DNA from: a virus | Lineage: Duplodnaviria > Heunggongvirae > Uroviricota > Caudoviricetes | DNA length: 10,133 bases | IMG/VR virus record: IMGVR_UViG_2695420701_000015 | Strand: one strand, 5' to 3' | Shown: one piece after another, positions 1 to 10,133 of the stretch | How positions within the stretch are numbered: the first letter of the stretch is position 1 | How the letters are laid out: every line of letters starts with the position of its first letter | Position numbers and translations under genes: made by a program | Notes under the pieces: model-generated | The model's input: only the letters and a program-made list of their open reading frames with translations | What the model was told of the DNA's origin: nothing | Database searches by the model: none

Positions 1-35
1 TGAGACTAACTTTTGAGACTTCTAAGGGGAACATT

Positions 36-587
36 ATGGCGATACTTGGATATTGCAGGGTGAGTACAGATGACCAATCCATCACTAACCAGCAAATGCA
101 AATTGAAGAGGCAGGGTACAACATTGCTAAATGGTTCACTGATGAAGCTGTCAGTGGTTCTGTCAAAGCTTCTTTAAGAAACGGTTTCAGCAGACTATTA
201 GCTTATGCACGAGAAGGTGACACCGTAGTTGTGGTAGCTGTAGACCGTCTTGGACGTGACACAATTGATGTGTTATCAACGGTTAAAGCGCTACAGGCTA
301 AAGGTGTGACAGTTATCAGCCTTAGAGAAGGGTTTGACTTATCAAGCGCTATGGGTGAAGCAATGTTAGGCATTATGTCAACGTTGGCACAGCTTGAAAG
401 AAGCTTGATAGCAGAGCGTAGAAAGGCTGGTATTGAACGTGCTAAAGCTGAAGGGGTACATATGGGAAGACCTGTAAAAGCTTCTTCAGAGGCTGTACAG
501 ATGCTTATTTCACAAGGTAAAACGAGGTTGCAGATTCAGGAAGAGCTAGGAATCTCTAGAGCAACTTATTACAGACTTGCTAAATAA
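36..587 (+). CDS. Small serine recombinase (resolvase/DNA-invertase family), 183 aa
   Basis: Complete ORF. N-terminus MAILGYCRVSTDDQ carries the catalytic-serine motif of small serine recombinases; VDRLGRD motif; C-terminal HTH-like [13 protein letters not shown]-like AAGGGGA about 6 nt upstream of the ATG. Confidence 0.9.
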   Translation: MAILGYCRVSTDDQSITNQQMQIEEAGYNIAKWFTDEAVSGSVKASLRNGFSRLLAYAREGDTVVVVAVDRLGRDTIDVLSTVKALQAKGVTVISLREGFDLSSAMGEAMLGIMSTLAQLERSLIAERRKAGIERAKAEGVHMGRPVKASSEAVQMLISQGKTRLQIQEELGISRATYYRLAK

Positions 588-776
588 GTTACTGAATAGT
601 TACATGGATGTAGCTGATATTTGGCTTTTTTGCCAAGGGGGTCACATAGCTGGTGTGACGGGTACTAAACACGTATACATCATGAGGTAGATTCTACCGA
701 ATCAACTAGACAGATATTTTCGAAGATTCGGGGAAGATGAGATTCAAAGAGGGCTAGTCATTTTTTATAAAAAATT
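198..776 (+). repeat. Copy A of the recombinase-3'/downstream module (3' part of the gene plus about 190 bp downstream)
   Basis: Direct repeat of 777-1356. The first 80 bp downstream of the stop (588-667) are identical in all three copies and contain palindromes TTGGC-T6-GCCAA and GTCACA-N7-TGTGAC. Copy A has a distinct 44-bp patch (668-711). Confidence 0.85.
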
Positions 777-1164
777 AGCTTATGCACGAGAAGGTGACAC
801 CGTAGTTGTGGTAGCTGTAGACCGTCTTGGACGTGACACAATTGATGTGTTATCAACGGTTAAAGCGCTACAGGCTAAAGGTGTGACAGTTATCAGCCTT
901 AGAGAAGGGTTTGACTTATCAAGCGCTATGGGTGAAGCAATGTTAGGCATTATGTCAACGTTGGCACAGCTTGAAAGAAGCTTGATAGCAGAGCGTAGAA
1001 AGGCTGGTATTGAACGTGCTAAAGCTGAAGGGGTACATATGGGGAGGCCTGTAAAAGCTTCTTCAGAGGCTGTACAGACGCTTATTTCACAAGGTAAGAC
1101 GAGGTTGCAGATTCAGGAAGAGTTAGGAATCTCTAGAGCAACTTATTACAGACTTGCTAAATAA
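777..1164 (+). pseudogene. 5'-truncated second copy of the serine recombinase gene (C-terminal about 129 codons only)
   Basis: nt 777-1164 align to nt 200-587 with 5 substitutions (4 synonymous, 1 Met->Thr). The catalytic N-terminal domain is absent; ORF-track ORF 808-1164 starts at an internal Met. Confidence 0.8.
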
Positions 1165-1356
1165 GTTACTGAATAGTTACATGGATGTAGCTGATATTTG
1201 GCTTTTTTGCCAAGGGGGTCACATAGCTGGTGTGACGGGTACTTAGCAGCTACAGACATCTGTCAGATATTTTTGAAGATTCGGGGAAGATGAGATTCAA
1301 AGAGGGCTAGTCATTTTTTATAAAAATTTTCAGACTCTGAAAAGTTACTGTACAGA
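777..1356 (+). repeat. Copy B of the recombinase-3'/downstream module (tandem, head-to-tail with copy A)
   Basis: Junction at about 774-777, where ...TTTTATAAAAAATT joins AGCTTATGCACGAG (gene position about 200). Downstream part 1165-1356 matches 3491-3684 almost exactly. Confidence 0.85.
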
Positions 1357-1508
1357 ATATATACAGATATCTTTAAAGTATCTGTAAAAACTTTTAAGAT
1401 AAAAGATAGATATCCCAGAAAGGATATCCGTTTAGAAAACCTGTTAAGTATCTCTTAAAAGAGAGTAAACCTTGTCAAGAGTGATTGCAATAAAAATTTT
1501 TATTTCTT

Positions 1509-2171
1509 ATGTCAATTGAGCATATTTTAATCGGGAAGCATCATGGGGGTTCTGATTACTGGAGAACTCCATTTTTGTTATTTAAGAACTTACACCGTGA
1601 ATTTATTTTCAGTCTAGATGGTGCTGCAACTGAGCATGACACGCTGTTACCACGATTCACCGATGATATAAGCCGTCAATCATGGGTTAGTGAAAAGGTC
1701 TTCTGTAACCCGCCGTACAGCGATATTCCGTCGTTCCTCTTAAAAGCGTCTGAAGCGGATTTAGTAGCTTTCCTGATACCGCATAGAGCCAACACCAGCT
1801 ACTGGCTTAGGCACATTTACAGCAATAACCACTGTCATGAAATCCGTATTCTTCATCGTGCAGTTAAATACCTTCCACCAGCAGGGCATAACAGGCTTAC
1901 TATTAGGTCACCGTTTCCAAGTGCAGTCGTTGTTTTTAAAAAAGAACCACGTAAGCATGAAATTACACAGATGGTTTGCTGTGCTGATACATTGCTACCG
2001 TTAACCATCATTAACCGTGGTGGACTAAGAGGAAGACCCACCATTTACCCACCTGAGACGCTCGACAGCTTCATAAAACTATACAGGCAAGGAAAACCCA
2101 TTAAGTACATTGCAGATGCTCTCAGAATGCCTCTGAGCACGTCATACAGGATTGCTCAAAGGTTGAGCTAA
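1509..2171 (+). CDS. DNA N6-adenine methyltransferase, phage Dam-like family, with C-terminal HTH-like extension (220 aa)
   Basis: Motifs DYWRTP, LDGAA and FCNPPYSD (NPPY catalytic motif of amino-methyltransferases) in the order typical of the phage Dam family. C-terminal about 45 aa (KPIKYIADALRMPLSTSYRIAQRL) resembles a resolvase-type HTH. No adjacent restriction endonuclease gene is visible. Confidence 0.75.
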   Translation: MSIEHILIGKHHGGSDYWRTPFLLFKNLHREFIFSLDGAATEHDTLLPRFTDDISRQSWVSEKVFCNPPYSDIPSFLLKASEADLVAFLIPHRANTSYWLRHIYSNNHCHEIRILHRAVKYLPPAGHNRLTIRSPFPSAVVVFKKEPRKHEITQMVCCADTLLPLTIINRGGLRGRPTIYPPETLDSFIKLYRQGKPIKYIADALRMPLSTSYRIAQRLS

Positions 2172-2275
2172 AATTCTCATAAATATGGTCATTTACAAGA
2201 CAGGTGATTCAGATGTTAAGAAGTATCCCCGTGAACAATAAATGACCAATCAGTAATCATTCTGTGAAATAATTG

Positions 2276-2304
2276 TTGCAATTTATAATCACATCTGTTA
2301 TAGT
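2276..2304 (+). promoter_or_regulatory. Candidate sigma70 promoter (TTGCAA-17 bp-TATAGT)
   Basis: Hexamers and 17-bp spacing read directly. It lies about 230 bp upstream of the 2535 ORF, so the assignment is tentative. Confidence 0.3.
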
Positions 2305-2534
2305 TTCTATATGGGCTGATAAAAAAGTTCATGTCTTGAAGTGGTAACACTTGGGGAGGTGTCAGATGGTTGGCGTATATTAACCTCTCATTCAGGGTAT
2401 ACCTCAGCGTTTTAATCATCGTACTGTTTCAGGCATGGACTTCTTTATCAGTCCATCAATCCCCCAGATATTTTAATCACACAGGCTAATCGGTTTTATC
2501 CGGTTGGCCTTTTCACGTATGAGGTAATTTATGA

Positions 2535-2924
2535 ATGTCTAAATATAACCCAAATCAGTTTTATAAATTTGATGTGCGAATCTCTCAACTTTCAGAAGAA
2601 ATTAACGCAGCAGCAAGATTGATTTATATGGTCATGGTCCATAGCTGTGACTTCTATGAAGAGAAATACAAATCATATTCACCAAGTATTGACCATCTCG
2701 CTTATATGGCTGGTGTATCAAAGAGAACAGCAATCAGAGCCATTGAGACACTTGAGAAACACGGTTTAATTCAGGTGCAAAAGAATCAGGGGCGTCAAAG
2801 CACTTATCGTGTATTCACACTGGATGATAAGCCGGAATTACTTGTAAGACCTACATCACAGGAAGTTGCAGCCTCAGTAAGACAAAATGACACCACTACC
2901 AGTGACAAAATGTCATGGGGGTAG
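2535..2924 (+). CDS. Winged-helix DNA-binding protein, possible replication-initiator or regulator N-terminal part (129 aa ORF)
   Basis: Segment LAYMAGVSKRTAIRAIETLEKHGLIQV is HTH/winged-helix-like. GAGG lies 10 nt upstream of the ATG. The ORF stops at a TAG (2922-2924) between two 15-bp repeats, and the coding signal continues in another frame. Confidence 0.5.
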   Translation: MSKYNPNQFYKFDVRISQLSEEINAAARLIYMVMVHSCDFYEEKYKSYSPSIDHLAYMAGVSKRTAIRAIETLEKHGLIQVQKNQGRQSTYRVFTLDDKPELLVRPTSQEVAASVRQNDTTTSDKMSWG

Positions 2925-3138
2925 TGACAAAATGTCACCCGTGTTAGAGTTAGATAAGTTATTAGATAAAACATTAGATAATAATATTACAGATAAGAAT
3001 AAAGAGACTGGACTTAATGATGATATTAAAGAAGATGACTTTCTTTCTTTGGATGAATTAAATGATTTTCTCTCTATGAATGAATCTGACCTTGAAGTAA
3101 GCTCTAAAAAGGGTGATGCTGCCAACTTACTGATTTAG
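2887..3138 (+). pseudogene. Acidic C-terminal continuation of the rep-like gene in a shifted frame, 3'-truncated by IS1
   Basis: ORF 2887-3138 re-reads the second 15-bp repeat as SDKMS, the same peptide ORF 2535-2924 reads from the first repeat. Its last 9 codons (GDAANLLI-stop) are encoded by the IS1 left inverted repeat, so the native 3' end is missing. Confidence 0.35.
2901..2937 (+). repeat. Two exact 15-bp direct repeats AGTGACAAAATGTCA, 22-bp period, each containing the palindrome TGACA-N3-TGTCA
   Basis: Read directly: copies at 2901-2915 and 2923-2937. The 7-bp spacers differ (TGGGGGT versus CCCGTGT). Confidence 0.9.
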
Positions 3139-3450
3139 TGTATGATGGTGTTTTTGAGGTGCTCCAGTGGCTTCTGTTTCTATCAGCTGTCCCTCCTGTT
3201 CAGCTACTGACGGGGTGGTGCGTAACGGCAAAAGCACTGCCGGACATCAGCGCTATCTCTGCTCTCACTGCCGTAAAACATGGCAACTGCACGCATTATG
3301 GGCGTTGGCCTCAACACGATTTTACGTCACTTAAAAAACTCAGGCCGCAGTCGGTAACCTCGCGCATACAGCCGGGCAGTGACGTCATCGTCTGCGCGGA
3401 AATGGACGAACAGTGGGGCTATGTCGGGGCTAAATCGCGCCAGCGCTGGC
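3112..3450. mobile_element. IS1 remnant: intact left terminal inverted repeat, insA with internal deletion, start of insB; right part absent
   Basis: GGTGATGCTGCCAACTTACTGAT at 3112-3134 matches the IS1 left inverted repeat as I recall it. The following sequence encodes the InsA N-terminus ([41 protein letters not shown]). About 85 bp appear to be missing after 3291 relative to canonical IS1 (from memory). IS1-like sequence stops at 3450. The segment is visibly more GC-rich than its flanks. Confidence 0.8.
3167..3334 (+). pseudogene. insA: insA remnant (GTG start), frameshifted by the internal deletion
   Basis: Translation from GTG at 3167 gives the InsA N-terminus and then diverges after ...KTWQL into [14 protein letters not shown]-stop. 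The InsA C-terminal peptide [21 protein letters not shown] is encoded in a different frame. Confidence 0.7.
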
Positions 3451-3451
3451 A

Positions 3452-3684
3452 TAGGAATCTCTAGAGCAACTTATTACAGACTTGCTAAATAAGTTACTGA
3501 ATAGTTACATGGATGTAGCTGATATTTGGCTTTTTTGCCAAGGGGGTCACATAGCTGGTGTGACGGGTACTTAGCAGCTACAGACATCTGTCAGATATTT
3601 TTGAAGATTCGGGGAAGATGAGATTCAAAGAGGGCTAGTCATTTTTTATAAAAATTTTCAGATTCTGAAAAGTTACTGTACAGA
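3452..3684 (+). repeat. Copy C of the module: last about 13 codons of the recombinase gene plus downstream region
   Basis: TAGGAATCTCTAGAGCAACTTATTACAGACTTGCTAAATAA and the following about 190 bp match 549-587 and 1165-1356. It begins abruptly inside IS1-derived sequence. Confidence 0.85.
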
Positions 3685-4630
3685 TTTTGCACAATCCTAC
3701 CAAACCTCATAGTTGATTCGATTAGAAGCTAATCTCATAGAAAGCTCTGTAGCGAGTTTTAACCCCATTTTTAGGGGTAACCTATAGGGATGTACTAACC
3801 ACCTTAAAATAAAGGGGTAAAATCGCTTAGAATGCGTTACAGAGCGTCTGAGAAGCCATATTCACAGATTTTACTAAAACCTCAGACTTCTAAGTAGTCT
3901 TTTAACAGGAGGGGTTCCCCTATGGTCACATATCCCCTCTCTTTCCACTAAGTAAGCCTTAGCAGCACCTAAGCAACAATTGACTAACAGATTCGGTAGA
4001 GTCTATCTCATAGGTCAACTTCATAAACTCAGAGCTAAGTTACCTTGAAAGATTCTACCAAGAACTACACAGGTGTTATTTAGTCTGACTGTGAAGGGAT
4101 ATTTAACGGGAGAAGAGATACGATATAACCCGAAGGGAGAGTATCATCTTAACAATTATCTTAAGAATAAAACTGAAAAACTCTTAACAGATAACCACCT
4201 AGAAAGAAGGGAACGATAAGACCAGAGGTAGTGACCTGTTAAACAGGCTGTTTCAAAGTCTCTTAAAAGTCTGTTAAGTAAGGTCATGTGAACAATCTTA
4301 CCATTTTGTCAATGCTTTTGTCTTTGACCTAAATCAATAAAATGTATCGTTTGATATGCTTTTAAACAAAATAGCTAAAAAATCTTTTTTTAGAGGGGCG
4401 CTTCGCTTGGGGTCACTATGAATGATTTTTCTCTCGCTAAGAGAGCGCTTACAGAGGTCTTTCAAATCTCAATAGCCAGCCGAGGAACACAGGAAACCGA
4501 GGGAAGAAAAACTATTGTGATTACCTTGAACAAGGTCTGTAAAGGTCGTTTAAGAGGTCGGTTAAGAAAGGAGCTTCCCTCTCTGGGGTTATCGCTCTTC
4601 TCCCGATTAGTGGGGCGGTTAAGGGGGCTT

Positions 4631-4812
4631 GAAGTTATCTGTGAAGGTACTGGACAGTCTTATATATTGGGTGATTACAACTCGTTGAAAAATAAGCATT
4701 TTTAGAAGTTACTGTTAAGGTTGCAGAGTTGTCTGTGAAGAGACTTGTCAGTTCTCTATATATGGCTAATTACAACTTATTGAAAAATAAGAACTTTTAG
4801 AAATTACTGTCA
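4631..4812. repeat. Two imperfect tandem direct repeats, about 94-bp period
   Basis: TCTGTGAAG...TTGAAAAATAAG(C/A)A(T/C)TTTTAGAA(G/A)TTACTGT occurs twice, starting at 4638 and 4732, roughly 80 percent identical by eye. Confidence 0.8.
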
Positions 4813-4945
4813 GAGAGGTGAATGCTTGATAGACACAGCTTTCCGGTTCTGTCAAGCTATTTTTTAATAGATAGCACAAAATGCTAAAGACACCCCTGTA
4901 CCATAGACTTCTATCTGTCATCTCGTGCAGGGGTTTTGAAGGAGT

Positions 4946-5122
4946 TTAACGGGGGTCTGTGTGGTCGTTATCCTTAAGGTCAAGCGTCCATGTACGACCG
5001 AACAGTTTAAAGACAACAAGCACTCTGACGAGGACGTAGCGAAGTAGCAGGCCTGCAATCAGCCCAATACCTCCACCAGTCCATACATCAGGTGACCCCA
5101 GCTCAGGAGGGAGATTTACCAT
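4946..5122 (-). CDS. Candidate small membrane protein, 58 aa (MVNLPPELGSPDVWTGGGIGLIAGLLLRYVLVRVLVVFKLFGRTWTLDLKDNDHTDPR)
   Basis: Internal Met of ORF-track ORF 4946-5278 (-). AAGGA RBS 6 nt upstream on the minus strand. One predicted transmembrane helix with a charged C-terminus. The palindromic element 5137-5234 lies immediately upstream. Confidence 0.35.
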   Translation of the reverse strand: MVNLPPELGSPDVWTGGGIGLIAGLLLRYVLVRVLVVFKLFGRTWTLDLKDNDHTDPR

Positions 5123-5136
5123 TAGTTTTCCTTGTA

Positions 5137-5234
5137 AGACGCTCTCAATCGCATTCTGACACAAAAAGTACCTGACCTTATGAGTTGACCTGAAGAGGTC
5201 GTTTAACTCGTTACAGGGCGATTGAAGAGGTCTG
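5137..5234. repeat. Palindromic repeated element, copy 1 (terminal inverted repeats AGACGCTCTCAATCGC / GCGATTGAAGAGGTCTG)
   Basis: Both terminal arms are shared with copy 2 at 6765-6886; the central part differs. It sits immediately upstream of the RBS of the minus-strand small ORF. Confidence 0.8.
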
Positions 5235-5336
5235 TGTGCAATGCAAAATATGCGACCAAATACATAGCCACGCCTCATATTTTACTCTCCCCATAAACCC
5301 ATTATACCACAGATGTTACGAAAATGTTAAAAATAC

Positions 5337-5365
5337 TTGACATTAGTCTTTGAAAATGCTAATAT
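5337..5365 (+). promoter_or_regulatory. Candidate sigma70 promoter TTGACA-17 bp-TAATAT
   Basis: Consensus -35 and near-consensus -10 with 17-bp spacing, about 50 nt upstream of the 5417 ATG. The -10 is followed by TGTATATAT, as at the 7320 promoter. Confidence 0.55.
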
Positions 5366-5416
5366 TGTATATATAGGTTAACAGAATAATAACATCTTCT
5401 GAGAGTCAGAACATGA

Positions 5417-5974
5417 ATGCAGTATTCAGAATTTAGAGCGATGCTTCAGGCATCAAGAGAACGCAACAAGCACAACTCCTACGCTTACACAAACAACCCC
5501 ACCAGCTACGAAGTCCCAACCTTTAGCAAATCCGAACGTAAGAACATTGAAGCGGTCATTCGTAGCATTACGCCACGAGACAGATTTATGCCAGTACGCA
5601 AAACAACAAAGAATACTATTAAAAATTATCTGGCTAACTTTGACAGTTACGAGCAGTTACCAAGCAAGCTTGATGATGTTTTTATTGGGTTCTGTAGAAG
5701 TGAAGGCCACCCGAAATACAACAAAAAACTATTTTATCTGCTAAAGAATCTTGACGAAATTAACGCATCCACCGTGACAAATCATCTTCAGCGACAGGCA
5801 ACCAGACTTAGTTACGAATTACCAAGCGATAAATATTGCGCTTTGCTTGCTGTGATGTGCGCGAAATTAATTGGCATTGTTGAACATCATATTGCCGTTG
5901 GGAATATTGAGCCAATGGAAAACGAGCAACCAGATTTCGAGTTTGACCCCTATTTAGTTACAGAGGATTTTTAA
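5417..5974 (+). CDS. Hypothetical protein, 185 aa, acidic C-terminus
   Basis: Long ORF downstream of the candidate promoter; first gene of a run of tightly abutting ORFs. No family recognised. Confidence 0.7.
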   Translation: MQYSEFRAMLQASRERNKHNSYAYTNNPTSYEVPTFSKSERKNIEAVIRSITPRDRFMPVRKTTKNTIKNYLANFDSYEQLPSKLDDVFIGFCRSEGHPKYNKKLFYLLKNLDEINASTVTNHLQRQATRLSYELPSDKYCALLAVMCAKLIGIVEHHIAVGNIEPMENEQPDFEFDPYLVTEDF

Positions 5975-6253
5975 ATGAATAAACACACATTAACCAGAGT
6001 TACAAAGACAGCCTTTGATGAACTGAACCGAATCAAAAACATTACAGGTCTGCCACACTCAGCAGTGATGAAGCTTGCAATTAACCGTGATATTAACGAA
6101 CAGGATTTGCTTAATAGTCGCTTAGAGGCTGCAAGACACCATATCAGGATTAAGCAAGATGACCTTGATAGTCTGAAATCCTTAAATGCTTTTGGACTGG
6201 ATTTAGCAAGGTTACTAAGTATCAAAATTCACAAACTGTCTCAGGAGGTCTGA
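5975..6253 (+). CDS. Hypothetical small protein, 92 aa
   Basis: ATG immediately follows the upstream stop (TAAATG); GAGGA lies upstream. No family recognised. Confidence 0.65.
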   Translation: MNKHTLTRVTKTAFDELNRIKNITGLPHSAVMKLAINRDINEQDLLNSRLEAARHHIRIKQDDLDSLKSLNAFGLDLARLLSIKIHKLSQEV

Positions 6254-6255
6254 TT

Positions 6256-6528
6256 ATGAAGCAATGGCGAGATGATATTAAACGGTTCTTTGCAACTTAC
6301 TTCATGATTAATTATGAGACAGGAATGCTTGAATGGATTGATGGTGGAGAGGTTAAGACAAGAGATGATGCTTACGGTAATCCAATGATTCGTTATGGCA
6401 CTCGTGATTATTATCTGAAGTATGTCATCTGGTTTTTGCATCATGAAGTTCAGGCAACTAAAAAGATTATCTTCAGGGATGGTAATAAAAGAAATTGCCA
6501 CCCAAACAATTTACTCCTGGAGATTTAA
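6256..6528 (+). CDS. Small protein with degenerate HNH_3-like motif, 90 aa
   Basis: AGGAGG RBS 7 nt upstream. C-terminal half (YLKYVIWFLHH...IIFRDGNKRNCHPNNLLL) resembles the HNH_3/NUMOD4-type pattern (HRxVW...IDHIDGNxxNNxxxNLRL), but the DH of the catalytic motif is replaced by FR. Confidence 0.6.
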   Translation: MKQWRDDIKRFFATYFMINYETGMLEWIDGGEVKTRDDAYGNPMIRYGTRDYYLKYVIWFLHHEVQATKKIIFRDGNKRNCHPNNLLLEI

Positions 6529-6728
6529 TGTTATGTATTAAATTCGAATATTTGACAGATAAAATGATTAAGCATGTATCAGACCTGCTCATCAAAGAAG
6601 GTGGTTTCGGTGATGCTTGCAATCCAAAAGATATCTTCATTCATGCCACCAGCCCAAACGCAACACTAAAGACAGCAGTTACAGCGGAATGGTTTGAACG
6701 AAATAAAGCGGAATTAGGTTATTGGTAG
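6528..6728 (+). CDS. Hypothetical small protein, 66 aa (ATG start; the ORF track extends to 6495 via a TTG)
   Basis: ATG overlaps the upstream stop (TAATG), indicating translational coupling. Confidence 0.55.
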   Translation: MLCIKFEYLTDKMIKHVSDLLIKEGGFGDACNPKDIFIHATSPNATLKTAVTAEWFERNKAELGYW

Positions 6729-6764
6729 TCCGAGACTTTAAGAGAAATTAGAAAAACAGCTTAT

Positions 6765-6886
6765 CAGACGCTCTCAATCGCATTCTAACGCAAAAAACTA
6801 TCTTATTTTAGGGTGGGTAATACCACTGTACAGGCTACCCCTGAAAAAGACTGTTTAGCTCGTTACAGAGCGATTGAGGAGGTCTG
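6765..6886. repeat. Palindromic repeated element, copy 2 (CAGACGCTCTCAATCGC ... GCGATTGAGGAGGTCTG)
   Basis: Same terminal arms as copy 1 and an internal palindromic core. It ends about 20 nt before the ATG of the 6907 gene on the plus strand. Confidence 0.8.
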
Positions 6887-6906
6887 GTAAAAAGGAGATT
6901 TTAAAA

Positions 6907-7230
6907 ATGAACGAATATGAATTACAGATTTTCATTGATAGCGACACTGCTATGATGGTGCAGGCTTTCGCTGATTCCGGTGTATCAATTGACCTTGATA
7001 AATTACTAAAGCTAATGGCTGAAAACTCAGAAGAAATTGAAGACTTTATTCAGGAAATTGAAACTGGTGAACCGCGTTTTATGTTTCCTGTTACCGACTC
7101 AAACATGAAGCGTCTTATTATCGAAGAAACGAACAAATACAGCGTTAGCCCTGAAAAATATCTCAAGGCGGCTATAGCAATTTTGTATAGCGATAATATT
7201 CTGGTGACGGATTCGAAGGTGGTGCATTAA
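6907..7230 (+). CDS. Hypothetical acidic small protein, 107 aa (ATG at 6907; the ORF track start at 6874 is a TTG inside the repeat element)
   Basis: AAGGAG RBS 9 nt upstream of ATG 6907. Asp/Glu-rich. Confidence 0.7.
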   Translation: MNEYELQIFIDSDTAMMVQAFADSGVSIDLDKLLKLMAENSEEIEDFIQEIETGEPRFMFPVTDSNMKRLIIEETNKYSVSPEKYLKAAIAILYSDNILVTDSKVVH

Positions 7231-7295
7231 TGGAATTGGTGATTATCTGTTTTGTATTGATTGGTATGATTGCAGGTGCATCTATTAAAGTATAA
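7230..7295 (+). CDS. Candidate 21-aa hydrophobic peptide MELVIICFVLIGMIAGASIKV
   Basis: ATG overlaps the stop of the 6907 gene (TAATG). Almost entirely hydrophobic, roughly one transmembrane span. Too short for the ORF track. Confidence 0.35.
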   Translation: MELVIICFVLIGMIAGASIKV

Positions 7296-7319
7296 ATGTT
7301 ACCAATCTGTTAAAAGCTG

Positions 7320-7348
7320 TTGACAAACAACCTTGAGCATGACATAAT
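7320..7348 (+). promoter_or_regulatory. Candidate sigma70 promoter TTGACA-17 bp-CATAAT
   Basis: Consensus -35 with 17-bp spacer, followed by TGTATATATGG as at the 5337 promoter. Confidence 0.5.
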
Positions 7349-7357
7349 TGTATATAT

Positions 7358-7385
7358 GGGGAGAGCAATTCTCTCTTATTTTTTC
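7358..7385 (+). terminator. Intrinsic-terminator-like hairpin (GGGAGAG-CAATT-CTCTC followed by TTATTTTTTC)
   Basis: Short stem followed by a T-run, 63 nt after the stop of the 7230-7295 ORF. It could terminate the 5417-7295 operon or attenuate transcripts from the 7320 promoter. Confidence 0.5.
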
Positions 7386-7516
7386 TTTCAATAATCCGAT
7401 GGATGGATATTCTGAGTTGGAAAGGTGCAATGCTTTTCGTCCTAGCCTTTCAGGTTGGTCTGAGAGGCTATCTCAAAAAGTCTTTGTTCATTCATTATTG
7501 AATCCTTTACAGCTTT

Positions 7517-7544
7517 GCCCTAATCATGAGTTAGGGCTTTCTTT
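7517..7544 (+). terminator. Hairpin GCCCTAA-N7-TTAGGGC followed by TTTCTTT
   Basis: Perfect 7-bp stem plus T-rich tail, read directly. Confidence 0.4.
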
Positions 7545-7613
7545 AAGAGTTTTTAAACAGAGCTTTTAAAGAAAGTTTTCCTGAAACTTCGTTAACGTTA
7601 TAAGCAAACCTCC

Positions 7614-7646
7614 AAAGCCCTTCACAGATTATGTTTAGGGCTTTTC
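7614..7646 (+). terminator. Hairpin AAAGCCC-N17-GGGCTTT with T-rich tail
   Basis: 7-bp stem read directly; shares the TTAGGGCTTT motif with the 7517 hairpin. Confidence 0.35.
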
Positions 7647-7717
7647 TTAATAGAGCATCTTTAATAAATCGTTAAGTCATCTTCTAAGTGTATTGGCGTT
7701 GAAGGTGCTCTATTAAG
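7646..7717 (+). promoter_or_regulatory. Perfect 12-bp inverted repeat CTTAATAGAGCA / TGCTCTATTAAG separated by 48 nt, just upstream of the RBS of the 7745 gene
   Basis: Read directly. The right arm ends 14 nt before AGAGG (7732-7736). Function unknown; could be an operator pair or a leader RNA stem. Confidence 0.5.
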
Positions 7718-7744
7718 AAATAACCACACTTAGAGGAAATTATA

Positions 7745-8455
7745 ATGACAAACGATTTATATATTAACGGTAAAAAGGTTGATAGCTTCGGAGACTGGTC
7801 ACCACAGGGTGAACATCCGCTACATACTATTCAGCGTCAAGAGCATGACAAGCGCATTGAGCTTGAGCAAGAGCTAAAGATGTCACCAAAGGTAATTTCC
7901 TTTGTGTCTCCTGAGCCTCAAGAAATGCCTGATATCTGCAAAACTGAAGCACTATTTGAGCTTGAGCGTGAATATTACCCAGCTTTAAAATCACAGCGTC
8001 TTAGACTTGATGTCGCTTACGATGCTGTTAAGAACTTCGAAGAAACCTCGAAACCTTCAGAATATGATATTGCTTACGAGATTAAGTCAAACCCGTTTAT
8101 CTATTATGAAGGAAACTTTAATGATGGTTTTGGTACAGCGATTGAAGACGTTCCTAAAGTTCTTCAAAGTATCCCTGAAGGGTTCCGGTTAATTGATGTC
8201 AGACAAGCATTAAGGGGTTCTGGTCAATTTATTCTGATGACTGATAAAACAGATGAAGAGATTCTTCAGTTAGCTGAAGCTAATTTGACTAAGCATTATT
8301 CCGGTAAACTGGATAAGTTAAAGCAAAAGCTTAAAAAAGAACTTGATACTATGAAAGAACTTGTTAGTGAATATGAGTCGCAGAAGAAGATTGCTTTGAT
8401 GGCTGATATTGAGCAGTTAACGAAGATTTCTCAGAAGTATAGCAAGGCTGTTTGA
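7745..8455 (+). CDS. Hypothetical protein, 236 aa, helical and charged C-terminal third
   Basis: AGAGG RBS 8 nt upstream. No family recognised. C-terminus rich in K/E/L, suggesting coiled coil. Confidence 0.75.
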   Translation: MTNDLYINGKKVDSFGDWSPQGEHPLHTIQRQEHDKRIELEQELKMSPKVISFVSPEPQEMPDICKTEALFELEREYYPALKSQRLRLDVAYDAVKNFEETSKPSEYDIAYEIKSNPFIYYEGNFNDGFGTAIEDVPKVLQSIPEGFRLIDVRQALRGSGQFILMTDKTDEEILQLAEANLTKHYSGKLDKLKQKLKKELDTMKELVSEYESQKKIALMADIEQLTKISQKYSKAV

Positions 8456-8477
8456 TTATGAATTAAAGAGGTGATTA

Positions 8478-8687
8478 ATGTTTGAAGAACGTTTAGAGAC
8501 TATTCGGTCTGTTTGTGAAAACTTAAAGTTACAAACTAAGCCAGCCTTAAGAATTAAAAACAAACGTCAAGTTATCACCTCACACAAACCAAAAACACGC
8601 AAGATTCCAAAGTGGTGTATTGACCGTATTCCTTCTGATGCTCAAATCATAGGTGAAACGGAATTACATTATCTTGTCCGACATTAA
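8478..8687 (+). CDS. Hypothetical basic small protein, 69 aa
   Basis: AAGAGG upstream of the ATG; Lys/Arg-rich; followed by a terminator. Confidence 0.6.
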   Translation: MFEERLETIRSVCENLKLQTKPALRIKNKRQVITSHKPKTRKIPKWCIDRIPSDAQIIGETELHYLVRH

Positions 8688-8710
8688 AAAAGAATTGGTT
8701 GGGTAAATAC

Positions 8711-8753
8711 GGGGAGAGATTATCGAGTGACATCGGTAGCTCTCCCTTTTTTT
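8711..8753 (+). terminator. Rho-independent terminator (GGGGAGAG ... CTCTCCC followed by T7)
   Basis: GC-rich inverted repeat (loop about 21 nt) immediately followed by TTTTTTT, 24 nt after the stop of the 8478-8687 ORF. Confidence 0.65.
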
Positions 8754-8843
8754 GTATGTGTGCTACGTGAAATCTGTAAAGCTAATACCCACACTGAAAA
8801 ATAGAATTTACGTACAACACGCTTAAAGAGGTGAAAAATATGA

Positions 8844-10121
8844 ATGGCACAATTTAAAGTTGATGATTTTCTGATTGAGTTAAGTTTTAACTCTCAGAAA
8901 GTTTTAAAAGGCTTGGAAAAAGCCGAGAAACAAACGATGCAGGTAGCATCACGAATTGAGAAGCGATTGAATAAGTCGTTTAGAGTTAATCCTACGCCTT
9001 TAAATGATTCTCTCAAACTAATGGAAAGAAATGTCGATAAAACTGTTTCCAAGATTGAGCAGCGTCTTAAAAACACTAGAGCGTTTAAGATTAAAACTGA
9101 AATTGAGGATACTTTAAAGCCACTTAGACAACCAAGACAGCCACGAATTAGCGGAAGCAGAGCAATCACAGCAGCTTACTCAGCGAATATGAGCAAGCTT
9201 CGTGACTTTAATCCTATGCTTGAGAAGTATTTTAAAAGCCAGTATTACAGCTTAAGCAGTAAATCCAAGACACTTGGAAACGAAACTTTTAATCGTGAGT
9301 TAGCAAAGTTAAATCAGTCTCTTCGTGAAACACTTTCTAAGTTTAACAAGACCACCAGCAAAAATAATCACAGTGAAAATGCTTCAAATAGTCTGGATGT
9401 ATTAGCTACGAGTGCAATCAAAGCAGGTACAGCCATTTATAGTTTTCAGACAGCCTTAGAAGCTTACAGGCGGATTATGGAGGTTGGTCTGAAAAAAGAA
9501 GCATCACAACGAGCGGCACAATTCGTTTTAGGTGATGAAGGTGCTAAACGAGCTACAGAATTTGTTAAGAATCTTGCTGATAGTAGTGGTGTAGACCAGA
9601 TTGAAACATTAAGCAGTTTTGCTAAGTTTTCCGCTGGTGCTGGTGATATGAATGCAGACCAGAAAGAATCCTTATTTTCTAATGTGATTGGTACATCCAG
9701 ATTAATGGGGCTAAGCACCGATGAAATTAACGGGATTTTAAAAGCTTTCGAGCAGATGGCATCTAAAGGAAAGATTCAGGCTGAAGAGCTACGCGGTCAA
9801 TTAGGTGACAGAATGGCAGGTGCTTTTCAGTTATTTGCCAGAAGTCTTGGGATGACTACGGAAGAATTAGACAAGGCCATGAAAGACGGTAAGGTTCTTT
9901 CTAAAGATGTTCTTCCTAAAGTATCCGCTGAAATGGGAAGGATGATTGATAAAGCTGGTGGATGGGAAAAGATTATTAACTCTACTCAGACGCAGTTAGG
10001 CCGCTTAAGTAATTCATGGAATAATAATCTGGCCTTAATGTTCGATGGTTCACAGGAAGGTTTAACAGACTTTACAAGGTCACTGACTAATTTACTTAAT
10101 TCACTAAATAGCTGCGCTTAA
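8844..10121 (+). CDS. Tape-measure-domain protein, 425 aa
   Basis: AAAGAGGTG RBS 10 nt upstream. Residues about 290-380 (GILKAFEQMASKGKIQAEELRGQLGDRMAGAFQLFARSLGMTTEELDKAMKDGKVLSKDVLPKVSAEMGR) match the conserved phage tail tape-measure N-terminal-type domain pattern as I recall it. Predicted helical N-terminal half. Complete ORF with TAA at 10119-10121. Confidence 0.8.
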   Translation: MAQFKVDDFLIELSFNSQKVLKGLEKAEKQTMQVASRIEKRLNKSFRVNPTPLNDSLKLMERNVDKTVSKIEQRLKNTRAFKIKTEIEDTLKPLRQPRQPRISGSRAITAAYSANMSKLRDFNPMLEKYFKSQYYSLSSKSKTLGNETFNRELAKLNQSLRETLSKFNKTTSKNNHSENASNSLDVLATSAIKAGTAIYSFQTALEAYRRIMEVGLKKEASQRAAQFVLGDEGAKRATEFVKNLADSSGVDQIETLSSFAKFSAGAGDMNADQKESLFSNVIGTSRLMGLSTDEINGILKAFEQMASKGKIQAEELRGQLGDRMAGAFQLFARSLGMTTEELDKAMKDGKVLSKDVLPKVSAEMGRMIDKAGGWEKIINSTQTQLGRLSNSWNNNLALMFDGSQEGLTDFTRSLTNLLNSLNSCA

Positions 10122-10133
10122 TACCGCTACACT

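Follow-up and report, generated by a model that had tools for sequence, protein, structure and literature searches.

Does this locus carry a true tandem copy of the 3΄ half of a recombinase gene, and with it the trace of an exchange between related mobile elements? In this work, we have analysed a stretch of 10,133 nt, hereafter the window, in which an intact small serine recombinase gene and its downstream module (copy A) are followed by a second copy of the 3΄ half of the gene and of the module (copy B) and, further on, by a shorter third one (copy C). The initial annotation had described a head-to-tail repeat of positions 198–776 and 777–1356, and as letters in the window this repeat is present: 197–666 and 774–1243 align without gaps over 470 nt with 5 mismatches (467, 470, 502, 521 and 546). 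The alignment is followed by a variable block (667–712 in copy A, 1244–1265 in copy B), in which the copies differ by the presence or absence of 24–26 nt and by substitutions, after which the match resumes, 713–776 corresponding to 1266–1329. A codon check confirmed that the 5 coding differences had been counted rightly, as 4 synonymous pairs (GGA/GGG, AGA/AGG, AAA/AAG and CTA/TTA) and a sole nonsynonymous one (ATG/ACG, Met156Thr). All of them fall inside 80 nt (467–546), and this patch is flanked by 270 nt and 120 nt of identity. Copy C (3452–3684) equals positions 1124–1356 of copy B save for one mismatch, at 1335/3663, and both copies are identical over 1124–1334 and 3452–3662. Their left boundaries are unlike, since copy B begins at recombinase nt 198 and copy C at recombinase nt 547.

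The public source of the window was reached through an exact-sequence look-up of the truncated 118-aa ORF of copy B, which is on record in only 7 contigs, all of them NCBI drafts of the CX, FT and FU accession series. Record CXDJ01000152.1 (L028; GCA_001260415.1; 10133 bp) corresponds to the whole window: 10131 positions are identical, and the sole differences are positions 774 and 3451, where the record has an N and the window an A. Gap characters therefore stand at both novel junctions. Since an N sits at 774, the arrangement of copies A and B is a scaffold join over a gap and not a sequenced junction, so the contiguity of the repeat described above does not hold; and since there are N's at both 774 and 3451, the 10133-bp ‘contig’ is a scaffold of three pieces (a, b and c). 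We conclude with high confidence that the window is a draft-assembly scaffold whose 3 contigs, linked by single-N joins, belong to two Shigella sonnei islands that are siblings and are named alpha and gamma here, and that the apparent tandem copy is an assembly artefact and not a real feature. The assembly collapse or expansion against which the initial annotation had itself warned is in effect what the N's at 774 and 3451 reveal. The features of the window are collected in Table 1.

Table 1. Features of the window, with the scaffold pieces, the gaps between them and the island type of each segment
Feature	Position	Strand	Evidence or remark
Scaffold piece a: small serine recombinase gene and alpha-type downstream module	1..773	+	Allele typing, identity to relatives
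Scaffold gap	774..774	.	N in the public record, A in the window; supposed junction of copies A and B
Scaffold piece b: starts at recombinase nt 198; Dam, HTH and IS1 in its alpha part	775..3450	+	Typing at diagnostic sites
Scaffold gap	3451..3451	.	N in the public record, A in the window; junction of IS1 and copy C
Scaffold piece c: gamma island from recombinase nt 547 on	3452..10133	+	Colinear with L017 and closed L033, L037 and L038 at 99.4–99.9% identity
Small serine recombinase, 183 aa, resolvase/invertase family, intact	36..587	+	PF00239 (2e-42) and HTH_7 (4e-5)
Conserved non-coding module, alpha type, with extra 26-nt block	588..776	+	Homologous to the ORF-free region of Felix O1-like phages
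26-nt block GAGGTAGATTCTACCGAATCAACTAG, holding the palindrome GGTAGA-T-TCTACC	681..706	+	Natural presence/absence polymorphism among islands
Copy B: 3΄ 390 nt of the gamma-island recombinase gene	775..1164	+	99.8% identity to the intact gamma recombinase gene of closed L033, L037 and L038
118-aa ORF within copy B	808..1164	+	Called ORF
Downstream module of copy B	1165..1356	+	Gamma type to 1274, alpha type from 1335
Dam-family N6-adenine methyltransferase with C-terminal HTH_7 (alpha island)	1509..2171	+	Domain search; exact protein 369 nt past the single recombinase gene in closed genomes
HTH_36, replication-initiator-like gene, frameshifted (129 aa), broken by IS1	2535..3111	+	Domain and phrog search; same IS1 insertion in closed L045
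Left part of IS1, without IS1 nt 181–255 between 10-nt direct repeats	3112..3450	+	Piece b ends inside this multicopy element
Copy C: gamma locus of copy B written again	3452..3684	+	Single mismatch 1335/3663, the first alpha/gamma diagnostic site
Type map: gamma	1..466		
Type map: alpha	467..773		
Type map: gamma	775..1274		
Type map: same in both islands (60 nt)	1275..1334		
Type map: alpha	1335..3111		
Type map: gamma-colinear	3452..10133		99.4–99.9% identity

Where do the three pieces come from? For allele typing, the alpha (L040) and gamma (L032) islands of one closed genome, CP104423.1, were taken as the reference. Piece a, which ends in ...TTTTTTATAAAAA just left of the N at 774, has gamma-type alleles at 138, 194–197 and 332 and alpha-type alleles over 467–773; it is 100% identical to L025, L026 and L030 and 99.87% identical to closed L016. 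Piece b starts with TTAGCTTATGCACGAG right of the N at 774 and ends in ...CGCCAGCGCTGGC left of the N at 3451. It is gamma-type at 1044, 1047, 1079, 1098, 1123 and 1244–1274, that is, at every diagnostic site of copy B. Piece c starts with TAGGAATCTCTAGAGC right of the N at 3451. It comprises 41 nt from the end of the recombinase gene, the module and an ORF-poor region, together with genes for 185, 92 and 90 aa (the last an HNH gene), one for 236 aa and a tape measure gene that is truncated. A single switch of type can be delimited from left and right; it lies within piece b, in the 60 nt at 1275–1334 that are the same in both islands. The junction of the HTH gene and IS1 at 3111/3112 is contiguous in a closed genome (L045).

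The initial annotation was right to derive copy B from a related, functional recombinase gene instead of a recent duplication in situ: copy B carries the gamma allele of the intact 183-aa recombinase gene throughout its diagnostic sites. Copies B and C, in turn, evidently represent one and the same gamma locus twice, because they are identical over their common part and diverge only at 1335/3663, the first diagnostic site past the shared stretch. The first base of piece b and that of piece c directly follow differences between the recombinase copies (194–197 and 546, respectively), the pattern that a graph node holding sequence common to two copies should give. The idea that one module boundary has been joined to three different upstream sequences thus reflects where assembly pieces start, past differing recombinase sites, and the boundaries of copies B and C are not even the same.

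The closed genomes of S. sonnei, which come from other isolates than that of the window, have the two islands at separate loci. The alpha island adjoins yecE and consists of the recombinase gene, the module with the 26-nt block, Dam and HTH (L016, L040–L047), and the gamma island adjoins yciI and consists of the recombinase gene, the module without the block, the ORF-poor region and the truncated tape measure gene (L032–L039). In CP104423.1 they lie at 2.54 Mb (alpha; 2,536,066–2,548,728) and 1.83 Mb (gamma; 1,829,864–1,850,421), in opposite orientation and ~700 kb apart. Both sibling islands are ~11 kb long, and their copies are 98–100% identical over about 780 nt. There is one intact 183-aa recombinase gene per island in the closed S. 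sonnei chromosomes shown here and in the N-free drafts (L017, L020, L022–L025), and the tandem arrangement was found in none of these gap-free assemblies. The ends of the scaffold pieces thus lie in a multi-copy repeat or at its edge, and the loci that they join are separate in finished genomes. The five differences between copies A and B are exactly the alpha/gamma differences between the two intact genes. They are mostly synonymous because they are allelic differences between two intact paralogous genes, and no duplication is needed to account for them. S. sonnei, then, has two paralogous islands, and their two recombinase genes, each intact, diverge mostly at synonymous sites.

In the closed genome CP045932.1, the alpha recombinase gene (L016) has gamma alleles at 138 and 194–197 and alpha alleles at 332 and from 467 on. 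Judging from this tract, the sibling islands do appear to exchange sequence, and such exchange neither needs nor supports a duplication. An exchange event at the junctions of the window is another matter, and we discard it: both junctions are N gaps.

The sister drafts and a search for the junction itself lead to the same answer. The piece that starts with TTAGCTTATGCACGAG, at recombinase nt 198, stands behind a single N after five different left sequences in the sister drafts, with the N at 6512 in L027, at 774 in L028, at 6618 in L029, at 2963 in L030 and at 2606 in L031. The neighbours of N+TTAGCTTATG... are therefore inconsistent among related assemblies, and chromosomal flanks are duplicated in some scaffolds; L019, for example, has the flank yecN–yecE twice within one record. 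The scaffolds L018, L019, L021 and L026 hold 2–3 recombinase copies, always around N's. No match in one piece to the segment spanning the A/B junction was found in any of the 5426 complete E. coli genomes, and its flanks occur in 289 of them, solely as two separate pieces. A 34-mer across the junction gave no match in IMG/VR or in the JGI metagenomes. At most 66% of the window is covered in any one place among the complete E. coli genomes, and every one of these that has the island has a single recombinase copy per island. The physical tandem copy is thereby contradicted, both by the N gaps and by the single copies of the closed genomes, and the recombination hotspot that had been suggested at the 3΄ end of the recombinase gene turns out to be a product of scaffolding, in which sister drafts attach an identical piece to five neighbours by way of an N. 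A plasmid origin was also considered and rejected: neither 1–1500 nor 3690–10133 had a megablast match in PLSDB. In the phage collection, the only match of the window was a Felix O1-like stretch of 47–96 nt.

How could such a scaffold have arisen? The N's were directly observed, as were the allele types, the single copies of closed genomes and the variable neighbours in sister drafts, whereas the exact behaviour of the assembler and the scaffolder, as follows, is inferred. The short-read assembly of a S. sonnei isolate would have failed to resolve two ~11 kb islands that share a near-identical recombinase gene and module, leaving contigs 1–773, 775–3450 and 3452–10133, each with a start or an end inside the shared repeat. 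Read pairs from the alpha locus may then have connected piece a with the part of piece b that holds Dam, and those from the gamma locus may have connected piece c with the part that holds the recombinase sequence. The gaps implied by these links would be zero or negative, with overlaps of about 550 nt and about 210 nt; in SSPACE, a single N denotes a zero or negative estimated gap. The overlapping ends, being non-identical or already used, would have been left unmerged and abutted with a single N. Written consecutively, they would give what looks like a tandem duplication of 577 nt (copies A and B), plus the third partial copy (C). On this explanation the real chromosome has two separate loci, alpha at yecE (recombinase gene, module with the 26-nt block, Dam and HTH::IS1) and gamma at yciI (recombinase gene, module without the block, ORF-poor region and tape measure gene).

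This course would fit the pipeline that combines Velvet, SSPACE and GapFiller, in which joined contigs receive N gaps and greedy tools are able to make false joins (Page et al. 2016, PMC5320598). The dataset of that paper has an entry for the sister assembly CXAD01 (L025), given there as S. sonnei under ERP001362, which is probably also the project of the window. The prefix CXDJ was not found among the supplementary entries covered, and the same pipeline is presumed for the window from the accession series and the sister records.

Could the order of the pieces be real after all? The scaffolder had read-pair links between them, and the shared repeat explains these links, as real adjacency would too. 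If the window were a structural variant, illegitimate recombination would have put the 3΄ half of the gamma recombinase gene behind the alpha module, a second event would have fused the truncated IS1 to gamma recombinase nt 547, and the N's would be single uncalled bases. The read-pair links do run in scaffold order, the closed L016 alpha recombinase gene with its gamma alleles at 138 and 194–197 testifies to exchange between siblings, and the genome of S. sonnei, with its many IS elements, is prone to rearrangement. We nevertheless consider such a variant very unlikely, given that both N's stand exactly at the homology switches, that the same right-hand piece is N-joined to five left sequences in the sister drafts, and that the arrangement occurs in no closed genome or N-free draft, its junction being missing from the 5426 E. 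coli genomes, IMG/VR and the metagenomes. The identity of copies B and C in their overlap is, moreover, what is expected of one locus used twice.

It is hardly credible, either, that the pieces are true neighbours separated by larger unsequenced gaps, as in a tandem array of islands at one attachment site, with the a–b–c order correct. Some 700 kb separate alpha from gamma in closed S. sonnei genomes, where the two are oppositely oriented, the neighbours of the piece vary among the sister drafts, and the repeated yecN–yecE flank in the single record L019 is inconsistent with a simple array, even though the scaffold order comes from paired reads and several drafts do string recombinase copies together. 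A more elaborate version, a tandem array of three islands followed by deletions, was dropped once the N's had been found. The patch-like clustering of the five coding differences (467–546) might also recall a tandem duplication of 197–773 in situ, one copy of which was later gene-converted from the sibling island. The same patchy pattern separates the intact alpha and gamma genes of closed genomes, where no duplication is needed, and the junction is an N, so that we give this possibility next to no weight. An artefactual join of contigs from two sibling islands is the explanation that we retain.

Two sequence motifs near the repeat boundaries were considered as causes of the repeat and rejected. 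A crossover by the recombinase at the palindrome TTTTCAGA-N-TCTGAAAA (1327–1343) does not account for copies A and B, because the join lies at the edge of the palindrome and not at its centre, and is itself an N. Template switching, or microhomology, had been considered for the AGACTA at 192–197, beside the repeat boundary, and was discarded when this motif was recognised as the normal gamma-island allele of closed S. sonnei; it is missing at 192–197 from complete E. coli genomes.

What are, then, the recombinase and the module? The protein has the N-terminal catalytic resolvase domain and the C-terminal HTH of small serine recombinases, matches phrog_125 (DNA invertase), and finds in the PDB the gamma-delta resolvase (6e-31, full-length alignment) and Gin (1e-22). 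In the module, the 26-nt block is present in L013, L014 and L015, in the alpha islands and in phages Moogle and JH2, and is absent from L006, L007 and the gamma islands. Among eight sequences compared, the hairpin at 641–659 shows one compensatory pair, and conservation of the first module palindrome as a palindrome was not seen. No tRNA or known RNA was found in the module (ARAGORN; Rfam at E≤1), and a scan of 540–1520 found no sigma-70-like site and no plus-strand terminator. The right end of the module (about 1357/3685) coincides with the point at which two forms of the island, I and II, diverge across the island family, an observation that again neither requires nor backs a duplication.

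This family is present in at least 435 of the 5426 complete E. coli genomes, and also in E. albertii. Its islands are ~11 kb long and occupy the sites yciI|tonB, yecE, ymdF|wrbA and mdtG|lpxL; each opens with this recombinase and closes with genes for a tape measure protein, a baseplate-type protein and a large serine recombinase. Both forms begin with the recombinase and a ~240-nt module, which is followed in form I by the Dam methylase and the replication-initiator-like HTH gene and in form II by an ORF-poor region of ~1.9 kb. A closed genome, CP022457.1 (Shigella sonnei 2015C-3566), carries a form II island at 99.8% identity. The module (547–776) aligns to an ORF-free region of ~1.6 kb in Felix O1-like phages, with 67% identity over 230 nt in JH2 and 73% identity over 149 nt in Moogle, and a 47-nt stretch of it that includes the palindrome GGTAGA-T-TCTACC is identical in many of these phages. 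The best phage matches of the island tape measure protein are the tape measure proteins of Felix O1-like phages (31% identity, residues 1–478, E 1e-58), and the 256-aa baseplate-type protein of the island is 70–72% identical to an Ounavirinae protein that adjoins the tape measure gene where annotated.

The islands thus are small integrated elements that bring an integrase and a replication gene of their own and combine these with structural genes and cis sequences related to those of a prospective helper, as satellites do. From these sequence relationships we tentatively suggest, as a possibility that we would not favour on present evidence, that the islands may form an undescribed ~11 kb family of integrated satellites of the Felix O1-like (Ounavirinae) virulent myophages, that the module could be a cis-acting site mimicking that of the helper, for regulation, replication or packaging, and that siblings might exchange sequence around it by homologous recombination. 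Full-text literature searches returned no paper linking satellites with Felix O1-like phages. The island is not the O157 cryptic prophage CP-933C/Sp7, an identification that we considered and rejected since the latter is a P4-like remnant. The link of the island family to Felix O1-like phages, through its tape measure gene, its baseplate-type gene and its non-coding DNA, may merit a study of its own, as a lead and not as a result of this work.

The tandem copy itself carries no biological weight. The replacement of N by A in the window hides the scaffold gaps, so that overlapping contig ends mimic tandem duplications, and it also lends these ends a ‘selection-like’ divergence. Had the N's not become known, a recombination hotspot would have been reported falsely, and windows taken from scaffolded drafts should retain or mark their N's.

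How does the locus compare with known systems? The recombinase is an ordinary relative of the gamma-delta/Tn3 resolvases and the Gin/Hin invertases, with PF00239, HTH_7 and the N-terminal motif ...YCRVSTDDQ.... In Tn3, the res site lies upstream of the recombinase gene, whereas the conserved module of the window lies downstream of it. The islands resemble phage satellites (P4-like elements, PICI/cf-PICI and PLE) in their size of ~11 kb, their own integrase, their replication-initiator-like gene, their few helper-related structural genes, their helper-like non-coding DNA and their several chromosomal sites. They differ from P4-like elements, PICI and PLE in that their integrase is a large serine recombinase and their only structural genes are those of a tape measure protein and a baseplate-type protein, both related to Felix O1-like virulent myophages.

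The joins in the window, for their part, resemble the false joins of scaffolding and gap filling (PMC5320598), with N's at abrupt switches of homology inside a two-copy repeat. They also recall the mis-resolved paralogous mobile elements of de Bruijn graph assemblies, in that the boundaries of pieces b and c lie just past recombinase differences and the alleles switch within a 60-nt identical stretch. The usual symptom of such mis-resolution is collapse, with too few copies, whereas here it is expansion, one locus being written twice.

The window (1-10133) belongs to a family of islands of about 11 kb present in E. coli, Shigella and E. albertii (L004, L005, L006 and L008-L010), in which at least four chromosomal sites are occupied. 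One end of each island carries a small serine recombinase; a tape measure gene, a baseplate-type gene and a large serine recombinase lie at the opposite end. The tape measure protein, at 31% identity, and the baseplate-type protein, at 70-72%, have their nearest relatives among the proteins of Felix O1-like (Ounavirinae) phages. The family may represent an undescribed satellite of virulent myophages; full-text literature searches turned up no paper that connects satellites with Felix O1-like phages.

At two positions of the window, 774 and 3451, an N of the public record has become an A; this substitution masks scaffold gaps, and false junctions are possible in further windows as well. In the closed genome CP045932.1, the small serine recombinase gene (rec) of the alpha island (yecE site, form I; L016, 10001-10552) was compared with that of the alpha locus of a closed S. 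sonnei genome (L040, 5081-5632), and carries the alleles typical of the gamma island (yciI site, form II) at 138 and 194-197, a pattern that suggests gene conversion between sibling islands. In two drafts free of N the flanks are exchanged, giving yciI-rec-Dam in L022 and yecE-rec-form II in L017. An inversion of about 700 kb through recombination between oppositely oriented islands would fit these arrangements, and so would additional chimeras.

Among the alpha-island genes, the Dam-family methyltransferase ends in a C-terminal resolvase-type HTH_7 domain, which is an unusual fusion. The HTH_36 replication-initiator-like gene codes for 321 aa in the E. coli islands; in the S. sonnei alpha islands a frameshift leaves 129 aa, and in the window the gene is also broken by IS1. 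IS1 nt 181-255, a stretch flanked by two copies of the 10-mer GGCAACTGCA, are missing from the IS1 fragment. In closed genomes (alpha locus L045) the IS1 inserted at this site is complete. The fragment is either a true deletion variant or a further assembly artefact.

In the gamma-island part, the tape measure ORF is 425 aa long, versus about 690-710 aa for its counterparts in E. coli islands, and its stop codon lies 12 nt before the end of the contig; the closed S. sonnei genomes have a gene encoding a DDE_3 transposase domain directly after this ORF. Immediately upstream of the tape measure gene, all islands keep a 236-aa protein that gave no match in Pfam, PHROG or NCBIfam, nor by tblastn against 50,697 phage records.

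Features of the window and, where named, of phage Moogle
Feature	Position	Remark
Module after rec	547-776; further copies 1124-1356, 3452-3684	non-coding
26-nt block with palindrome GGTAGA-T-TCTACC	681-706; inverted copy 3981-4011
26-nt block in phage Moogle (L012)	about 3010-3035 and 3560-3585
Dam-family methyltransferase	1509-2171
HTH_36 gene	2535-3138
IS1 fragment	3112-3450
ORF-poor region of form II islands	3694-5416	~1.7-1.9 kb
Tandem repeat	4633-4810	95 nt, 1.9 copies; inside the ORF-poor region
Motif CGTTACAGAGCG.TGAG..G plus flanks	3827-3893, 5131-5234, 6760-6886	three copies, ~30-100 nt, direct and inverted
236-aa protein	7745-8455	'transposase' in RefSeq
Tape measure ORF	8844-10121

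The module is better conserved than rec itself (in E. albertii, 76% for the rec region and 82-87% for alignments that include the module), and its homologue in Felix O1-like phages is their large ORF-free region (L011, 2730-2956; L012, 2900-3047). Many of these phages carry an identical 26-nt block, which natural island alleles may have or lack. In the second phage copy the palindrome reads GATAGA-T-TCTATC, both arms being altered symmetrically, and this suggests that it is a dimer-binding site or a hairpin.

The three motif copies precede gene blocks, and may be repeated operator/promoter regions or recombinase sites. Segment 4389-4749 is present in L038 (a closed gamma locus) and L017, and is missing from the closed gamma loci L033 and L037. 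With its 95-nt tandem repeat and its many short GTTAAG/GTTACT-like motifs, the form II ORF-poor region recalls the ORF-free region of the phages.

Follow-up and report, generated by a model that had tools for sequence, protein, structure and literature searches.

The DNA analysed here, called the window throughout, is a 10,133-nucleotide stretch from the Caudoviricetes virus record IMGVR_UViG_2695420701_000015, one strand read 5' to 3'. Toward one end of the window, a small serine recombinase gene is followed by a gene predicted to encode an N6-adenine methyltransferase that ends in a helix-turn-helix (HTH) domain of the serine-recombinase type. The features of this part of the window are as follows.

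36 to 587, + strand: small serine recombinase of the resolvase/invertase type, 183 aa, which marks the left end of the element (Pfam Resolvase at 145 bits, plus HTH_7)
1308 to 1355, + strand: conserved box downstream of the small recombinase gene, with CTGTACAGA at its end; found by self-blast and repeated at 3636-3683
1362 to 1386, no strand assigned: 25-bp near-palindrome TACAGATA-N9-TATCTGTA with an AT-rich centre; found by repeat search and specific to the type-A arm
1386 to 1508, + strand: region upstream of the methyltransferase gene, with phage homology, paired GATATC sites at 1409-1428 and a TTGTCA box at 1472-1477
1509 to 2171, + strand: methyltransferase-HTH fusion gene from the list of open reading frames (ORFs), 220 aa, ATG start, stop codon included
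1551 to 2018, + strand: predicted PF05869 N6-adenine methyltransferase core, residues ~15-170 (Pfam, PHROGs, PADLOC, Foldseek and structural model)
1707 to 1718, + strand: catalytic motif IV, NPPY (Asn-Pro-Pro-Tyr), residues 67-70, read from the sequence
2019 to 2051, + strand: flexible linker and Gly-Arg-Pro (GRP) arm, residues 171-181, with GRP at residues 175-177 (nucleotides 2031-2039)
2052 to 2165, + strand: predicted three-helix HTH of the serine-recombinase type, residues 182-219 (HTH_7, a PDB profile and models)

In the window, the methyltransferase gene is flanked upstream by the small recombinase, which holds the same position in the E. coli loci L002, L003 and L004, and downstream by a truncated replication-like HTH_36 protein and small ORFs without a family match. 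No nuclease or restriction gene adjoins it, either in the window or in the PGAP annotation of the four E. coli loci (L001-L004). The 90-aa HNH gene, at a distance of 4 kb, also occurs in elements without the methyltransferase. The leader of the gene is an AT-rich run with no Shine-Dalgarno-like sequence before the ATG at 1509 (1490-1508 read), and a simple promoter scan of the upstream region found none. The choice of ATG 1509 as the start comes down to conservation and the need to include the D-x-W-x-T-P motif.

Homologues that, like the encoded protein, are 220 aa long share 85-95% identity with it and are named 'DNA N-6-adenine-methyltransferase'. In a full-length scan, residues 15-145 match the Pfam Dam model PF05869 (56.5 bits, E=3.5e-15; the cutoff is 28.1 bits); T1 Dam, for comparison, reaches 236.5 bits with this model. 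PHROGs assigns the protein to phrog_111 (DNA methyltransferase), and PADLOC classes it as an orphan methyltransferase (oMTase). The NPPY motif and the conserved F-x-x-D-x-A-A and D-x-W-x-T-P segments are intact, and N67, P68, P69, F34, D37, A39 and A40 are nearly invariant in family alignments A1 and A4. The phage_N6A_met model TIGR01712 covers residues 15-100 only and reaches 40.5 bits against an equivalog cutoff of 97.05; on that score it does not count as an equivalog of the classical phage N6A enzyme. At E<=1, the Pfam scan of the fusion protein returned no match to PF02086 (MethyltransfD12), the family of E. coli Dam, T4 Dam and DpnM. No methyltransferase profile spans the full protein, and the Dam profile ends by about residue 170. 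An AlphaFold2 model (mean pLDDT 84) has a Rossmann-type core and adds two strands at residues 153-169, beyond the Pfam match. Foldseek searches with the core model returned HsdM, M.TaqI and PCIF1 at E of about 3e-4 to 5e-3. These matches are weak because no PF05869 member has a solved structure; the modelled core fold resembles, and appears related to, those of N6-adenine methyltransferases.

The linker that follows the core is predicted to be disordered and is modelled at low confidence (residues 171-180, pLDDT down to 61), and its GRP motif is retained in most members of the fused clade, with two exceptions, GRQ or GKP. Helices at residues 182-193, 198-204 and 209-219 are predicted in both models. 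In the full-length scan, HTH_7 (PF02796) matches residues 175-215 at E=1.5e-4 and 22.3 bits, just under the cutoff of 23.8; scanned alone, the tail reaches 25.9 bits, above the cutoff. The same profile matches 8/8 fused-clade tails (best E=1.1e-7), and the Winslowiella homologue scores 41.1 bits. When a profile of the tails was compared with the PDB, the first match was the Sin resolvase DNA-binding domain (E=1e-6, the alignment starting at the GRP arm), with the Tn3 and gamma-delta resolvases next; a direct PDB sequence search with the whole protein gave a marginal HTH match only. The structural neighbours of the tail alone are the DNA-binding domains of Sin, gamma-delta, Tn3 and Hin (TM 0.64-0.72), at E-values that are not significant, which is to be expected for 50 residues. 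Tail and HTH of the neighbouring small recombinase are 33% identical over 43 aa, and their GRP arms align. On the profile and model evidence, the tail is a genuine HTH_7 domain with a minor-groove GRP arm, and it is predicted to bind DNA. The E-helix, the dimerisation helix of serine recombinases, is absent from the fusion protein, and the tail would therefore more likely bind a single half-site.

An earlier note, made from the letters of this DNA alone, had described an orphan Dam-like N6-adenine methyltransferase with no adjacent restriction endonuclease gene and a resolvase-type HTH in its last 45 or so residues. The orphan status agrees with the PF05869 match, the PADLOC class and the absence of a restriction gene from the window and the four annotated loci, and the tail is borne out by HTH_7, the Sin profile and the three predicted helices. 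'Dam-like' is apt for the phage T1 Dam family (PF05869) and does not extend to the E. coli Dam family (PF02086). A domain scan detected the Dam family in the whole protein and the HTH, at a score above its cutoff, once the tail was scanned alone. The note had also suggested that the tail could target the nearby palindromes, for which the phage homology of the upstream region described below offers a competing explanation, and that the enzyme may have an anti-restriction or regulatory role. Because the tail does match an HTH profile and no single-domain methyltransferase profile covers the full length, the fusion is confirmed: by profile and model, the gene encodes an intact N6-adenine methyltransferase of the T1 Dam family joined to a serine-recombinase DNA-binding domain.

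This architecture is as unusual as the earlier note had supposed. A family search over 1.84 billion cluster representatives yielded 2489 members, and in only about 8 of these clusters does the alignment run through residue 219. Among the best 150 of the 2489 representatives, 144 have the Dam match and 6 have HTH_7. A search with a narrower homologue alignment found three loci only. Fused homologues occur in Escherichia, Shigella, Winslowiella, Erwinia and Pseudocitrobacter. Members of the fused clade are 35-60% identical and conserve the linker and tail across at least four Enterobacterales genera, with the pattern CADTLL...RGG.xGRPTxY..LD..I.L...G....IA..L.xPxST.YRI.QRL. Given that linker and tail are conserved at this level of identity, the fusion is old and maintained and is no recent accident. 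The gene is present in 214 of 5426 complete E. coli genomes, full-length in 211 and chromosomal in all, where PGAP labels it only 'DNA N-6-adenine-methyltransferase'. A few precomputed Pfam records already carry both domains, and a full-length fused homologue is absent from the phage records searched. We found no description of the fusion in a literature search that barely covered this architecture. Methyltransferases with extra DNA-binding domains are already known; the particular combination of a T1 Dam core with HTH_7 is one that we have not seen described.

Both parts of the gene are constrained. Among three E. coli copies, pN/pS of the core is 0.23-0.32 and the tail is nearly invariant, with 0-1 amino-acid change. 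Synonymous divergence of the window copy from L001 and L002 is higher in the core (pS 0.25-0.32) than in the tail (0.03-0.11), and residues ~88-108 occur in two distinct versions among the E. coli copies. Both domains are under purifying selection, and the gene is a mosaic.

The carrier is an integrative island of ~12 kb, with 40% GC, bounded by serine recombinases. Its genes are, in order, the small serine recombinase, the optional methyltransferase, replication-like genes, HNH, small unknowns, the tape measure gene, a Dit-like gene and a 506-aa large serine recombinase, the last on the strand opposite to the other island genes. Capsid and terminase genes were not found in the ~12-kb island. 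Complete genomes place its insertion sites at yciI/tonB, mdtG or wrbA, and 538 of the 5426 complete E. coli genomes (roughly 10%) contain part of it. Delimited as a gap free of GATC, the element occupies the following positions.

L001, 17690 to 28418
L002, 18804 to 31654
L003, 8882 to 20727
L004, 8769 to 18765

The methyltransferase gene is carried by L001-L003 and is missing from L004 and from the second arm of the window. L003 has a paralogous methyltransferase-HTH gene in a different slot (10963-11631; 222 aa; 49-64% identical), with a Shine-Dalgarno sequence and a GTG start. Homologues in Winslowiella and Pseudocitrobacter adjoin tyrosine integrases, and the Winslowiella copy lies 2 kb from a SieB exclusion gene. 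Since there are elements with and without the gene, an alternative slot and homologues at the side of integrases, the gene is optional, mobile accessory cargo. The window's counterpart of the paralogue slot (~4400-4420) is occupied by a 95-aa ORF (4418-4705) that is unrelated to the paralogue and matches no family.

The window is itself a composite of two element variants, in which the methyltransferase gene is intact but lies in a rearranged arm. A tandem duplication (197-776 / 774-1329, 94% identical) comprises the 3' part of the small recombinase and the region downstream of it. The replication-like gene, which encodes 322 aa in L002, is cut down to 129 aa by an IS1 remnant with an internal deletion (3112-3450). 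Next comes a third copy of the 3' end of the recombinase gene (3452-3684), followed by a second arm, of a different type and without the methyltransferase. The stretch at 3685-4420 (L003 10230-10960), ~730 bp with no ORF longer than 48 aa, is conserved between elements. It holds TCTCTTAAAAG and CTGTTAAGTA motifs, like the upstream region of the methyltransferase and the repeats of phage region 800-1040; it has no match in Rfam, and it could be an origin or a regulatory region. An 84-bp tandem repeat (4633-4715 / 4727-4810, 81% identical) straddles the end of the 95-aa ORF. Scans for Rfam families and tRNAs found nothing in the window, and a high-identity search of phage and plasmid collections with the whole window returned the IS1 fragment only.

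The element is devoid of GATC. The window contains 0 GATC sites, against 31 +/- 5 in shuffles and 36 under a Markov model; other 4-base palindromes are far less avoided, with CTAG, and CGCG in L003, moderately low. In four other strains, too, a gap free of GATC matches the extent of the element, in which only inserted IS elements contain the site. Escherichia phage humlepung (MN850564.1), a Felix O1-like phage of 85,311 bp and 39% GC, likewise has 0 GATC over 85 kb, against 162 expected in the first 50 kb. No comparable depletion is seen in phage T1 (235 GATC sites vs 302), the source of the prototype PF05869 enzyme. The tail genes of the element also point to this group of phages. Its Dit-like protein shares 77.6% amino-acid identity with a humlepung protein (90% DNA identity over 529 bp), encoded by the gene directly after the phage tape measure gene, and its tape measure protein aligns end to end, at 28% identity, with those of Felix O1-like myoviruses. 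The tape measure and Dit-like pair lies at these positions.

L003, 15907 to 18924
Window, 8844 to 10121 (start of the tape measure gene)
MN850564.1, 27081 to 30088

The element resembles a so far undescribed satellite, or parasite, of virulent Felix O1-like phages; from these sequence relationships we infer both its satellite status and its induction by a helper. In the open-access literature we found no description of the element, of GATC avoidance in satellites or Felix O1-like phages, or of Felix O1-like satellites.

The region before the methyltransferase gene adds to this connection. Its 170 bp contain the 25-bp palindrome, three GATATC sites and repeated TCTTAAAAG and CTGTTAAGTA motifs. 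Homology to the phage covers 1386-1480, a stretch that takes in the paired GATATC sites and a ACCTTGTCAAG box; its counterpart in the Felix O1-like phage is a unique intergenic region (MN850564.1 8360-8490; 86% over 58 bp by blastn, 77% in an extended alignment), and 1386-1508 is nearly identical in L001 and L002. The strongest palindrome, at 1362-1386, is just outside the phage alignment and is conserved in L001 and L002, save one arm substitution in L001. The 1308-1355 box is 84-86% identical (blastn) to MN850564.1 724-772, near the left end of the phage record, and a four-way alignment shows the element variants diverging at the end of this box. The two phage-like stretches, 1308-1355 and 1386-1480, may be mimics of a helper promoter, packaging signal or regulator site. 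Because 1386-1480 is homologous to a phage intergenic region, the upstream repeats are perhaps a borrowed helper-phage control region. The simplest reading would be that the methyltransferase lies behind this borrowed region and is expressed with the helper genes; the upstream sequences need not be targets of the tail. Half-site TACAGATA occurs 21 times in the window vs 11 expected, a weak excess inflated by the window's own duplications, and GATATC is not enriched in the phage (36 vs 39). Upstream of the distant homologues in Erwinia, Winslowiella and Pseudocitrobacter there is no shared palindrome or conserved operator.

The characterised members of PF05869 that we traced are T1 Dam, M.Btr190III and M.Phi93DAM. 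T1 Dam and M.Btr190III methylate GATC, the latter with marked off-target activity (PMC4996451), and M.Phi93DAM, from Lactococcus phage phi93, methylates GATC and protects against DpnII (PMC4190342). The core of the fusion protein is 28% identical to T1 Dam and 33% identical to phi93-type enzymes. As identity is only 28-33%, GATC specificity is transferable in neither direction. Two other enzymes were considered and set aside: the non-specific enzyme Hia5 does not belong to this family but is related to E. coli, T4 and DpnM Dam (PMC3299994), and M.EcoGIX, a single-strand-specific enzyme from a plasmid, is of no relevance here.

A Dam-family enzyme on GATC-free DNA presents a paradox. E. coli as a rule has its own Dam, which methylates GATC. 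Given the low identity, the GATC-free DNA and the host Dam, a plain GATC-protective role makes little sense. A GATC enzyme would be without sites on the element and would duplicate the host Dam, and an argument from protection therefore needs a changed specificity. Homologues in other genera are surrounded by DNA with normal GATC content.

We propose that the gene encodes a solitary, active N6-adenine methyltransferase built from a small T1 Dam-type core, a flexible linker and a recombinase DNA-binding module. The HTH would anchor or direct the core on DNA and add a sequence preference that the minimal core lacks. Upon infection by a Felix O1-like phage, the gene would be switched on together with the helper-phage genes. 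The enzyme would then mark element DNA, and possibly helper DNA, at sites other than GATC, most likely to shield that DNA from restriction once it enters the next host. We give this reading, of an active orphan enzyme that is directed by its HTH, expressed on helper infection and aimed at non-GATC sites, about an even chance of being correct. One could also envision a helper-induced satellite methyltransferase whose HTH holds a low-specificity core at defined sites on satellite or helper, such as the common control region. The local m6A marks, on two genomes that are both GATC-free, would be a natural counterpart of targeted DamID and could be used in satellite-helper conflict or in the distinction of self from non-self; we regard this as quite improbable.

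The sequences upstream of the gene allow for other roles of the tail. It could be an autoregulatory or operator-binding module that acts on the upstream palindromes (TACAGATA-N9-TATCTGTA and the paired GATATC) and controls the methyltransferase and the replication-like gene that follows. There is a precedent in the N-terminal HTH of M.SsoII-type methyltransferases, which binds an operator in its own promoter and mediates autoregulation. Palindromes and repeats are densely clustered 40-170 bp upstream, and L001 and L002 conserve this cluster along with the gene. The 25-bp palindrome is organised like a serine-recombinase-type site: its outer bases are conserved, and its centre is AT-rich, as would suit the GRP arm. 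However, neither the type-B paralogue in L003 nor the homologues in Erwinia, Winslowiella and Pseudocitrobacter have a comparable upstream palindrome. Moreover, most of the cluster, from 1386 on, copies a phage intergenic region and so probably serves a phage or host factor, and the neighbouring small recombinase, with an HTH_7 of its own, is an equally good candidate binder. We consider autoregulation unlikely. Alternatively, the tail could recruit the enzyme to sites used by the element's own serine recombinases (recombination or attachment sites), where methylation or occupancy would modulate excision, integration or resolution. The homology of the tail to serine-recombinase DNA-binding domains, including that of the neighbour, would fit such a role, as would the placement of the gene directly after the small recombinase and the divergence of the variants exactly at the CTGTACAG palindrome. 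Yet 33% identity is no more than HTH_7 domains commonly share, and the two recognition helices are different (RATYYR vs LSTSYR). Homologues in other genera lie beside tyrosine integrases and not serine recombinases, and the gene, being optional, is dispensable for element mobility. A role at recombination sites seems very improbable to us.

Other explanations concern the activity of the core. The enzyme could retain GATC specificity, or a relaxed GATC-like specificity, and act in trans while the element, being site-free, is exempt. Its target would be host DNA, as GATC sites occur nowhere else in the cell; alternatively, it could act on near-cognate sites in the helper. In favor of this view, all three traced family members methylate GATC, one of them with strong off-target activity, and the element and the Felix O1-like phage are both wholly without GATC. 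What the element would gain is not apparent, however, as E. coli Dam already methylates GATC. Elements without the gene (L004) are equally GATC-free, and GATC loss is thus independent of the methyltransferase gene, while homologues elsewhere reside in DNA with normal GATC content. Methylation of GATC in trans is likewise an unlikely account. Finally, the gene could be decaying cargo without a present function, as the window copy is in a rearranged, IS1-truncated arm and has no evident ribosome-binding site. With 211 of the 214 E. coli copies full-length, pN/pS well below 1, catalytic motifs intact and the gene as GATC-free as the remainder of the element, decay is extremely unlikely.

If the tail does direct the enzyme, the fusion would show, as a simple natural case, how a plug-in DNA-binding domain can give a minimal adenine methyltransferase new targets. 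It would then inform the evolution of methyltransferase specificity and provide tools for targeted methylation with a compact scaffold. The setting, in which the island and the phages to which it is tied are both GATC-free, may matter more than the protein. Felix O1-like phages serve in Salmonella typing and biocontrol, and the island is found in about one in ten complete E. coli genomes.

Several known systems resemble parts of this one. Like the fusion core, T1 Dam, M.Phi93DAM and M.Btr190III have a small core with a single clear NPPY, are encoded by phages or prophages and have no restriction partner. Unlike the fusion protein, which has an HTH tail and resides on a GATC-free element, they have no HTH tail and target GATC. 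The Sin, gamma-delta, Tn3 and Hin recombinases share with the fusion tail a DNA-binding domain made of a GRP arm and a three-helix HTH; in serine recombinases this domain is joined to a recombinase catalytic domain, whereas here it is joined to a methyltransferase.

Methyltransferases with an extra DNA-binding module include M.SsoII and M.Ecl18kI, with an N-terminal HTH, and CcrM and CamA, with C-terminal DNA-binding domains. These four enzymes have in common with the fusion protein a catalytic domain and an added DNA-binding module. They belong to other catalytic families and use another kind of DNA-binding domain, and the HTH of M.SsoII is N-terminal and part of a restriction-modification system.

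The element as a whole is broadly similar, in its gene content, to the PLE satellites of Vibrio cholerae, whose lytic helper is phage ICP1. Both are small chromosomal islands with a large serine recombinase, without capsid or terminase genes, and with sequence ties to a virulent myovirus. The element is distinguished from the PLE by its tape measure and Dit-like tail genes and by a second, small serine recombinase.

Follow-up and report, generated by a model that had tools for sequence, protein, structure and literature searches.

Initiator genes that hold their own origin of replication are a known layout. In bacteriophage lambda, the O gene contains ori-lambda in mid-gene: the part encoding the N-terminal DNA-binding domain is followed by four dyad repeats built around an A-tract and then by an A+T-rich tract, and the number of such repeats, or iterons, is four in lambda and six in Stx phages (PMC7466680). 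The RepA_N initiators of plasmids, at ~320 aa, have a three-part plan with a winged-helix N-domain of ~120 aa and a host-specific C-terminal domain; the Rep of pSK41 binds four boxes located centrally within rep, the origin-encoded linker of this protein is dispensable at the protein level, and the N-domain of pPR9 Rep, which is of the pfam13730 type, supports replication (PMC5703833). RepA_N iterons are described as direct repeats, each semi-palindromic, which come together at a poly-A tract, and the structure 4RO3 is the RepA of the Vibrio cholerae phage satellite PLE (PMC7145576). In phage SPP1, the oriL repeats bound by gp38 lie within gene 38 itself and adjoin an A+T-rich unwinding element (PMC6316719).

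The present study concerns a repeat-bearing gene in a 10,133-nucleotide stretch of DNA from a virus of the class Caudoviricetes (IMG/VR record IMGVR_UViG_2695420701_000015), hereafter the window. The repeat pair in this gene belongs to an ordinary dead gene, whose intact homologues, relatives, and likely mode of action are described below.

The repeat pair and its reading frames

As an earlier note on this DNA had reported, two exact copies of AGTGACAAAATGTCA lie at positions 2901-2915 and 2923-2937, with a start-to-start distance of 22 bp. They are non-random: shuffles of the window gave a mean of 0.55 matches to AGTGACAAAATGTCA with up to three mismatches allowed. The same note's account of two overlapping ORFs was also accurate. 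ORF1 (2535..2924, forward strand, 129 aa) encodes the N-terminal winged-helix DNA-binding domain of the initiator and the first iteron-encoded residues, translates copy 1 as SDKMS, and stops at the TAG at 2922-2924, its premature end consisting of this TAG and then a TGA within the conserved iteron unit GGGGTAGTGAC. ORF2 (2887..3138, forward strand, 83 aa) is in the +1 frame, in which copy 1 reads VTKCH and copy 2 reads SDKMS; it follows the native downstream frame through the linker and into the beginning of the acidic C-terminal half until it meets a TAG within IS1, supplied by the left end of that element. ORF2 is open only because its ATG falls in a degenerate iteron, and its exact product was found only on seven short read-assembly contigs.

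This degenerate upstream iteron, AGACAAAATGACA (2880..2892, forward strand), has two mismatches to the core and lies 23 bp upstream of copy 1, a spacing that is identical in every allele examined. The exact iteron at 2898..2916 (forward strand), with the core TGACAAAATGTCA at 2903-2915, coincides with the scar of a deletion, as the 19-bp stretch ACCAGTGACAAAATGTCAT (2898-2916) is present in two copies 23 bp apart in intact genes and in one copy in the window. The last exact iteron, the AGTGACAAAATGTCA copy at 2923..2937 (forward strand), adjoins an A+T-rich tract, and the 24-nt GGGGGTAGTGACAAAATGTCACCC around it is identical in L004, a viral contig of 29% GC. The A+T-rich tract with its TAGATAA repeats (2941..3005, forward strand) is a candidate DNA-unwinding element and encodes a linker rich in N, D, K, I, and L; the window has GTTAGA twice in tandem here (2943-2948 and 2949-2954), a duplication of 6 bp, and related alleles have insertions of 4 or 7 bp at this site.

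The earlier note was likewise right that IS1 truncates the gene at its 3′ end. The IS1 fragment (3112..3450, forward strand), identified by blastn, Pfam, and direct-repeat family D1, interrupts the gene after the codons for ...SSKK. In a blastn comparison with the intact 768-bp IS1 in L005, IS1 starts at 3112 and window positions 3112-3291 correspond to IS1 nt 1-180 at 100% identity; the whole fragment is composed of nt 1-180 (100%) and nt ~256-424 (96%) of the 768, with an internal deletion of ~75 bp, and is cut off at 3450/3451, where it is fused to a repeat bearing the 3′ end of a resolvase gene. ORFs after 3112 match Pfam Zn_ribbon_InsA (77 bits) and DDE_Tnp_IS1.

Intact homologues and the loss of a repeat unit

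Intact homologues are a single gene of 325 aa, found in ~70 complete Escherichia coli genomes, that carries three exact repeats and one degenerate repeat at a spacing of 23/23/22 bp. In one such gene (L001:6236-7213, 325 aa), the copies are at 6581 (degenerate), 6604, 6627, and 6649, corresponding to codons ~116-142 of 325. Aligned with three intact E. coli genes, the window matches except for a gap of 23 columns at the repeats, and all of the 120 closest full-length proteins (89-100% identity, 313-328 aa) contain the pattern SDKM..PVTKCH..SDKMSPV, which represents three copies. The region is present in 76 of 5426 complete E. coli genomes, mostly in a 161-bp three-copy form, and the two-copy alleles are labelled 'frameshifted' by the NCBI annotation pipeline, PGAP.

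The lesion in the window is the loss of one 23-bp unit, with no insertion. The proposal that the gene was frameshifted at the repeats is thus upheld by the 23-bp gap relative to intact genes and by the PGAP label, but the 22-bp insertion or duplication into an ancestral gene that had been offered as its cause is not, as one 23-bp unit was instead lost from a three-copy array. The three exact copies of the ancestral array were spaced 23 + 22 = 45 bp and were therefore in frame; the loss of 23 bp shifted the frame, so that translation meets the TAG-TGA stops of the next iteron unit. Removal of one 22-bp unit, which had been suggested as a conceptual repair, does restore the frame, but it yields a product 15 aa shorter than any intact homologue. 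The intact homologues run past the end of ORF1, and the single-gene interpretation stands against the possibility, raised in the same note, that they might end there.

The unit was removed by slippage or unequal recombination between the two 19-bp direct repeats. The 6-bp duplication in the A+T-rich tract and the insertion of IS1 after ...SSKK are further changes in this copy, and the IS1 was itself deleted and rearranged after its insertion. The window gene is a pseudogene in a degraded mobile element, and its two repeats are the remnant of an iteron array. A megablast search of positions 2300-3140 against plasmids and phages returned the IS1 end only; the element is chromosomal.

Array variation among alleles of E. 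coli and Shigella

The copy number of the array in E. coli is 2, 3, or 6, and the expansion in strain 00-3076 (L060) consists of hybrid units of the degenerate copy and copy 1. Two-copy alleles occur on at least three synonymous-site haplotypes, which differ in spacers, C-terminal variants, and integration sites; judging from seven variable sites, the 23-bp deletion may have recurred independently, a pattern that recombination could equally produce. Four E. coli alleles (L052, L057, L059, and L061) have a downstream frame without interruption up to the natural stop, and Shigella-type alleles require a third frame. The exact 129-aa product of ORF1 is found in many assemblies of Shigella sonnei and E. 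coli.

Identity of the gene product

The Rep-like winged-helix character claimed for the gene in the earlier note is corroborated by a Pfam domain, by PHROG initiator families, and by a confidently modelled fold. Against a gathering cut-off of 25 bits for Pfam HTH_36 (PF13730), ORF1 of the window scored 31.2 bits and the intact homologue 28.9 bits, and 46 of 52 relatives also matched. The PHROG matches were to 'replication initiation protein' and 'O-like' families. The intact protein has an N-terminal winged helix of ~115 aa and a C-terminal half that is acidic and mostly disordered and includes one long helix; in its AlphaFold model, the winged helix spans aa 10-105 with pLDDT 87-98, and the segment encoded by the iterons and the A+T-rich tract is predicted to be disordered. 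The top Foldseek PDB matches of the predicted N-domain were the RepA_N-type initiators 4ro3, 4pql, 5kbj, 4pt7, and 4pta (E 1e-4 to 3e-3, target TM 0.55-0.70).

Sequence-based comparisons were less specific. The Pfam models RepA_N (PF06970) and Phage_rep_O (PF04492) matched neither the window nor the intact protein, and each matched only one of the 52 relatives. A family profile searched against the PDB retrieved for the most part winged helices of the generic MarR and CRP kinds, and RepA_N chains matched only weakly (E ~0.02), a single-protein sequence search of solved structures gave nothing useful, and an hhalign comparison of the family profile with lambda O detected no homology (probability 0.8%). 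A tblastn search of the intact protein against sequenced phages produced one weak Parageobacillus match only, and the protein is therefore without a characterised close relative among them.

The surroundings of the E. coli gene are a compact island that includes a large serine recombinase, and not a lambdoid prophage. Its overlapping downstream ORF of 98 aa has no Pfam or PHROG match, and neither a helicase nor a helicase loader or primase was recognised among the neighbours of the gene; in the distant relative L004, an ORF for a DnaB-type helicase follows. A homologue of 30% identity in coliphage mEp010, annotated 'DNA replication protein O', is located directly downstream of the cI-repressor region, which is the position of O in lambda, and bears sister iterons (GGGGTAGTGACACAGAGTCAC, four copies). 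The sister iteron unit of mEp010 is GTGACACAGAGTCAC; O and the iterons are not discussed in the mEp010 paper.

Anatomy of the candidate origin and comparison with described systems

The iteron core is semi-palindromic (GTGAC-AAAA-TGTCAC) and is repeated in units of about 22-23 bp in mid-gene, straight after the N-terminal winged-helix domain and before the A+T-rich tract. In the intact gene, this tract is ~50-60 bp long, lies directly 3′ of the array, and contains TAGATAA four times at a spacing of 12/12/15 bp; the 52 bp past the last iteron are 83% A+T, compared with 63% for the whole gene. The most plausible role for the repeats is as sites of protein binding, set about two helical turns from each other. 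This much agrees with the earlier suggestion of a pair of operator sites, but the sites do not overlap the end of the gene as had been supposed: they lie in the middle of 325 codons, between the DNA-binding domain and the A+T-rich tract, like the iterons of an origin. The region is quite probably the decayed remnant of an initiator gene with its own origin inside the coding sequence, and we infer from these parallels both that protein binds to the repeats and that they had origin activity. Because the arrangement is analogous to lambda O/ori-lambda, pSK41 Rep, and SPP1 gp38/oriL, we propose that dimers of the winged-helix domain would attach to the iterons, which are phased and centred on an A-tract, and would bend the DNA, that this would promote opening of the adjoining A+T-rich tract, and that the C-terminal part would recruit host or helper replication proteins, with the origin-encoded peptide serving as a mere tolerant linker.

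The general plan of ori-lambda is common to the gene studied here. The iterons occupy codons ~117-145 of 299 in lambda O at a spacing of 20/24/23 bp, and codons ~116-142 of 325 at 23/23/22 bp here, and iteron number varies among relatives both in the lambda and Stx phages and here (2, 3, or 6). The iterons themselves differ, being TCCCTC-AAAAC-GAGGGA in lambda and GTGAC-AAAAT-GTCAC here. The proteins are without detectable homology (hhalign <1%), the C-terminal half is acidic and mostly disordered here whereas that of lambda O has a P-binding domain, no P-like helicase loader was recognised downstream, and the gene resides in the compact island with a large serine recombinase.

With the RepA_N initiators of pSK41 and pTZ2162, the gene shares the three-part plan of ~320 aa and a matching N-domain fold, and the N-domain of pPR9 Rep belongs to the same Pfam family (pfam13730). 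As with RepA_N-type iterons, the core is semi-palindromic and central in the gene, and the segment that it encodes is predicted to be disordered. In contrast to the RepA_N plasmids, the element is chromosomal, forming an integrated phage-like island of a Gram-negative host, its iteron sequence is different, and an antisense-RNA control region was not identified in it. Among structural matches to the predicted N-domain, the RepA of PLE (4RO3) ranks first (Foldseek E 1e-4, target TM 0.70). It is a RepA_N-like initiator of a Gram-negative host, and the small integrated element that encodes it likewise uses a large serine recombinase; however, its origin is non-coding and outside repA (PMC7145576), and the two proteins are not similar in sequence. 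The E. coli island is only a possible satellite. Like SPP1, distant relatives of the gene such as L004 have a gene for a DnaB-type helicase next in line, but SPP1 also has a second origin, oriR, and dedicated loader and helicase genes that the E. coli island is without.

Conservation of the repeat at the DNA level

Arrays of two to six copies of the exact 13-bp core, spaced 20-24 bp apart, occur in winged-helix ORFs with A+T-rich DNA after them, in viral contigs of 28-56% GC and in genomes of Izemoplasmatales, Clostridia, Coprobacillaceae, Thermosediminibacteraceae, Verrucomicrobiota, Bacteroidota, and Escherichia. They sit at the same place in the initiator genes of at least five other phyla, in proteins that are only 20-35% identical, and the A+T-rich tract after the array is also present in distant homologues. 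Of 20 such loci, 16 use two reading frames for the motif, VTKCH and DKMS, within one array; selection has therefore acted on the DNA and not on the peptide. A literature search for the motif returned primers and unrelated matches only. A Clostridium perfringens plasmid match consists of only two degenerate intergenic copies and is uninformative. Intergenic arrays of the motif in L019, L023, L025, L032, L036, and L042 also fit an operator role or an extragenic origin.

Alternative explanations

The repeats might be operator sites, with the winged-helix protein acting as an autoregulatory or other transcription factor. Each unit is dyad-symmetric, as is typical of the sites of dimeric winged-helix repressors, generic regulators of the MarR, ArsR, and SlyA types are among the sequence and fold matches, and pairs of the motif lie in intergenic positions upstream of genes in L017/L031, L020/L026, L029, L030, and L037. 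We nonetheless regard this explanation as improbable, given that both the E. coli gene and ~20 distant loci have the array within the coding sequence, at 350-430 bp past the start, that it comprises 3-6 direct copies in phase always succeeded by an A+T-rich tract, which is the layout of ori-lambda, pSK41, and SPP1 oriL, that the best fold and PHROG matches are initiators and not regulators, and that the mEp010 homologue lies just downstream of the cI-repressor region, where lambda has O. Far less credible still is a tandem peptide motif under selection in the linker, for which the recurrence of SDKMS in the intact protein could be cited: neighbouring copies of the DNA are read in different frames (SDKMS and VTKCH), with frames mixed at 16 of the 20 loci, the DNA core stays exact while the proteins drop to 20-35% identity, the motif also occurs in non-coding arrays, and the segment it encodes is predicted to be disordered. 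An initiator gene with an embedded origin remains our preferred account of the array.

Two further explanations concern the two-copy alleles. These might be kept because the winged-helix-only product of 129 aa is useful: it would bind the iterons of related phages or satellites that enter the cell, or those of the resident element, and block replication as an exclusion or copy-control factor. This exact product is listed in 2126 index blocks and occurs on complete chromosomes at two integration sites, and records of S. sonnei and E. coli name it; ORF1 is intact in every two-copy allele examined as the downstream part gathers indels and IS1; and six of the seven sites that vary within the N-terminal 363 bp show synonymous changes. 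Plasmids with part of the lambda replication region are also reported to block the plating of lambdoid phages (PMC3349717). Clonal sampling of S. sonnei has been heavy, however, and inflates the counts, intact alleles conserve the N-terminal region just as well, which means that the synonymous bias may be older than the deletions, the sample of 387 bp and a few haplotypes is without statistical power, and a promoter scan upstream of the gene gave one weak site, fewer than shuffles give; we regard retention for function as improbable. Programmed +1 frameshifting at ...UGG GGG UAG U... would join ORF1 and ORF2, the latter being in the +1 frame, into a near-full-length initiator, and the ORF1 stop follows a G-run that we take to be loosely like the prfB site, with the downstream frame open to a natural stop in L052, L057, L059, and L061. 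This part of the earlier note finds almost no credence with us, as intact homologues use a single frame and the two-frame structure arises from the 23-bp deletion and is not conserved, Shigella-type alleles would need the third frame and IS1 cuts the downstream frame in the window, no Rfam recoding element is present (hits fell far below threshold), the local RNA fold (z = -2.1) reflects only the palindromes, and PGAP calls the two-copy alleles frameshifted pseudogenes.

Implications

For the window, the odd pair of overlapping ORFs is explained as a dead initiator gene, and the direction of the mutation is corrected from the gain of an iteron unit to the loss of one. A gene becomes fragile when it harbours an origin, since slippage of a unit alters the copy number and, with a unit length that is not a multiple of three, destroys the reading frame. 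Two linked readings reach further, and taken together we hold them to be speculative and on balance unlikely: that GGGGTAGTGACAAAATGTCAC and a cognate HTH_36 winged helix form one origin module kept across at least six bacterial phyla, and that recurrent loss of 23 bp leaves S. sonnei and E. coli with a retained, stand-alone iteron-binding domain, which would serve in replication exclusion or copy control against elements with the same iterons. If the first of these is true, GGGGTAGTGACAAAATGTCAC has remained near letter-perfect in phages, satellites, and prophages as the proteins drifted to 20-35% identity, which would amount to an unusually constrained and possibly interchangeable recognition code between initiator and iteron.

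The signature of this arrangement is a winged helix, then arrays of GTGACAAAATGTCAC read as VTKCH/DKMS, then an A+T-rich linker. It marks widespread, unnamed genes annotated as 'helix-turn-helix domain-containing protein', which are probably initiators with an embedded origin, and could serve to locate origins of replication in many uncultivated phages, satellites, and prophages.

Results

The exact repeat AGTGACAAAATGTCA is present at 2901–2915 and 2923–2937 with a start-to-start distance of 22 bp, as the earlier note had described, and the two ORFs that it placed across the pair were recovered: ORF1 (2535–2924, 129 aa) reads copy 1 as SDKMS and ends at a TAG stop (2922–2924), and ORF2 (2887–3138, 83 aa, +1 frame) reads copy 1 as VTKCH and copy 2 as SDKMS. 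Shuffled windows contained a mean of 0.55 matches to the repeat with up to three mismatches permitted. A degenerate copy, AGACAAAATGACA, lies at 2880–2892, 23 bp upstream of the first exact copy.

Searches of the plasmid and phage collections matched nothing except the IS1 end, and homologues approximately 95% identical were found in complete E. coli chromosomes, each as one gene of ~325 aa annotated as a “helix-turn-helix domain-containing protein.” In the alignment these intact genes carry the motif three times exactly, at spacings of 23 and then 22 bp, which sum to 45 bp and thus keep the reading frame; the intact protein reads ...TTSDKMSSVPVTKCHGGSDKMSPV..., with one DNA word translated in two frames. 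All 120 of the 120 closest proteins in a large protein database (89–100% identity, 313–328 aa) have the three-copy layout, and their variation is concentrated in the spacers. Relative to the aligned intact genes the window lacks exactly one 23-bp unit, and the frame split therefore reflects the loss of a unit, the simplest route being slippage or unequal recombination between 19-bp direct repeats (ACCAGTGACAAAATGTCAT, exactly repeated in the intact genes and found at 2898–2916), rather than the 22-bp insertion or duplication that had been proposed. Deleting one 22-bp unit, the check suggested at that time, does restore the frame but yields a protein 15 aa shorter than any natural one.

The truncation by IS1 also held: the element begins at 3112 and provides the stop of ORF2, 3112–3291 is 100% identical to nt 1–180 of an intact 768-bp IS1, and the ORFs after its start match the Pfam families InsA and IS1 transposase. 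This 5′ fragment (3112–3450) consists of nt 1–180 joined through a 10-bp overlap to nt ~256–424, an internal deletion of ~75 bp, and ends at 3450/3451 (nt ~424), where it is fused to a repeat with the 3′ end of a resolvase gene; as a result of the deletion and the cut, insA is disrupted and the right end is absent. The junction of IS1 with the gene is rare, being found only on 7 short read-assembly contigs. It is close to certain that the locus is a pseudogene descended from a three-copy ancestor through the 23-bp loss and its stop, a 6-bp duplication, and truncation by IS1.

The first ~115 aa match Pfam HTH_36 along with several PHROG families that carry a replication-initiator annotation, some of them “O-like,” and an AlphaFold model based on 52 relatives contains a confident winged helix at aa 10–105 (pLDDT 87–98), all of which bears out the earlier description of a Rep-like winged-helix gene. 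Residues ~116–170, encoded by the repeats and the tract that follows, are modeled with low confidence and are presumably disordered, as is the rest of the acidic C-terminal half outside a single confident long helix (246–281). The best matches among solved structures are 4ro3, followed by 4pql, 5kbj, 4pt7, and 4pta, replication-initiator N-domains that outrank generic regulators of the MarR and ArsR types; 4RO3 represents the RepA N-domain of a phage satellite, the Vibrio cholerae PLE, and the other four are from staphylococcal RepA_N plasmid initiators (PMC7145576). Given that the gene belongs to HTH_36 by sequence, has no sequence membership in Phage_rep_O or RepA_N (models matched by single relatives), and has a predicted fold that is RepA_N-like, it is therefore filed as a further initiator with a putative embedded iteron origin in the broad winged-helix initiator superfamily.

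Instability of the array in Escherichia coli and Shigella

The region is present in 76 of 5426 complete E. coli genomes, in most of them in the three-copy form. Two-copy alleles were found in strains 90-3040 (locus L061) and AB_24_S34 (L062), both marked as “frameshifted” pseudogenes by PGAP, and, by alignment span, in 2013C-3492, 2013C-4830, and 2012C-4227. Strain 00-3076 has six copies (L060:2075–2240), its three extra 23-bp units adding 69 bp in frame. The L060 array can be counted as six or seven units, the extra ones (AGTGACAAAATGACACCACTACC) being hybrids of the degenerate copy and copy 1, and PGAP flags an internal stop in this gene outside the in-frame expansion.

The exact 129-aa ORF1 product occurs in 2126 assembly-index blocks, a number subject to sampling bias toward S. 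sonnei, with Shigella sonnei and E. coli named in the records, and at two chromosomal sites. At mdtG–lpxL (L052, L057, L059) the 23-bp loss is the sole lesion; at yecN/torZ (L053–L056, L058) a second small indel lies right after the iterons, so that three frames are needed. The window allele is of the yecN/torZ type with the 6-bp duplication in place of a 4- or 7-bp insertion. The start of the A+T tract is a small-indel hotspot (window 2943–2954; equivalent site in L053 and L056) that reads GTTAGATAAG in intact genes, GTTAGAGTTAGATAAG (+6, a duplication) in the window, and GTTAGAGTTTAGATAAG (+7) or GTTAGAGAGATAAG (+4) in five of the fetched two-copy loci at yecN/torZ, which a cluster record links to S. 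sonnei.

The N-terminal 363 bp contain 7 variable sites, 6 of which are synonymous. Two-copy alleles occur on at least three haplotypes, each as close or closer to a three-copy allele than to other two-copy alleles, and they differ in their spacers and C-terminal variants, which by sequence comparison suggests recurrent loss of the unit, with recombination as an alternative where variable sites are so few. In one allele lineage (L052, L057, L059, and L061), ~53 nt past CCTCAGTAAGAC, the last iteron is inverted (GTGACATTTTGTCAC) and read as SDILS; its A-tract switches strand, its dyad arms are retained, and the SDILS peptide also occurs in the full-length protein P0043.

Genomic islands and rearrangement of the window

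In strain MLI104K1 the intact gene resides in a ~12-kb island between tonB and yciI (L005, NZ_CP116923.1 2584410–2596102) that encodes a large serine recombinase, a Dit-like tail protein, a tape-measure protein (TMP_3), a Dam methylase, the initiator, and several unknown ORFs; capsid or terminase genes were not found in it. Related islands (L052–L059, L062) occur at mdtG–lpxL, at yecN/torZ, and beside dinB. In having a large serine recombinase together with a RepA_N-like initiator, the island is reminiscent of the Vibrio PLE satellite, and a search of the literature for previously described E. coli satellites of this kind returned nothing relevant. The island may be a satellite or a prophage remnant.

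The window itself is a mosaic in which elements of this island type have been rearranged. A resolvase/invertase gene (36–587, 183 aa) is followed by a 577-bp tandem duplication (197–496 = 774–1073, 99% identity) that yields a second, 5′-truncated copy at 808–1164. There are three copies of a 242-bp segment that spans the 3′ end of the resolvase gene and the sequence beyond it (547–788, 65%; 1124–1365; 3452–3693, 98%), and the third copy adjoins the IS1 fragment, which suggests that two related elements were fused by IS1- or recombinase-mediated rearrangement. Two direct-repeat families, one of 48 nt (4668–4715/4763–4810, 95 bp apart, 85% identity) and one of 37 nt (5131–5167/6760–6796, 1.6 kb apart, 89% identity; CTTGTAAGACGCTCTCAATCGCATTCTGACACAAAAA), lie in the part without homology to the intact island. 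A 90-aa ORF (6256–6528), in the window-specific segment from the IS1 fragment to the tape-measure gene, has a weak HNH endonuclease signature (Pfam HNH_3, 22.7 bits, just under the cut-off; PHROG HNH families).

The motif in distant relatives

In a viral contig of 29% GC (L004), a protein just 34% identical over the winged helix is encoded by a gene that has the 13-bp core, three times exactly and once in degenerate form, at the corresponding place, followed by a tandem A+T-rich repeat and, further downstream, a DnaB-type helicase gene; 24 nt (GGGGGTAGTGACAAAATGTCACCC) are identical between this contig and the E. coli gene. Scans for the exact pattern located the array in 28 viral contigs and in 18 species-representative genomes. 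At ~20 non-redundant loci, on contigs of 28–56% GC, it lies inside an ORF with the winged-helix domain directly before it and A+T-rich DNA after it, in genomes including Izemoplasmatales, Clostridia, Coprobacillaceae, Thermosediminibacteraceae, Verrucomicrobiota, Parabacteroides, and Escherichia. Among 74 relatives from an exhaustive search (50%-identity cluster representatives), the peptides VTKCH, DKMS, or QNVT appear in ~20 distant ones (mostly 30–45% identity), with almost every occurrence at aa 90–175.

Exact copies are read in the VTKCH frame in 22 cases and in the DKMS frame in 31, and both frames occur within one array at 16 of 20 loci. Read in the third frame, the TGA of the motif would be a stop, and a TAG in the conserved flank would be another; copies in that frame accordingly have their first base substituted and read QNVT. 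It is at these same stops that ORF1 of the window ends after the deletion. These comparisons point to the DNA as the target of selection. Elsewhere among the relatives the position of the array is taken by other peptide repeats (GDTHVT x4 in P0155, TSAETAE x2 in P0152, DGSQRP x2 in P0138), and the coliphages mEp010, mEp044, and mEp013 (mEpimmI group) have a homologous gene annotated as “DNA replication protein O,” which carries the sister iterons GGGGTAGTGACACAGAGTCAC x4 after a homologous winged helix (L063:2482–2565 in mEp010, PP180001.1) and in mEp010 sits immediately downstream of the cI-repressor region. The published description of these phages makes no mention of iterons or an origin. 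Judged from these sequences, the iterons diversify in sequence within an architecture that is conserved.

Arrays of TGACAAAATGTCA with 4–6 copies at 22–24-bp spacing and no ORF covering them occur in four viral contigs (L019, L023, L025, L032) and two genomes (L036, L042), in the last as six copies followed by A+T-rich DNA. By analogy, these may be origins outside the gene, or second origins like SPP1 oriR.

Discussion

The ordinary explanation of this locus is a dead initiator gene, broken by the loss of an iteron unit and by IS1. In the intact gene the repeat units occupy codons ~116–142 of 325 at spacings of 23/23/22 bp, and the 52 bp right after the last repeat are 83% A+T (63% gene-wide) with TAGATAA four times at 12/12/15-bp spacing; by its likeness to known systems, this layout is the anatomy of a putative origin embedded in its own initiator gene. 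Lambda has four iterons at codons ~117–145 of the 299-codon O gene, with 20/24/23-bp spacing and then an A+T-rich tract (PMC7466680), and both its iteron (TCCCTC-AAAAC-GAGGGA) and the one here (GTGAC-AAAAT-GTCAC) place inverted arms around an A-tract. The Rep of pSK41 (319 aa) binds four boxes central in rep, an arrangement like the present array, and its ori-encoded central domain is a dispensable linker; the N-domain of pPR9 Rep, which supports replication, is pfam13730, the same family as here (PMC5703833). RepA_N iterons, too, are described as direct repeats of semi-palindromic sequence that converge on a poly-A tract (PMC7145576), and SPP1 gp38 binds oriL repeats within gene 38 that adjoin an A+T-rich unwinding element (PMC6316719). 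The gene would thus work like lambda O/ori-lambda and pSK41-type Rep/ori: the winged-helix domain would bind the repeats, with dimers probably sitting on the dyad cores, the A-tracts, in phase at intervals of about two helical turns, would bend the DNA, the A+T tract would then open, and the C-terminal half would recruit host or helper proteins. We consider the combined account, a pseudogene of an initiator with an embedded origin acting through this mechanism, to be quite probable.

The main alternative is that the repeats are operator sites, a reading favored by the occurrence of the motif in intergenic arrays on some contigs; the location of the array inside the gene, the number of its copies, the A+T tract, and the protein's affinities with initiators make this unlikely. 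The truncated 129-aa product could also have been retained as an exclusion or copy-control factor, a reading suggested by the abundance of the allele and its intact ORF1 and compatible with the dead-initiator explanation; the abundance is subject to sampling bias in S. sonnei and statistical power is lacking, and we regard such retention as similarly improbable. Programmed +1 frameshifting, which the earlier note had left as an option, is contradicted by the single-frame homologues, the third frame required by Shigella alleles, and a search that found no recoding element, and we give it very little credence. Selection for a repeat at the protein level is equally hard to credit when copies are read in mixed frames.

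With an initiator carrying an embedded origin as the preferred reading, the underlying gene family, whose iteron hardly varies from phylum to phylum, usefully extends the textbook arrangement, if in no surprising way.

Follow-up and report, generated by a model that had tools for sequence, protein, structure and literature searches.

A non-coding module with homology to the terminal-repeat end of Felix-O1-like phages in a satellite-like chromosomal island of Escherichia coli

We define the "window" as the whole stretch of DNA that was analysed, the 10,133 nucleotides of IMG/VR virus record IMGVR_UViG_2695420701_000015. A sequence-only reading of the window had described positions 3685-4945 as a repeat-rich region without a convincing ORF, and had proposed that it is a replication origin or a non-coding RNA locus downstream of a rep-like gene. 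The true non-coding span is 3492-4945 (1.4 kb), and its right edge is a minus-strand gene for a protein of 58 amino acids. The features of the region, from left to right, are given below, where DTR denotes the direct terminal repeat, ~600 bp long, of the virulent Felix-O1-like phages (Ounavirinae).

3452-3491, plus strand: end (40 nt) of a gene for a small serine recombinase, which is fused to the IS1 scar at 3108-3450; here the yciI/tonB-type island sequence starts in the window
3500-3700: block B, a homologue of Ounavirinae sequence across the right DTR end, with the equivalent of the cut between 3571 and 3572
3701-4090: segment V1, mosaic and allelic, with CTCATAG three times, a long hairpin at 3744-3845 and a hairpin at 3909-3950 that contains AGGGGTTCCCCT
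4110-4150, plus strand: hairpin H, in which 4117-4121 form the inner stem with 4141-4145; three compensatory versions exist
4189-4303: block A, a homologue of an element inside the phage DTR, with an inverted repeat of 4184-4200 with 4226-4242
4304-4416: block P, AT-rich, at ~96% identity across the family the best-conserved non-coding block, directly upstream of the cargo slot
4417-4564: cargo slot M, which in the window holds only the start of a non-conserved ORF of 95 amino acids; ~26 related islands carry a Dam-like methyltransferase gene here, between 4416 and 4565
4545-4623, plus strand: array of 12-nt repeats of the GGTCGGTTAAGA type, 2 to 5 copies depending on the island
4633-4810: tandem repeat TR (2 x 95 nt), which most of the family has conserved
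4811-4893: block T, with 93-97% sequence conservation and TTGACA on the minus strand (4862-4857)
4892-4940: GC-rich hairpin and T-run, a bidirectional terminator right behind the stop codon of the small convergent gene
4946-5122, minus strand: gene for a single-pass membrane protein of 58 amino acids, conserved, with an intact ORF in almost every variant; it forms the boundary of the non-coding region

The region does not code for protein. Five ORFs of 43-95 amino acids lie in 3685-4945, and each is intact in only 1-7 of ~56 homologous variants when start, frame and stop are all required to be kept, in agreement with the earlier statement that no convincing ORF is present. The indels in the alignment of 3685-4945 are not multiples of three, and its segments are mosaic, with alternative alleles. 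The ORF of 95 amino acids has no PHROG match, and no ORF remnants with homologues were found in the non-coding region.

The motifs that had been pointed out in the region are mostly there, with corrections of detail. Three G(T/G)CG(G/T)TTAAG repeats occupy 4545-4623, where 0.06 would be expected and none of 200 shuffles had three or more. The closing hairpin, with stems at 4892-4901 and 4925-4934 followed by TTTTG, folds at -20.3 kcal/mol (z = -2.7), and its loop carries a 17-nt indel polymorphism. The three copies of CTCATAG are present at 3706, 3734 and 4007, but their number alone is not significant (1.3 expected, with three or more in 29 of 200 shuffles). The tandem repeat was said to be 2 x 94 bp; it is found at 4633-4810 in 1.9 copies with an 82% match, but its period is 95, and in one Citrobacter locus (L005) only part of one 95-nt copy aligns. 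As for the two short palindromes, AGGGGTTCCCCT was located at 3910-3921, but the second is CCTGTTAAACAGG, 13 nt long at 4235-4247, and not the 14-nt string that had been quoted.

The window is a chimera. Positions 1-3111 are sister-island DNA, followed by an IS1 scar and then by a second, different island. The stretches 1-773 and 775-3111 are 98-99% identical to an island of Shigella sonnei-type chromosomes in which the gene order is small serine recombinase, Dam-like methyltransferase and HTH_36 "rep-like" gene, and this part of the window carries a 577-bp tandem duplication. The scar, at 3108-3450, is a fragment of IS1 with an internal deletion. From 3452 on, the window tracks the yciI/tonB-type island, which is related to the sister island but distinct from it.

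This structure bears directly on the proposal that the region is an origin served by the disrupted rep-like gene upstream of it on the same replicon. The gene in question, an ORF at 2535-2924 that lies upstream in the window, does match replication-initiator PHROGs (E = 1e-11) and Pfam HTH_36. However, it occurs in 0 of ~95 related loci of the yciI/tonB-type island family; it belongs to the sister island, which is sited elsewhere in S. sonnei-type genomes, and it is joined to the non-coding region only via the IS1 scar. The element is, moreover, chromosomal and not a plasmid. The apparent link is explained by the chimeric window, in which the scar joins two different islands, and an origin of this description, already contradicted by these facts, has almost no chance of being correct. 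A cognate initiator that is adjacent to the repeats and conserved with them, as iteron origins have, is not recognisable in this family.

In complete E. coli genomes the island is ~11 kb long and is integrated between yciI and tonB, or beside ymdF. It is found in 545 of 5426 such genomes (~10%), always on the chromosome, and the region also occurs in E. albertii, in Citrobacter and at 80 metagenome loci. The island begins with the small serine recombinase, followed by a gene-free stretch of ~1.9 kb, the 58-amino-acid membrane protein on the opposite strand, and a divergent promoter pair; the membrane protein gene is transcribed from a promoter-like site at 5330-5301. Beyond these lie small ORFs that include an HNH protein, a tape-measure gene (PF20155), a gene for a Dit-like tail protein (PF21821) and, at the right end of the island, a large serine recombinase (PF00239, PF07508 and PF13408). 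The orientation of the small recombinase gene differs among islands, and an invertible switch was considered; the orientations proved to be non-homologous alleles with no inversion, and this idea was dropped.

The same left-end sequence is found at both chromosomal integration sites, and the island is integrated by its large serine recombinase. With this recombinase, two sites and a common left end, it possesses what is expected of a satellite, namely an integrase of its own and defined ends. Its set of virion and packaging genes is incomplete, such that a helper would be needed: no capsid, portal or terminase genes are recognisable in the island, which has only the tape-measure and Dit-like tail genes. 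Nor is any replication initiator, primase or helicase recognisable in the island family. We call the context satellite-like because of these properties taken together, that is, the large serine recombinase at one end, the two sites, the size of ~11 kb, and the lack of capsid, terminase and recognisable replication genes. Comparison of the island proteins with PADLOC defence-system models gave no significant family, and the small island proteins had no match in 50,697 phage genomes. No free, circular or virion-derived copies of the island were found in the metagenomes or IMG/VR records searched; the metagenome contigs of 10-12 kb that carry the island bear host flanks, and the IMG/VR matches are long contigs.

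The key fact about the non-coding region, which could not be seen from the window itself, is its homology to the terminal repeat of Felix-O1-like phages. A megablast search of the region against phages and plasmids returned nothing; sensitive blastn alone revealed block A, and the only matches were to unannotated DNA of the ~87-kb Ounavirinae phages. Block A is 82-95% identical to 10 of these phages, in every case in unannotated DNA. Window positions 547-776 match the same phage region and are repeated at 1124-1365 and 3452-3693, such that block B has two extra copies in the window, at 547-776 and 1124-1365. In the phages, the matches sit in a gene-free gap of ~1.7 kb on which the neighbouring genes converge, and this gap contains the DTR. 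A homologue is held by 246 phage records.

The phage DTR is exactly defined by the ends of two genomes. The record of Ro111lw has identical 613-bp ends, and a PhageTerm analysis of that phage gave a DTR of 613 bp (PMC6454146). Pr103Blw has an annotated short DTR of 581 bp that starts with GCCCCCTTAAC and ends with GGGCTACC/AAGCAG, where the slash marks the cut, and has the same first and last bases as Ro111lw. The right DTR boundary of the phages reads ...TTTTGCAAAG-N25-GGGCTACC/AAGCAG...CAGATATTTTT...TTTTATAAAAATTT, and its equivalent in the islands reads ...TTTTGCCAAG-N25-GGGTACT/TAGCAG...CAGATATTTTT...TTTTATAAAAATTT. Block B, read from the island, is ...TTTTGCCAAGGGGGT-N20-GGGTACT/TAGCAG...CAGATATTTTTGA...TTTTATAAAAATTT; it aligns across the cut site, with flanks and spacing conserved, and sites of this family were found in 86 sources.

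The homology is significant throughout the islands tested. For block B the blastn expect value is 1 × 10-21, and nhmmer values range from 1 × 10-16 to 6 × 10-6 in every island tested; for block A the profile search gave 1 × 10-7 to 6 × 10-4, again in every island. A profile built on the gaps of four phages was run against the window and 10 loci, one of them from Citrobacter; blocks A and B were the sole significant matches, and all 11 island sequences had both. Block B, which is the strongest evidence, lies mostly just outside the span 3685-4945 on which the sequence-only reading had concentrated.

Block A has a conserved core, GGGAACGATAAGACCAGAGGTAGTGACC (4209-4236), between the arms of its inverted repeat, and this is followed by the palindrome CCTGTTAAACAGG and by CTGTTAAG motifs. 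The inverted repeat surrounds a conserved loop in islands and phages, with its register shifted between them. Just past the cut, a palindromic optional insert of 29 nt is present in some and absent in other members of both groups, and a polymorphism shared by phages and islands in this way indicates that DNA has been exchanged at the cut site. An inverted, diverged copy of this palindromic element, which adjoins the phage DTR end, is found in V1 at 3981-4011. Block P has no phage homologue.

Short repeats provide a further resemblance. The phage DTR is packed with motifs of 7-8 nt of the (C/T)TGTTAAG type, spaced ~11 nt apart, and the density of GTTAAG is 19.6 per kb in the DTR, 8.2 in the gap and 0.5-0.6 in phage genes. 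In the islands the density is 3.7-4.1 per kb in non-coding and 0.9-1.0 in coding DNA, as compared with 0.8 in host DNA, which amounts to a four- to five-fold enrichment in the non-coding region. The core of the GGTCGGTTAAGA array, GTTAAG, is also the core of the ~11-nt-spaced repeats that fill the phage DTR.

The resemblance to a phage terminus has limits. Neither the profile search nor a pattern search of the island sequences found a homologue of the left DTR boundary; the 11-mer GCCCCCTTAAC occurs on the minus strand at 4618-4628, and it is specific to the window and was read as chance. The order of the blocks is B, ~600 nt, A in the islands and A, 110 nt, B in the phages, and because of this permutation no complete phage-type junction is reproduced in the island. 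Set beside a helper packaging site, the island has significant homology to the right DTR end and to an internal DTR element; set beside a T7-type junction, it has the right boundary and the motif arrays. In both comparisons the left boundary was not found.

The tail genes lead to the same phages. The Dit-like protein of the island is 65-71% identical to the Ounavirinae protein that is encoded next after the tape-measure gene (299 phage records), the best full-length matches of the island tape-measure protein are Ounavirinae tape-measure proteins, and the order of the two genes is identical in island and phages. Judged by this similarity and gene order, the tail genes are an independent tie between the island and the Ounavirinae.

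Across loci, conservation is 90-97% in blocks P, T and A, whereas the adjacent gene is only 75-89% identical, and the non-coding region is often conserved better than the coding gene beside it. A cis-acting or RNA role is reasonable for a region that does not code for protein, is rich in repeats and is under selection, and to this extent the earlier suggestion of an origin or RNA locus stands, shorn of its link to the rep-like gene. Not all parts are always kept. Some islands lack V1, hairpin H and blocks A and P, yet retain B, TR and T; loci L026, L027, L031, L041 and L078 have neither block A nor hairpin H nor block P, none of which is therefore indispensable. Such losses, together with the mosaic structure, the alternative alleles and the indels, are what would be expected if the region were neutral debris, consisting of decayed genes or the leftovers of past phage recombination with no present function. 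We consider this very improbable, given that conservation in P, T and A exceeds that of the adjacent gene, that E. coli, E. albertii and Citrobacter have all kept A and B, that hairpin H has undergone compensatory changes, and that remnants of ORFs with homologues are lacking.

Evidence for RNA structure is local. A search of the whole window against Rfam 15, which the sequence-only reading had suggested as a check, gave 0 matches at the gathering score and only chance-level matches at E values up to 5; the phage gaps gave nothing at gathering or relaxed thresholds, and a search of the window for tRNA and tmRNA found none. Consensus folding of 40-54 variants produced only short local helices, and folding z-scores are ordinary over 4025-4850 on both strands. 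A long structured RNA was rejected on these grounds, local hairpins being the exception in otherwise weak scans. In hairpin H, the stem versions ATAC/GTAT, AACC/GGTT and TAAC/GTTA are compensatory changes. Paired cells make up 95.8% in this hairpin versus 86.5% in shuffles, none of 500 of which reached 95.8%; in slid controls the share is 36-57%. The hairpin has G-U outer pairs on the plus strand only. The plus strand of 3725-3874, which includes the long hairpin at 3744-3845, has a folding z-score of -4.9, and related long hairpins occur at 5131-5234 and 6760-6886. Compensatory changes support one short hairpin, and folding energy supports one more. Block T has no compensatory pairs.

In view of these hairpins, an alternative is that 3492-4945 is a regulatory region that is transcribed into one or several non-coding RNAs. 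Such an RNA might be a leader or antisense RNA that ends at the terminator at 4892-4940 and controls the 58-amino-acid protein in the manner of a type I toxin-antitoxin pair that overlaps at the 3' end, or it might serve the island operon in attenuation or in RNA-based immunity. Of a putative toxin-antitoxin arrangement, the sequence shows the conserved membrane protein and the terminator shared with it. The compensatory changes and strand-specific G-U pairs of hairpin H, the z-score of the hairpin at 3744-3845, the bidirectional terminator abutting a conserved small hydrophobic ORF, the long hairpins at 5131-5234 and 6760-6886 and the promoter-like sites would all be accommodated by this explanation. 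We nonetheless think it rather unlikely: promoter-like sites are present, but no strong sigma-70 promoter was found for a plus-strand transcript, the Rfam, consensus-folding and z-score results just described are against it, and it leaves the homology to the phage DTR end and the enrichment of GTTAAG unexplained.

A second alternative is that the module is the island's own vegetative origin and involves no phage mimicry, the 2 x 95-nt repeat and the 12-nt array being iterons to which an unrecognised island initiator or host proteins bind. The layout is suggestive, with a 12-nt array of 2-5 copies and the 2 x 95-nt repeat beside the AT-rich, highly conserved block P; it resembles the crr replication region of phage P4, which contains two long direct repeats. 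The sister family also bears on this question. It keeps block B and homologues of three island proteins, and the place of the non-coding module is taken there by the methyltransferase, the rep-like gene and two ORFs, with neither TR nor block T present. A rep-like (HTH_36) module at the equivalent place lends weak positional support to a role in replication, and this swap is the only argument for such a role that we found. Against a self-sufficient origin are the lack of a recognisable initiator, primase or helicase in the family, and the composition of the sequence, in which DnaA boxes are not enriched (21 found versus 29 expected) and there is no switch in GC skew. The long repeat units number only two, and the core of the 12-nt repeat is the GTTAAG of the phage DTR, which points back to the phage. 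We regard an origin of this kind as unlikely; an origin served by the helper or by unrecognised island proteins is possible.

On balance, we interpret 3492-4945 as a cis-acting module of a satellite-like island that mimics a helper phage for the purpose of packaging and/or replication, and we hold this interpretation with moderate confidence. To a similar degree, we expect that the module was partly derived from, or has been kept similar to, the DTR of the helper phage. From the homologies in the module and the tail genes, the island probably exploits Felix-O1-like phages. Block B reproduces both sides of the exact right DTR end, where the end of the phage genome is made, and block A a stem-loop element of the DTR interior, and the short GTTAAG repeats of the DTR recur in the module. 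Excision, cutting, packaging and replication of the island are steps that we infer, and they might proceed as follows. Upon infection, the island would be excised by its large serine recombinase and amplified. The end-making and packaging machinery of the phage, and possibly its replication proteins, would recognise the look-alike sites. Cutting of island DNA would take place at the B site, and packaging would probably fill a head of 87-kb capacity with concatemers of ~8 units. Alternatively, the look-alike sites could serve to titrate the phage machinery. Block P, the cargo slot, the 2 x 95-nt repeat and block T are specific to the island and may be origin or regulatory sites.

More tentatively, these islands could be an undescribed satellite family, present in Escherichia, Shigella and Citrobacter and parasitic on the strictly virulent phages of the Felix-O1 type; they would be recognised and packaged by way of the DTR-end copy, and would interfere with, or re-tool, tail assembly by means of their own tape-measure and Dit-like proteins. 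The literature searched contains no description of a satellite or dedicated parasite of Felix-O1-like phages, or of the present island, an absence that fits novelty.

Phage satellites are known to carry packaging sites of the helper type, such as the cos site of P4 and the cos or pac sites of PICIs and SaPIs. The island resembles these systems in its setting, an integrated element of ~10 kb that has an integrase but lacks capsid and terminase genes, and in having a short non-coding copy of DNA that the packaging machinery of the helper processes, which here is the right end of a terminal repeat. It differs from them in its putative helper, a virulent myovirus with a short DTR rather than a temperate phage of the cos or pac type. 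Moreover, it copies just one of the two boundaries of the repeat, and its blocks stand in a permuted order. The integrase is a large serine recombinase, and helper-derived tape-measure and Dit-like genes are found instead of capsid-size or regulatory modules; mobilisation is putative.

Strictly lytic phages are exploited by two other kinds of chromosomal island, PLE in Vibrio cholerae and PICMI in marine vibrios. Besides a large serine recombinase, PLE has a non-coding origin region, its own RepA and an iteron-based origin. In general features, the present island is like both in being a chromosomal island and a putative exploiter of a lytic phage, and like PLE in its large serine recombinase. 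Unlike PLE, it has no recognisable initiator, and unlike either it belongs, by its host and helper lineage, to the Enterobacteriaceae and the Ounavirinae.

Two other comparisons concern the DNA itself. The phage DTR of ~600 bp, packed with short motifs, is reminiscent of a T7-type concatemer junction, and the island bears both the motif and the DTR-end sequence; there is, however, no sequence relation to T7, and the island is without the left boundary. In the 1990 work of Chung and Hinkle, plasmids carrying a T7 origin and junction were reportedly packaged as concatemers. In the literature searched we found no study of terminus processing or functional DTR elements in the Ounavirinae. Iteron-type origins, both of plasmids and of the ori/crr type in P4, are similar to the island in having direct repeats beside an AT-rich conserved block in gene-free DNA, but they differ from it in that the family has no cognate Rep gene and no enrichment of DnaA boxes, and that its repeats are two long units and a short 12-nt array.

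Felix-O1-like phages are widely used for typing, biocontrol and therapy in Salmonella and E. coli. If they can cut, package or amplify the island, or if the island can sabotage them, the efficacy of these phages would be affected. The island would also allow satellites of virulent phages to be studied in E. coli as a tractable model, beside PLE of V. cholerae and its lytic helper ICP1. In the 1.4-kb module, mimicry of a short-DTR terminus by a satellite would have its first example, and the module would indicate which DNA elements are functional in the Ounavirinae terminal repeat. Genes could be transferred by a new route, for which the cargo slot, often occupied by a methyltransferase, would be of interest. 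The motifs CTGTTAAGTA and TCTCTTAAAAG of the region were said to recur upstream of the methyltransferase gene in the window, and both are indeed found there, at 1440-1465.

The window is chimeric: its positions 1-3111 share 98-99% identity with a sister island (L116 4020-6578) that lies elsewhere in S. sonnei-type genomes. This part holds a 577-bp tandem duplication (197-773, with the second copy at 774-1350), the copies of which are distinguished by a cassette of ~50 nt, and directly after the sister-island part comes an IS1 scar:

3108-3450, internally deleted IS1 scar

The island family occupies at least two chromosomal integration sites:

ymdF/rutG side: related islands L011 and L012
yciI/tonB: related islands L001, L007, L008 and L010

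Different flanks surround some metagenome copies of the island, an indication of recent mobility. The small serine recombinase gene adjoining block B, the homologue of the sequence across the right end of the Ounavirinae direct terminal repeat (DTR), is represented at one island position by two non-homologous alleles in opposite orientations, and its target is possibly a multimer-resolution site:

L001 14054-14629, one recombinase allele
L007 8445-8993, the other recombinase allele

Among the island's genes are one for a tape-measure protein and one for a Dit-like tail protein (L001 20109-23113; window 8844-10121). An adjacent homologous pair, in identical order, is found in Felix-O1-like phages, with identities of 28-34% for the tape-measure gene and 65-71% for the Dit-like gene. 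Phages and islands are both polymorphic, at one shared position, for the insertion of a 29-nt palindromic element, CATCATGAGGTAGATTCTACCGAATCAACT:

window 680-712, 29-nt palindromic element
L003 (phage JH2) 2858-2890, 29-nt palindromic element
window 3981-4011, inverted, diverged copy within the non-coding region

In Ounavirinae a gene-free gap of ~1.7 kb around the DTR is well conserved (L003 1797-3493 in phage JH2, and equivalents) and is packed with short phased motifs (CTTGTTAG, CTGTTAAG, CTTAAAAG and CTATAAAG). No described function was found for this gap.

Further features of the window are:

regions 7320-7385 and 5337-5375, near-consensus promoters, each followed by TGTATATAT(G/A)GG
5123-5300, 5' leader of the 58-aa protein gene
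4946-5122, minus strand, conserved gene for a 58-aa single-pass membrane protein

A terminator hairpin (7358-7385) immediately follows the promoter at 7320 and its TGTATATAT(G/A)GG. This layout appears to resemble lambda PR'-tR', where an early terminator follows a constitutive promoter and an antiterminator is needed. Three hairpin-forming elements, each 100-130 nt long and related to one another (6755-6890, 5131-5234 and 3744-3860), have the motif CGTTACAGAGCG in common, and could be sites of RNA processing or attenuation, or else a small repeated palindromic element. The first folds at -50.7 kcal/mol (z -6.0); the second, a long hairpin with a folding z of -2.6, lies in the leader of the 58-aa protein gene, ahead of which there is a near-consensus promoter (5330-5301). 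The 58-aa protein, labeled hypothetical in some genomes, may be toxin- or holin-like. At the equivalent position the sister island encodes a 61-aa membrane protein that bears no relation to it.

Follow-up and report, generated by a model that had tools for sequence, protein, structure and literature searches.

The 10,133-nt stretch of DNA analysed here (the window; IMG/VR record IMGVR_UViG_2695420701_000015) carries on its minus strand a short open reading frame that is almost certainly a real gene for a membrane protein. The reading frame forms a monocistronic unit, directed leftward, in an integrative island; its position there is fixed, it is a core gene of the island and not a roaming cassette, and its product represents a narrow enterobacterial ORFan family. 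The best explanation, advanced tentatively and with nearly even confidence, is that the protein serves as an oligomerising inner-membrane effector of the island under transcriptional control, and not as the toxin of an RNA-antitoxin pair.

The small reading frame and its product

The gene and its ribosome-binding site are placed as follows:

4946-5122, minus strand: coding sequence of a 58-aa single-pass membrane protein, stop codon included (open reading frame calling, conservation and helix prediction)
5129-5133, minus strand: Shine-Dalgarno sequence AAGGA, separated by a 6-nt spacer from the ATG (read from the sequence; AGGA/AAGG core kept in all leader variants)

The frame runs from an ATG at 5122-5120 to a TAA at 4948-4946 and encodes MVNLPPELGSPDVWTGGGIGLIAGLLLRYVLVRVLVVFKLFGRTWTLDLKDNDHTDPR (58 aa). 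Mechanical calling gives a longer frame of 110 aa from an ATG at 5278, which was considered as the gene and rejected: the upstream extension is not conserved, with ATG 5278 changed to ATA and frameshifting indels in homologues, and the 58-aa start is therefore the right one. Both the Shine-Dalgarno sequence and the ATG at this start are kept in every leader variant and homologue. Annotation should call the 58-62-aa frame and not the 110-aa one.

The frame is intact in all 28 related loci (given here as L numbers) from Shigella, E. coli, E. albertii and Citrobacter. A set of 19 loci, each with a different DNA version, has the frame open throughout, with lengths of 58, 61 or 62 aa and with indels of 3 nt and 12 nt that are all in frame. 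Variable sites among the 19 DNA versions are distributed over the three codon positions as 21/6/33, and pN/pS is 0.14-0.30; against Citrobacter and other distant copies, dN/dS is 0.17-0.33 at pS up to 0.6, and overall it is about 0.15-0.3. The Citrobacter copy retains 57% amino-acid identity, and the replacements in the family are conservative (V/F, L/I, K/R, T/S).

The protein contains one hydrophobic helix, GGGIGLIAGLLLRYVLVRVLVVF, at residues 16-38. Its Kyte-Doolittle maximum is 2.29 (19-residue window, residues 19-37), within a family range of 2.2-2.3, and AlphaFold2, run on a shallow alignment, returns a single helix over residues 11-52 with a mean pLDDT of 72. The flank on the N-terminal side of the helix is free of K/R, with a net charge of -2, and that on the C-terminal side has four K/R; the N-terminal 15-18 residues are acidic and lack K/R, and the C-terminal tail of about 20 residues is rich in K/R, from which an N-out/C-in orientation is predicted. 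The 58-aa sequence, as read, has neither a cysteine nor a lipobox. The helix harbors a glycine zipper of the form small-xxx-G-xxx-G together with invariant arginines R28 and R33 and Y29, and the residues invariant across the family include G17, G18, G20, A23, G24, R28, Y29 and R33. A preliminary description of this DNA had proposed, from the letters alone, a small membrane protein gene: a 58-aa minus-strand frame preceded by AAGGA as ribosome-binding site, its product having a single hydrophobic helix and a charged tail, to be checked by conservation of the frame in homologous regions. Each of these proposals agrees with the present results, namely the conserved frame under purifying selection, the kept start codon and ribosome-binding site 6 nt apart, the hydropathy, the predicted helix and the four K/R of the C-terminal flank.

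Searches of Pfam, NCBIfam, PHROGs and PADLOC gave no match to the reading frame, and those of Pfam were extended to E = 10 with three divergent members. The Hok/Gef Pfam profile was not matched under the same conditions, nor was there a match in NCBIfam, and the earlier statement that the sequence does not resemble Hok, Ldr, TisB or Ibs is correct as far as Pfam families can tell. When 1.84 billion representative proteins were searched exhaustively with a profile, 17 matches at E<=0.001 were obtained, nearly all of them close relatives or fragments of the same family, and none of the 17 led to a known family. The exact 58-aa peptide is recorded as 'hypothetical protein FORC11_2023' of Shigella sonnei, PGAP labels the 58-62-aa form 'hypothetical protein' in many genomes, and a literature search found no paper that mentions the peptide or its WP accessions. 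The protein is thus already in the databases as 'hypothetical' and is an uncharacterised addition to a known class, the small membrane proteins of mobile elements. Such proteins are under-annotated, and are often found to serve as toxins, as regulators of lysis or in phage exclusion. Every copy of the present one bears the label 'hypothetical', although about 7% of complete E. coli genomes carry the island.

The island around the gene

Homologues of region 4700-5450 were found in 403 of 5,426 complete E. coli genomes (about 7%) at 80-99% identity, with 446 placements on chromosomes and none on plasmids. A plasmid or phage origin was considered and rejected, since the region had no megablast match among plasmids or phages; the plasmid setting assumed in the preliminary description therefore does not hold, and the locus is chromosomal. 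Similarly, tblastn of the peptide and of the neighbouring 185-aa protein against phages gave no match. A counterpart 100% identical to this 185-aa neighbour is present on more than 1000 S. sonnei contigs, from which the island appears to be fixed in S. sonnei and the window is most likely part of an S. sonnei chromosome. In strain EcPNK006 the small reading frame lies within an insertion of about 11 kb between ymdF and wrbA, and in WCHEC025985 the same island splits yecE, with further copies near yciI and elsewhere.

The core layout of the island consists of the small reading frame pointing leftward, a divergent operon pointing rightward and a large serine recombinase on the opposite strand at the far end, the last being replaced by a tyrosine integrase in the relative L025. 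The operon begins with genes for proteins of 185 aa, 92 aa and, in some islands, 60 aa, followed by an HNH endonuclease or a 128-aa alternative and a 107-118-aa protein; further along come genes for a 236-aa and a 67-69-aa protein, and then for tape-measure (TIGR02675, PF20155) and Dit-like (PF21821) proteins. The 236-aa protein is labelled 'transposase' by PGAP, a label for which no profile match was obtained in this analysis. The small reading frame occupies the same place in every island examined, in synteny with the 185-aa gene and the island core, and this holds for E. coli, E. albertii, Citrobacter and the island with a tyrosine integrase. Among the loci examined it was never found as an independent cassette outside the island.

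Annotation and profile scans revealed no capsid, portal, large terminase or lysis genes in the island. The presence of tape-measure and Dit-like genes without these functions makes it look like an undescribed phage-satellite-like element, as judged from its gene content. According to a recent preprint, satellites are not known to encode tape-measure proteins, the exceptions being one proposal for PLE11 and the mycobacterial EPIPs (PMC12822802). A literature search found no description of an island at yecE/wrbA that carries either a serine recombinase or a tape measure, and the surrounding island may be a more unusual object than the small protein itself. Knowledge of the protein's role would help to explain how a compact island that has tape-measure and Dit-like genes, and neither capsid nor terminase, deals with its host and with phages.

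Several further observations concern the left side of the island. The window (1-10133) is the left part of an integrative island of about 11-12 kb, the extent of which can be seen at L019 1638-12099, L021 651-12078 and L025 722-12194. A small serine recombinase resembling DNA invertases (183 aa) is encoded at 36-587, and a partial duplicate of its own 3' two-thirds lies at 808-1164; among islands the recombinase gene is found at the left end in either orientation (for example, L008 versus L012), a sign that the left end may invert or rearrange. Positions 1509-2171 encode an orphan Dam-type methyltransferase fused to a resolvase-type HTH, positions 2535-2924 a truncated N-terminal domain similar to HTH_36 or replication initiators, and positions 3094-3450 hold an IS1 remnant 97-98% identical to IS1A. 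The cargo on this side differs among strains, some of which have an AP2/HNH gene in its place.

Promoters and candidate roles of the protein

The signals that bound the transcription unit and its divergent neighbour are:

5301-5330, minus strand: sigma-70-type promoter of the small reading frame, TTAACA, 18 nt, TG-n-TATAAT, with an extended -10 (11 of 12 matches)
5313-5330, minus strand: operator-like bipartite repeat TTAACA-N6-TAACAT over the -35 element and spacer of this promoter (26 of 26 loci)
5337-5365, plus strand: divergent promoter of the rightward operon, TTGACA, 17 nt, TAATAT (conserved in the alignment)
5378-5395, plus strand: second TTAACA-N6-TAACAT, inverted, between the rightward promoter and the 185-aa gene (26 of 26 loci)
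4892-4934, minus strand: hairpin just past the stop codon of the small reading frame, CCCCTG.AC / GTACAGGGG (folding, alignment)

The leftward promoter is kept in all homologues except L016. In that locus (3069-4282, an EHEC-type lineage), the promoter and 5' leader have given way to IS1203, after which come lambdoid prophage genes, and the 62-aa frame is intact. The repeat, of general form NTAACA-N6-NTAACA(T/A), is present as one copy at each of its two positions about 65 bp apart, with conserved half-sites and a variable N6. This pattern resembles the signature of a protein operator common to both arms, and the presence of the twin repeat in the leader of the divergent operon suggests that one DNA-binding protein probably governs both. 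Control of the gene at the level of transcription through these repeats is somewhat more likely than not. Should the rightward operon encode the binding protein, the small gene could be on at rest.

The hairpin past the stop codon folds at -18 kcal/mol (z -1.19) in the form found in the window and at -16.8 kcal/mol (z -3.65) in that of L014. Its U-tract on the strand of the reading frame is poor, and a different sequence takes its place in L018, L020, L023 and L025. The window and L012 share a 17-nt insertion in the loop, and a better T-run follows the hairpin on the opposite strand (GGGGTTTTGAAGG). The element is possibly a weak or bidirectional terminator, which may terminate transcripts arriving from the left at least as well as that of the small reading frame. 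Compared with a moron, the unit has a strong conserved promoter and a hairpin 3' of the stop; the hairpin has a poor U-tract and is replaced in some islands, and the gene belongs to the core and is not an add-on.

In the explanation that we favor, expression of the small reading frame would be set mainly at transcription, from a near-consensus promoter whose -35 element and spacer lie under TAACA-N6-TAACA, and one DNA-binding protein would control both the leftward gene and the divergent operon. The protein would oligomerise in the inner membrane and perturb it on behalf of the island, in the manner of Kil, holins or LidI, and host killing, altered lysis timing or abortive infection could be the outcome on induction. 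A membrane-perturbing role is possible though somewhat doubtful. Against the explanation as a whole stand the lack of a family, fold or partner match for the protein, the basis of the operator reading in sequence symmetry and conservation, the absence of recognisable endolysin or lysis genes from the island, and signs of RNA-level control (in codons 2-14 and a purine tract of the leader) that it leaves unused.

Two groups of known proteins serve as points of reference for such an effector. LidI of the Vibrio cholerae satellite PLE is a 66-aa transmembrane protein, previously unannotated, that lacks known domains and is conserved across PLE variants (PMC7182436); it is undetectable without phage infection, is detected in infected cells, and alters lysis timing (PMC7182436). 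The present protein is likewise a small transmembrane protein without known domains, encoded by a compact integrative element and conserved across its variants; LidI acts on the membrane and on lysis timing. However, the host, the helper and the gene content of the two islands differ, similarity in sequence would not be expected, and the satellite status of the island described here is putative. Holins and prophage Kil-type proteins share with it the small size, the single transmembrane helix and the charged C-terminal tail; its charged residues and glycine zipper would suit oligomeric membrane lesions, and its promoter, probably early and operator-controlled, would also be in keeping. Unlike genes of these groups, it resides in an island without endolysin, spanin or lysis cassette, and it has neither a conserved dual start nor a family match.

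The main rival, which we regard as unlikely, holds that the gene encodes a non-toxic inner-membrane protein, made while the island is quiescent, that acts in superinfection exclusion or injection blocking. Such a protein would prevent the entry of incoming phage or satellite DNA, for example by disturbing tape-measure-mediated channel formation, as proposed for HK97 gp15. In that precedent, gp15 is a small protein of the inner membrane expressed by a prophage, and its exclusion of an incoming phage depends on the tail region of the latter (PMC3594210). As with gp15, of the YebO family, the protein studied here has a predicted inner-membrane topology and is encoded by a seemingly self-contained, moron-like unit of promoter, gene and hairpin in a phage-related element, with its own near-consensus promoter; it is transcribed in what may be termed the maintenance direction, opposite to the main operon, and the island itself encodes tape-measure and Dit-like proteins, which would supply a functional link to tail-mediated DNA entry. 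Expression at rest, as outlined above for a binding protein made by the rightward operon, would also favor this role. Nevertheless, the small protein shows no similarity to YebO/gp15, to a Pfam family or to any other exclusion family, and its gene is a fixed core gene near the regulatory region and not a moron in a tail operon. Moreover, the operator-like repeat that overlaps its promoter is shared with the divergent operon, which suggests co-repression and not constitutive expression, and the arginines and glycine zipper of the helix would seem a better fit to formers of pores or oligomers.

Leader, palindromic repeats and conserved downstream DNA

The elements upstream of the gene and their relative in the rightward operon are:

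5123-5294, minus strand: predicted 5' leader of the small reading frame, about 172 nt here (transcription start placed from the position of the -10)
5131-5234, no strand assigned: palindromic repeat copy A, optional, inside the leader (repeat search, folding, genome counts)
6760-6886, no strand assigned: palindromic repeat copy B, intergenic in the rightward operon (arms 89-94% identical to copy A)

The part of the leader that is common to all loci is its first 60 nt or so, comprising the purine tract, a hairpin at 5252-5271 and UUUUGCAUUGCACACAG. Leaders fall into length classes of 75-76, 121-124, 172-176 and 205-227 nt, and the differences are due to two optional inserts, a hairpin of 48 nt and a palindrome of about 100 nt. 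The leaders of about 75 nt, which are without the palindrome, occur in E. albertii (L022), in Citrobacter (L023) and in L014, L020 and L025. No Rfam match was found anywhere in the window, the leader included.

Upstream of the gene the preliminary description had seen a palindromic leader. The palindrome is real: the minus strand at 5131-5236 folds at -33.2 kcal/mol (z = -4.26), and none of 200 shuffled sequences folds as well. However, it is an optional repeat, absent from about half of the islands; copy A was counted in 220 genomes against 403 with the region, and it is missing from L003, L014, L017, L018, L020, L022, L023, L025, L027 and L028. It is very probably dispensable, and we infer that it is an accessory, island-specific repeat and not a required regulatory leader. 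Its identity as a dispersed MITE was considered and rejected, as it occurs only inside the island, at one to three places per genome (median one).

Copy B folds at -48.6 kcal/mol (z = -5.36). Copies A and B have the same orientation in the DNA and are transcribed in opposite directions, and RNA from the plus strand of copy B would consequently be complementary to the leader of the small reading frame, at 5137-5167 and 5201-5234, with a perfect core of 21 nt (E = 2e-7). The two copies are inherited independently, since islands with both, with either one and with neither are all found; both copies are absent from the Citrobacter island and from those of L020, L022 and L025. As obligate toxin-antitoxin partners the copies were rejected, because all four combinations of presence and absence occur. 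Copy B is 98-100% identical in most carriers (92-93% in L014 and L024) and is more conserved than its flanking genes, and it is missing from several islands in which the 128-aa gene replaces the 60-aa gene and the HNH endonuclease (L009, L011, L029).

A broader reading, to which we assign little probability, joins these elements into one scheme. In it, the small protein would be a membrane effector, acting in lysis manipulation, abortive infection or exclusion, of an undescribed family of enterobacterial satellites with their own tape-measure and Dit-like tail proteins. The unit would be the maintenance arm of these satellites, made up of the TAACA-operator promoter, the reading frame and about 1 kb of conserved non-coding DNA, and its mRNA would be cross-regulated by pairing with copy B where both copies are present.

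A type I toxin-antitoxin module is a weaker rival than the exclusion role, and we consider it quite improbable. It would consist of a membrane-depolarising peptide and of an RNA antitoxin that, together with structure in the leader, restrains the peptide's mRNA; the antitoxin could be an undetected antisense RNA or, in islands with both palindrome copies, the copy-B hairpin of the rightward transcript, pairing just upstream of the Shine-Dalgarno sequence. The loci of this kind, Hok/Sok, Ldr/Rdl, TisB/IstR-1, Ibs/Sib, ShoB/OhsC, DinQ/AgrB and ZorO/OrzO, resemble the present one in the short single-helix peptide, the mobile element and the long leader, and also in some complementarity of the mRNA's 5' end to the beginning of the coding sequence. 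The protein, at 58-62 aa with a single predicted membrane helix, is of the size and hydrophobicity of type I toxins, the upper end of whose size range it occupies. Complementarity of the copy-B plus-strand RNA to the leader, with its perfect 21-nt core, also speaks for such a module. So do two features of the mRNA itself: the 5' purine tract can pair with codons 3-6 (14 of 20 variants), a purine/pyrimidine-tract complementarity without clean covariation, and codons 2-14 show a deficit of variation at the third position (2/13 versus 31/48, Fisher p = 0.0035). These last two features hint at some RNA-level control outside the best explanation; alternatively, they could reflect chance complementarity of the tract and mosaic recombination.

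The remaining evidence runs against a type I module. The sole strong complementarity, that of copy B to copy A, is not co-inherited with the small reading frame, and some islands lack both copies. No antisense promoter in or around the reading frame and leader is positionally conserved across the 19 loci, promoter scans being weak tests that could miss an unconventional RNA, and complementarity in trans between the translation-initiation region and the 650 nt downstream has energies within the range of shuffled sequences except in one or two loci, and is not conserved. A conserved mok-like overlapping frame was not found, as the in-frame upstream extension decays. In ensemble folds of 20 variants the Shine-Dalgarno sequence and AUG are mostly unpaired, and sequestration of the Shine-Dalgarno sequence by the leader, which was considered, is not predicted. 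Thus, relative to the known loci, the gene has neither similarity in sequence or profile (to Hok, Ldr, TisB, Ibs, Fst or another family), nor a conserved promoter for an sRNA, nor a conserved complementary partner; its ribosome-binding site is predicted to be open, its leader, ranging from 75 to 227 nt, is conserved in neither length nor content, and it has never been seen as an independent cassette outside the island. The Hok-like arrangement suggested earlier can accordingly be set aside, given the optional palindrome, the lack of a conserved antisense promoter or complementarity, the accessible Shine-Dalgarno sequence and the lack of a family match, and the protein should not be annotated as a Hok-like toxin. 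What is excluded is the Hok-like architecture only and not toxic activity.

Downstream of the small reading frame on the minus strand, about 1 kb (approximately 3900-4904) contains no annotated gene in any genome and is conserved, with 70% identity over 613 nt to Citrobacter and 75% over 829 nt to L025. A hidden open reading frame was considered there and rejected, all frames carrying stops in distant homologues, as was a large structured RNA, since consensus folding energies are weak on both strands. This neighbour, conserved though non-coding, and the first 42 nt of the small reading frame, nearly invariant as DNA, would suit the view that the frame is incidental to a conserved regulatory RNA or DNA site and that no protein is made, but that view can hardly be credited in the face of the codon-position bias of 21/6/33 toward positions 1 and 3, conservative replacements, indels in frame only, a dN/dS of 0.2-0.3 at pS 0.4-0.6, the Shine-Dalgarno sequence and ATG kept in every variant, and the stops that the truly non-coding neighbour gathers in all frames.

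The conserved 1 kb may function as an origin, in packaging or recombination, or as a non-coding RNA. It contains local hairpins, one of which has a UUCG loop and compensatory-looking changes, and four TGTTAA motifs in a symmetric arrangement (4149-4154 and 4184-4189 on the minus strand, 4237-4242 and 4272-4277 on the plus strand; spacings 35/53/35). The same hexamer occurs in the operator-like repeats, and 8 of the 15 TGTTAA sites in the window lie within 3900-5400. The non-coding region also includes a tandem repeat of about 95 bp (4633-4715 and 4727-4810; 85% and 77% identity over two sub-blocks), of which two units are present in most E. coli-type islands and one in L012, L015, L020, L023, L025, L028 and L029.

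Follow-up and report, generated by a model that had tools for sequence, protein, structure and literature searches.

An island-private palindromic repeat family with a possible role as an RNA hairpin in phage-like islands of Escherichia and related genera

Repeated extragenic palindromes of the REP/BIME and ERIC (IRU) kinds are found in every E. coli genome, at tens to hundreds of copies per genome, and the Correia/NEMIS-type MITEs of Neisseria carry terminal inverted repeats that form RNase III-cleaved hairpins in mRNA. Cer-type sites have a core made of a XerC arm, a spacer of 6-8 bp and a XerD arm, and an accessory region of ~180 bp with an ARG box ~100 bp from the core. The element described here, about 100-127 bp long with a variable centre, occurs in the window (the whole 10,133-nucleotide stretch of DNA analysed, from a Caudoviricetes virus record) and has features of each. 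Like REP/BIME and ERIC, it is an imperfect palindrome in the extragenic DNA of operons and leaders, with transcription deduced from a promoter scan, a predicted fold in mRNA and a presence that varies between relatives. Unlike them, it is found in only ~8% of E. coli genomes, at three fixed positions of one island, and it does not reach their copy number, being limited to island carriers; no similarity to the REP and ERIC consensus sequences is evident. It shares terminal inverted arms, insertion near gene starts and a proposed transcript hairpin with the Correia/NEMIS elements, but has neither target-site duplication nor high copy number, and no related IS was found in the phage, plasmid and genome sequences searched. 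Among the readings considered, we tentatively prefer a REP/ERIC-like repeated extragenic palindrome of 105-125 bp, private to the island, that would act as a leader or intercistronic RNA hairpin.

Three copies in one chromosomal island

A sequence-only reading of this DNA had described two copies of a palindromic element with shared terminal arms and different centres. Alignment confirmed both copies at their places, the shared arms and the non-aligning centres, but the count of two was too low, because a third full copy on the minus strand had been overlooked. A family HMM built without copy 1 finds all three copies in the window: copy 3 at 3856-3729 on the minus strand (E 1e-41), copy 1 at 5131-5234 (E 3.5e-6) and copy 2 at 6759-6888 (E 6e-31). 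Copy 3 aligns gap-free with copy 2 and with the Citrobacter copy (alignment A4). The features of the region are as follows.

3744-3856, minus strand: copy 3 (c3), type C; GCTTCTCAGACGCTCTGTAACGCATTCTAAGCG ... ACCCCTAAAAATGGGGT ... CTCGCTACAGAGC
4946-5122, minus strand: ORF for a 58-aa single-pass membrane protein, with copy 1 in its leader; PGAP-annotated in islands L011 and L014
5131-5167, plus strand: copy 1 left arm, repeat D9; includes 33 nt common to cer-type accessory sequences
5136-5234, plus strand: copy 1 (c1), short form of type A, between the minus-strand promoter-like site and the small membrane ORF
5201-5234, plus strand: copy 1 right arm, repeat D10, with GAGGTCTG at its end
5301-5330, minus strand: strong promoter-like site, TTAACA-18-TATAAT with TG (11/12 matches), reading leftward through copy 1
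5337-5365, plus strand: strong promoter-like site, TTGACA-17-TAATAT, reading rightward through the operon with copy 2
6245-6252, plus strand: GAGGTCTG at the end of the 92-aa gene and the ribosome-binding site of the HNH gene; left edge of the high-identity HNH cassette
6256-6728, plus strand: HNH endonuclease gene (6256-6528, HNH_3 match) and 66-aa gene (6528-6728)
6760-6796, plus strand: copy 2 left arm, repeat D9
6765-6886, plus strand: copy 2 (c2), type A, intercistronic, with the 66-aa gene on one side and the acidic 107-aa gene on the other
6853-6886, plus strand: copy 2 right arm (GTTTAGCTCGTTACAGAGCGATTGAGGAGGTCTG), repeat D10, with the phage 5'-leader block and a Shine-Dalgarno-like GGAGGT
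6907-7230, plus strand: acidic 107-aa gene, downstream of copy 2

Copies 1 and 2 are 89% identical across the 37 nt of their left arms and 91% identical across the 34 nt of their right arms. That the arms are inverted repeats of each other was also borne out, with the left arm equal to the reverse complement of the right arm at 24/34 positions. Each arm appears to be made of tandem 10-nt units that are TTNNAGAGCG-like and resemble ribosome-binding-site regions, and TTAGAATGCG, ATTGAGAGCG and TCTGATAAGC can be read directly as such units. Enrichment of the 10-mer in the window is weak (13 matches versus 7.7 expected, equalled in 5/200 shuffles). The sequence GAGGTCTG occurs only three times in the window (at 5227, 6245 and 6879, versus 0.17 expected), and the one at 6245 repeats, in direct orientation, the sequence at the right-hand ends of copies 1 and 2.

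The start of copy 1 is 3 nt away from the AAGGA that precedes the 58-aa ORF, and copy 2 ends 20 nt ahead of the ATG at 6907, both as the sequence-only reading had placed them. The two copies have the same DNA orientation, so their adjoining genes would see opposite strands of the element. A longer, 110-aa frame that runs through copy 1 is broken in island L007 on direct reading. Comparison of the neighbouring proteins with Pfam, PHROGs, NCBIfam and PDB gave nothing useful, and the predicted structure of the acidic 107-aa protein (mean pLDDT 42.7) was too poor for a fold search.

The family is confined to one phage-like chromosomal island of ~11 kb, always at the same three positions, which relatives never exceeded in searches with the family HMM. 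The island is hosted by E. coli, Shigella (S. sonnei), Salmonella, Citrobacter and E. albertii, with O157:H7 among the carriers, and is neighboured by yciI, yecE or ymdF. Matches were present in 449 of 5426 E. coli genomes, a number about equal to that of the island carriers, which make up ~8% of complete E. coli genomes, with a median of one place per matching E. coli genome for the copy-2 query. Citrobacter islands have a single copy, at the copy-2 position, and those of Escherichia and Salmonella have up to three. BLAST of positions 4900-7300 against phages and 72,556 plasmids gave no match, and the element alone gave a best E of 1 or worse against 50,697 phage records. Among 185,579 species genomes, the left arm was found only in E. 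albertii, in cer sites of small plasmids and as chance matches; the plasmid places examined for element matches were likewise cer sites. Our literature search found no paper describing the island.

Copy 1 is absent with clean edges from islands L011, L012 and L072-L077. The empty site, seen in Citrobacter, L076/77 and L011/12, has CCTT joined directly to CTGTGTGC, and the filled site reads CCTT-GTAAGAC...GAGGT-CTGTGTGC, with an ambiguous overlap of at most 1-2 nt and no target duplication. Many islands are without copy 2, copy 1 or both, and island L011 carries zero copies yet keeps the 92-aa gene; the element is thus dispensable. An antisense RNA made from copy 3 onto the left arms was rejected, since several islands with copies 1 and 2 are without copy 3. 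An invertible segment between the inverted copies 3 and 1, beside a DNA invertase gene, was rejected as well, because no orientation polymorphism was seen at the 8 loci in which both copies are present.

One of the candidates proposed for the element was a MITE-like mobile element. Its inverted terminal arms, the presence/absence polymorphism of copy 1 and the increase in copy number from one to three agree with that proposal; the lack of a target-site duplication and of copies outside the island family does not. Nor was a parent IS or transposase with the same ends found in phage, plasmid, E. coli, viral and genome-contig searches. A dispersed MITE is therefore only partly supported.

Predicted folding and relation to small genes

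Copies 1 and 2 fold better than shuffled controls (200 shuffles). As RNA, copy 2 reaches -50.5 kcal/mol on the plus strand (z -5.8) and -46.5 kcal/mol on the minus strand (z -5.7), with 0/200 shuffles as good in either case, and copy 1 reaches -35.2 (z -2.1) and -33.2 kcal/mol (z -2.7), with 5 and 3 of 200 shuffles as good. With ssDNA parameters, copy 2 had z of -5.0 and -4.9, and copy 1 had -2.9 and -2.6. Folding of copy 3 as RNA gave a z of -4.0 for the plus strand and -2.5 for the minus strand, and this greater stability of all three copies on both strands speaks for an RNA hairpin. The arms pair with each other in the RNA folds of copies 1 and 2, and the internal arm mismatches (GC versus CT on direct reading) are the same in both copies, so that identical stem mismatches have been retained, which points the same way.

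Comparison between islands gives a mixed picture of the pairing. At the copy-2 position, the element of Citrobacter (type C) and that of E. coli (type A) align without gaps over ~115 nt. In the left arm, type C has a 4-nt block GTAA where type A has CAAT, and the right arms have the respective complements, TTAC and ATTG. Because the complement of the block is present in each right arm, arm pairing has been kept by a two-sided change, with the register shifted, which argues for the hairpin. Islands without copy 2 carry a different intergenic sequence that is hairpin-forming too (z -2.3 and -3.3), and this also favours it. Against it, the 43 predicted pairs of type A show zero compensatory changes, there being no covariation within type A because the sequence hardly varies, and several substitutions in type C break predicted pairs rather than compensate. 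Rfam models did not match the window at E up to 1; the elements alone gave miRNA models at chance level only, and the related loci gave nothing. An intrinsic terminator (GC-rich hairpin followed by a U run) was found at neither copy 1 nor copy 2, and the 3' side of the copy 3 minus strand has only UUUCUAU on direct reading, which is not terminator-like.

The element had also been proposed as a structured 5' leader that controls translation. The positions of copies 1 and 2 fit this proposal and that of copy 3, which adjoins no gene start, does not, so a leader role is plausible but unproven. Copy 1 is part of a leader, with a strong promoter-like site on one side of it and the Shine-Dalgarno sequence of the 58-aa ORF on the other, and copy 2 lies inside an operon that has a strong promoter-like site of its own. 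Phages of the mEp021 group (mEpimmI) and rV5-like phages also have the right-arm block, GTTTAGCTCGTTA(C/G/T)AGAGCG, on the sense strand, 10-35 nt before start codons and, as in our element, just upstream of the ribosome-binding site, which again favours a role in RNA. In mEp021-group phages, the shared block makes up the 3' half of a hairpin, and in mEp021 a small hydrophobic ORF follows it, in the manner of copy 1. These phage leaders differ from the element in that only ~20 nt are in common, with each single BLAST match at E 1 or worse.

In the reading that we prefer, the oldest copy would be the one at the copy-2 position, between two cistrons of the rightward early operon, which is the sole copy in Citrobacter. 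Copy 1, in the leader of the small membrane-protein gene, and copy 3, inverted and in the non-coding left region, would be later additions. Once transcribed, a copy may form a long imperfect hairpin whose end lies immediately before the next ribosome-binding site. Such a hairpin could serve as a processing or stability boundary, either as a double-strand cleavage site of the RNase III type or as a barrier to 3' exonucleases, and could insulate the downstream start site from upstream sequence. The analysis shows the repeat family with its three positions, fold potential, conservation and insertion polymorphism; transcription, hairpin formation in vivo and an effect on processing or translation are what we infer. 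Several findings count against an RNA hairpin. Copies 1 and 2 lie in the same orientation beside opposite-facing genes, so that the centre would be represented by different strands in the two mRNAs; copy 3 is beside no gene start; and the element is dispensable, as island L011 shows. Furthermore, the sequence-level conservation of ~90 nt exceeds the need of a plain RNase III or stability hairpin, and is due in part to hitch-hiking with HNH genes.

A conserved cis element that stands beside two divergent candidate early promoters and inside an early operon offers a practical start for studies of regulation in this island. The family also illustrates how a palindromic repeat may originate, apparently from 10-mers of the kind found near ribosome-binding sites and a piece common to plasmid cer sites. 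The palindrome apparently multiplied within one mobile element and then reached the edges of homing-endonuclease cassettes. If it were only a passive hairpin, the element would count as a common REP-like repeat whose distribution is unusually narrow.

Mosaic blocks, cer likeness and alternative readings

Copy 2 has a mean pairwise identity of 96.7% in 17 islands, and its neighbouring genes are ~75% identical. Part of this conservation comes from hitch-hiking with cassettes of HNH nuclease genes. Within 0.5 kb of copy 2 there are two different HNH genes, and comparison of the window, which is of the S. sonnei type, with a Salmonella island (L071) gave 96-100% identity over 6226-6886, which holds the HNH gene (HNH273), the 66-aa gene and copy 2 together as one high-identity mosaic block, versus 46-72% in the flanks. 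A block with the order 66-aa gene, HNH288 gene and copy 2 has 95-99% identity versus 72-82% in its flanks, and another block, 5086-5234, contains copy 1. In three comparisons, the right edge of the element is the end of the high-identity block. The occurrence of nuclease genes at boundaries of exchange has been described before (PMC10055350). The homing-endonuclease cassette boundaries of phages (PMC10055350) resemble our locus in that near-identity blocks stop at the element and HNH genes are near; they differ in that the element here is older than the HNH insertions, since Citrobacter has the element without an HNH gene.

These blocks bring up a possible but unlikely alternative, namely a selfish or structural repeat without a regulatory role, which spreads by duplication inside the island and marks the junctions for the exchange of cassettes, notably those with HNH genes. 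Conservation would then reflect recent spread and co-conversion instead of function. In its favour are the rise from one copy to three in both orientations with a clean insertion at copy 1 that left no target duplication, the three block ends at the element's right edge, the presence of GAGGTCTG at all three module ends and the nuclease genes already described at exchange boundaries (PMC10055350). On the other hand, the elements of Citrobacter and E. coli keep length, block order, arm complementarity and position despite sequence divergence. The arms are identical in variant B, though its apical part is replaced, and also where another gene stands upstream, and no mobilising enzyme could be assigned. 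A related and quite improbable proposal makes the palindrome itself the recombination joint of the island, a hairpin or cruciform site where breaks start gene conversion. The breaks might come from the neighbouring HNH nucleases or from host hairpin-processing nucleases. The element could then act as a built-in cassette boundary that shifts gene blocks among the Escherichia, Shigella and Salmonella islands, and new copies of it could arise at other sites with no transposase involved.

The left arm matches the accessory segment beside the XerC arm of ColE1-type cer at 30/33 positions (AACGCTCTCAATCGCTTTCTGACGCAAAAAAC), a segment which we take to hold the Pcer -35 region, and a cer HMM (nhmmer) matches at 5107-5167 (E 2e-6) and 6766-6798 (E 6e-5). 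This likeness suggests a double-stranded DNA site for a wrapping or bending protein, either a host factor of the kind that acts at cer (PepA, FIS, ArgR) or the 92-aa protein of the island, with three phased 10-bp units offered by each inverted arm. We regard such a site as doubtful. It would be consistent with the 10-nt units of the arms, as the cer segment has the same period on direct reading, and with the single DNA orientation that copies 1 and 2 keep whatever the gene direction, and an invariant host factor would account for invariant arms. However, the alignment to the cer HMM ends at 33 nt and nothing else of the 180-bp accessory region is present, the 10-mer enrichment is weak, and island L011 has the 92-aa gene with zero copies. 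The element, unlike cer, has neither a conserved Xer core nor an ARG box. A test for Xer cores found a XerD arm at 10/11 and a XerC arm at 7/11 with a 7-bp spacer in the flank of copy 1, and nothing similar at copies 2 and 3. A functional Xer site at copy 1 was rejected because the XerD-like ATTTACCATTA is the start of the ORF and is not ancestral, being absent in Citrobacter, whose ORF begins with ATGAACCTC. An ARG box after copy 1 was rejected too, as the ARG-box-like stretch varies between islands and is not conserved.

Readings that draw on phage biology fared worse. An antitermination (nut-like) site, where early transcripts would recruit Nus factors to RNA polymerase through a boxA-like sequence in the arm and a small hairpin whose loop is A-rich, is very unlikely. 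It takes support from GCTCTGTAAC, which both copy 3 and the copy 2 right arm contain (two matches to GCTCTNTAAC versus 0.06 expected) and which matches the rrn boxA core, GCUCUUUAAC, at 9/10 positions, and from the type C hairpin ACCCC-UAAAAAU-GGGGU. In addition, CCCTGAAAAAG in copy 2 and CCTGAAGA in copy 1 are identical to parts of lambda nutR and nutL boxB. The resemblance to the lambda nut region and to the N leader with its RNase III hairpin extends to the early operon of a temperate element, the boxA-like 10-mer, a small hairpin whose loop is purine-rich and a long hairpin ahead of a start codon. It fails in spacing and pairing state, and no N-like protein was found among the neighbouring small proteins. 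The boxA-like sequence is predicted to be base-paired and lies 45-65 nt from the hairpin, versus about 8 nt, the type C hairpin standing about 65 nt downstream; the boxB-like sequence of copy 2 forms no local hairpin, and the hairpin at that of copy 1 is weakened in most relatives (GACC opposite GGCC). No arginine-rich N-like motif was recognised, and the neighbouring small proteins have no family match. A related leader block does occur in the Nus-dependent mEp021-group phages, but the block shared with mEp021 is not among its three mapped nut sites (PMC11893012).

A packaging (cos/pac) site or island replication origin, kept invariant to fit the machinery of a helper phage, has even less to commend it and is highly improbable. 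Copy 2 directly follows an HNH gene in many islands, and a cos directly after an HNH gene is the arrangement of HK97-type phages. The neighbouring 92-aa protein has a very weak match to P27-type small terminases (E 0.027, far below cutoff). Against this reading, 0/50,697 phage records share the element, many islands do without copy 2, copy 1 or both, and an island may have three copies.

The last candidate, an Frpo/ssi-like promoter or priming hairpin in single-stranded DNA, we consider barely credible. The long imperfect hairpin has conserved mismatches and folds about equally well as ssDNA, which would suit it. The Frpo-type promoter proposed in the sequence-only reading did not stand, given a chromosomal island, no match among the 72,556 plasmids, loci that on reading proved to have no conjugation genes, and arms without any -35/-10 pair spaced 16-18 nt apart; we know of no single-stranded stage of this island. 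The TTGAGA-like and TAGAAT-like hexamers of the arms are, on direct reading, 4 nt apart and in the wrong order. Hybrid promoters built on outward-facing -35 hexamers of the arms were rejected, as there is no usable -10 at the right distance. The loop of copy 2 has a T7-promoter-like sequence, TAATACCACTGTACAGG, that is probably a chance match, because variant B does without it.

Copies of the element and the island that carries them

The sequence-only reading had described two copies of a palindromic element with common arms, copy 1 ending 3 nt from the ribosome-binding site of a 58-aa membrane ORF on the minus strand and copy 2 about 20 nt before the ATG of the acidic gene at 6907, and our analysis bore out both the copies and their distances to the respective ribosome-binding sites. 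A third full copy had been overlooked, and the segment at 3829-3855, which resembles a solo arm, is part of it. This copy represents a second sequence type, type C, which in Citrobacter islands is found at the copy-2 position, flanked by the 66-aa gene and the acidic gene. Type B, a variant whose apical part has been replaced, is present in three loci (L030, L033 and L044), and types A, B and C align gap-free over ~115 nt. In the DNA, copies 1 and 2 run in the same direction, as direct repeats, and copy 3 runs the opposite way, with no gene start adjoining it.

Element copies, and features of the left part of the window (1-3700), which is rearranged
36-587: invertase gene, full
808-1164: invertase gene, second, truncated copy
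547-788, 1124-1365 and 3452-3693: invertase 3' end plus 242 nt downstream, present three times
2535-2924: HTH_36 replication-initiator-like ORF, apparently cut short
~3108-3450: IS1 fragment
3744-3856 (-): copy 3, type C
5136-5234 (+): copy 1, type A
6765-6886 (+): copy 2, type A

A family HMM found copy 3 (-), copy 1 (+) and copy 2 (+) in full Escherichia/Shigella islands, copies 1 and 2 in Salmonella and copy 2 only in Citrobacter, with no further copies across ~600 kb of related loci; since it matches these sites only, the family has three fixed positions. As queries, copy 2 matched 449 E. coli genomes (340 over at least 80% of its length) and copy 1 matched 296 (189 over at least 80%). The plasmid matches examined were rejected as element copies, being cer-type Xer sites with part of the left arm. 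When one genome per species was searched (185,579 species), the left arm was found, besides chance matches, in E. albertii and small-plasmid cer sites only.

The window, a mosaic, represents part of a small chromosomal island and is neither a plasmid nor a known phage. Its 185-aa protein (5417-5974) is found, unchanged in sequence, on thousands of contigs, adjoining cls-kch-yciI, and entries for S. sonnei and E. coli match the acidic protein exactly. The region 4900-7300 had no match among 50,697 phage records and 72,556 plasmids; relatives were present in 452 of 5426 complete E. coli genomes, all chromosomal and mostly at 80-92% identity. The insertion site is yciI, yecE or ymdF, intact relatives of the island measure ~11-12 kb, and further carriers are Shigella, Salmonella, Citrobacter and E. 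albertii. Neither the window nor the related loci L007-L015 and L070-L077 showed capsid, terminase or lysis genes, and the island looks like a phage satellite or remnant, on which a literature search found no paper.

Gene order of the island
1: small resolvase/invertase; Dam methylase in many, not all, islands
2: non-coding stretch, then small membrane ORF and two divergent promoters
3: 185-aa and 92-aa protein genes
4: HNH genes (one or two) and 66-aa gene, then acidic gene of ~107 aa
5: 236-aa gene, tape-measure protein, baseplate protein (Dit-like), large serine recombinase

Insertion and exchange

Copy 1 is an insertion: in empty sites (Citrobacter islands, L076/77 and L011/12) CCTT is directly followed by CTGTGTGC, and the filled site reads CCTT-GTAAGAC...GAGGT-CTGTGTGC. 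The MITE-like origin proposed from the sequence finds partial support in this insertion polymorphism; against it, comparison of empty and filled sites showed no target duplication, and the element is confined to one island family. Copy 2 is probably the oldest, because Citrobacter has the copy-2 position only. Some E. coli islands have copy 2 replaced by unrelated intergenic sequence, likewise hairpin-forming, and one island (L011) is without any copy.

Mean identity of copy 2 among 17 islands is 96.7%, against 75% for the adjoining acidic gene and 77% for the upstream flank. In one island type, identity is 95-99% across the block formed by the 66-aa gene, HNH-288 and copy 2, and 72-82% beyond it; when the window is compared with a Salmonella island, the block of HNH-273, the 66-aa gene and copy 2 (6226-6886) reaches 96-100%, against 46-72% in the surrounding sequence. 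Both blocks stop at the right edge of the element, and the octamer GAGGTCTG has only 3 matches in the window (0.17 expected): one closes each of copies 1 and 2 on the right, and one marks the left edge of the HNH block. The two different HNH genes flank the 66-aa gene on opposite sides in different islands (window 6256-6728; L008 7345-7844), each within a near-identity block common to otherwise diverged islands, including S. sonnei-type versus Salmonella, a placement that corresponds to the behaviour of free-standing homing endonucleases. The conservation of copy 2 is due to hitch-hiking in part, not in everything: variant B keeps its arms unchanged although the gene upstream differs and the loop has been replaced, and the Citrobacter copy, with no HNH gene nearby, retains length, block order and arm complementarity.

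The family is real and previously unannotated, consisting of island-private palindromic repeats, and the element is of a known kind (repeated extragenic palindromes, MITE-like hairpins). Its three-site distribution is unusual and its ancestry mixed, and it is located at the edges of homing-endonuclease cassettes.

Sequence relatives of the arms

The left arm AGACGCTCTCAATCGCATTCTAACGCAAAAAAC agrees at 30/33 positions with the segment beside the XerC arm of ColE1-type cer sites, in a large cer family found in 1300 plasmids, and a cer HMM matched only those 33 nt on the island (E 2e-6 to 6e-5). Given the direction of Rcd transcription (PMC2831885) and TACAAT within the XerC arm, this segment would hold the Pcer -35 region. 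The flank of copy 1 resembles an XerD arm (ATTTACCATTA), which was treated as chance because it coincides with the beginning of the small ORF and Citrobacter lacks it. A cer subfamily (L017 150-330, L018 3250-3420, L041-L049) has an accessory-region inverted repeat, TTTCTGACGC ... GCGTCAGAA, with one paired change in L047 that keeps pairing (TTTCTGGCGC ... GCGCCAGAA). On an unrelated viral contig (L034 4974-8285), genes for a resolvase and an HTH_36 replication-like protein accompany 1.2 kb of non-coding sequence, which begins with the left-arm motif (TAAAACGCTCTCAATCGCATTCTGACGAG) folded into a hairpin of its own, with an extended -10 promoter upstream.

Two phage groups have the right-arm block GTTTAGCTCGTTA(C/G/T)AGAGCG shortly before ribosome-binding sites: in the mEp021 group it is the 3' half of a hairpin before an unannotated 33-aa hydrophobic ORF, and in rV5-like phages it stands directly before the start codon. 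These matches are weak singly and recurrent in context. The arms lend themselves to division into tandem 10-nt units like TTNNAGAGCG, the last Shine-Dalgarno-like, and enrichment of the unit is statistically weak. In phage mEp021 itself (L050, 1500-1640 and 1680-1790) the 33-aa ORF (MDGKHVFALAFAIAAAIAVNVALFGGLFLLVNP) lies between gp13 and gp12 behind a conserved hairpin whose stem variants in related phages keep pairing, and a second palindromic leader precedes gp12.

Folding and competing readings

Our results establish the repeat family, its positions, its folding potential and its evolution. On both strands, copy 2 gives a single long imperfect hairpin (RNA z -5.8/-5.7; ssDNA z -5.0/-4.9), and copy 1 is less striking (RNA z -2.1/-2.7; ssDNA z -2.9/-2.6). 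An Rfam search gave no matching family, and the sequence-only reading had likewise recognised none. Within type A there is no covariation because the sequence does not vary, and several type C changes break pairs. Between types, GTAA in the left arm becomes CAAT and the right arm has the complement (TTAC versus ATTG), so arm pairing is retained with the register shifted by one 10-mer; this is the one informative contrast for pairing.

A 110-aa reading frame through copy 1 is not kept in relatives, and therefore the 58-aa ORF is the real gene, with copy 1 in its leader. The two best promoter sites found by scanning the region stand back to back, at 5301-5330 (-) and 5337-5365 (+), which would place copy 1 in a leftward leader and copy 2 ~1.4 kb into a rightward operon. 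We tentatively favour a REP/ERIC-like repeat acting as an RNA hairpin at cistron boundaries, since the element sits inside predicted transcription units, the right block recurs in phage leaders, other hairpins replace the missing element and stem mismatches are conserved. We infer that it is transcribed, folds in vivo and affects expression; the hairpin would direct RNase III-type processing or protect mRNA, and the start site that follows would be insulated as well.

Less likely, in our view, is a selfish repeat or a recombination joint that lacks any regulatory role; it would account for how copy 1 was inserted, where the blocks end and some of the conservation. A double-stranded DNA site at which a protein wraps or bends DNA is unlikely; it would explain why the left arm is homologous to cer sites, why the arms have a 10-bp period and why copies 1 and 2 share one DNA orientation. 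For a nut-like site speak a small A-rich-loop hairpin in type C, a 9/10 match to the boxA core and short identities to lambda boxB; however, neither the spacing nor the pairing state is right and a search for an N-like protein gave none, making it quite improbable. A cos, pac or ori site is more improbable still, as there is no phage match and some islands have no element, and the Frpo-type single-strand promoter suggested earlier is scarcely tenable, failing on context and promoter geometry.

Other signals lie near the copies. A small hairpin with AUAUUUUG after it lies at 5252-5271 (-), in the interval from the leftward promoter to copy 1. In L007, a related island, it has a G to A change opposite U that turns a wobble pair into a Watson-Crick pair, which fits a minus-strand RNA hairpin, possibly an attenuator or short-RNA end. 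From copy 3 to the small ORF, 1.2 kb are non-coding and include, at 4537-4560 and 4633-4810, iteron-like repeats (GGTCGTTTAAGAGGTCGGTTAAGA; GGTCGTTTAA is also present in the copy 1 centre) and two tandem units of ~95 nt each, which could be an origin or RNA gene. Upstream of the 236-aa gene and tail genes, 7320-7385 (+) contains a near-consensus promoter, TTGACA-17-CATAAT with TG, and within ~10 nt of it a terminator-like hairpin and T run, an arrangement that recalls the lambda late promoter and terminator (Q-type antiterminator dependent).

Follow-up and report, generated by a model that had tools for sequence, protein, structure and literature searches.

P4 satellites carry the cos site of P2, the site by which the DNA ends of their helper are recognized. 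The PICIs are defined by a tyrosine integrase, AlpA/Stl-type regulators, a primase-replicase, and a TerS or capsid-morphogenesis gene, with no tail genes (PMC10085698), and the SatelliteFinder models list tail proteins as "forbidden" (PMC10085698). Packaging in Felixounaviruses uses direct terminal repeats (DTRs), the repeat of Pr103Blw being reported as 581 bp (PMC8303462), and the gene that follows the tape measure protein (TMP) gene has been described as a place of exchange between E. coli chromosomes and a Felixounavirus, with no prophage found there by PHASTER (PMC11069274). We found no description in the literature of the island reported here or of a Felix O1 satellite.

The stretch of DNA that we analyzed (10,133 nt; IMG/VR record IMGVR_UViG_2695420701_000015; here called the window) is a chromosomal island of Shigella sonnei, and neither a plasmid nor a phage replicon. 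Intact E. coli copies of the island are ~11.2 kb long; the copy of A0 34/86, at 3,017,583-3,028,738 of NZ_CP120567, measures 11,156 bp with exact borders. Integration is at the start codon of tonB (the first ~11 nt of the gene), and the right end of the intact island, outside the window, encodes the large serine recombinase that inserts it there, a protein of 506 aa with Resolvase, Recombinase, and Zn_ribbon_recom domains. The GC content of the island is 39.5%, versus 48 to 50% in its flanks and 38.8% in phage JH2. Relatives are present in 514 of 5426 complete E. coli genomes (~9%), and named relatives also come from Shigella, Salmonella, Citrobacter, and E. albertii, with the island itself found in many S. 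sonnei genomes; a search of GTDB species representatives added only one locus, in E. albertii. A megablast search with the six-gene region against 72,556 plasmids and 50,697 phages gave zero matches, and the whole window matched plasmid or phage records only through an IS1 fragment and one 96-nt patch. Among metagenome contigs of ~11 kb checked for a free circular form, the island lay between chromosomal flanks, and none of the contigs was circular or had a terminal overlap. The initial annotation had placed small orphan genes on a mobile plasmid or phage replicon; orphan, mobile, and phage-related they are, but all 564 E. coli matches lie on chromosomes.

Several features recall the PLE. Both are small chromosomal islands with a large serine recombinase at one end, a sizeable repeat-bearing noncoding region, and almost exclusively orphan genes, and for both the apparent partner is a virulent myophage. 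The island's small putative nuclease and small membrane protein are comparable to NixI and LidI of the PLE (PMC9410903, PMC10085698). Searches of Pfam, PHROGs, NCBIfam, and PADLOC, all general libraries, showed no homology of island proteins to PLE markers such as capR, repA, nixI, and lidI. In contrast to the PLE, the island is 11 kb rather than ~18 kb long, resides in Enterobacteriaceae, and has tail genes (TMP and a Dit-like hub) as well as a copy of the helper's terminal-repeat boundary. With the PICIs and cfPICIs of Enterobacteriaceae it has in common the 10- to 15-kb size class, site-specific integration, and divergent promoters at the start of the early operon; some of those elements also have HNH genes, and some need helper packaging signals. 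However, its integrase is a serine and not a tyrosine recombinase, and searches of Pfam, PHROGs, and NCBIfam found no AlpA, Stl-like repressor, primase-replicase, TerS, or Ppi/Rpp. Unlike a cfPICI, it has no capsid, portal, protease, head-tail connector, or terminase genes of its own within its 11 kb (for capsid, portal, and terminase genes, none in the whole island by Pfam and PHROGs). More generally, islands with o1 to o4 (see below) yielded no recognizable replication initiator, primase, repressor, small terminase, or capsid-remodeling gene in Pfam, PHROGs, or NCBIfam. The tail proteins that it does encode are those forbidden in the SatelliteFinder models; satellite finders now in use exclude such elements by design, because of the tail genes on board. 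Like P4, it is an integrative element of enterobacteria that would rely on a helper virion and on a copy of the helper's DNA-end site; unlike P4, it has no Psu, Sid, Delta, alpha primase, or tyrosine integrase, and its presumed helper is a virulent phage that uses DTR packaging.

The genes considered here are as follows.

o1, 5417-5974, plus strand: 185-aa protein of an orphan family (ORF)
o2, 5975-6253, plus strand: 92-aa basic protein, pI 9.8 (ORF, TAAATG junction)
o3, 6256-6528, plus strand: 90-aa minimal HNH_3 protein (ORF; Pfam and PHROG HNH families)
o4, 6528-6728, plus strand: 66-aa protein (ORF, TAATG overlap)
o5, 6907-7230, plus strand: 107-aa acidic protein, pI 4.25 (ORF)
o6, 7230-7295, plus strand: 21-aa hydrophobic peptide, single helix (TAATG overlap; GRAVY 2.2)
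o7, 7745-8455, plus strand: downstream core gene
o8, 8478-8687, plus strand: downstream core gene
TMP gene, 8844-10121, plus strand: tape measure gene, cut short in the window (Pfam TMP_3 and PHROG tape-measure matches)

The reading that we favor, with modest confidence, is that o1 to o6 are the early, sigma-70-driven gene set of an island that acts like a satellite of the Felix O1-type virulent myophages (Felixounavirus). The six ORFs, all on the plus strand, are as the initial annotation had described them, and so are their abutting or overlapping stops and starts: TAAATG (o1/o2), TGAttATG (o2/o3), and TAATG twice (o3/o4 and o5/o6). A comparison of gene neighborhoods found the set conserved as the same block in related elements (E. 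coli, IMG/VR, and metagenome loci), contrary to the absence of such a block that the initial annotation had named as a refutation, and dN/dS values of 0.04 to 0.36 indicate that all six are real genes under purifying selection. Family assignments in Pfam, PHROGs, NCBIfam, and PADLOC were limited to HNH_3 for o3 and tape measure for the downstream gene. PDB searches by sequence and by profile gave chance-level matches only, and tblastn of o1 to o5, o7, and o8 against 50,697 phage records returned nothing at E <= 0.01.

By profile match, o3 is the only one of the six products that can be named. In the window its score against Pfam HNH_3 (PF13392) is 22.7 bits (E = 7.5e-5), below the gathering threshold of 24.8, and Phe replaces the first catalytic His (IIFRDGN, compared with IIHRNGN in other islands and VMHKDGN in a phage-like relative), in keeping with the degenerate HNH-like product noted at the outset. 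The 95-aa allele of other islands retains the catalytic His and reaches 34.3 bits; on these scores the o3 gene slot is therefore assigned to HNH_3, with the window allele as a borderline member. Some HNH proteins, for example HK97 gp74, assist terminases. As a stand-alone HNH protein of ~90 aa adjoining a small DNA-binding-like protein, o3 resembles them, but it belongs to HNH_3, its window allele lacks the catalytic His, and the island has no terminase gene.

For o1 (dN/dS of 0.12 to 0.15), there was no match in Pfam or PDB, and a HMMER search of 1.84 billion clusters found 19 representatives, mostly fragments, plus three unannotated remote relatives. Remote relatives of o1 come from an analogous island (L029) and from a phage-like contig (L031), and in a phage-like contig the gene for one such relative precedes those for HNH_3, TerL, and portal. 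Amino acid identity of o2 between island types is 59 to 62%, with synonymous sites saturated, and its profile matches, to DndE (15 bits) and the P27 small terminase, are all subthreshold. A strand-helix-helix pattern read by eye from the sequence is suggestive of a ribbon-helix-helix (RHH) DNA binder for o2. Neither o2 nor o5 had an RHH match in Pfam, a profile match in PDB, or any BLASTP match to CopG; the RHH reading comes from pattern only, that of the sequence for o2 and that of a low-confidence model for o5, and lacks statistical support. Against distant alleles, the dN/dS of o4 is ~0.13, and the order of o3 and o4 is swapped in some islands. The family of o5 (dN/dS of 0.09 to 0.36) comprises 3132 clusters at 90%, every one named hypothetical. 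AlphaFold2 models, computed for o1 and o5 from alignments of little diversity (84% identity or more throughout), are of low confidence: o1 is predicted to be all-helical (mean pLDDT of 51) and o5 to contain two strand-helix units (pLDDT of 41). The 21-aa hydrophobic peptide o6, as first described, is present in every locus with its TAATG overlap kept, in two alleles of 21 and 25 aa.

The link to the Felix O1-type phages comes from tail genes and from genome ends. In E. coli, the intact TMP is 691 aa and is followed by the Dit-like gene and then by the recombinase. It is 28 to 34% identical, over its full length, to the Felixounavirus TMP, the Dit-like protein is 65 to 71% identical to a protein of 253+ Felixounavirus records, and the order of the two genes is that of gp088-gp087 in JH2. 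Homology to the phage ends is found in two elements.

3452-3693, minus strand: copy of the Felixounavirus left terminal-repeat boundary region (repeat family D1; other copies at 547-788 and 1124-1365)
4189-4258, minus strand: patch with homology to an inner part of the phage terminal repeat, from +279 to +334 (alignment)

The first element has 79 to 86% nucleotide identity to positions 84738-84918 of JH2. This element and its two other copies also align to the concatemer junction of ECP2307, at which an exact 592-bp DTR begins, and the alignment crosses this boundary, running from about -110 to +70. The 24-nt insertion of JH2 is present in one of the island copies, and the remaining copies have the shorter form of ECP2307. 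Of the phage DTR, the island has only the left boundary and the one internal patch, in an order that is not collinear with the phage. Among phage records that match the noncoding region of the island, 53 of 54 are Felix O1-like.

It could be that the similarity of terminus and tail genes was inherited from a Felix O1-like ancestor and is not maintained for hijacking. Alternatively, the island may be what is left of a Felix O1-related prophage, temperate or ancient, that is in decay; its ORFs would then be early genes that stayed behind and have no role today, and its phage-like noncoding patches would be inherited. Homologous tail genes and terminus-like DNA would fit such a remnant, as would the lack of replication and packaging genes recognizable in Pfam or NCBIfam. 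So would the S. sonnei copies, which are truncated and full of IS elements: in the window's own host the island is damaged, its TMP is truncated, and IS1 and further IS elements lie close by, and IS1 sits within o5 in most S. sonnei copies. Yet independent E. coli lineages and other genera have the same compact layout of 11.2 kb with exact borders, the loci that we inspected included no larger prophage version, and purifying selection extends to all ORFs, even the one of 21 aa. In addition, the noncoding control regions are better conserved than the coding DNA, and modules have been exchanged between islands at three different integration sites; members of the family occupy tonB, wrbA, and yecE/aspS, among others. 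We therefore regard a prophage remnant as unlikely.

The control elements of the early region are as follows.

P1, 5337-5365, plus strand: sigma-70 promoter TTGACA-17-TAATAT with a TGn extended -10 (consensus scan and conservation)
Divergent promoter, 5301-5330, minus strand: TTAACA-18-TATAAT, back-to-back with P1 (scan 11/12; kept in all islands)
P2, 7320-7386, plus strand: TTGACA-17-CATAAT with an immediate hairpin/T-run (scan 11/12; heads a ~400-nt conserved leader before o7)
Element A, 5128-5236, plus strand: sister copy of element B upstream of P1, within the 5' leader of the 58-aa gene on the minus strand
Element B, 6757-6890, plus strand: imperfect palindrome of ~130 nt that separates o4 from o5 (alignment; repeat families D7, D8, and I23)
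58-aa gene, 4946-5122, minus strand: single-pass membrane protein (intact in 6 islands, with conservative changes)

From the left, the island consists of the terminal-repeat boundary copy, a highly conserved control region of ~750 bp (tandem 95-bp repeats, the 58-aa membrane protein gene, and the divergent promoters), and o1 to o4. These are followed by palindrome B, o5 and o6, the second promoter with its long leader, o7, o8, TMP, the tail-hub gene, and the recombinase. The promoter of the initial annotation is P1, found where it had been placed. Promoter consensus matches alone are at chance level (24 found versus 25.8 expected from shuffles). Positions 5262-5416, however, are near-invariant in seven islands that differ at 40 to 80% of synonymous sites in coding DNA, which puts them among the most conserved stretches of the locus, and the -35 of P1 is invariant. 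Judged from consensus and conservation, P1 drives o1 to o4 and probably also o5 and o6.

A sister island at wrbA (L047) shows how the block is divided. Here o1 to o4 are replaced by a Dam methylase, a Rep-like protein (326 aa, HTH_36), and three ORFs, and the island retains an o5-like gene (34% identity), the transmembrane peptide, P2, o7, o8, TMP, and the recombinase; its terminus element is also kept, at 96.7% identity. Because the sister island swaps o1 to o4 but retains o5, o6, and everything downstream, the supposed single operon of six genes is, on this comparison, two evolutionary modules (o1 to o4 and o5 to o6) split by palindrome B. Element B, almost invariant in 12 islands and missing from the sister island, which is without o1 to o4, is the border between the exchangeable module and the core module. 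Translational coupling, as first proposed for all six genes, agrees with the other junctions but not with o4/o5, where a gap of 178 nt holds this conserved, structured palindrome. A terminator-like hairpin downstream is indeed present; it sits after the second promoter, directly 3' of P2 (hairpin and T-run at 7358-7385), and its T-run is missing in some islands, while P2 proper (7320-7348) is invariant across islands.

The sister island also bears on the function first suggested for these genes, namely, anti-restriction or anti-defense by an island, located on a plasmid or phage, in which small acidic proteins are encoded close to an orphan Dam-like methylase. Dam-family methylases are a recurrent member of the island family, and in a third, remote island (L029) the methylase is paired with an o1-like protein. 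Of the two proteins described as acidic, o5 is strongly so, whereas o1 has a pI of 7.0 and only an acidic C-terminal tail (ending ...EDF). The methylase is not a fixed neighbor, however. In the window it lies 3.2 kb upstream as a truncated fragment only, within a 2.3-kb fragment between 242-bp repeats, which by its sequence derives from the alternative early module of the sister island; the methylase module is thus an alternative to o1 to o4 and not their partner. No product of o1 to o5 matched the ArdA, KlcA/ArdB, or Ocr families (Pfam and PHROG) at E <= 1, nor was there similarity to other anti-restriction or anti-defense families in Pfam, PHROGs, NCBIfam, or PADLOC. With the element found only on chromosomes as well, we consider this proposal very improbable.

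It is also important to consider whether the genes are a stand-alone anti-phage defense or toxin-antitoxin cassette, carried as island cargo. In that case, infected cells would be killed or arrested by an HNH effector together with small DNA-binding regulators and small membrane peptides, and satellite transfer would play no part. Defense genes are common on satellites and islands (PMC10085698), and the homologies of this island are phage specific. The HNH_3 protein has its catalytic His intact in many islands, and both o6 and the product of the divergent 58-aa gene, a gene with a long structured leader, are small membrane peptides of the single-pass type. On the other hand, ten island proteins matched none of the 5027 PADLOC models, the window o3 is conserved despite lacking the catalytic His, and a cassette of this kind would leave unexplained both the terminus copy and the swap of o1 to o4 with a methylase and Rep-like module. 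Such a cassette therefore seems to us a poor prospect.

Under the satellite reading, infection by a Felix O1-like phage would lead to excision and amplification of the island. The terminus mimic is the presumed target of the terminase, through which the island would be cut or packaged, and exit would take place in helper capsids with tails bearing the island's own tape measure and hub proteins. The o1 to o4 genes would be an exchangeable module for replication and DNA handling, in which o1 occupies the slot of the Rep-like initiator of the sister island, o2 is a small, basic, putative DNA binder, and o3 may be a nuclease or an accessory for the terminase or a DNA site. The core pair, an acidic protein (o5) and a membrane peptide (o6), may act alongside the late module, e.g., to set timing or control lysis. 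Our comparisons show that the genes are real and conserved as a block, that the island is modular and has defined borders, and that its tail genes and terminus are homologous to those of the phages, while induction, replication, packaging, and the role of each protein are inferred. A more specific version, which we put forward only tentatively, is that of an undescribed enterobacterial satellite family on strictly virulent Felix O1-type phages, with, in contrast to known satellites, its own TMP and tail hub and with packaging via the terminal-repeat-boundary copy. In that version, o1 to o6 would be entirely new hijack, replication, and interference proteins, with o1 to o4 as one of at least two interchangeable early modules.

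Felix O1-type phages are the classic typing phages of Salmonella, and close relatives are widely proposed for biocontrol or therapy against E. coli, Shigella, and Salmonella. If the island copies phage genome ends and tail-initiation genes, it could act as a specific parasite of these phages. Found in about one of every eleven complete E. coli genomes, it could then lower phage yield or alter tails, and it could carry host DNA between cells. It would also give the PLE-ICP1 system a counterpart among enterobacteria, where the host is tractable, and, under the satellite reading, its six conserved orphan proteins would be a compact source of new phage-directed functions.

Some further observations concern individual elements. 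We considered o1 as a remote homolog of the Rep-like protein in the same slot and rejected this on an hhalign probability of 0.2%. A TTAACAG-type iteron common to phage and island noncoding DNA (16 per kb versus ~2.6 in the phage, weak in the island) was likewise dropped. An Rfam scan of the entire window gave no match at E <= 1. The longer, 110-aa reading of the 58-aa gene is broken in relatives, and the 58-aa gene is annotated in E. coli O103:H2. P1 and P2 have TGTATATAT in common, located after the -10. Copies of palindromes A and B are too conserved for covariation; the RNA fold of element B has a predicted energy of -52.8 kcal/mol (z = -4.8), and in element A, as read from the sequences, A...C mismatches on the plus strand would be G-U pairs on the minus strand.

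The six small plus-strand ORFs that the initial annotation had assigned to one promoter-driven operon (o1 to o6: 5417-5974, 5975-6253, 6256-6528, 6528-6728, 6907-7230, and 7230-7295) lie at the claimed places, with junctions reading TAAATG, TGAttATG, TAATG, and TAATG, and all are under purifying selection (dN/dS 0.04 to 0.36). The promoter ahead of o1 (P1; TTGACA-17-TAATAT, 5337-5365) was confirmed and includes a TGn extended -10. As promoter-consensus matches are not enriched in the window (24 observed versus 25.8 expected), the scan by itself proves nothing; P1 is supported by comparison of related loci, because 5262-5416 is almost invariant among seven islands whose coding DNA differs at 40 to 80% of synonymous sites. 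Translational coupling of all six genes holds in part: junctions abut or overlap, but o4 and o5 are 178 nt apart, and the gap contains a conserved palindrome. The hairpin said to follow the operon is present, with a T-run (7358-7385), but sits directly behind a second promoter, P2.

The operon had been placed on a mobile replicon. Megablast with the operon matched no plasmid and no phage. Thousands of Shigella sonnei assemblies encode proteins identical to those of the operon, on ~4.8-Mb chromosomes full of IS elements, and relatives with 80 to 90% identity are carried by 514 of the 5426 complete E. coli genomes, all of them chromosomal. In E. coli A0 34/86, O103:H2 strain 129, and GPEC673, an intact, compact island lies between yciI and tonB.

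Intact E. coli island, in order
optional small serine recombinase
~2 kb with no annotated gene
proteins of 185, 92, 90 (HNH), 66, and 107 aa
proteins of 236 and ~70 aa
tape-measure protein, 685-696 aa
256-aa "baseplate" (Dit-like) protein
large serine recombinase, 506 aa

Comparison with the empty K-12 site (1311087-1311099) sets the island at 11,156 bp, inserted inside the first ~11 nt of tonB (17274 and 28429 in the A0 34/86 locus, L017). The tonB ORF is rebuilt at the right junction and, because insertion is at its start, 11 kb of island now lies between it and its native upstream region. The GC content is 39.5%, against 48 to 50% in the flanks. The window's tape-measure gene is truncated, leaving 425 aa. 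Also in the window, the 3' part of a small serine recombinase gene (resolvase/invertase type, 36-587) recurs with 99% identity at 808-1164 (repeat 197-496/774-1073); E. coli islands vary at this slot, having either a different 191-aa recombinase in the opposite orientation or none.

A sister island at wrbA, found in E. coli WP7-S17-ESBL-04, shows that the six genes belong to two modules rather than to one operon.

Sister island, in order
boundary element (described below)
Dam methylase, 89% identical to that of the window
326-aa HTH_36 Rep-like protein, whose first 127 residues match the truncated 129-aa ORF of the window at 99% identity
three small ORFs
unannotated o5 homologue (34% identical) and overlapping 25-aa hydrophobic peptide
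second promoter and leader, same as the P2 region
o7 and o8 (the two genes after the operon), tape measure, serine recombinase

The sister island keeps o5-like and o6-like genes and all that follows, and therefore o5-o6 and everything downstream constitute the core. By this comparison, the exchangeable early module is the block running from the ~1.7-kb noncoding region through a 58-aa gene, palindrome A, and P1 to o1-o4 and palindrome B, and the methylase and Rep-like genes form the alternative to it. A fragment of that alternative is found in the window itself.

Methylase segment
1366-3451, fragment of the sister-type module, flanked by two boundary-element copies (242-bp direct repeats)
1509-2171, Dam-family methylase with C-terminal HTH_7
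2535-2924, Rep-like fragment, first 127 residues of the 326-aa HTH_36 protein
3094-3450, IS1 fragment closing the segment

This explains the picture of small proteins beside an orphan Dam-like methylase, from which an anti-restriction island had been proposed; we now regard that proposal as very improbable. In a third, remote island, at yecE/aspS, the methylase (51% identical) occurs together with an o1 relative of 274 aa, a small resolvase, a TMP_3 protein, and a serine recombinase of 541 aa. The o3/o4 pair is also variable: some islands have it in swapped order, with a divergent HNH, and one has a 128-aa HTH protein in its place.

Several features link the island to Felix O1-type phages. More than 250 Felixounavirus records contain a protein 65 to 71% identical to the Dit-like protein, and the tape-measure protein is 28 to 34% identical to its Felixounavirus counterpart over the full length. 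In phage JH2 (GC 38.8%), these counterparts are adjacent and in the same order, gp088 then gp087. Of the 54 phage records matched by island noncoding DNA, 53 are Felix O1-like, and the matched phage DNA is unannotated in every case. Felixounaviruses package using direct terminal repeats (PMC8303462, PMC11737134), and each end of the linear ECP2307 phage record consists of an exact copy of a 592-bp repeat, to which two island elements align.

Terminal-repeat similarities
547-788, 1124-1365, and 3452-3693, boundary element (~240 bp, three copies), aligning across the left boundary of the ECP2307 repeat from about -110 to +70
4189-4258, second patch (50-70 nt), 83-84% identical to +279 to +334 inside the 592-bp repeat

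The 24-nt insertion known from JH2 is present in one boundary copy, and the other two are of the shorter ECP2307-type form; the second patch and the boundary copy are not collinear. Noncoding similarity to the phages (79 to 86%) is above that expected from tape-measure gene divergence, and the boundary element is also retained in the sister island. We infer that the island may maintain it as a copy of the terminase target of the helper. In JH2, the terminal repeat lies in a 1.7-kb gene-free region (84.2-85.9 kb; L021 40200-41950) with dense TTAACAG-type motifs spaced 11 bp apart (16 per kb versus ~2.6 elsewhere). In addition, the 58-nt stretch 1391-1448, which lies upstream of the methylase gene, shares 86% identity with JH2 intergenic 76765-76820 and contains a GGATATC palindrome.

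The best-supported reading, toward which we lean modestly, treats the operon as the early module of a satellite-like island exploiting Felix O1-type virulent phages. Metagenome contigs of island size had chromosomal flanks and gave no direct sign of mobilisation. As a phage satellite, such an island would be closest in its logic to PLE. Exchange between Felixounavirus and the E. coli chromosome has been reported in the gene after the tape measure, where PHASTER gave no prophage (PMC11069274). We found no description in the literature of this island or of any satellite of Felix O1-type phages. SatelliteFinder would miss islands of the present type, since its PICI and cfPICI models allow no tail genes (PMC10085698).

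Conservation in the locus is highest at 4670-5420 (0.87 to 0.99 identity), which includes two tandem ~95-bp repeats.

Regulatory elements
4946-5122, minus strand, 58-aa single-pass membrane protein gene, intact in six islands (a longer 110-aa reading is broken)
5128-5236, palindrome A, almost invariant in a dozen islands
5330-5301, minus strand, conserved promoter back-to-back with P1
6757-6890, palindrome B, sister of A, almost invariant in a dozen islands (fold -52.8 kcal/mol, z = -4.8)
7320-7348, P2, invariant, sharing with P1 TGTATATAT after the -10

Palindromes A and B bracket the exchangeable o1-o4 module. Their imperfect-palindrome family has arms AGACGCTCTCAATCGCATTCT and CGTTACAGAGCGATTGAGGAGGTCT and a third member, a half copy at 3829-3855. 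From the minus-strand promoter, the 5' leader of the 58-aa gene is the reverse complement of palindrome A; a hairpin and T-run occur near the start (5271-5252). The tandem repeats (4633-4810; 0.90 to 0.98 identical across islands, exceeding gene conservation) are a candidate origin or protein-binding array. The hairpin directly 3' of P2, whose T-run is not present in all islands, is followed by a ~400-nt leader with conserved blocks before o7 (7320-7744 for the region from P2 to o7). This layout suggests, speculatively, regulated read-through into the tail-gene operon and is reminiscent of antitermination-controlled late operons. A second terminator-like hairpin lies in the leader at 7517-7537.

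A decaying prophage remnant could also carry phage-like tail genes, but the exact architecture recurs, every ORF is under selection, noncoding elements are hyper-conserved, and modules are exchanged among islands with different integration sites; we consider a mere remnant unlikely.

As for the products, o1-o5, o7, and o8 had no relative among 50,697 phage records or in PDB or PADLOC. A stand-alone defence or toxin cassette, the other alternative, seems to us improbable. The degenerate HNH-like product is indeed o3, a minimal HNH_3 protein whose window allele falls just under the Pfam threshold with Phe at the catalytic His position; a 95-aa allele in other islands is above threshold and retains His. 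The o1 family is tiny (19 representatives among 1.84 billion clusters), with remote relatives in the yecE island and in a phage-like contig, where the gene stands first in an early-looking operon that precedes HNH_3, TerL, and portal genes; o1 has no profile similarity to the Rep-like protein. Two products had been called acidic; only o5 clearly is (pI 4.25), and o1 is neutral with an acidic tail. Inspected by eye, the sequences of o5 and the basic o2 show a recurring strand-helix-helix pattern, which may represent ribbon-helix-helix units; statistical support was sought and none obtained. AlphaFold2 models of o1 and o5 were too poor for use. The 21-aa hydrophobic product, o6, is a single helix retained across related loci, with the TAATG overlap kept everywhere and two hydrophobic alleles (21 and 25 aa). 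Finally, o7 (7745-8455, 236 aa, coiled-coil C terminus) shares just 24% identity between island types and is wrongly annotated as "transposase" in some RefSeq genomes; it and o8 (8478-8687, 69 aa, basic) are orphans always found ahead of the island's tape-measure gene.

Follow-up and report, generated by a model that had tools for sequence, protein, structure and literature searches.

Genes and expression signals at the locus

The window, that is, the whole stretch of 10,133 nucleotides that was analysed, contains on its plus strand an open reading frame for a protein of 90 residues (6256..6528), present exactly as given in the preliminary description of this DNA. Its product, which by its sequence appears to be a nuclease-dead HNH_3-like protein, is referred to here as HNHl-90; close homologues (WP_000816065 and others) carry the PGAP name 'HNH endonuclease'. 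The gene is the third in a run of small plus-strand genes. The first member (5417..5974) encodes 185 residues, belongs to no Pfam family and is about 84-86% identical in nucleotide sequence across islands. The second (5975..6253, 92 residues) exists as two alleles that are about 55% identical, and HNHl-90 is found beside either. At least three alternative cassettes occur after HNHl-90; the one in the window, directly downstream (6528..6728), encodes 66 residues. The last small gene of the operon lies at 6907..7230 (107 residues). Searches of NCBIfam and PADLOC gave no match for HNHl-90 or its operon neighbours.

A Shine-Dalgarno sequence, AGGAGG (6243..6248, plus strand), can be read 7 nt before the HNHl-90 ATG, where it overlaps the last codons of the upstream gene (end 6253) and forms part of the conserved junction motif described below. 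At the other end of the gene, a TAATG sequence (6526..6530, plus strand), in which the HNHl-90 stop overlaps the start of the 66-residue gene, points to translational coupling of the two genes. By the placement of the Shine-Dalgarno sequence and this overlap, HNHl-90 is the third member of a translationally coupled run. Consensus scanning, the only basis for the following assignments, located a sigma-70-like promoter with a TG element (TTGACA-17-TAATAT; 5337..5365, plus strand) ahead of the operon, a promoter-like site back-to-back with it on the minus strand (5330-5301), and a terminator-like hairpin followed by a run of T after the operon (7358..7376, plus strand). The back-to-back sites (5301-5365) match the consensus at 11/12 and 10/12 positions, both with TG, and lie between a small minus-strand gene and the operon in what looks like a divergent control region.

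An 86-residue open reading frame antisense to HNHl-90 (6241-6501, minus strand) was rejected as the real gene, because the polymorphisms track third codon positions of the plus frame. These third-position polymorphisms, together with the specific fold match described below, indicate that the HNHl-90 reading frame is more than a chance occurrence.

Relationship to the HNH_3 family

The C-terminal half of the protein had been described as following the HNH_3 pattern, and profile searches bear this out. Pfam HNH_3 (PF13392) aligned with residues 52-88 over profile positions 1-38 of 46, with E=7.5e-5 and a score of 22.7 bits, which does not reach the curated gathering threshold of 24.8 bits. The PHROG HNH families 959, 99 and 1891 match weakly, and an HMM built only from canonical relatives with the Asp-His (DH) pair matches with E=3.6e-8. 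Judged by these sequence comparisons, HNHl-90 is homologous to canonical HNH_3 members. A search with phmmer against 1.84 billion representatives returned only 18 proteins at E<=0.001, consisting of near-identical E. coli variants, a 95-residue protein with 39% identity (P0011) and HNH_3-containing proteins. A PDB sequence search with HNHl-90 alone yielded only chance matches to antibody chains and a xylanase, and tblastn of HNHl-90 against phages found nothing; the P0011-like protein HNHl-95 (see below) gave a weak match to phages, only to a Sulfitobacter phage HNH gene.

The hmmscan proposed with the preliminary description thus recovered HNH_3, just below its cut-off, but neither NUMOD nor AP2. 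Across Pfam, with E-values of up to 10, no AP2, NUMOD or HTH family was found in HNHl-90, and the only other match was a weak, chance-level one to NCBP3 (E=0.072). The arrangement typical of free-standing homing endonuclease genes, a nuclease domain joined to a DNA-binding domain (AP2, NUMOD, HTH or zinc finger), is absent from HNHl-90. The protein is indeed shorter than typical members, as had been noted: canonical relatives have 157-175 residues with a C-terminal AP2 domain and I-HmuI has 174, while a few short relatives of 95-100 residues are also known (P0011, P0018, P0027).

The residue register was established with three independent alignments: one made with MAFFT that included canonical relatives and I-HmuI; one of PDB entry 1u3e with a profile built solely from degenerate members (E=0.049); and one to the HMM of canonical DH-containing relatives only (E=3.6e-8). 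All three gave the same register, in which the canonical Asp-His column corresponds to I72-F73 of HNHl-90 (codons 6469..6474, plus strand). Opposite the IIFRDGN of HNHl-90 stand VDHKDGN in I-HmuI and IDHIDGD in a canonical protein encoded by the same island family; I72 and F73 thus occupy the columns of the metal-ligand Asp and general-base His (Asp74-His75 of I-HmuI). Catalytic roles of Asp74, His75 and Asn96 in I-HmuI were reportedly described by Shen and co-workers in 2004. The earlier proposal that the catalytic DH is replaced by FR was therefore right in that both residues are gone, but its register was off by one, the replacing pair being I72-F73 rather than F73-R74. The accompanying proposal, that KY stands in place of a conserved HR, agrees with the alignments with canonical relatives: K55-Y56 (codons 6418..6423, plus strand) occupy the conserved His-Arg/His-His position at the start of the helix that precedes the finger, and K-Y is found at this helix start in the sister protein HNHl-95 as well.

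The remainder of the finger loop is kept. In the alignments, D75-G76-N77, N80 and N85, followed by L86 (6478..6510, plus strand), match the family pattern; in two alignments of relatives (A1/A2), N85 never varies and D75, G76, N80 and L86 hardly do. Both Asn positions of the finger motif, the structural one and the metal-ligand one, are thus kept in HNHl-90, and the protein ends five residues after N85. In His-Me finger nucleases, a nearly invariant His lies in the first strand, an Asn or His at the start of the helix binds metal, and a D, E or H directly before the catalytic His is a frequent metal ligand (Jablonska et al. 2017, PMC5714182). Where the first finger strand ends, HNHl-90 has F73 in the column of the general-base His, and the acidic or His ligand before it is replaced by I72, as it is by Ile in HNHl-95. 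Absence of the His or Tyr has been read as loss of nuclease function (PMC5714182). With both the metal-binding Asp and the general-base His replaced in all three alignments, the suggestion that this is an inactivated HNH_3-type domain appears well founded.

Predicted structure

The AF2 model of HNHl-90 that was computed with an 11-sequence alignment has a pLDDT of 93.4 and a pTM of 0.85; the model from the single sequence was poor (pLDDT 62) and was set aside. The predicted fold is I-HmuI-like, with an N-terminal sheet, a helix and a beta-beta finger, and its fold matches in BFVD are phage HNH endonucleases. The structure prediction that had been proposed earlier thus favors an HNH fold, and the match appears specific in the model, although the similarity is partly inherited, since the AF2 alignment is dominated by canonical HNH_3 proteins. 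The protein is nearly neutral, with 14 K/R against 12 D/E (net charge about +2), and contains histidines elsewhere (H62, H63, H82).

Sequence variation and the sister lineage

HNHl-90 is present in 67 of 5426 complete E. coli genomes, always with 96-99% nucleotide identity. The scan of GTDB species genomes produced a single find, one intact locus in E. albertii. Of 18 loci sampled, 17 have an intact gene and one a frameshift; none of the 17 intact alleles departs from I72-F73 or K55-Y56. Among the 15 distinct alleles, 14 polymorphic sites are synonymous and 8 non-synonymous, with a mean pS of 0.076, a mean pN of 0.011 and a pN/pS of 0.14. The excess of synonymous changes is significant in a binomial test (p=5e-6; 4e-7 if the last three codons are omitted), and the non-synonymous changes are either conservative (M24L, L54V, R74K) or located at residues 84, 88 and 90. 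HNHl-90 is under purifying selection and is useful to the island; the maintenance by selection is what indicates that it does something useful there. The retention of the domain, as opposed to its decay, had been surmised in the preliminary description and is borne out by these data.

Rare frameshifted, truncated or deletion-fusion forms of HNHl-90 are found in the large protein collection. Loss happens, but the prevailing state is a selected protein. Rare in-frame fusions of the dead-HNH gene to the downstream 66-residue or 128-residue gene (P0002, P0009, P0010) seem to result from deletions between short similar stretches, e.g. AAAGAT(T)ATCTTCA. Two other explanations of the variation were considered and rejected. 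A neutral pseudogene is at odds with the pN/pS ratio and the significant synonymous excess, and the idea that a cis-acting DNA site keeps the nucleotide identity high is at odds with the variation at synonymous sites (pS 0.076). Because the synonymous sites do vary, the low divergence better fits a recent spread of the cassette.

A second lineage, HNHl-95 (the equivalent of P0011), consists of 95 residues, is 39% identical to HNHl-90 and occurs in 226 of the 5426 genomes in the same island family. It passes the Pfam HNH_3 threshold with 33.4 bits. Its motif, IIHRNGN, has Ile at the Asp position with the His still present, and K-Y is found at the upstream position. The pN/pS ratio is again 0.14 (6 alleles), with residues 52-90 free of any variation; one allele has no start codon. 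Since both HNHl-90 and HNHl-95 lack the Asp and the upstream His, these losses predate the split of the lineages, and the change from His to Phe is specific to HNHl-90.

Cassette structure and gene junctions

Sliding-window identity against 8 loci delineated a conserved cassette block (6215..6500, boundaries approximate, plus strand) that is 95-100% identical in every carrier island. The high identity begins about 40 nt upstream of HNHl-90 and stops in its last codons, with flanks of 30-65%; neighboring genes in the same islands are 55-90% identical, compared to 96-99% for HNHl-90. Classical homing with co-conversion of flanks was rejected, as the high identity does not extend into the flanks. 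The synonymous divergence of HNHl-90 (0.076) is about five times below that of its neighbors in the same loci (0.36-0.49), which indicates a fairly recent spread among islands that had already diverged.

The surroundings of the gene vary between island loci. At least three unrelated alternative genes are found downstream of HNHl-90. L007 has no HNHl-90, and its 92-residue gene directly abuts a 128-residue gene, at a junction where L004, L005 and L014 carry HNHl-90. HNHl-90 is therefore an exchangeable cassette that is present or absent, and in this presence or absence between genes of otherwise homologous elements it resembles free-standing homing endonuclease genes. The order is reversed in L006, where a homologue of the 66-residue gene comes first and HNHl-95 next (L006 8955-9454). 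A gene of 66-72 residues thus accompanies a dead-HNH gene in both orders, following HNHl-90 in the window and preceding HNHl-95 in L006.

At every junction between genes of the small-gene operon, GGAGGT(T/C)T(A/G)A precedes an ATG, a motif in which a Shine-Dalgarno sequence, a stop codon and the next start codon run together. It is found at 6240-6258 and 6515-6530 in the window and at junctions in L004, L006, L007, L010 and L014; at the junction of HNHl-90 with the 66-residue gene it takes the form GGAG(G/A)TTTAATG. The motif probably supplies the short homology that lets cassettes come, go and change order. Its use in shuffling would account for residues 88-90 of HNHl-90, which co-vary with the downstream cassette.

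The host island

The window (1-10133), like L001 11900-23100, L003, L004, L005, L006 and L007, represents a chromosomal island of about 10-12 kb that is present in 411 of 5426 complete E. coli genomes; megablast of 5300-7300 against phage and plasmid collections found nothing. Complete copies are located in the yciI-tonB interval, inside a DUF72 gene adjoining yecD, or in the ymdF-wrbA interval. There are thus at least three chromosomal insertion sites, and a large serine recombinase lies at the island boundary. The left part of the island contains a small serine recombinase and/or a Dam-type methyltransferase. The small-gene operon is followed by a 236-residue protein, a tape-measure protein (TMP_3), a Dit-like tail protein and the large serine recombinase; the tape-measure and Dit-like proteins are the sole recognizable virion genes. 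No defence-system model of PADLOC matches the operon proteins, and no matching satellite type was found in the literature searched. The island might represent a phage satellite that has yet to be described, or else a stable remnant of a prophage.

In L006, the Dam-type methyltransferase is replaced by an intact HNH_3+AP2 gene on the other strand (L006 6018-6542, minus strand). The encoded protein has 175 residues with the motif WIDHIDGD...NLREV and is annotated as an 'AP2/ERF family transcription factor'. An endonuclease of the active type and a dead HNH_3 protein can thus coexist in one element.

Several other features of the window were observed. The 236-residue protein (window 7745-8455; L001 17414-18124) is called a 'transposase' by PGAP in many genomes, and no family match was found for it in Pfam, PHROG, NCBIfam or PADLOC. 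Compared with complete islands, the window is rearranged in its left part. A 577-bp tandem duplication lies in the gene of the small serine recombinase (resolvase/invertase), the segments 197-496 and 774-1073 being 99% identical, and a second repeat of 242 nt from the 3' flank of the recombinase (1124-1365 and 3452-3693) is 98% identical. An IS1 fragment (3138-3464), with an InsA zinc-ribbon and then the first residues of the IS1 transposase, adjoins a 129-residue replication-initiator-like protein with HTH_36 (2535-2924) that is seemingly cut short.

HNH_3 domains with phenylalanine at the histidine position

The distant matches of the exhaustive search are rich in HNH_3 domains whose His column holds Phe or Tyr and whose Asp column varies. 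Two such domains are found in some of these proteins, and others have a tandem series of five or six. The multi-domain proteins score 113-275 bits on Pfam HNH_3 (220-275 for the Phe arrays of five to six repeats), and since Phe-type proteins score so highly, the Pfam family must already contain them. One Phe-type protein matches 135 phage records, two of which were examined. Streptococcus phage IPP31 gp16 (L020 2150-2914) has a single Phe-type domain with the motif IVFLDGD, and BC1875 of Bacillus prophage phBC6A51 (L021 2234-2821) has the motif IIFGDGN; both score 61 bits and both are located among early genes. Phe-type proteins (IPP31, phBC6A51, P0020, P0021, P0024) are annotated as hypothetical proteins or HNH endonucleases. 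Judging from these sequences, HNH_3 domains with Phe for His appear to be common in phages and tandem arrays. The published classification names Smad MH1, PacI-like and Enpp as the only groups without the His, and describes HNH_3 as active homing endonucleases (PMC5714182).

Proposed function

Our leading interpretation, in which we place roughly even confidence, is that HNHl-90 is a minimal, catalytically dead HNH_3 derivative that is carried as a selected island cassette and binds nucleic acid without cutting it. The protein would derive from an HNH_3 homing-endonuclease domain, an I-HmuI-type His-Me finger, and would still have the beta-sheet subdomain at its N-terminus, the helix and a finger loop carrying both Asn. 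Lost from it would be a C-terminal DNA-binding domain of the AP2 type and three residues, I72 having replaced the metal-ligand Asp, F73 the general-base His and K55 the upstream His. Expressed as the third gene of the translationally coupled operon, the surviving finger scaffold would bind nucleic acid and could act as an accessory regulator or a site-occupying factor, on behalf of the island or of an interacting phage. DNA would be the most likely ligand: the part that is conserved, the finger loop, is turned towards DNA in folds of this kind, similar dead domains repeated in tandem have no sensible role other than binding, and Smad MH1 and CapR are known DNA binders. Points against this interpretation are the near-neutral charge, the missed Pfam threshold, the lack of an accessory DNA-binding domain, the fold similarity that is partly inherited from the alignment, the other histidines (H62, H63, H82), and the dispensability of HNHl-90 for the island, as it is absent in L007, frameshifted in one of the 18 loci and truncated or fused in rare variants.

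The charge and the missing specificity domain make binding to a protein the main rival of DNA binding. The dead domain may inhibit, titrate or retarget a partner, either an active HNH_3-AP2 endonuclease of the island or of an infecting phage, or the product of a neighboring cassette; we regard this as possible but somewhat unlikely. Some islands of the family do encode an intact endonuclease of this kind (the 175-residue protein of L006), the selection acts strongly on the HNHl-90 protein, and the 66-72 residue gene type accompanies both dead-HNH lineages with the order swapped. However, HNHl-90 occurs with three downstream cassettes and two upstream alleles, which argues against a fixed neighboring partner, the island of the window has the Dam-type methyltransferase instead of an AP2-HNH gene, and the conserved loop DGN..N....NL is the pattern expected of a surface that faces DNA.

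The two remaining alternatives are less likely than either binding role. HNHl-90 could be what is left of a homing endonuclease gene that no longer has a function, caught while decaying in the cycle of invasion, decay and loss, and carried along only by its position in the operon. Its missing catalytic residues and DNA-binding domain, its presence/absence polymorphism, the broken variants in databases and in one of the 18 loci, and the HNHl-95 allele without a start codon would all be in keeping with this. We nevertheless judge it unlikely: selection for an open frame alone, as coupling might impose, would not purge missense changes, yet pN/pS is 0.14 with p of about 5e-6, and the same ratio is found in HNHl-95. 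Moreover, the gene is also intact in E. albertii, and two lineages with only 39% identity share K-Y, Ile at the Asp position and the finger loop, which implies that the state without Asp is old and stable. A protein that is still an active nuclease or nickase, through non-canonical residues (e.g. H82, H62/H63, D75 or E89 together with N85) or a partner subunit, seems very improbable. The metal-ligand position N85 and the polar E89 at +4 are kept, with His residues nearby in sequence, the PGAP label is still 'HNH endonuclease', and PacI is a His-Me finger that uses Tyr as its nucleophile (PMC5714182). But Phe is unable to act as a base or nucleophile, the finger loop contains no Tyr, H82 is not conserved in HNHl-95, P0018 and P0025, C81 varies, and the metal-ligand Asp and the upstream His are lost too.

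The interpretation of HNHl-90 as a non-cutting binder can be extended in a speculative direction, which we consider doubtful. HNHl-90, HNHl-95 and the phage Phe-type domains could form an unrecognised class of 'pseudo-homing-endonucleases', i.e. domesticated, non-cutting site-binders that, in a satellite-like island, would regulate the helper phage or shield targets from HNH_3-AP2 endonucleases (anti-homing immunity).

Implications for annotation

Annotation pipelines call HNHl-90 and its relatives 'HNH endonuclease', whereas the sequence argues against cutting. Because HNHl-90 lacks the defining catalytic features and falls below the curated Pfam threshold, it should not be filed as an HNH endonuclease, and the PGAP name is probably misleading; the protein is HNH_3 by descent and would resemble a degraded His-Me finger in its working. 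What is new is the evidence for a selected, nuclease-dead HNH_3 lineage. This lineage, together with the common domains with Phe for His, suggests that part of what is annotated as 'HNH endonuclease' represents binding modules. If the island is a phage satellite, this would be a second, structurally unrelated domestication of a homing endonuclease, after CapR. In practice the gain is small, a corrected annotation and a candidate regulator, and the island and the Phe-type HNH_3 domains are more interesting leads than HNHl-90 itself.

Comparison with known systems

I-HmuI shares with HNHl-90 the DGN..N....NL loop and the setting, a small free-standing gene between other genes of a phage-like element. 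It differs in having Asp74-His75 where HNHl-90 has I72-F73, His-Arg where HNHl-90 has the upstream K-Y, and helices and an HTH at the C-terminus, where HNHl-90 has no DNA-binding domain. The closest canonical relatives in sequence are the HNH_3+AP2 proteins (P0026, P0028-P0032 and L006 6018-6542), which have in common with HNHl-90 the N-terminal 'Y-D-P-x-T-G ... W' region and the helix 'H-H-I-A-W-F-L', but are 157-175 residues long, keep D-H and contain AP2. These proteins ('AP2/ERF family') are related to the 'IPA-HNH' class of Barth et al. 2023 (PMC10448857).

The Smad MH1 and NFI domains are degraded His-Me fingers that have lost the catalytic His and still bind DNA (PMC5714182). HNHl-90 resembles the Smad MH1 type in that the catalytic His is lost (F73) while the domain is retained under selection (pN/pS 0.14, p=5e-6). 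In contrast to HNHl-90, Smad MH1 and NFI are zinc-stabilised eukaryotic transcription factors, with a distant structural similarity only and no sequence relationship. The Phe-type proteins (IPP31 gp16, BC1875, P0020/P0021/P0024) are like HNHl-90 in having Phe in place of His, in the loss of the preceding Asp and in keeping DG[ND]..N....NL, and those of temperate phages lie in early gene regions. Unlike HNHl-90, they keep the upstream K-H-[HR], score 61-275 bits on HNH_3 and are larger or repeated, and the identity over the domain is only about 25-40%.

CapR, a relative of homing endonucleases that has given up homing, binds DNA and represses genes of the helper phage on behalf of the Vibrio cholerae PLE satellite, a mobile island integrated by a serine recombinase (Netter et al. 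2021, PMC8096241). It is the best functional precedent for HNHl-90. Its lineage, T5orf172 / GIY-YIG-related, has a different fold from HNHl-90, and its DNA binding and target have been demonstrated experimentally, whereas DNA binding by HNHl-90 is a proposal. The island with HNHl-90 has a serine integrase, tape-measure and Dit-like tail genes and at least three insertion sites, and may or may not be a satellite.

Follow-up and report, generated by a model that had tools for sequence, protein, structure and literature searches.

A structured leader RNA that probably gates the tail operon of a phage-satellite-like island of Escherichia coli and Shigella

Comparison with 30 distinct relatives shows that the 450-base gap before the gene at 7745 of the 10,133-nt stretch of DNA analyzed here (the window) encodes, as judged from sequence, a functional plus-strand RNA. 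This interval is probably the gene for a structured leader RNA with which a phage-satellite-like island of about 12 kb gates its tail operon. A sigma-70 promoter at 7320-7348 would fire constitutively, with a start at about 7355, and the transcript would carry, in order, a protective hairpin (HP1), an invariant 20-nt hairpin (the core), and a covarying hairpin (HP4). Most transcripts would end at one of two terminator-like hairpins, the optional t1 or the universal t2, yielding a small RNA of about 190 to 290 nt. Those that read through would fold a stem of 22 to 29 bp, whose loop carries an anti-SD sequence that would also control translation of the first gene. The tail operon would be held off at these two levels until a signal lifts the blocks; candidates for that signal are an antitermination factor, RNA processing, and infection by a Felix O1-like helper.

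We found neither an Rfam family nor an annotation or a paper that describes this leader RNA. An earlier note, made from the sequence of the window, had proposed a promoter-driven noncoding RNA or regulatory leader for the gene at 7745. All of the features it named were found where it had placed them, and the proposal itself is supported by a conserved promoter and structure, by compensatory changes on the plus strand, and by pairing between the loop and the Shine-Dalgarno (SD) site in three sequence versions. The features are as follows.

7296-7354, plus strand: conserved promoter block, with near-consensus -35 and -10 hexamers, conserved among relatives
7358-7376, plus strand: HP1, a 5'-terminal stem-loop (GGGAGAG/TCTCTCT), 96.8% paired, with compensatory changes
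7420-7439, plus strand: invariant core, GAAAGGUGCAAUGCUUUUCG, identical in 29 of 31 distinct leaders
7442-7471, plus strand: HP4, a hairpin directly 3' of the core, with covariation
7517-7544, plus strand: t1, an optional terminator-like hairpin (GCCCUAA/UUAGGGC, 7517-7537) followed by UUUCUUU
7537-7575, plus strand: hairpin CUUUCUUUAAGAG / CUUUUAAAGAAAG, a 13-nt inverted repeat (92%) present in the MFE structure
7614-7651, plus strand: t2, a universal hairpin, AAAGCCCU...AGGGCUUU (hairpin 7614-7644, U-tract 7642-7651)
7643-7720, plus strand: long stem-loop (arms 7643-7664 and 7699-7720, 34-nt loop), an inverted repeat with covariation
7680-7691, plus strand: anti-SD UCUUCUAAGUGU in the loop of the long stem, complementary to the SD at 7726-7737
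7726-7747, plus strand: SD region ACACUUAGAGGA (7726-7737) and start codon (7745-7747)
7745-8455, plus strand: first gene of the operon, 236 aa, of no known family
8478-8687: 69-aa gene, 3' of the 236-aa gene
8844 onward: tape-measure gene

A conserved promoter precedes the leader

The -35 hexamer TTGACA (7320-7325) and the -10 hexamer CATAAT (7343-7348) are separated by a 17-nt spacer, just as the earlier note had described. They match the consensus at 11 of 12 positions, and an upstream TG makes this an extended -10 (TG-n-CATAAT, 7340-7348). The site is the joint top-scoring sigma-70-like site within the window. Three phased TGTT(A/G)(A/C) repeats, at 7297, 7308, and 7318, lie in the same block. 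Across 16 relatives, identity in the promoter block is 86 to 97%, versus 59 to 92% in the flanking genes of the same relatives, so that the block is better conserved than either neighboring gene. Compared with the sigma-70-like promoters of the phage garuso, it showed no likeness past the consensus hexamers.

Promoter spacing alone places the putative transcript start at about 7355. As for a -10-like, pause-inducing element early in the transcribed region, a conserved TAT(A/G) stands directly before HP1, and a clear TAnnnT hexamer is not formed in every variant. Because no further sigma-70-like site was found on the plus strand between 7349 and 7962, transcripts of the operon must cross t1 and t2. 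A promoter-like site on the minus strand (7767-7739) was discarded, as its -10 is not kept in relatives.

Substitutions in relatives follow a plus-strand RNA structure

The plus-strand RNA from 7355 to 7760 has a predicted folding energy of -132.4 kcal/mol, compared to -88.4 ± 6.0 kcal/mol for dinucleotide-shuffled sequences (z = -7.4), none of which, out of 100, folded as well. The minus strand of the same interval gave z = -4.3, and two divergent relatives gave z = -5.7 and -7.5. We compared 31 distinct leaders, including 30 distinct relatives. Homologs conserve both the promoter and the structure, the hairpin at 7517-7537 being optional. Over five helices, 99.0% of cells are paired, and 17 pairs (139 cells) carry changes on both sides. 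The covariation score was 0.331 versus 0.187 for shuffled controls, with 0 of 500 shuffles as high. When the 3' partner was slid by 1 to 3 columns as a control, pairing fell to 40 to 58% and at most 4 pairs were changed on both sides. The five helices contain 243 G·U cells versus 20 A·C cells. This tolerance of G·U and not of A·C can be explained only by selection on a plus-strand RNA.

The statement in the earlier note that the interval lacks a credible ORF stood up: the one candidate, a 73-aa ORF with a TTG start (7348-7569), is broken by non-triplet indels in relatives and was rejected as a gene. A search of the whole window, on both strands, with Rfam 15 covariance models (including C4/CI antisense RNA, EAR, riboswitches, and leaders) gave no match at E ≤ 1, and ARAGORN found no tRNA or tmRNA in the window.

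The 5' domain combines an invariant core with two conserved hairpins

HP1 (helix 1) lies at +3 to +6 of the predicted transcript, and two of its pairs show compensatory change (GGAAGAG/CTCTTCC and AGAGAGA/TCTCTCT). The hairpin had been noted previously as terminator-like. It is indeed conserved, being kept in all variants, but the U-tract is not: some leaders have 5 to 7 U among the next 8 nt, and six (L015, L026, L027, L028, L029, and L035) have only 2. In this DNA, the 3' flank is TATTTTTT. Because the T-run is lost in several lineages, HP1 is not primarily a terminator and would terminate only where a U-run comes next. It is likely a 5' stabilizer.

The core forms a 7-bp hairpin (7420-7426 and 7432-7438) with the loop GCAAU. 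The two leaders that depart from the common sequence, L019 and L023, do so by single-base indels, and the count takes in 18 sequences that were not selected by the core motif. Within the core, an SD-like AGGUG lies 2 nt 5' of an invariant AUG at 7430. HP4 (helix 3) has 11 pairs, 99.1% paired, of which 5 are changed on both sides; its arms occur as UUCAG/CUGAG, AUUUAG/CUAGAU, and AUUUAG/CUAAAU. Each element has exactly one copy of the core and HP4. The 5' domain is exchanged by recombination irrespective of the 3' module and of which type of gene lies downstream.

Two terminator-like hairpins follow, one universal and one optional

The earlier note had pointed to two hairpins built on a repeated motif. 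Both are present, but the first, that of t1, is optional and is absent from about a third of the variants (10 of 31 leaders, e.g., L023-L026, L028, L030, L034, L037, and L038). The motif, TTAGGGCTTT, lies within a 19-nt direct repeat (7531-7549 and 7635-7653). Where present, t1 has a predicted energy of -9 to -11 kcal/mol, with 6 U among the next 8 nt. Its U-tract is also the 5' arm of the hairpin at 7537-7575, which is part of the optional t1 module, and together the two mirror the layout of t2 and the long stem.

In contrast to t1, t2 (helix 4) is present in all 31 leaders, at -11 to -20 kcal/mol with 4 to 7 U in the next 8 nt. In this DNA, it consists of AAAGCCC/GGGCTTT (7614-7644) followed by UUUUCUU. 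Its GCCCU/AGGGC is invariant, and an inner pair changes from C-G to U-A in 7 sequences. Relative to the predicted start, t1 spans +163 to +183 and t2 ends at +287 (its AGGGC arm); across variants, the distance from the start to t2 is 180 to 375 nt. Both elements have, at the sequence level, the makings of an intrinsic terminator, a G+C-rich hairpin with a U-tract directly 3', and we infer that they would terminate transcription. They are modest hairpins with interrupted U-tracts, and the U-tract of t2 is poor in L025 and L034. Pairing over 8 bp is also possible between the 3' arm of t1 and the 5' arm of t2.

A long stem presents a sequence complementary to the Shine-Dalgarno site

The 5' arm of the long stem (helix 5) overlaps the U-tract of t2. 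The perfect 12-bp inverted repeat with a 48-nt spacer reported in the earlier note (7646-7657 and 7706-7717) is real, but it is the core of a larger structure, in this DNA a 22-nt inverted repeat that is 91% complementary. We rejected its reading as a 12-bp operator-like palindrome: the repeat belongs to a 22- to 29-bp RNA stem that presents the anti-SD. In the alignment, 19 pairs of the stem are 99.2% paired and 9 have compensatory changes. The stem of 22 to 29 bp and the loop of 32 to 36 nt occur in three unrelated sequence versions, 3 to 17 nt 5' of the SD.

The predicted pairing of anti-SD and SD has an energy of -18.2 kcal/mol, versus -7.3 ± 2.6 kcal/mol for shuffled loops. The pairs are UCUUCUAAGUGU/ACACUUAGAGGA in version A, CUCUUCUAAG/CUUAGAAGAG in version B, and UUCACCUCU/AGAGGUGAA in version C. 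The loop always contains 10 to 13 nt complementary to the SD, with 9 to 13 contiguous pairs in the three versions (-13 to -22 kcal/mol, z down to -5.9), and in each of them the pairing beats that of shuffled loops. An SD-complementary sequence maintained by covariation, as in an SD-sequestering operator, was thus found in all three. Because anti-SD and SD are 35 to 50 nt apart, their co-inheritance may partly reflect simple linkage.

The SD is not paired in the predicted equilibrium structure, where the long stem wins in nested MFE folding, a model that leaves out pseudoknots. Nested thermodynamic folding leaves the SD unpaired with a mean probability of 0.1 to 0.8. With linkers down to about 3 to 5 nt, geometry suggests that the loop-SD helix could not sit on an intact stem of 22 to 29 bp. 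The anti-SD would repress translation of the 7745 gene.

Alternative roles of the leader

The unit from the promoter to t1 or t2 might instead be mainly a stand-alone, trans-acting sRNA of about 190 to 290 nt, with the stem downstream of it as a separate translational operator. In that case, the core or conserved single-stranded stretches would pair with mRNAs of the helper phage or the host. We regard this as possible and hold it tentatively. With its strong promoter and a hairpin at each end, of which the 3' one has a U-tail, the unit is built as a stable sRNA would be; the 20-nt core is invariant amid varying neighbors, and the independent recombination of the 5' domain fits as well. There are also precedents in the SviR RNA of PLE (bioRxiv 10.1101/2022.04.08.487710) and in StxS (PMC7547250). 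However, the longest complementarity to Felixounavirus garuso is 15 nt, and 5 of 40 shuffled leaders reach at least 15 nt; within the window, no complementarity to the leader exceeded that of shuffled controls. The sRNA role is, moreover, compatible with a role in cis, and the operon has no other recognizable promoter.

The long stem is a candidate RNase III substrate. Duplexes of about two helical turns are substrates of E. coli RNase III, and the lambda N leader is processed in this way. It is possible, and we hold it as tentatively as the sRNA role, that the stem is chiefly such a processing site, at which the leader and the anti-SD loop would be cut off the mRNA, and that cleavage would set the translation rate and the stability of the tail-operon mRNA as at the lambda N leader site. 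In its favor, a nearly perfect stem and a loop of conserved size are kept while their sequence is not, immediately 5' of the SD. Against this, cleavage is not reliably predictable from sequence, RNase III is constitutive, so that processing alone gives no regulation, and conservation of the anti-SD would be left unexplained.

The core and HP4 (7420-7471) could also be a cis-acting, put- or nut-like signal for processive antitermination. By itself or together with a protein from the helper or the satellite, it would alter RNA polymerase such that t1 and t2 no longer stop it. We consider this unlikely. Two adjacent stem-loops of about 57 nt, one invariant in sequence and the other covarying, do lie in single copy between a strong promoter and the terminators. 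However, when the HK022 genome was searched with a covariance model of the core and HP4, the best match scored 10 bits (E of ~1), and none was on the relevant strand. The leader has no boxA, with zero ungapped matches to UGCUCUUUAACAA within 3 mismatches, and the window has no gene for a protein of the Q or N families. Elsewhere in the window, 6 boxA-like matches were found versus 6.5 expected by chance, and a resemblance to boxA in UGCUCUAUUAAGAA (7707-7720) was dismissed as chance-level, since it needs an indel.

Ribosome-mediated attenuation is highly improbable. Here the AGGUG and the AUG at 7430 would start a leader mini-ORF, the translation of which picks among pairings of four GCCC/GGGC arms (7517, 7531, 7614, and 7634). 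The SD-like motif just before an invariant AUG and the 8-bp pairing between the t1 3' arm and the t2 5' arm would suit a trp-like layout of 1:2, 2:3, and 3:4 pairings, but the spacing from SD to AUG is short, and arms 1 and 2, which make up t1, are missing in about a third of the variants. The ORF ranges from 5 to 58 codons, stops at unrelated positions, and conserves only MLF(V/A); substitutions track base pairs, not codons. We rejected a leader peptide of the trp type because the ORF from the invariant AUG is not conserved. That the repeats act as DNA (a replication origin, a packaging site, or a binding site for a recombinase or repressor) is improbable in the extreme: a satellite must have ori and pac sites, and inverted repeats abound in this AT-rich interval, but there are no iterons, the stems keep their pairing between versions of wholly different sequence, and the excess of G·U over A·C cells described above argues against it.

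The leader occupies a fixed position on a phage-satellite-like island

The promoter and structure occur in about 477 of 5,426 complete E. coli genomes (~9%), always in the same position. The element is also found in Shigella sonnei and is unannotated in every record listed; S. sonnei Ss046 and 53G and E. coli KBN10P04869 are among the carriers. In 17 relatives from E. coli genome records, the gene order is constant: a gene of ~107 aa, a tiny peptide ORF, the leader, a gene of 234 to 236 aa, a gene of ~70 aa, and the tape-measure gene. The peptide encoded directly 5' of the leader is 21 aa long. In this DNA, the operon consists of the 236-aa, 69-aa, tape-measure, and baseplate genes. A Felixounavirus protein shares 78% identity with the baseplate protein of the island, and the host element is best read as an E. 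coli/Shigella phage-satellite-like island of about 12 kb related to Felix O1-like phages.

The ~107-aa upstream protein matched neither a Q family nor anything else in Pfam, NCBIfam, or PHROG, and no antiterminator was found among the upstream proteins, to which these databases assign no function. AlphaFold models of the 107-aa protein (pLDDT 45) and the 236-aa protein (pLDDT 48) were unusable. A "transposase" label on the 236-aa protein was rejected; it is unsupported by Pfam, PHROGs, NCBIfam, and PDB, and tblastn gave no phage match.

A blastn search of the region against deposited phages and plasmids returned no match, and for the promoter and 5' domain none at E ≤ 10, chance matches to unrelated phages aside. 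A search guided by the proteins, in which each species was represented by one genome and viral contigs were included, found only Escherichia-type elements of the same family and no distant relatives. Four carrier-genome accessions are absent from the list of E. coli satellites with TMP/baseplate genes of Barth et al. 2023, and no description of the leader RNA was found in the literature on SpLE2, yecE, Esr41, Pas sRNAs, and Felixounavirus satellites.

Comparison with known leaders

The lambdoid late promoter PR' is always active and is terminated just downstream in lysogens, yielding the StxS sRNA (PMC7547250). Like the lambdoid PR'/6S-StxS/tR' unit, the element described here has a strong, constitutive sigma-70 promoter (here predicted) at the end of an early operon and a short, terminated, structured transcript before structural genes, the by-product of which can be an sRNA. 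Promoter, putative terminator within about 200 to 300 nt, and tape-measure operon follow one another as in PR'-qut-tR'. In contrast to the lambdoid unit, neither a Q family nor a recognizable Q-binding element turned up here, a putative translational operator is added to the one or two terminator-like hairpins, and the setting is an island of ~12 kb related to lytic Felix O1-like phages rather than a lambdoid prophage. The lambda pL leader likewise has a promoter, a small conserved hairpin (nutL), and a long stem, cleaved by RNase III, immediately 5' of the first-gene SD, just upstream of the N start. Here, however, there are no boxA and boxB, the putative terminators are inside the leader and not after the first gene, and the loop carries an anti-SD. 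The put RNAs of HK022, which act in cis without a factor, are also two adjacent stem-loops downstream of a promoter and upstream of terminators, but no homology to them was detected with the 57-nt covariance model of the leader.

Among satellites, PLE of Vibrio cholerae encodes an sRNA, SviR, with a conserved promoter and terminator, plus a regulatory 5' UTR (bioRxiv 10.1101/2022.04.08.487710). SviR and the orf2-5 5' UTR resemble the present case in being satellite encoded in an ORF-free intergenic region, where one promoter and one intrinsic terminator delimit an RNA of some 200 nt (here predicted). Promoter and terminator are the best-conserved parts, and inverted repeats are kept by compensatory changes. 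A large serine recombinase serves both islands, and the helper is in each case a lytic myovirus (here proposed). The two cases differ in host and in sequence, in the promoter, which is phage induced for SviR but looks constitutive here, and in that no operon has its translation start joined to SviR. The immunity leader of P4 (PLE promoter, CI RNA) is again from an E. coli satellite; a constitutive promoter feeds an untranslated leader in which complementary motifs are repeated, and the genes downstream stay off through early termination, as would be the case here. Unlike those of P4/C4, the GCCC/GGGC repeats here form local terminator-like hairpins with no sign of a processed antisense RNA, and the Rfam C4 antisense RNA family did not match the window at E ≤ 1.

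Implications for a proposed satellite-helper conflict

A more specific version of the gated leader, which we think quite unlikely, is a helper-sensing, three-layer RNA switch of uncharacterized E. coli/Shigella satellites that parasitize Felix O1-like lytic phages, with no described homolog. In this version, a phage or host factor would dock at the invariant hairpin, or the hairpin would itself be put-like and factor independent, and in either case polymerase would be switched to pass t1 and t2. The helper would be acted on in trans by the abundant terminated RNA, and a substitute tape-measure and baseplate module would become translatable once the anti-SD loop is removed, RNase III being one candidate for that step.

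For the gated leader as such, the 17 covarying pairs make this a well-supported new structured-RNA family that could join Rfam. Its design is uncommon: one tract serves both as the U-run of a terminator-like hairpin and as the 5' arm of a long stem, and the loop of that stem shows an anti-SD. The leader is a case in which coupling between transcriptional and translational gating can be tested. It would mark the control point of a tape-measure/baseplate operon on a small island. Should Felix O1-like phages, which are in wide use for typing and biocontrol, turn out to have this island as their satellite, the leader probably decides the timing of phage interference or hijack and would be an entry point to a satellite-helper conflict in E. 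coli comparable to that of PLE and ICP1.

A conserved promoter within an unannotated gap

The ORF-poor gap upstream of the gene at 7745 was matched in 477 of 5,426 complete Escherichia coli genomes (70 to 96% identity, distant blastn) and is without annotation in every one of them. The TTGACA-17-CATAAT promoter proposed in the earlier note is present, matches the consensus at 11 of 12 positions, and shares the top score among sites in the window in our promoter scan. The surrounding block, 7296 to 7354, is 86 to 97% identical in all 16 relatives compared from the blastn hits, versus 59 to 89% and 63 to 92% for the genes on either side of the leader. The features of the leader are as follows.

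Features of the leader (window coordinates)
7320-7325 and 7343-7348, + strand: promoter (TTGACA, 17-nt spacer, CATAAT), with TG ahead of the -10 hexamer
7358-7376, + strand: HP1, a hairpin from the terminator scan, followed by TATTTTTT
7420-7439, + strand: invariant core GAAAGGUGCAAUGCUUUUCG, a 7-bp hairpin with loop GCAAU
7442-7471, + strand: HP4, a hairpin directly 3' of the core, with strong covariation
7517-7537, + strand: t1, a hairpin from the terminator scan, followed by TTTCTTT
7537-7575, + strand: t1 partner hairpin, using the t1 U-tract as its 5' arm
7614-7626 and 7632-7644, + strand: arms of t2, from the repeat finder, with a UUUUCUU tract
7643-7664 and 7699-7720, + strand: long stem, a 22-nt inverted repeat, 91% complementary (repeat finder)

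Three TGTT(A/G)(A/C) repeats start at 7297, 7308, and 7318 (7297 to 7323), spaced 10 to 11 bp apart, with the third overlapping the -35 hexamer. All three are kept in 17 of 17 relatives aligned there, and they may form an array for regulator binding or an UP-like element. A hydrophobic 21-codon mini-ORF, MELVIICFVLIGMIAGASIKV, occupies 7230 to 7295 and shares bases with the upstream gene's stop codon (TAATG). A membrane-like peptide of 21 to 27 aa occupies the same spot right before the leader promoter in relatives, in two very different sequence versions.

The leader folds and covaries as a plus-strand RNA

The earlier note suggested that 7320 to 7744 could encode a non-coding RNA and proposed RNAfold and Rfam as checks. 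Folding agreed with this suggestion: plus-strand RNA 7355 to 7760 reached -132.4 kcal/mol, versus -88.4 ± 6.0 for dinucleotide shuffles (z = -7.4), and the minus strand gave a z of -4.3. Two divergent leaders, a minimal 310-nt variant and the O157:H7 variant, gave z scores of -5.7 and -7.5, respectively. The Rfam comparison matched no family in the window, nor was a tRNA or tmRNA found there.

We compared 31 distinct leaders, 18 from blastn matches and 13 from a scan of viral contigs with the core motif. RNAalifold and explicit pair counting backed five helices, namely HP1, the core hairpin, HP4, t2, and the long stem. Pairing holds in 99.0% of the cells of these helices, and changes on both sides affect 17 pairs (139 cells). 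The covariation score was 0.331 versus 0.187 for shuffled alignments, and none of 500 shuffles reached 0.331. When the 3' partner was shifted by 1 to 3 columns as a control, pairing fell to 40 to 58%, with both-sided changes in at most 4 pairs. This covariation rules out a chance origin of the structure. Among paired cells, G·U outnumbers A·C 243 to 20; therefore, the functional molecule is the plus-strand RNA, and a DNA-level role of the repeats is disfavored.

The 5' half contains an invariant hairpin

HP1 lies at +3 to +6 of the predicted transcript in every variant, with an extra 5' hairpin inserted ahead of it in some, and shows compensatory changes. The terminator-like hairpin that the earlier note placed just after the promoter is thus real as a hairpin, but not as a conserved terminator, because the U-run is kept in only part of the family (the 8 nt after HP1 contain 5 to 7 U's in some leaders and 2 in other leaders). 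Its conserved feature is a 5'-terminal stem-loop, as in RNAs shielded from 5'-end-dependent decay, and it may have a corresponding protective role.

The core is unchanged across leaders save for single-base indels in two sequences, and a covariance model of the core and HP4 found exactly one copy per element. The core can also be read as AGGUG-CA-AUG. However, ORFs starting at this AUG run for 5 to 58 codons with scattered stops, which excludes a conserved leader peptide and, with the loss of t1 from about one-third of variants, disfavors ribosome-mediated attenuation. For whatever relieves termination, the evident candidate for a docking site is the core hairpin. Searches for homology to the antitermination elements put and boxA found none, and the core-HP4 model had no match in HK022.

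Terminator-like hairpins adjoin a long stem whose loop carries an anti-SD

Both hairpins that the earlier note had built on the repeated motif TTAGGGCTTT were found, at 7517 to 7537 (t1) and 7614 to 7644 (t2); the motif is part of a 19-nt direct repeat at 7531 to 7549 and 7635 to 7653. Together with its partner hairpin, t1 forms an optional module. All variants contain t2 (-11 to -20 kcal/mol, with 4 to 7 U's in the following 8 nt); its GCCCU/AGGGC is invariant, one inner pair changes from C-G to U-A, and complete hairpins are inserted in its loop in some lineages. Homologues, to which the earlier note had looked as a test, thus keep HP1, t2, and the long stem and in part lack t1.

The long stem has the U-tract of t2 as its 5' arm. 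The 12-bp perfect inverted repeat described previously is real but is only the core of the 22-nt repeat that makes up this stem. The stem occurs in three unrelated sequence versions, each with 22 to 29 bp and a loop of 32 to 36 nt, and in each the loop contains 9 to 13 nt complementary to the Shine-Dalgarno (SD) region of the downstream gene.

Loop anti-SD sequences and their SD partners
Version A: UCUUCUAAGUGU with ACACUUAGAGGA
Version B: CUCUUCUAAG with CUUAGAAGAG
Version C: UUCACCUCU with AGAGGUGAA

These duplexes reach -13 to -22 kcal/mol (z = -1.5 to -5.9 versus shuffled loops). In nested folding, the long stem (-30 to -46 kcal/mol for the module) outcompetes the anti-SD/SD helix, leaving the SD largely unpaired. 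The linker from stem to SD is as short as about 3 to 5 nt, and by this geometric estimate the loop-SD helix is incompatible with an intact stem in several variants. The stem and the loop-SD helix are probably alternative states. Stems of 22 to 29 bp are natural substrates of RNase III, which cuts the lambda N leader in this way. By analogy, cleavage at the long stem would split the anti-SD loop from the mRNA. Alternatively, a factor bound to the U-rich 5' arm would release the anti-SD to shut the ribosome site.

A model for control of the tail operon

Sequence comparison establishes a conserved promoter, conserved plus-strand structure, terminator-like hairpins ahead of the operon, and an anti-SD and SD that covary. 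In the model that we propose, the promoter would be constitutively active, and the majority of transcripts would end at t1 or t2, yielding a stable RNA of about 190 to 290 nt. Expression of the tail operon would require read-through of t1/t2, since the promoter scan found no further sigma-70-like site on the plus strand from 7349 to 7962, and read-through transcripts would face a second control at translation initiation. Family searches of the window proteins detected no known antiterminator, whether Q, N, or another, encoded near the leader. A purely trans-acting sRNA made from the 5' unit is also compatible with these observations, although neither the window nor one Felixounavirus genome yielded an above-chance target.

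The lambdoid late promoter PR' is constantly active, but in lysogens its transcripts end a short way downstream, with the StxS sRNA as a by-product (PMC7547250). The predicted layout of the leader matches this arrangement of promoter, near-downstream termination, and by-product RNA, and it also matches the satellite RNA regulators SviR and the PLE 5' UTR of Vibrio cholerae (10.1101/2022.04.08.487710). The promoter-proximal terminated leader, SD occlusion, and the long processing-type stem are all known types of parts. No homologue of the leader family was found in Rfam, deposited phages or plasmids, or the literature searched. Its distinctive traits are a terminator U-tract that also forms one side of a long stem whose loop displays an anti-SD, the invariant 20-nt hairpin, and cassette-like swapping of hairpin modules.

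The leader is a mosaic within a candidate satellite island

Alignments break near 7509, 7629, and 7645 in the blastn matches, indicating that the gap is a mosaic of modules. Complete hairpin cassettes of 19 to 30 nt are variably present among the aligned leaders, whose comparison points to evolution by gain or swap of complete stem-loops.

Hairpin cassettes (columns of leader alignment A1)
Columns 1-27: 5'-terminal GGATAG/CTATCC hairpin (e.g., L019, L021, L022, L025, L039)
Columns 106-133: GGTATGTTC...GAACAT hairpin preceding the core (e.g., L013, L022, L024, L026)
Columns 358-387: extension within the t2 loop (e.g., L013, L018, L022)

The window belongs to an island of about 12 to 13 kb that occurs in many E. 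coli strains and in Shigella sonnei (e.g., Ss046, CP000038). It is located either within yecE or between yciI and tonB, with a large serine recombinase at its end. Gene order is constant: an early operon ending with a gene of about 107 aa, a hydrophobic mini-ORF of 21 to 27 aa, the unannotated gap (450 to 630 nt), and then a 234- to 236-aa gene, a gene of about 70 aa, a tape-measure gene, and a "baseplate" gene. In S. sonnei chromosomes (L001 to L010, around 8470 to 9230), an IS1 copy lies inside the gene matching 6874 to 7230, and further IS elements break the tape-measure and baseplate region; the leader is intact. The island is decaying in this lineage.

Several other features of the window were observed. 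A complete DNA invertase/resolvase gene (36 to 587) is accompanied by a truncated second copy (808 to 1164), whose 118 C-terminal residues match the first but for one residue, which suggests local duplication or rearrangement. A G+C peak at 3151 to 3450 (55.7% versus about 37 to 40% around it), assigned to a long stretch with few credible ORFs (3465 to 5400), may be a foreign fragment or gene remnant. Back-to-back strong promoter-like sites at 5301 to 5365, TTAACA-18-TATAAT (minus strand) and TTGACA-17-TAATAT (plus strand), lie between a 110-aa ORF (4946 to 5278, minus strand) and the early operon from 5417 and look like a repressor/early-operon switch region.

The 236-aa protein (7745 to 8455) had no match in Pfam, PHROG, NCBIfam, or PDB and no tblastn match in phages. 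The name "transposase" that it bears in many RefSeq/NCBI records is unsupported by these four databases and looks like a propagated annotation error. Its gene precedes the 70-aa and tape-measure genes, where Felixounavirus has its tape-measure chaperones.

Compared with Felixounavirus tape measures, the N terminus of the tape measure (8844 to 10121) shows 31 to 33% identity across 97% of its length. The baseplate protein of a related island (L012, 11814 to 12578) is 78.5% identical to gp119 of Felixounavirus garuso (L055, 34229 to 35029), whose gene comes after the phage's own tape-measure gene. The full island gene tables that we examined list no capsid or terminase gene, and none matched among the window proteins scanned. 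Because it combines a Felixounavirus-like tape measure and baseplate with no capsid or terminase, the island looks, from its gene content, like an element that depends on lytic Felix O1-like phages as their satellite or parasite and that has so far gone undescribed. The E. coli satellites noted by Barth et al., which carry genes for capsid, tape measure, and baseplate, are different elements (PMC10448857), and four carrier-genome accessions that we checked are absent from the E. coli TMP/baseplate satellite list of Barth et al. 2023 (PMC10448857). In its logic, the island resembles the PLE of V. cholerae.

Follow-up and report, generated by a model that had tools for sequence, protein, structure and literature searches.

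An IS-truncated tape measure gene of Shigella sonnei in what is probably a decayed copy of a satellite-like enterobacterial island

The PLE satellites of Vibrio cholerae are the described systems closest to the locus reported here. These parasites of the virulent myophage ICP1 encode their own tape measure protein (TMP), chaperone and hub protein, and give rise to chimeric, shorter tails; compared with the proteins of ICP1, the PLE TMP shares 20% identity and is 95 aa shorter, and BhuB shares 41% identity (Nature 2026, PMC12987554). In Escherichia coli and its relatives, Barth et al. (2023, PMC10055350) describe integrative elements with a putative TMP and a baseplate component, and list 224 elements. 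Other mobile elements carry genes targeting the tail assembly of an infecting phage, such as Tai, PLE11 Rta and Tab. Finally, on the phage side, TMP gp17 and tube initiator gp18 have been placed in the tail hub of phage Bas63 (PDB 9NDY; PMC12609058).

Here, we analyzed a stretch of 10,133 nucleotides (hereafter the window), whose host is Shigella sonnei and which ends with an ORF encoding a tape measure domain. This ORF is a truncated allele, and we estimate at roughly 60% the probability that it lies in a decayed copy of an island whose intact form is satellite-like and parasitizes or interferes with Felix O1-like phages. The features of the window are collected in Table 1.

Table 1. Features of the window, with strand and supporting evidence.
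Feature	Position	Strand	Evidence or remark
Small serine recombinase (resolvase/invertase), island left end	36-587	+	PF00239
Partial tandem duplicate of the small serine recombinase	808-1164	+	Duplication shown
p185	5417-5974	+	Synteny across E. coli, E. albertii and IMG/VR loci
p92	5975-6253	+	Synteny across E. coli, E. albertii and IMG/VR loci
90-aa HNH-type endonuclease	6256-6528	+	PF13392 on the 95-aa allele; RefSeq name of the 90-aa allele
66/77-aa ORF	6495/6528-6728	+	Synteny across E. coli, E. albertii and IMG/VR loci
p107	6907-7230	+	Synteny across E. coli, E. albertii and IMG/VR loci
p236	7745-8455	+	Syntenic with TMP in every related locus; RefSeq name 'transposase' unsupported
p69	8478-8687	+	Syntenic with TMP in every related locus
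Intrinsic terminator closing the p236-p69 transcription unit	8711-8754	+	RNA fold; hairpin 8711-8747 followed by a U-run
Conserved regulatory element	8762-8826	+	Upstream-region alignment and motif search
Ribosome-binding site AGAGGTG	8827-8833	+	Read from sequence; 10 nt 5' of the ATG at 8844
Native part of the TMP gene (codons 1-421 of the ancestral 688)	8844-10106	+	tblastn, DNA alignment
TMP_3 (PF20155) core	9528-10031	+	Pfam, residues 229-396
IS target (CTA of ancestral CTAG)	10103-10106		Comparison with the ECONIH4 allele
Terminal 27 nt of an IS630-family element	10107-10133	-	IS match on contig L004; the contig ends inside the IS

A tape measure gene truncated by an IS630-family element

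The preliminary description of the window reported a 425-aa ORF with a tape measure domain, and both parts of this statement hold. The ORF starts with ATG and extends from 8844 to 10121 on the plus strand, and its TMP_3 domain scores 75.7 bits (E=5e-21), well above the curated Pfam cutoff of 41; the PHROG profile phrog_4036 ('tail length tape measure protein') matches with E=2e-72. The alignment covers only positions 250-470 of the 749 positions of this profile, and intact orthologues extend to position 748 and keep the ...SSxYPEE terminus. The N-terminal tape measure model TIGR02675 (tape_meas_nterm) is recognized on an intact allele (E=1e-16). An identical 425-aa protein is predicted on at least 24 independent contigs, which shows that the ORF results neither from chance nor from a single assembly error. 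It belongs to a cluster of 667 members, nearly all of the named members inspected being S. sonnei and a few partial ones carrying the label E. coli, and its source label reads 'tape measure domain [Shigella sonnei]'.

The shortness of the protein is not a native property, as comparison with intact alleles shows. By tblastn, the native part aligns with an intact E. coli allele over 421 of 421 residues with 96% amino acid identity, and at the DNA level homology stops at nucleotide 10105/10106, where the intact allele continues from NSL into GGQSKNLG and on to 688 aa. At this point the ECONIH4 allele reads TTCACTAGGTGG and the window reads TTCACTA followed by AATAGC; the uninterrupted allele has the CTAG-containing sequence CACTAGGT, of which the window keeps CACTA before the IS begins. 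Elements of the IS630 family preferentially target CTAG/TA. Codons 422-425 (NSCA) and the TAA stop (10119-10121) are IS sequence. Contig L004 extends further into the IS and encodes a 289-aa partial transposase on its minus strand (9308-10177) with a Pfam DDE_3 domain, which belongs to the IS630 family according to NCBIfam NF033545 (235.9 bits, cutoff 100). The other contigs listed end within about 80 nt of the stop codon. An assembly artefact is ruled out by the identity of the junction in all ten contigs examined together with the continuation of L004 into the IS. The ORF is therefore a truncated allele composed of 421 native codons (61% of 688) fused to an IS630-derived end, and the protein is short because an IS630-family element inserted at CTAG after codon 421.

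That the gene instead encodes a naturally short, stand-alone TMP-domain protein with a function unrelated to tails, as had been suggested, is extremely improbable. The intact reading frame, the ribosome-binding site, the conserved element upstream and the distance from other tail genes would all suit such a protein, but the IS origin of its last four codons and stop already contradicts it at the junction, and the 425-aa form is almost confined to S. sonnei by its named members, whereas relatives elsewhere have 679-725 aa. Furthermore, intact alleles conserve the N-terminus, the core and the C-terminal hub-docking residues (...LLSSSYPEE) of Felix O1-type TMPs, which makes a non-tail use of the domain unlikely.

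The truncated allele retains the N-terminus and the TMP_3 core. Because its native part ends at residue 421 of 688, without both hydrophobic segments and without the C-terminal residues that anchor the protein to the hub, the fragment is predicted to be incapable of serving as a tail-length ruler. All contigs stop inside the IS630 copy, and TMP sequence reappears at about codon 555, on S. sonnei contig L018, which begins with an IS3-family end and continues with TMP codons ~555-688, the gene of an intact tube initiator (256 aa), a serine recombinase of 506 aa and tonB. A second IS junction lies near TMP codon 555. As in other instances of IS-mediated gene decay in Shigella, the gene has been broken by multicopy IS (IS630 family, IS3 family, IS1 remnant) and the contigs break at every IS; the truncation as such is ordinary decay of this kind and nothing unusual.

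Gene content, insertion sites and conservation of the island

The intact island is about 11.5 kb long, with a large serine recombinase (PF00239, PF07508, PF13408) at one end; a small serine recombinase like that of the window occupies the matching end in E. coli 47-1826 and TK3887. Two chromosomal sites are used, one between yciI and tonB and the other within yecE, which is cleanly split into two annotated fragments flanking a discrete insertion, and the integrases found at the two sites share only 34% identity. The gene order is the same in four E. coli strains (47-1826, ECONIH4, TK3887 and STEC383), E. albertii and 11 IMG/VR loci, and the IMG/VR matches are for the most part prophages predicted in isolate genomes. 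Since the flanks (yciI, yecE, tonB) are chromosomal, a plasmid or phage replicon is ruled out as the origin of the window; in a megablast comparison with phage and plasmid collections, only the IS1 remnant matched.

The only recognizable virion genes of the island are the TMP gene and, directly 3' of it, a gene for a Dit-like tube initiator, after which comes the integrase. As had been noted from the window, tail chaperone, tube, sheath and capsid families are not represented among its ORFs upstream of the TMP gene, according to Pfam, PHROGs, NCBIfam and PADLOC, and the related loci agree: in the 11 IMG/VR loci nothing within 10 kb matches a capsid, terminase, tube, sheath, hub or chaperone, so that the genes of an autonomous virion are absent, and the annotated E. 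coli copies (47-1826, ECONIH4, TK3887, STEC383) likewise list no capsid, terminase or other tail genes. In a tail module, chaperone genes precede the TMP gene and baseplate or tip genes follow it; neither the window nor its relatives have a chaperone, tube or sheath gene upstream, and downstream the intact copies have only the tube initiator before the integrase. The view of the gene as stand-alone is correct insofar as it lies outside a normal tail module, but not in the strict sense, one tail gene adjoining it downstream in intact copies before the element ends. The alternative suggestion of a compact structural module proved accurate, the ancestral order being TMP, tube initiator and integrase.

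No tail assembly chaperone was found among the island proteins with PHROGs at E<=5 or by tblastn against a whole Felixounavirus genome. Scans with Pfam, PHROGs, NCBIfam and PADLOC recognized in the island neither a chaperone nor any protein for initiating replication, for packaging or for regulation. The 10 island proteins submitted to PADLOC gave no match. Neither p236 nor p69 matches a family in Pfam, PHROGs, NCBIfam or PADLOC, and p236 has no match in a sequence search of the PDB; AlphaFold2 models of p236 (pLDDT 60) and p107 (pLDDT 43) were of too low confidence for fold searches. The cargo at the left end varies: the window has a Dam methylase there, and ECONIH4 has a protein with an FRG domain alongside further unnamed genes.

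The terminator reported upstream of the ORF was confirmed by RNA folding (-22.1 kcal/mol, z=-3.69 relative to shuffled sequences); a simple terminator scanner overlooked it because the hairpin does not follow the simple stem-loop pattern sought by the scanner. Between the terminator and the ribosome-binding site lies the conserved regulatory element, with left arm GCTACGTGAAATCT at 8762-8775 and a degenerate right arm, ACGTACAACACGCTTAA, at 8810-8826. In intact islands, the tube-initiator gene is preceded by the same element, there in the form of a nearly perfect inverted repeat of 14 bp whose arms are separated by 27 nt; a motif search did not find it in the phage genome. A promoter scan of positions 8400-10133 detected no sigma-70-like promoter on the plus strand, hence none before the TMP gene, and Rfam gave no match in the window at E<=0.1.

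A megablast probe covering the genes before the TMP gene together with the 5' part of the latter matched 474 of 5426 complete E. coli genomes, which gives an approximate prevalence, and close relatives of the TMP also occur in Salmonella and in other Escherichia species. A scan of a contig collection with the TMP yielded only two E. albertii loci because this collection holds one genome per species. Intact TMP orthologues have 679-725 aa, with lengths of 684-691 aa in over 120 clusters of proteins belonging to E. coli, E. marmotae and Salmonella. Between the native part of the window gene and intact alleles, dN/dS amounts to 0.13-0.18; overall it is 0.13-0.19 for the TMP gene and 0.16 for the tube-initiator gene.

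These data bear on whether the island is an inert prophage remnant, in which the TMP and tube initiator would be left over from a temperate myophage, all other genes having been deleted, and would have no present function. Such a history would fit the use of yecE, a documented prophage integration site, the repeated IS hits on the island (those of S. sonnei and the IS3 copies of STEC383 and 47-1826) and the E. albertii copy truncated against wrbA. We nevertheless consider it quite unlikely: the same compact gene set occurs at two chromosomal sites with two different integrases, no longer version with additional tail or head genes exists among about 20 loci, and selection does not appear relaxed, with dN/dS below 0.2 and a TMP length conserved over the clusters mentioned above. 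Moreover, the closest relatives among phages are the Felix O1-like ones, a virulent group, and no integrase is listed in the genome annotation of Felixounavirus tootiki.

Relation to Felix O1-like phages and to known satellites

The TMP and tube initiator of the island are homologous and syntenic to gp17 and gp18 of Felix O1-like myophages (Ounavirinae), which would make these phages the helper lineage of a putative satellite. In the PDB, the tube initiator matches 9ndy_A (E=4e-104) and the TMP matches 9ndy_F (E=8e-71), both chains of Felixounavirus Bas63, in which the last 25 residues of the TMP touch the hub and spike (PDB 9NDY). The tube initiator aligns over its full length and shares 66-82% identity with the product of the gene just 3' of TMP in Ounavirinae, and the island and phage alleles interleave. 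The island TMP shares 29% identity with the phage TMP and is about 55 aa shorter; inside the TMP_3 core, a 183-nt segment (9744-9925) has 80% DNA identity with the TMP gene of tootiki. The setting differs: in the phage, the pair lies between chaperone, tube and sheath genes upstream and hub, spike and wedge genes downstream, whereas in the island it is isolated, with the inverted-repeat element before each gene and the integrase after them.

Outside its genes, the island also has short stretches in common with intergenic DNA that is specific to Felix O1-like phages. This shared non-coding sequence and the lack of a sigma-70-like promoter before the TMP gene are the only, and indirect, hints toward helper dependence.

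From this gene content we infer a satellite function for the intact island, which would parasitize infecting Felix O1-like phages or interfere with them. By docking onto the hub of the helper and nucleating tube assembly, the TMP and tube initiator of the island would give rise to chimeric tails shorter by about 20-65 residues (roughly 3-10 nm). The S. sonnei copy would then be the decayed remnant of such a system and is probably non-functional.

The parallel with PLEs is close in several respects. Both are small chromosomal islands with a large serine recombinase, both are related to a virulent myophage and lack most tail genes, and both carry a TMP that is distantly related to and shorter than its phage counterpart, together with a hub-proximal baseplate protein. 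Unlike PLEs, the island has no recognized tail assembly chaperone, RepA, capsid-remodelling gene or other PLE hallmark, and its second tail gene encodes a tube initiator instead of a hub protein; host and helper lineages are also different, and the island is known from sequence alone. PADLOC and PHROGs gave no PLE-type match for its proteins, and it should not be classed as a PLE. Likewise, the elements of Barth et al. (2023, PMC10055350) are integrative, lack most tail genes, include a subset with a serine recombinase and exchange sequence with virulent myophages. They also have genes for a major capsid protein, for decoration proteins and for an initiator of the RepA_N type, of which the island has no recognizable version; they mostly use tyrosine integrases next to tRNA genes, whereas the island sits in yecE or between yciI and tonB; and they match Stephanstirmvirinae, not Ounavirinae, a separation made on their overall description.

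A different role can be considered for the same two proteins. The island could be a pure anti-phage interference element, its TMP and tube initiator acting as dominant-negative or decoy subunits that poison the assembly of Felix O1-like tails, protecting the population without spreading with a helper. The close resemblance of these subunits to hub-proximal parts of the phage, the variable cargo at the left end and the lack of recognized packaging and replication genes would all agree with this role, and interference with tail assembly is a documented defence on mobile elements. Yet the known blockers (Tai, Rta of PLE11, Tab) are small and unrelated to their targets, whereas the island genes are full-length structural homologues, and the TMP still has all the interfaces that a working, rather than a jamming, subunit would need. 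Horizontal movement of the element is also indicated by its mosaic alleles and by the swapping of integrases, and PADLOC recognizes no defence system; a purely defensive island is therefore unlikely.

Returning to the satellite-like island, we tentatively propose, at somewhat less than even odds, that the intact ancestor represents an undescribed family of enterobacterial satellites (E. coli, Shigella, Salmonella and other Escherichia) that would pirate Felix O1-like tails by means of their own TMP and tube initiator. Such a family would be the counterpart of the PLE-ICP1 pair outside Vibrio, its mosaic alleles might record an arms race, and the S. sonnei copy would have decayed. The literature searched contained no satellite specifically of Felix O1 or Ounavirinae.

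Implications

By itself, the 425-aa ORF is a pseudogene of an ordinary kind, created by an IS, and a warning against taking the ends of draft contigs for the ends of genes. Its intact relatives belong to an island that is conserved, mobile and common, being present in about 7-9% of complete E. coli genomes, and whose two tail proteins are precisely those by which Felix O1-like phages nucleate their tail tube and measure its length. The BASEL collection includes such phages, which are classical tools of Salmonella typing and candidates for therapy. Should their tails be hijacked or blocked by the island, piracy through chimeric tails would extend beyond the PLEs of Vibrio, the island could explain strain-specific resistance to Felixounavirus phages, and E. 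coli would offer a tractable model in which to dissect the mechanism.

Truncation of the Shigella sonnei tape-measure gene

The 425-aa ORF at 8844-10121 (+) is present as first described, and its tape-measure domain was confirmed (Pfam TMP_3, PF20155, residues 229-396, 75.7 bits against a cutoff of 41, E=5e-21). PHROG tape-measure families also match it (phrog_4036, E=2e-72), but the alignment covers only positions 250-470 of the 749 of that profile, and the C-terminal part of the protein was therefore suspected to be missing. The terminator proposed ahead of this tape-measure protein (TMP) gene corresponds to a strong hairpin with a U-run at 8711-8754 (dG -22 kcal/mol, z=-3.7) and, as likewise anticipated, no window ORF upstream matches chaperone, tube, sheath or capsid families.

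The window represents the whole of draft contig CXDJ01000152.1 (GCA_001260415.1), and nearly all contigs bearing the identical 425-aa protein stop a few tens of bases past its stop codon. Contig L004 continues into a minus-strand transposase of the IS630 family (NCBIfam NF033545, 235.9 bits against a cutoff of 100). The alignment of related E. coli loci to the window breaks off at position 10105/10106, where the protein of an intact E. coli allele reads ...LTNLLNSL/GGQSKNLGEHF... and extends to 688 aa, whereas the window protein reads ...LTNLLNSL/NSCA and stops. Comparison of the junction DNA of the ECONIH4 allele (TTCACTAGGTGG) with that of the window (TTCACTA/AATAGCTGCG) indicates IS insertion into the TA of a CTAG, a known IS630 target; codons 422-425 and the TAA stop of the window ORF are IS sequence. 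An assembly artefact was rejected as the cause of the junction, which is identical in 10/10 contigs examined. Ordinary IS truncation accounts for the finding as written in the preliminary description, and a natively short, non-tail protein using the TMP domain, which it had envisaged, is contradicted by the IS junction at the end of the ORF and is highly improbable.

The source record names the 425-aa protein "tape measure domain [Shigella sonnei]", and its 90% cluster comprises 667 members, those named members that were read being nearly all S. sonnei fragments. The other side of the locus is found on the S. sonnei contig L018, which begins with 27 nt of an IS3-family end and continues with TMP codons ~555-688, the downstream gene in intact form (256 aa), the gene of a 506-aa large serine recombinase and, beyond it, tonB-yciA-yciB-yciC-ompW. 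The same IS3-family end lies next to yciI in contigs L002-L004. With the IS630 junction, that of L018 brings to at least two the IS junctions inside the S. sonnei TMP gene, whose sequence is covered for codons 1-421 (window) and ~555-688 (L018), not 422-554. Among the parts that the window TMP has lost are the C-terminus and both hydrophobic segments (about residues 480-510 and 540-565). Lacking its hub-docking end, the fragment cannot act as a ruler and is best regarded as a pseudogene. The left neighbor of the IS630-truncated copy is a yecE fragment in some S. sonnei strains (L001) and yciI in others (L002-L004), the latter with a truncated resolvase and an IS3-family element in between; these differing flanks suggest a rearrangement between two island sites.

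Organization, spread and conservation of the intact island

Intact alleles reside in a chromosomal island located between yciI and tonB in E. coli 47-1826, and dividing yecE into two annotated fragments in ECONIH4 and TK3887. The island encodes, in order, a small resolvase, a stretch of ~1.9 kb with no clear gene, p185, p92, a slot of variable content (HNH and small ORFs), p107/109, p236, p69, a terminator, the TMP (679-725 aa) and a Dit-like protein (254-262 aa), this order being constant between copies. The idea of a structural module extending downstream thus holds for one tail gene, that of the Dit-like tube initiator, and no further, as a large serine recombinase gene comes next on the opposite strand and ends the island. 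The TK3887 copy measures 11.5 kb and that of ECONIH4, which carries extra cargo including an FRG-domain protein, 16.7 kb. The serine integrases of the two sites share only 34% identity, which points to integrase swapping.

The same synteny occurs in E. albertii and 11 IMG/VR loci, within 10 kb of which no phage hub, tube, sheath, chaperone, capsid or terminase match was found. By megablast counts, a p236+p69+5' TMP probe matches 474/5426 complete E. coli genomes, and a probe made of TMP and its downstream gene yields 354 matches among such genomes. TMP relatives form >120 protein clusters of 684-691 aa from E. coli, E. marmotae and Salmonella. The TMP has pairwise dN/dS values of 0.13-0.19 and the gene downstream of it a value of 0.16 (three sequences, simple Nei-Gojobori); purifying selection acts on both in their intact form. 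These low values speak against an inert prophage remnant, a reading made improbable also by the conserved TMP length, the recurrence of one compact gene set in combination with either of two distinct integrases, and the finding of no longer relative among about 20 loci. Decay of individual copies is seen elsewhere: an IS3 lies within the STEC383 TMP gene, and in E. albertii (L017, NZ_BBMY01000192.1, 2068-4561) a 54%-identical TMP allele runs directly into a 5'-truncated wrbA, a classical prophage integration site. This locus is another decayed island copy.

Features of the window and of a related contig
Feature	Location	Remark
Small serine recombinase gene	36-587	
118-aa recombinase fragment ORF	808-1164	product of the tandem duplication
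Stretch without convincing genes (~1.9 kb)	3465-5416 (also 1308-1448); contig L011, 9576-11468	
Dam-like N6-adenine methyltransferase	1509-2171	in 2.3-kb block
HTH_36 protein	2535-2924	in 2.3-kb block; cut by IS1 remnant
IS1 remnant	3092-3450	in 2.3-kb block
Native TMP codons 1-421	8844-10106 (+)	from alignment to intact alleles

In the window, a 577-bp tandem partial duplication comes after the gene of the small serine recombinase (99% identity between 197-496 and 774-1073). Direct repeats of 242 nt (1124-1365 and 3452-3693, 98% identical) flank a 2.3-kb block (region 1124-3693), as if it had been inserted by recombination at the repeat; its methyltransferase gene also occurs in the TK3887 and STEC383 islands, not in 47-1826. 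Two copies of another repeat, of 48 nt, occupy 4668-4715 and 4763-4810. Immediately upstream of p185, on the opposite strand, a conserved ORF (4946-5278, minus) encodes a hydrophobic 110-aa product, which may be a small membrane protein; it shows 65-100% identity in related islands and lacks annotation in the RefSeq copies examined. The 37-nt motif CTTGTAAGACGCTCTCAATCGCATTCTGACACAAAAA precedes both p185 (5131-5167) and p107 (6760-6796), with 89% identity, and may serve them both as operator or promoter. The product of p236 (7745-8455, 236 aa) is called "transposase" throughout RefSeq, a name that looks unsupported: it has no match in Pfam, NCBIfam, PHROG, PADLOC or PDB, and its AlphaFold2 model, of low confidence, consists mainly of helices, one of them long and C-terminal. 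Between islands, p236 alleles fall into highly divergent classes, with identities from about 23% to about 90%.

Relationship with Felix O1-like phages

The protein encoded downstream of the island TMP is Dit-like (PF21821, E=3e-17; phrog_3721, E=5e-127) and matches the tube initiator protein gp018 of Felixounavirus Bas63 (PDB 9NDY, chain 9ndy_A, E=4e-104), while the TMP matches the tape measure protein gp017 of the same entry (9ndy_F, E=8e-71). In tblastn comparisons, the tube initiator shows 66-70% identity to the product of the gene immediately following the TMP gene in Felix O1-like phages, and the island TMP aligns along its whole length with their TMPs of 742-746 aa at ~29% identity. Tube-initiator alleles share 62-99% identity among islands and up to 82% with the phage protein, so that the alleles of islands and phages are intermingled. 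The hexameric tube initiator of Bas63 serves as adaptor between the threefold hub and the sixfold tube, and the TMP of this phage touches hub and spike through its final 25 residues (PMC12609058). Island TMP alleles vary widely (41-95% identity), and all keep a phage-like N-terminus (MAQFKVD.F..EL.F), the core and a C-terminal LLSSS[YF]PE[ED]. In some alleles (L031, 10001-12172; L027, 2816-4960), the N-terminus is near-identical to that of phage TMPs (MAQFKVDSFIVELGFSE.VIKGLQRVEK), which suggests recombination between island and phage genes. Ahead of its start, the island TMP gene retains ~40 nt that resemble the 3' terminus of the chaperone gene of the phage, a mark of capture of the gene pair from a Felix O1-like phage.

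Several non-coding island stretches of 49-90 nt match intergenic DNA of these phages, including window segments 1391-1448, 3636-3683 and 4193-4242 (83-86% identity). E. coli 47-1826 carries a 90-nt element in which a GTGGNT...ATCCAC hairpin leads into repeated NNACC pentamers. The 102 phage records that this element matches are all named Escherichia, Salmonella, Shigella, Citrobacter or Felixounavirus, "Felix O1-like" being here assigned from names typical of such phages; candidate roles of the element are those of an origin, a packaging signal or a phage-responsive promoter. Since Felix O1-like phages are virulent, and no integrase is listed in the annotation of the tootiki genome, the island is not simply their prophage.

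A putative mode of action

The recognizable virion proteins encoded by the island are exactly the pair that sits on the baseplate hub, starts tube polymerization and sets tube length, and their surfaces expected to touch the hub of the helper are conserved. Each gene has its own conserved upstream element, a 14-bp inverted repeat (GCTACGTGAAATCT, 27 nt, AGATTTCACGTAGC) not found in phage; a promoter scan recognized no sigma-70-like promoter. Infection by a Felix O1-like phage would induce expression of the island TMP and tube initiator, which would replace, or compete with, gp17 and gp18 of the helper and yield chimeric tails shorter by 20-65 residues (roughly 3-10 nm). Pure interference by decoy subunits, without transfer, is consistent with the absence of recognized replication or packaging genes in the island, and seems unlikely, if less so than an inert remnant.

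The satellite-like reading finds a precedent in the PLEs of V. cholerae, which share with the island a large serine recombinase for integration and a link to a virulent myophage. The TMP, chaperone and hub protein that PLEs supply themselves (20%, 20% and 41% identity to those of ICP1) enter chimeric tails 10 nm shorter and are required for transduction (PMC12987554). The likeness of the island to PLEs is proposed for its putative way of working, not for sequence or family membership. Independently, Barth et al. (PMC10055350) described putative E. coli satellites of Justusliebigvirus phages with a TMP and a baseplate component. An incomplete body of literature, short of the element list of Barth et al., was searched and gave no description of such an Ounavirinae-linked island. 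The intact relatives of the window TMP probably constitute an undescribed, testable satellite-like system.
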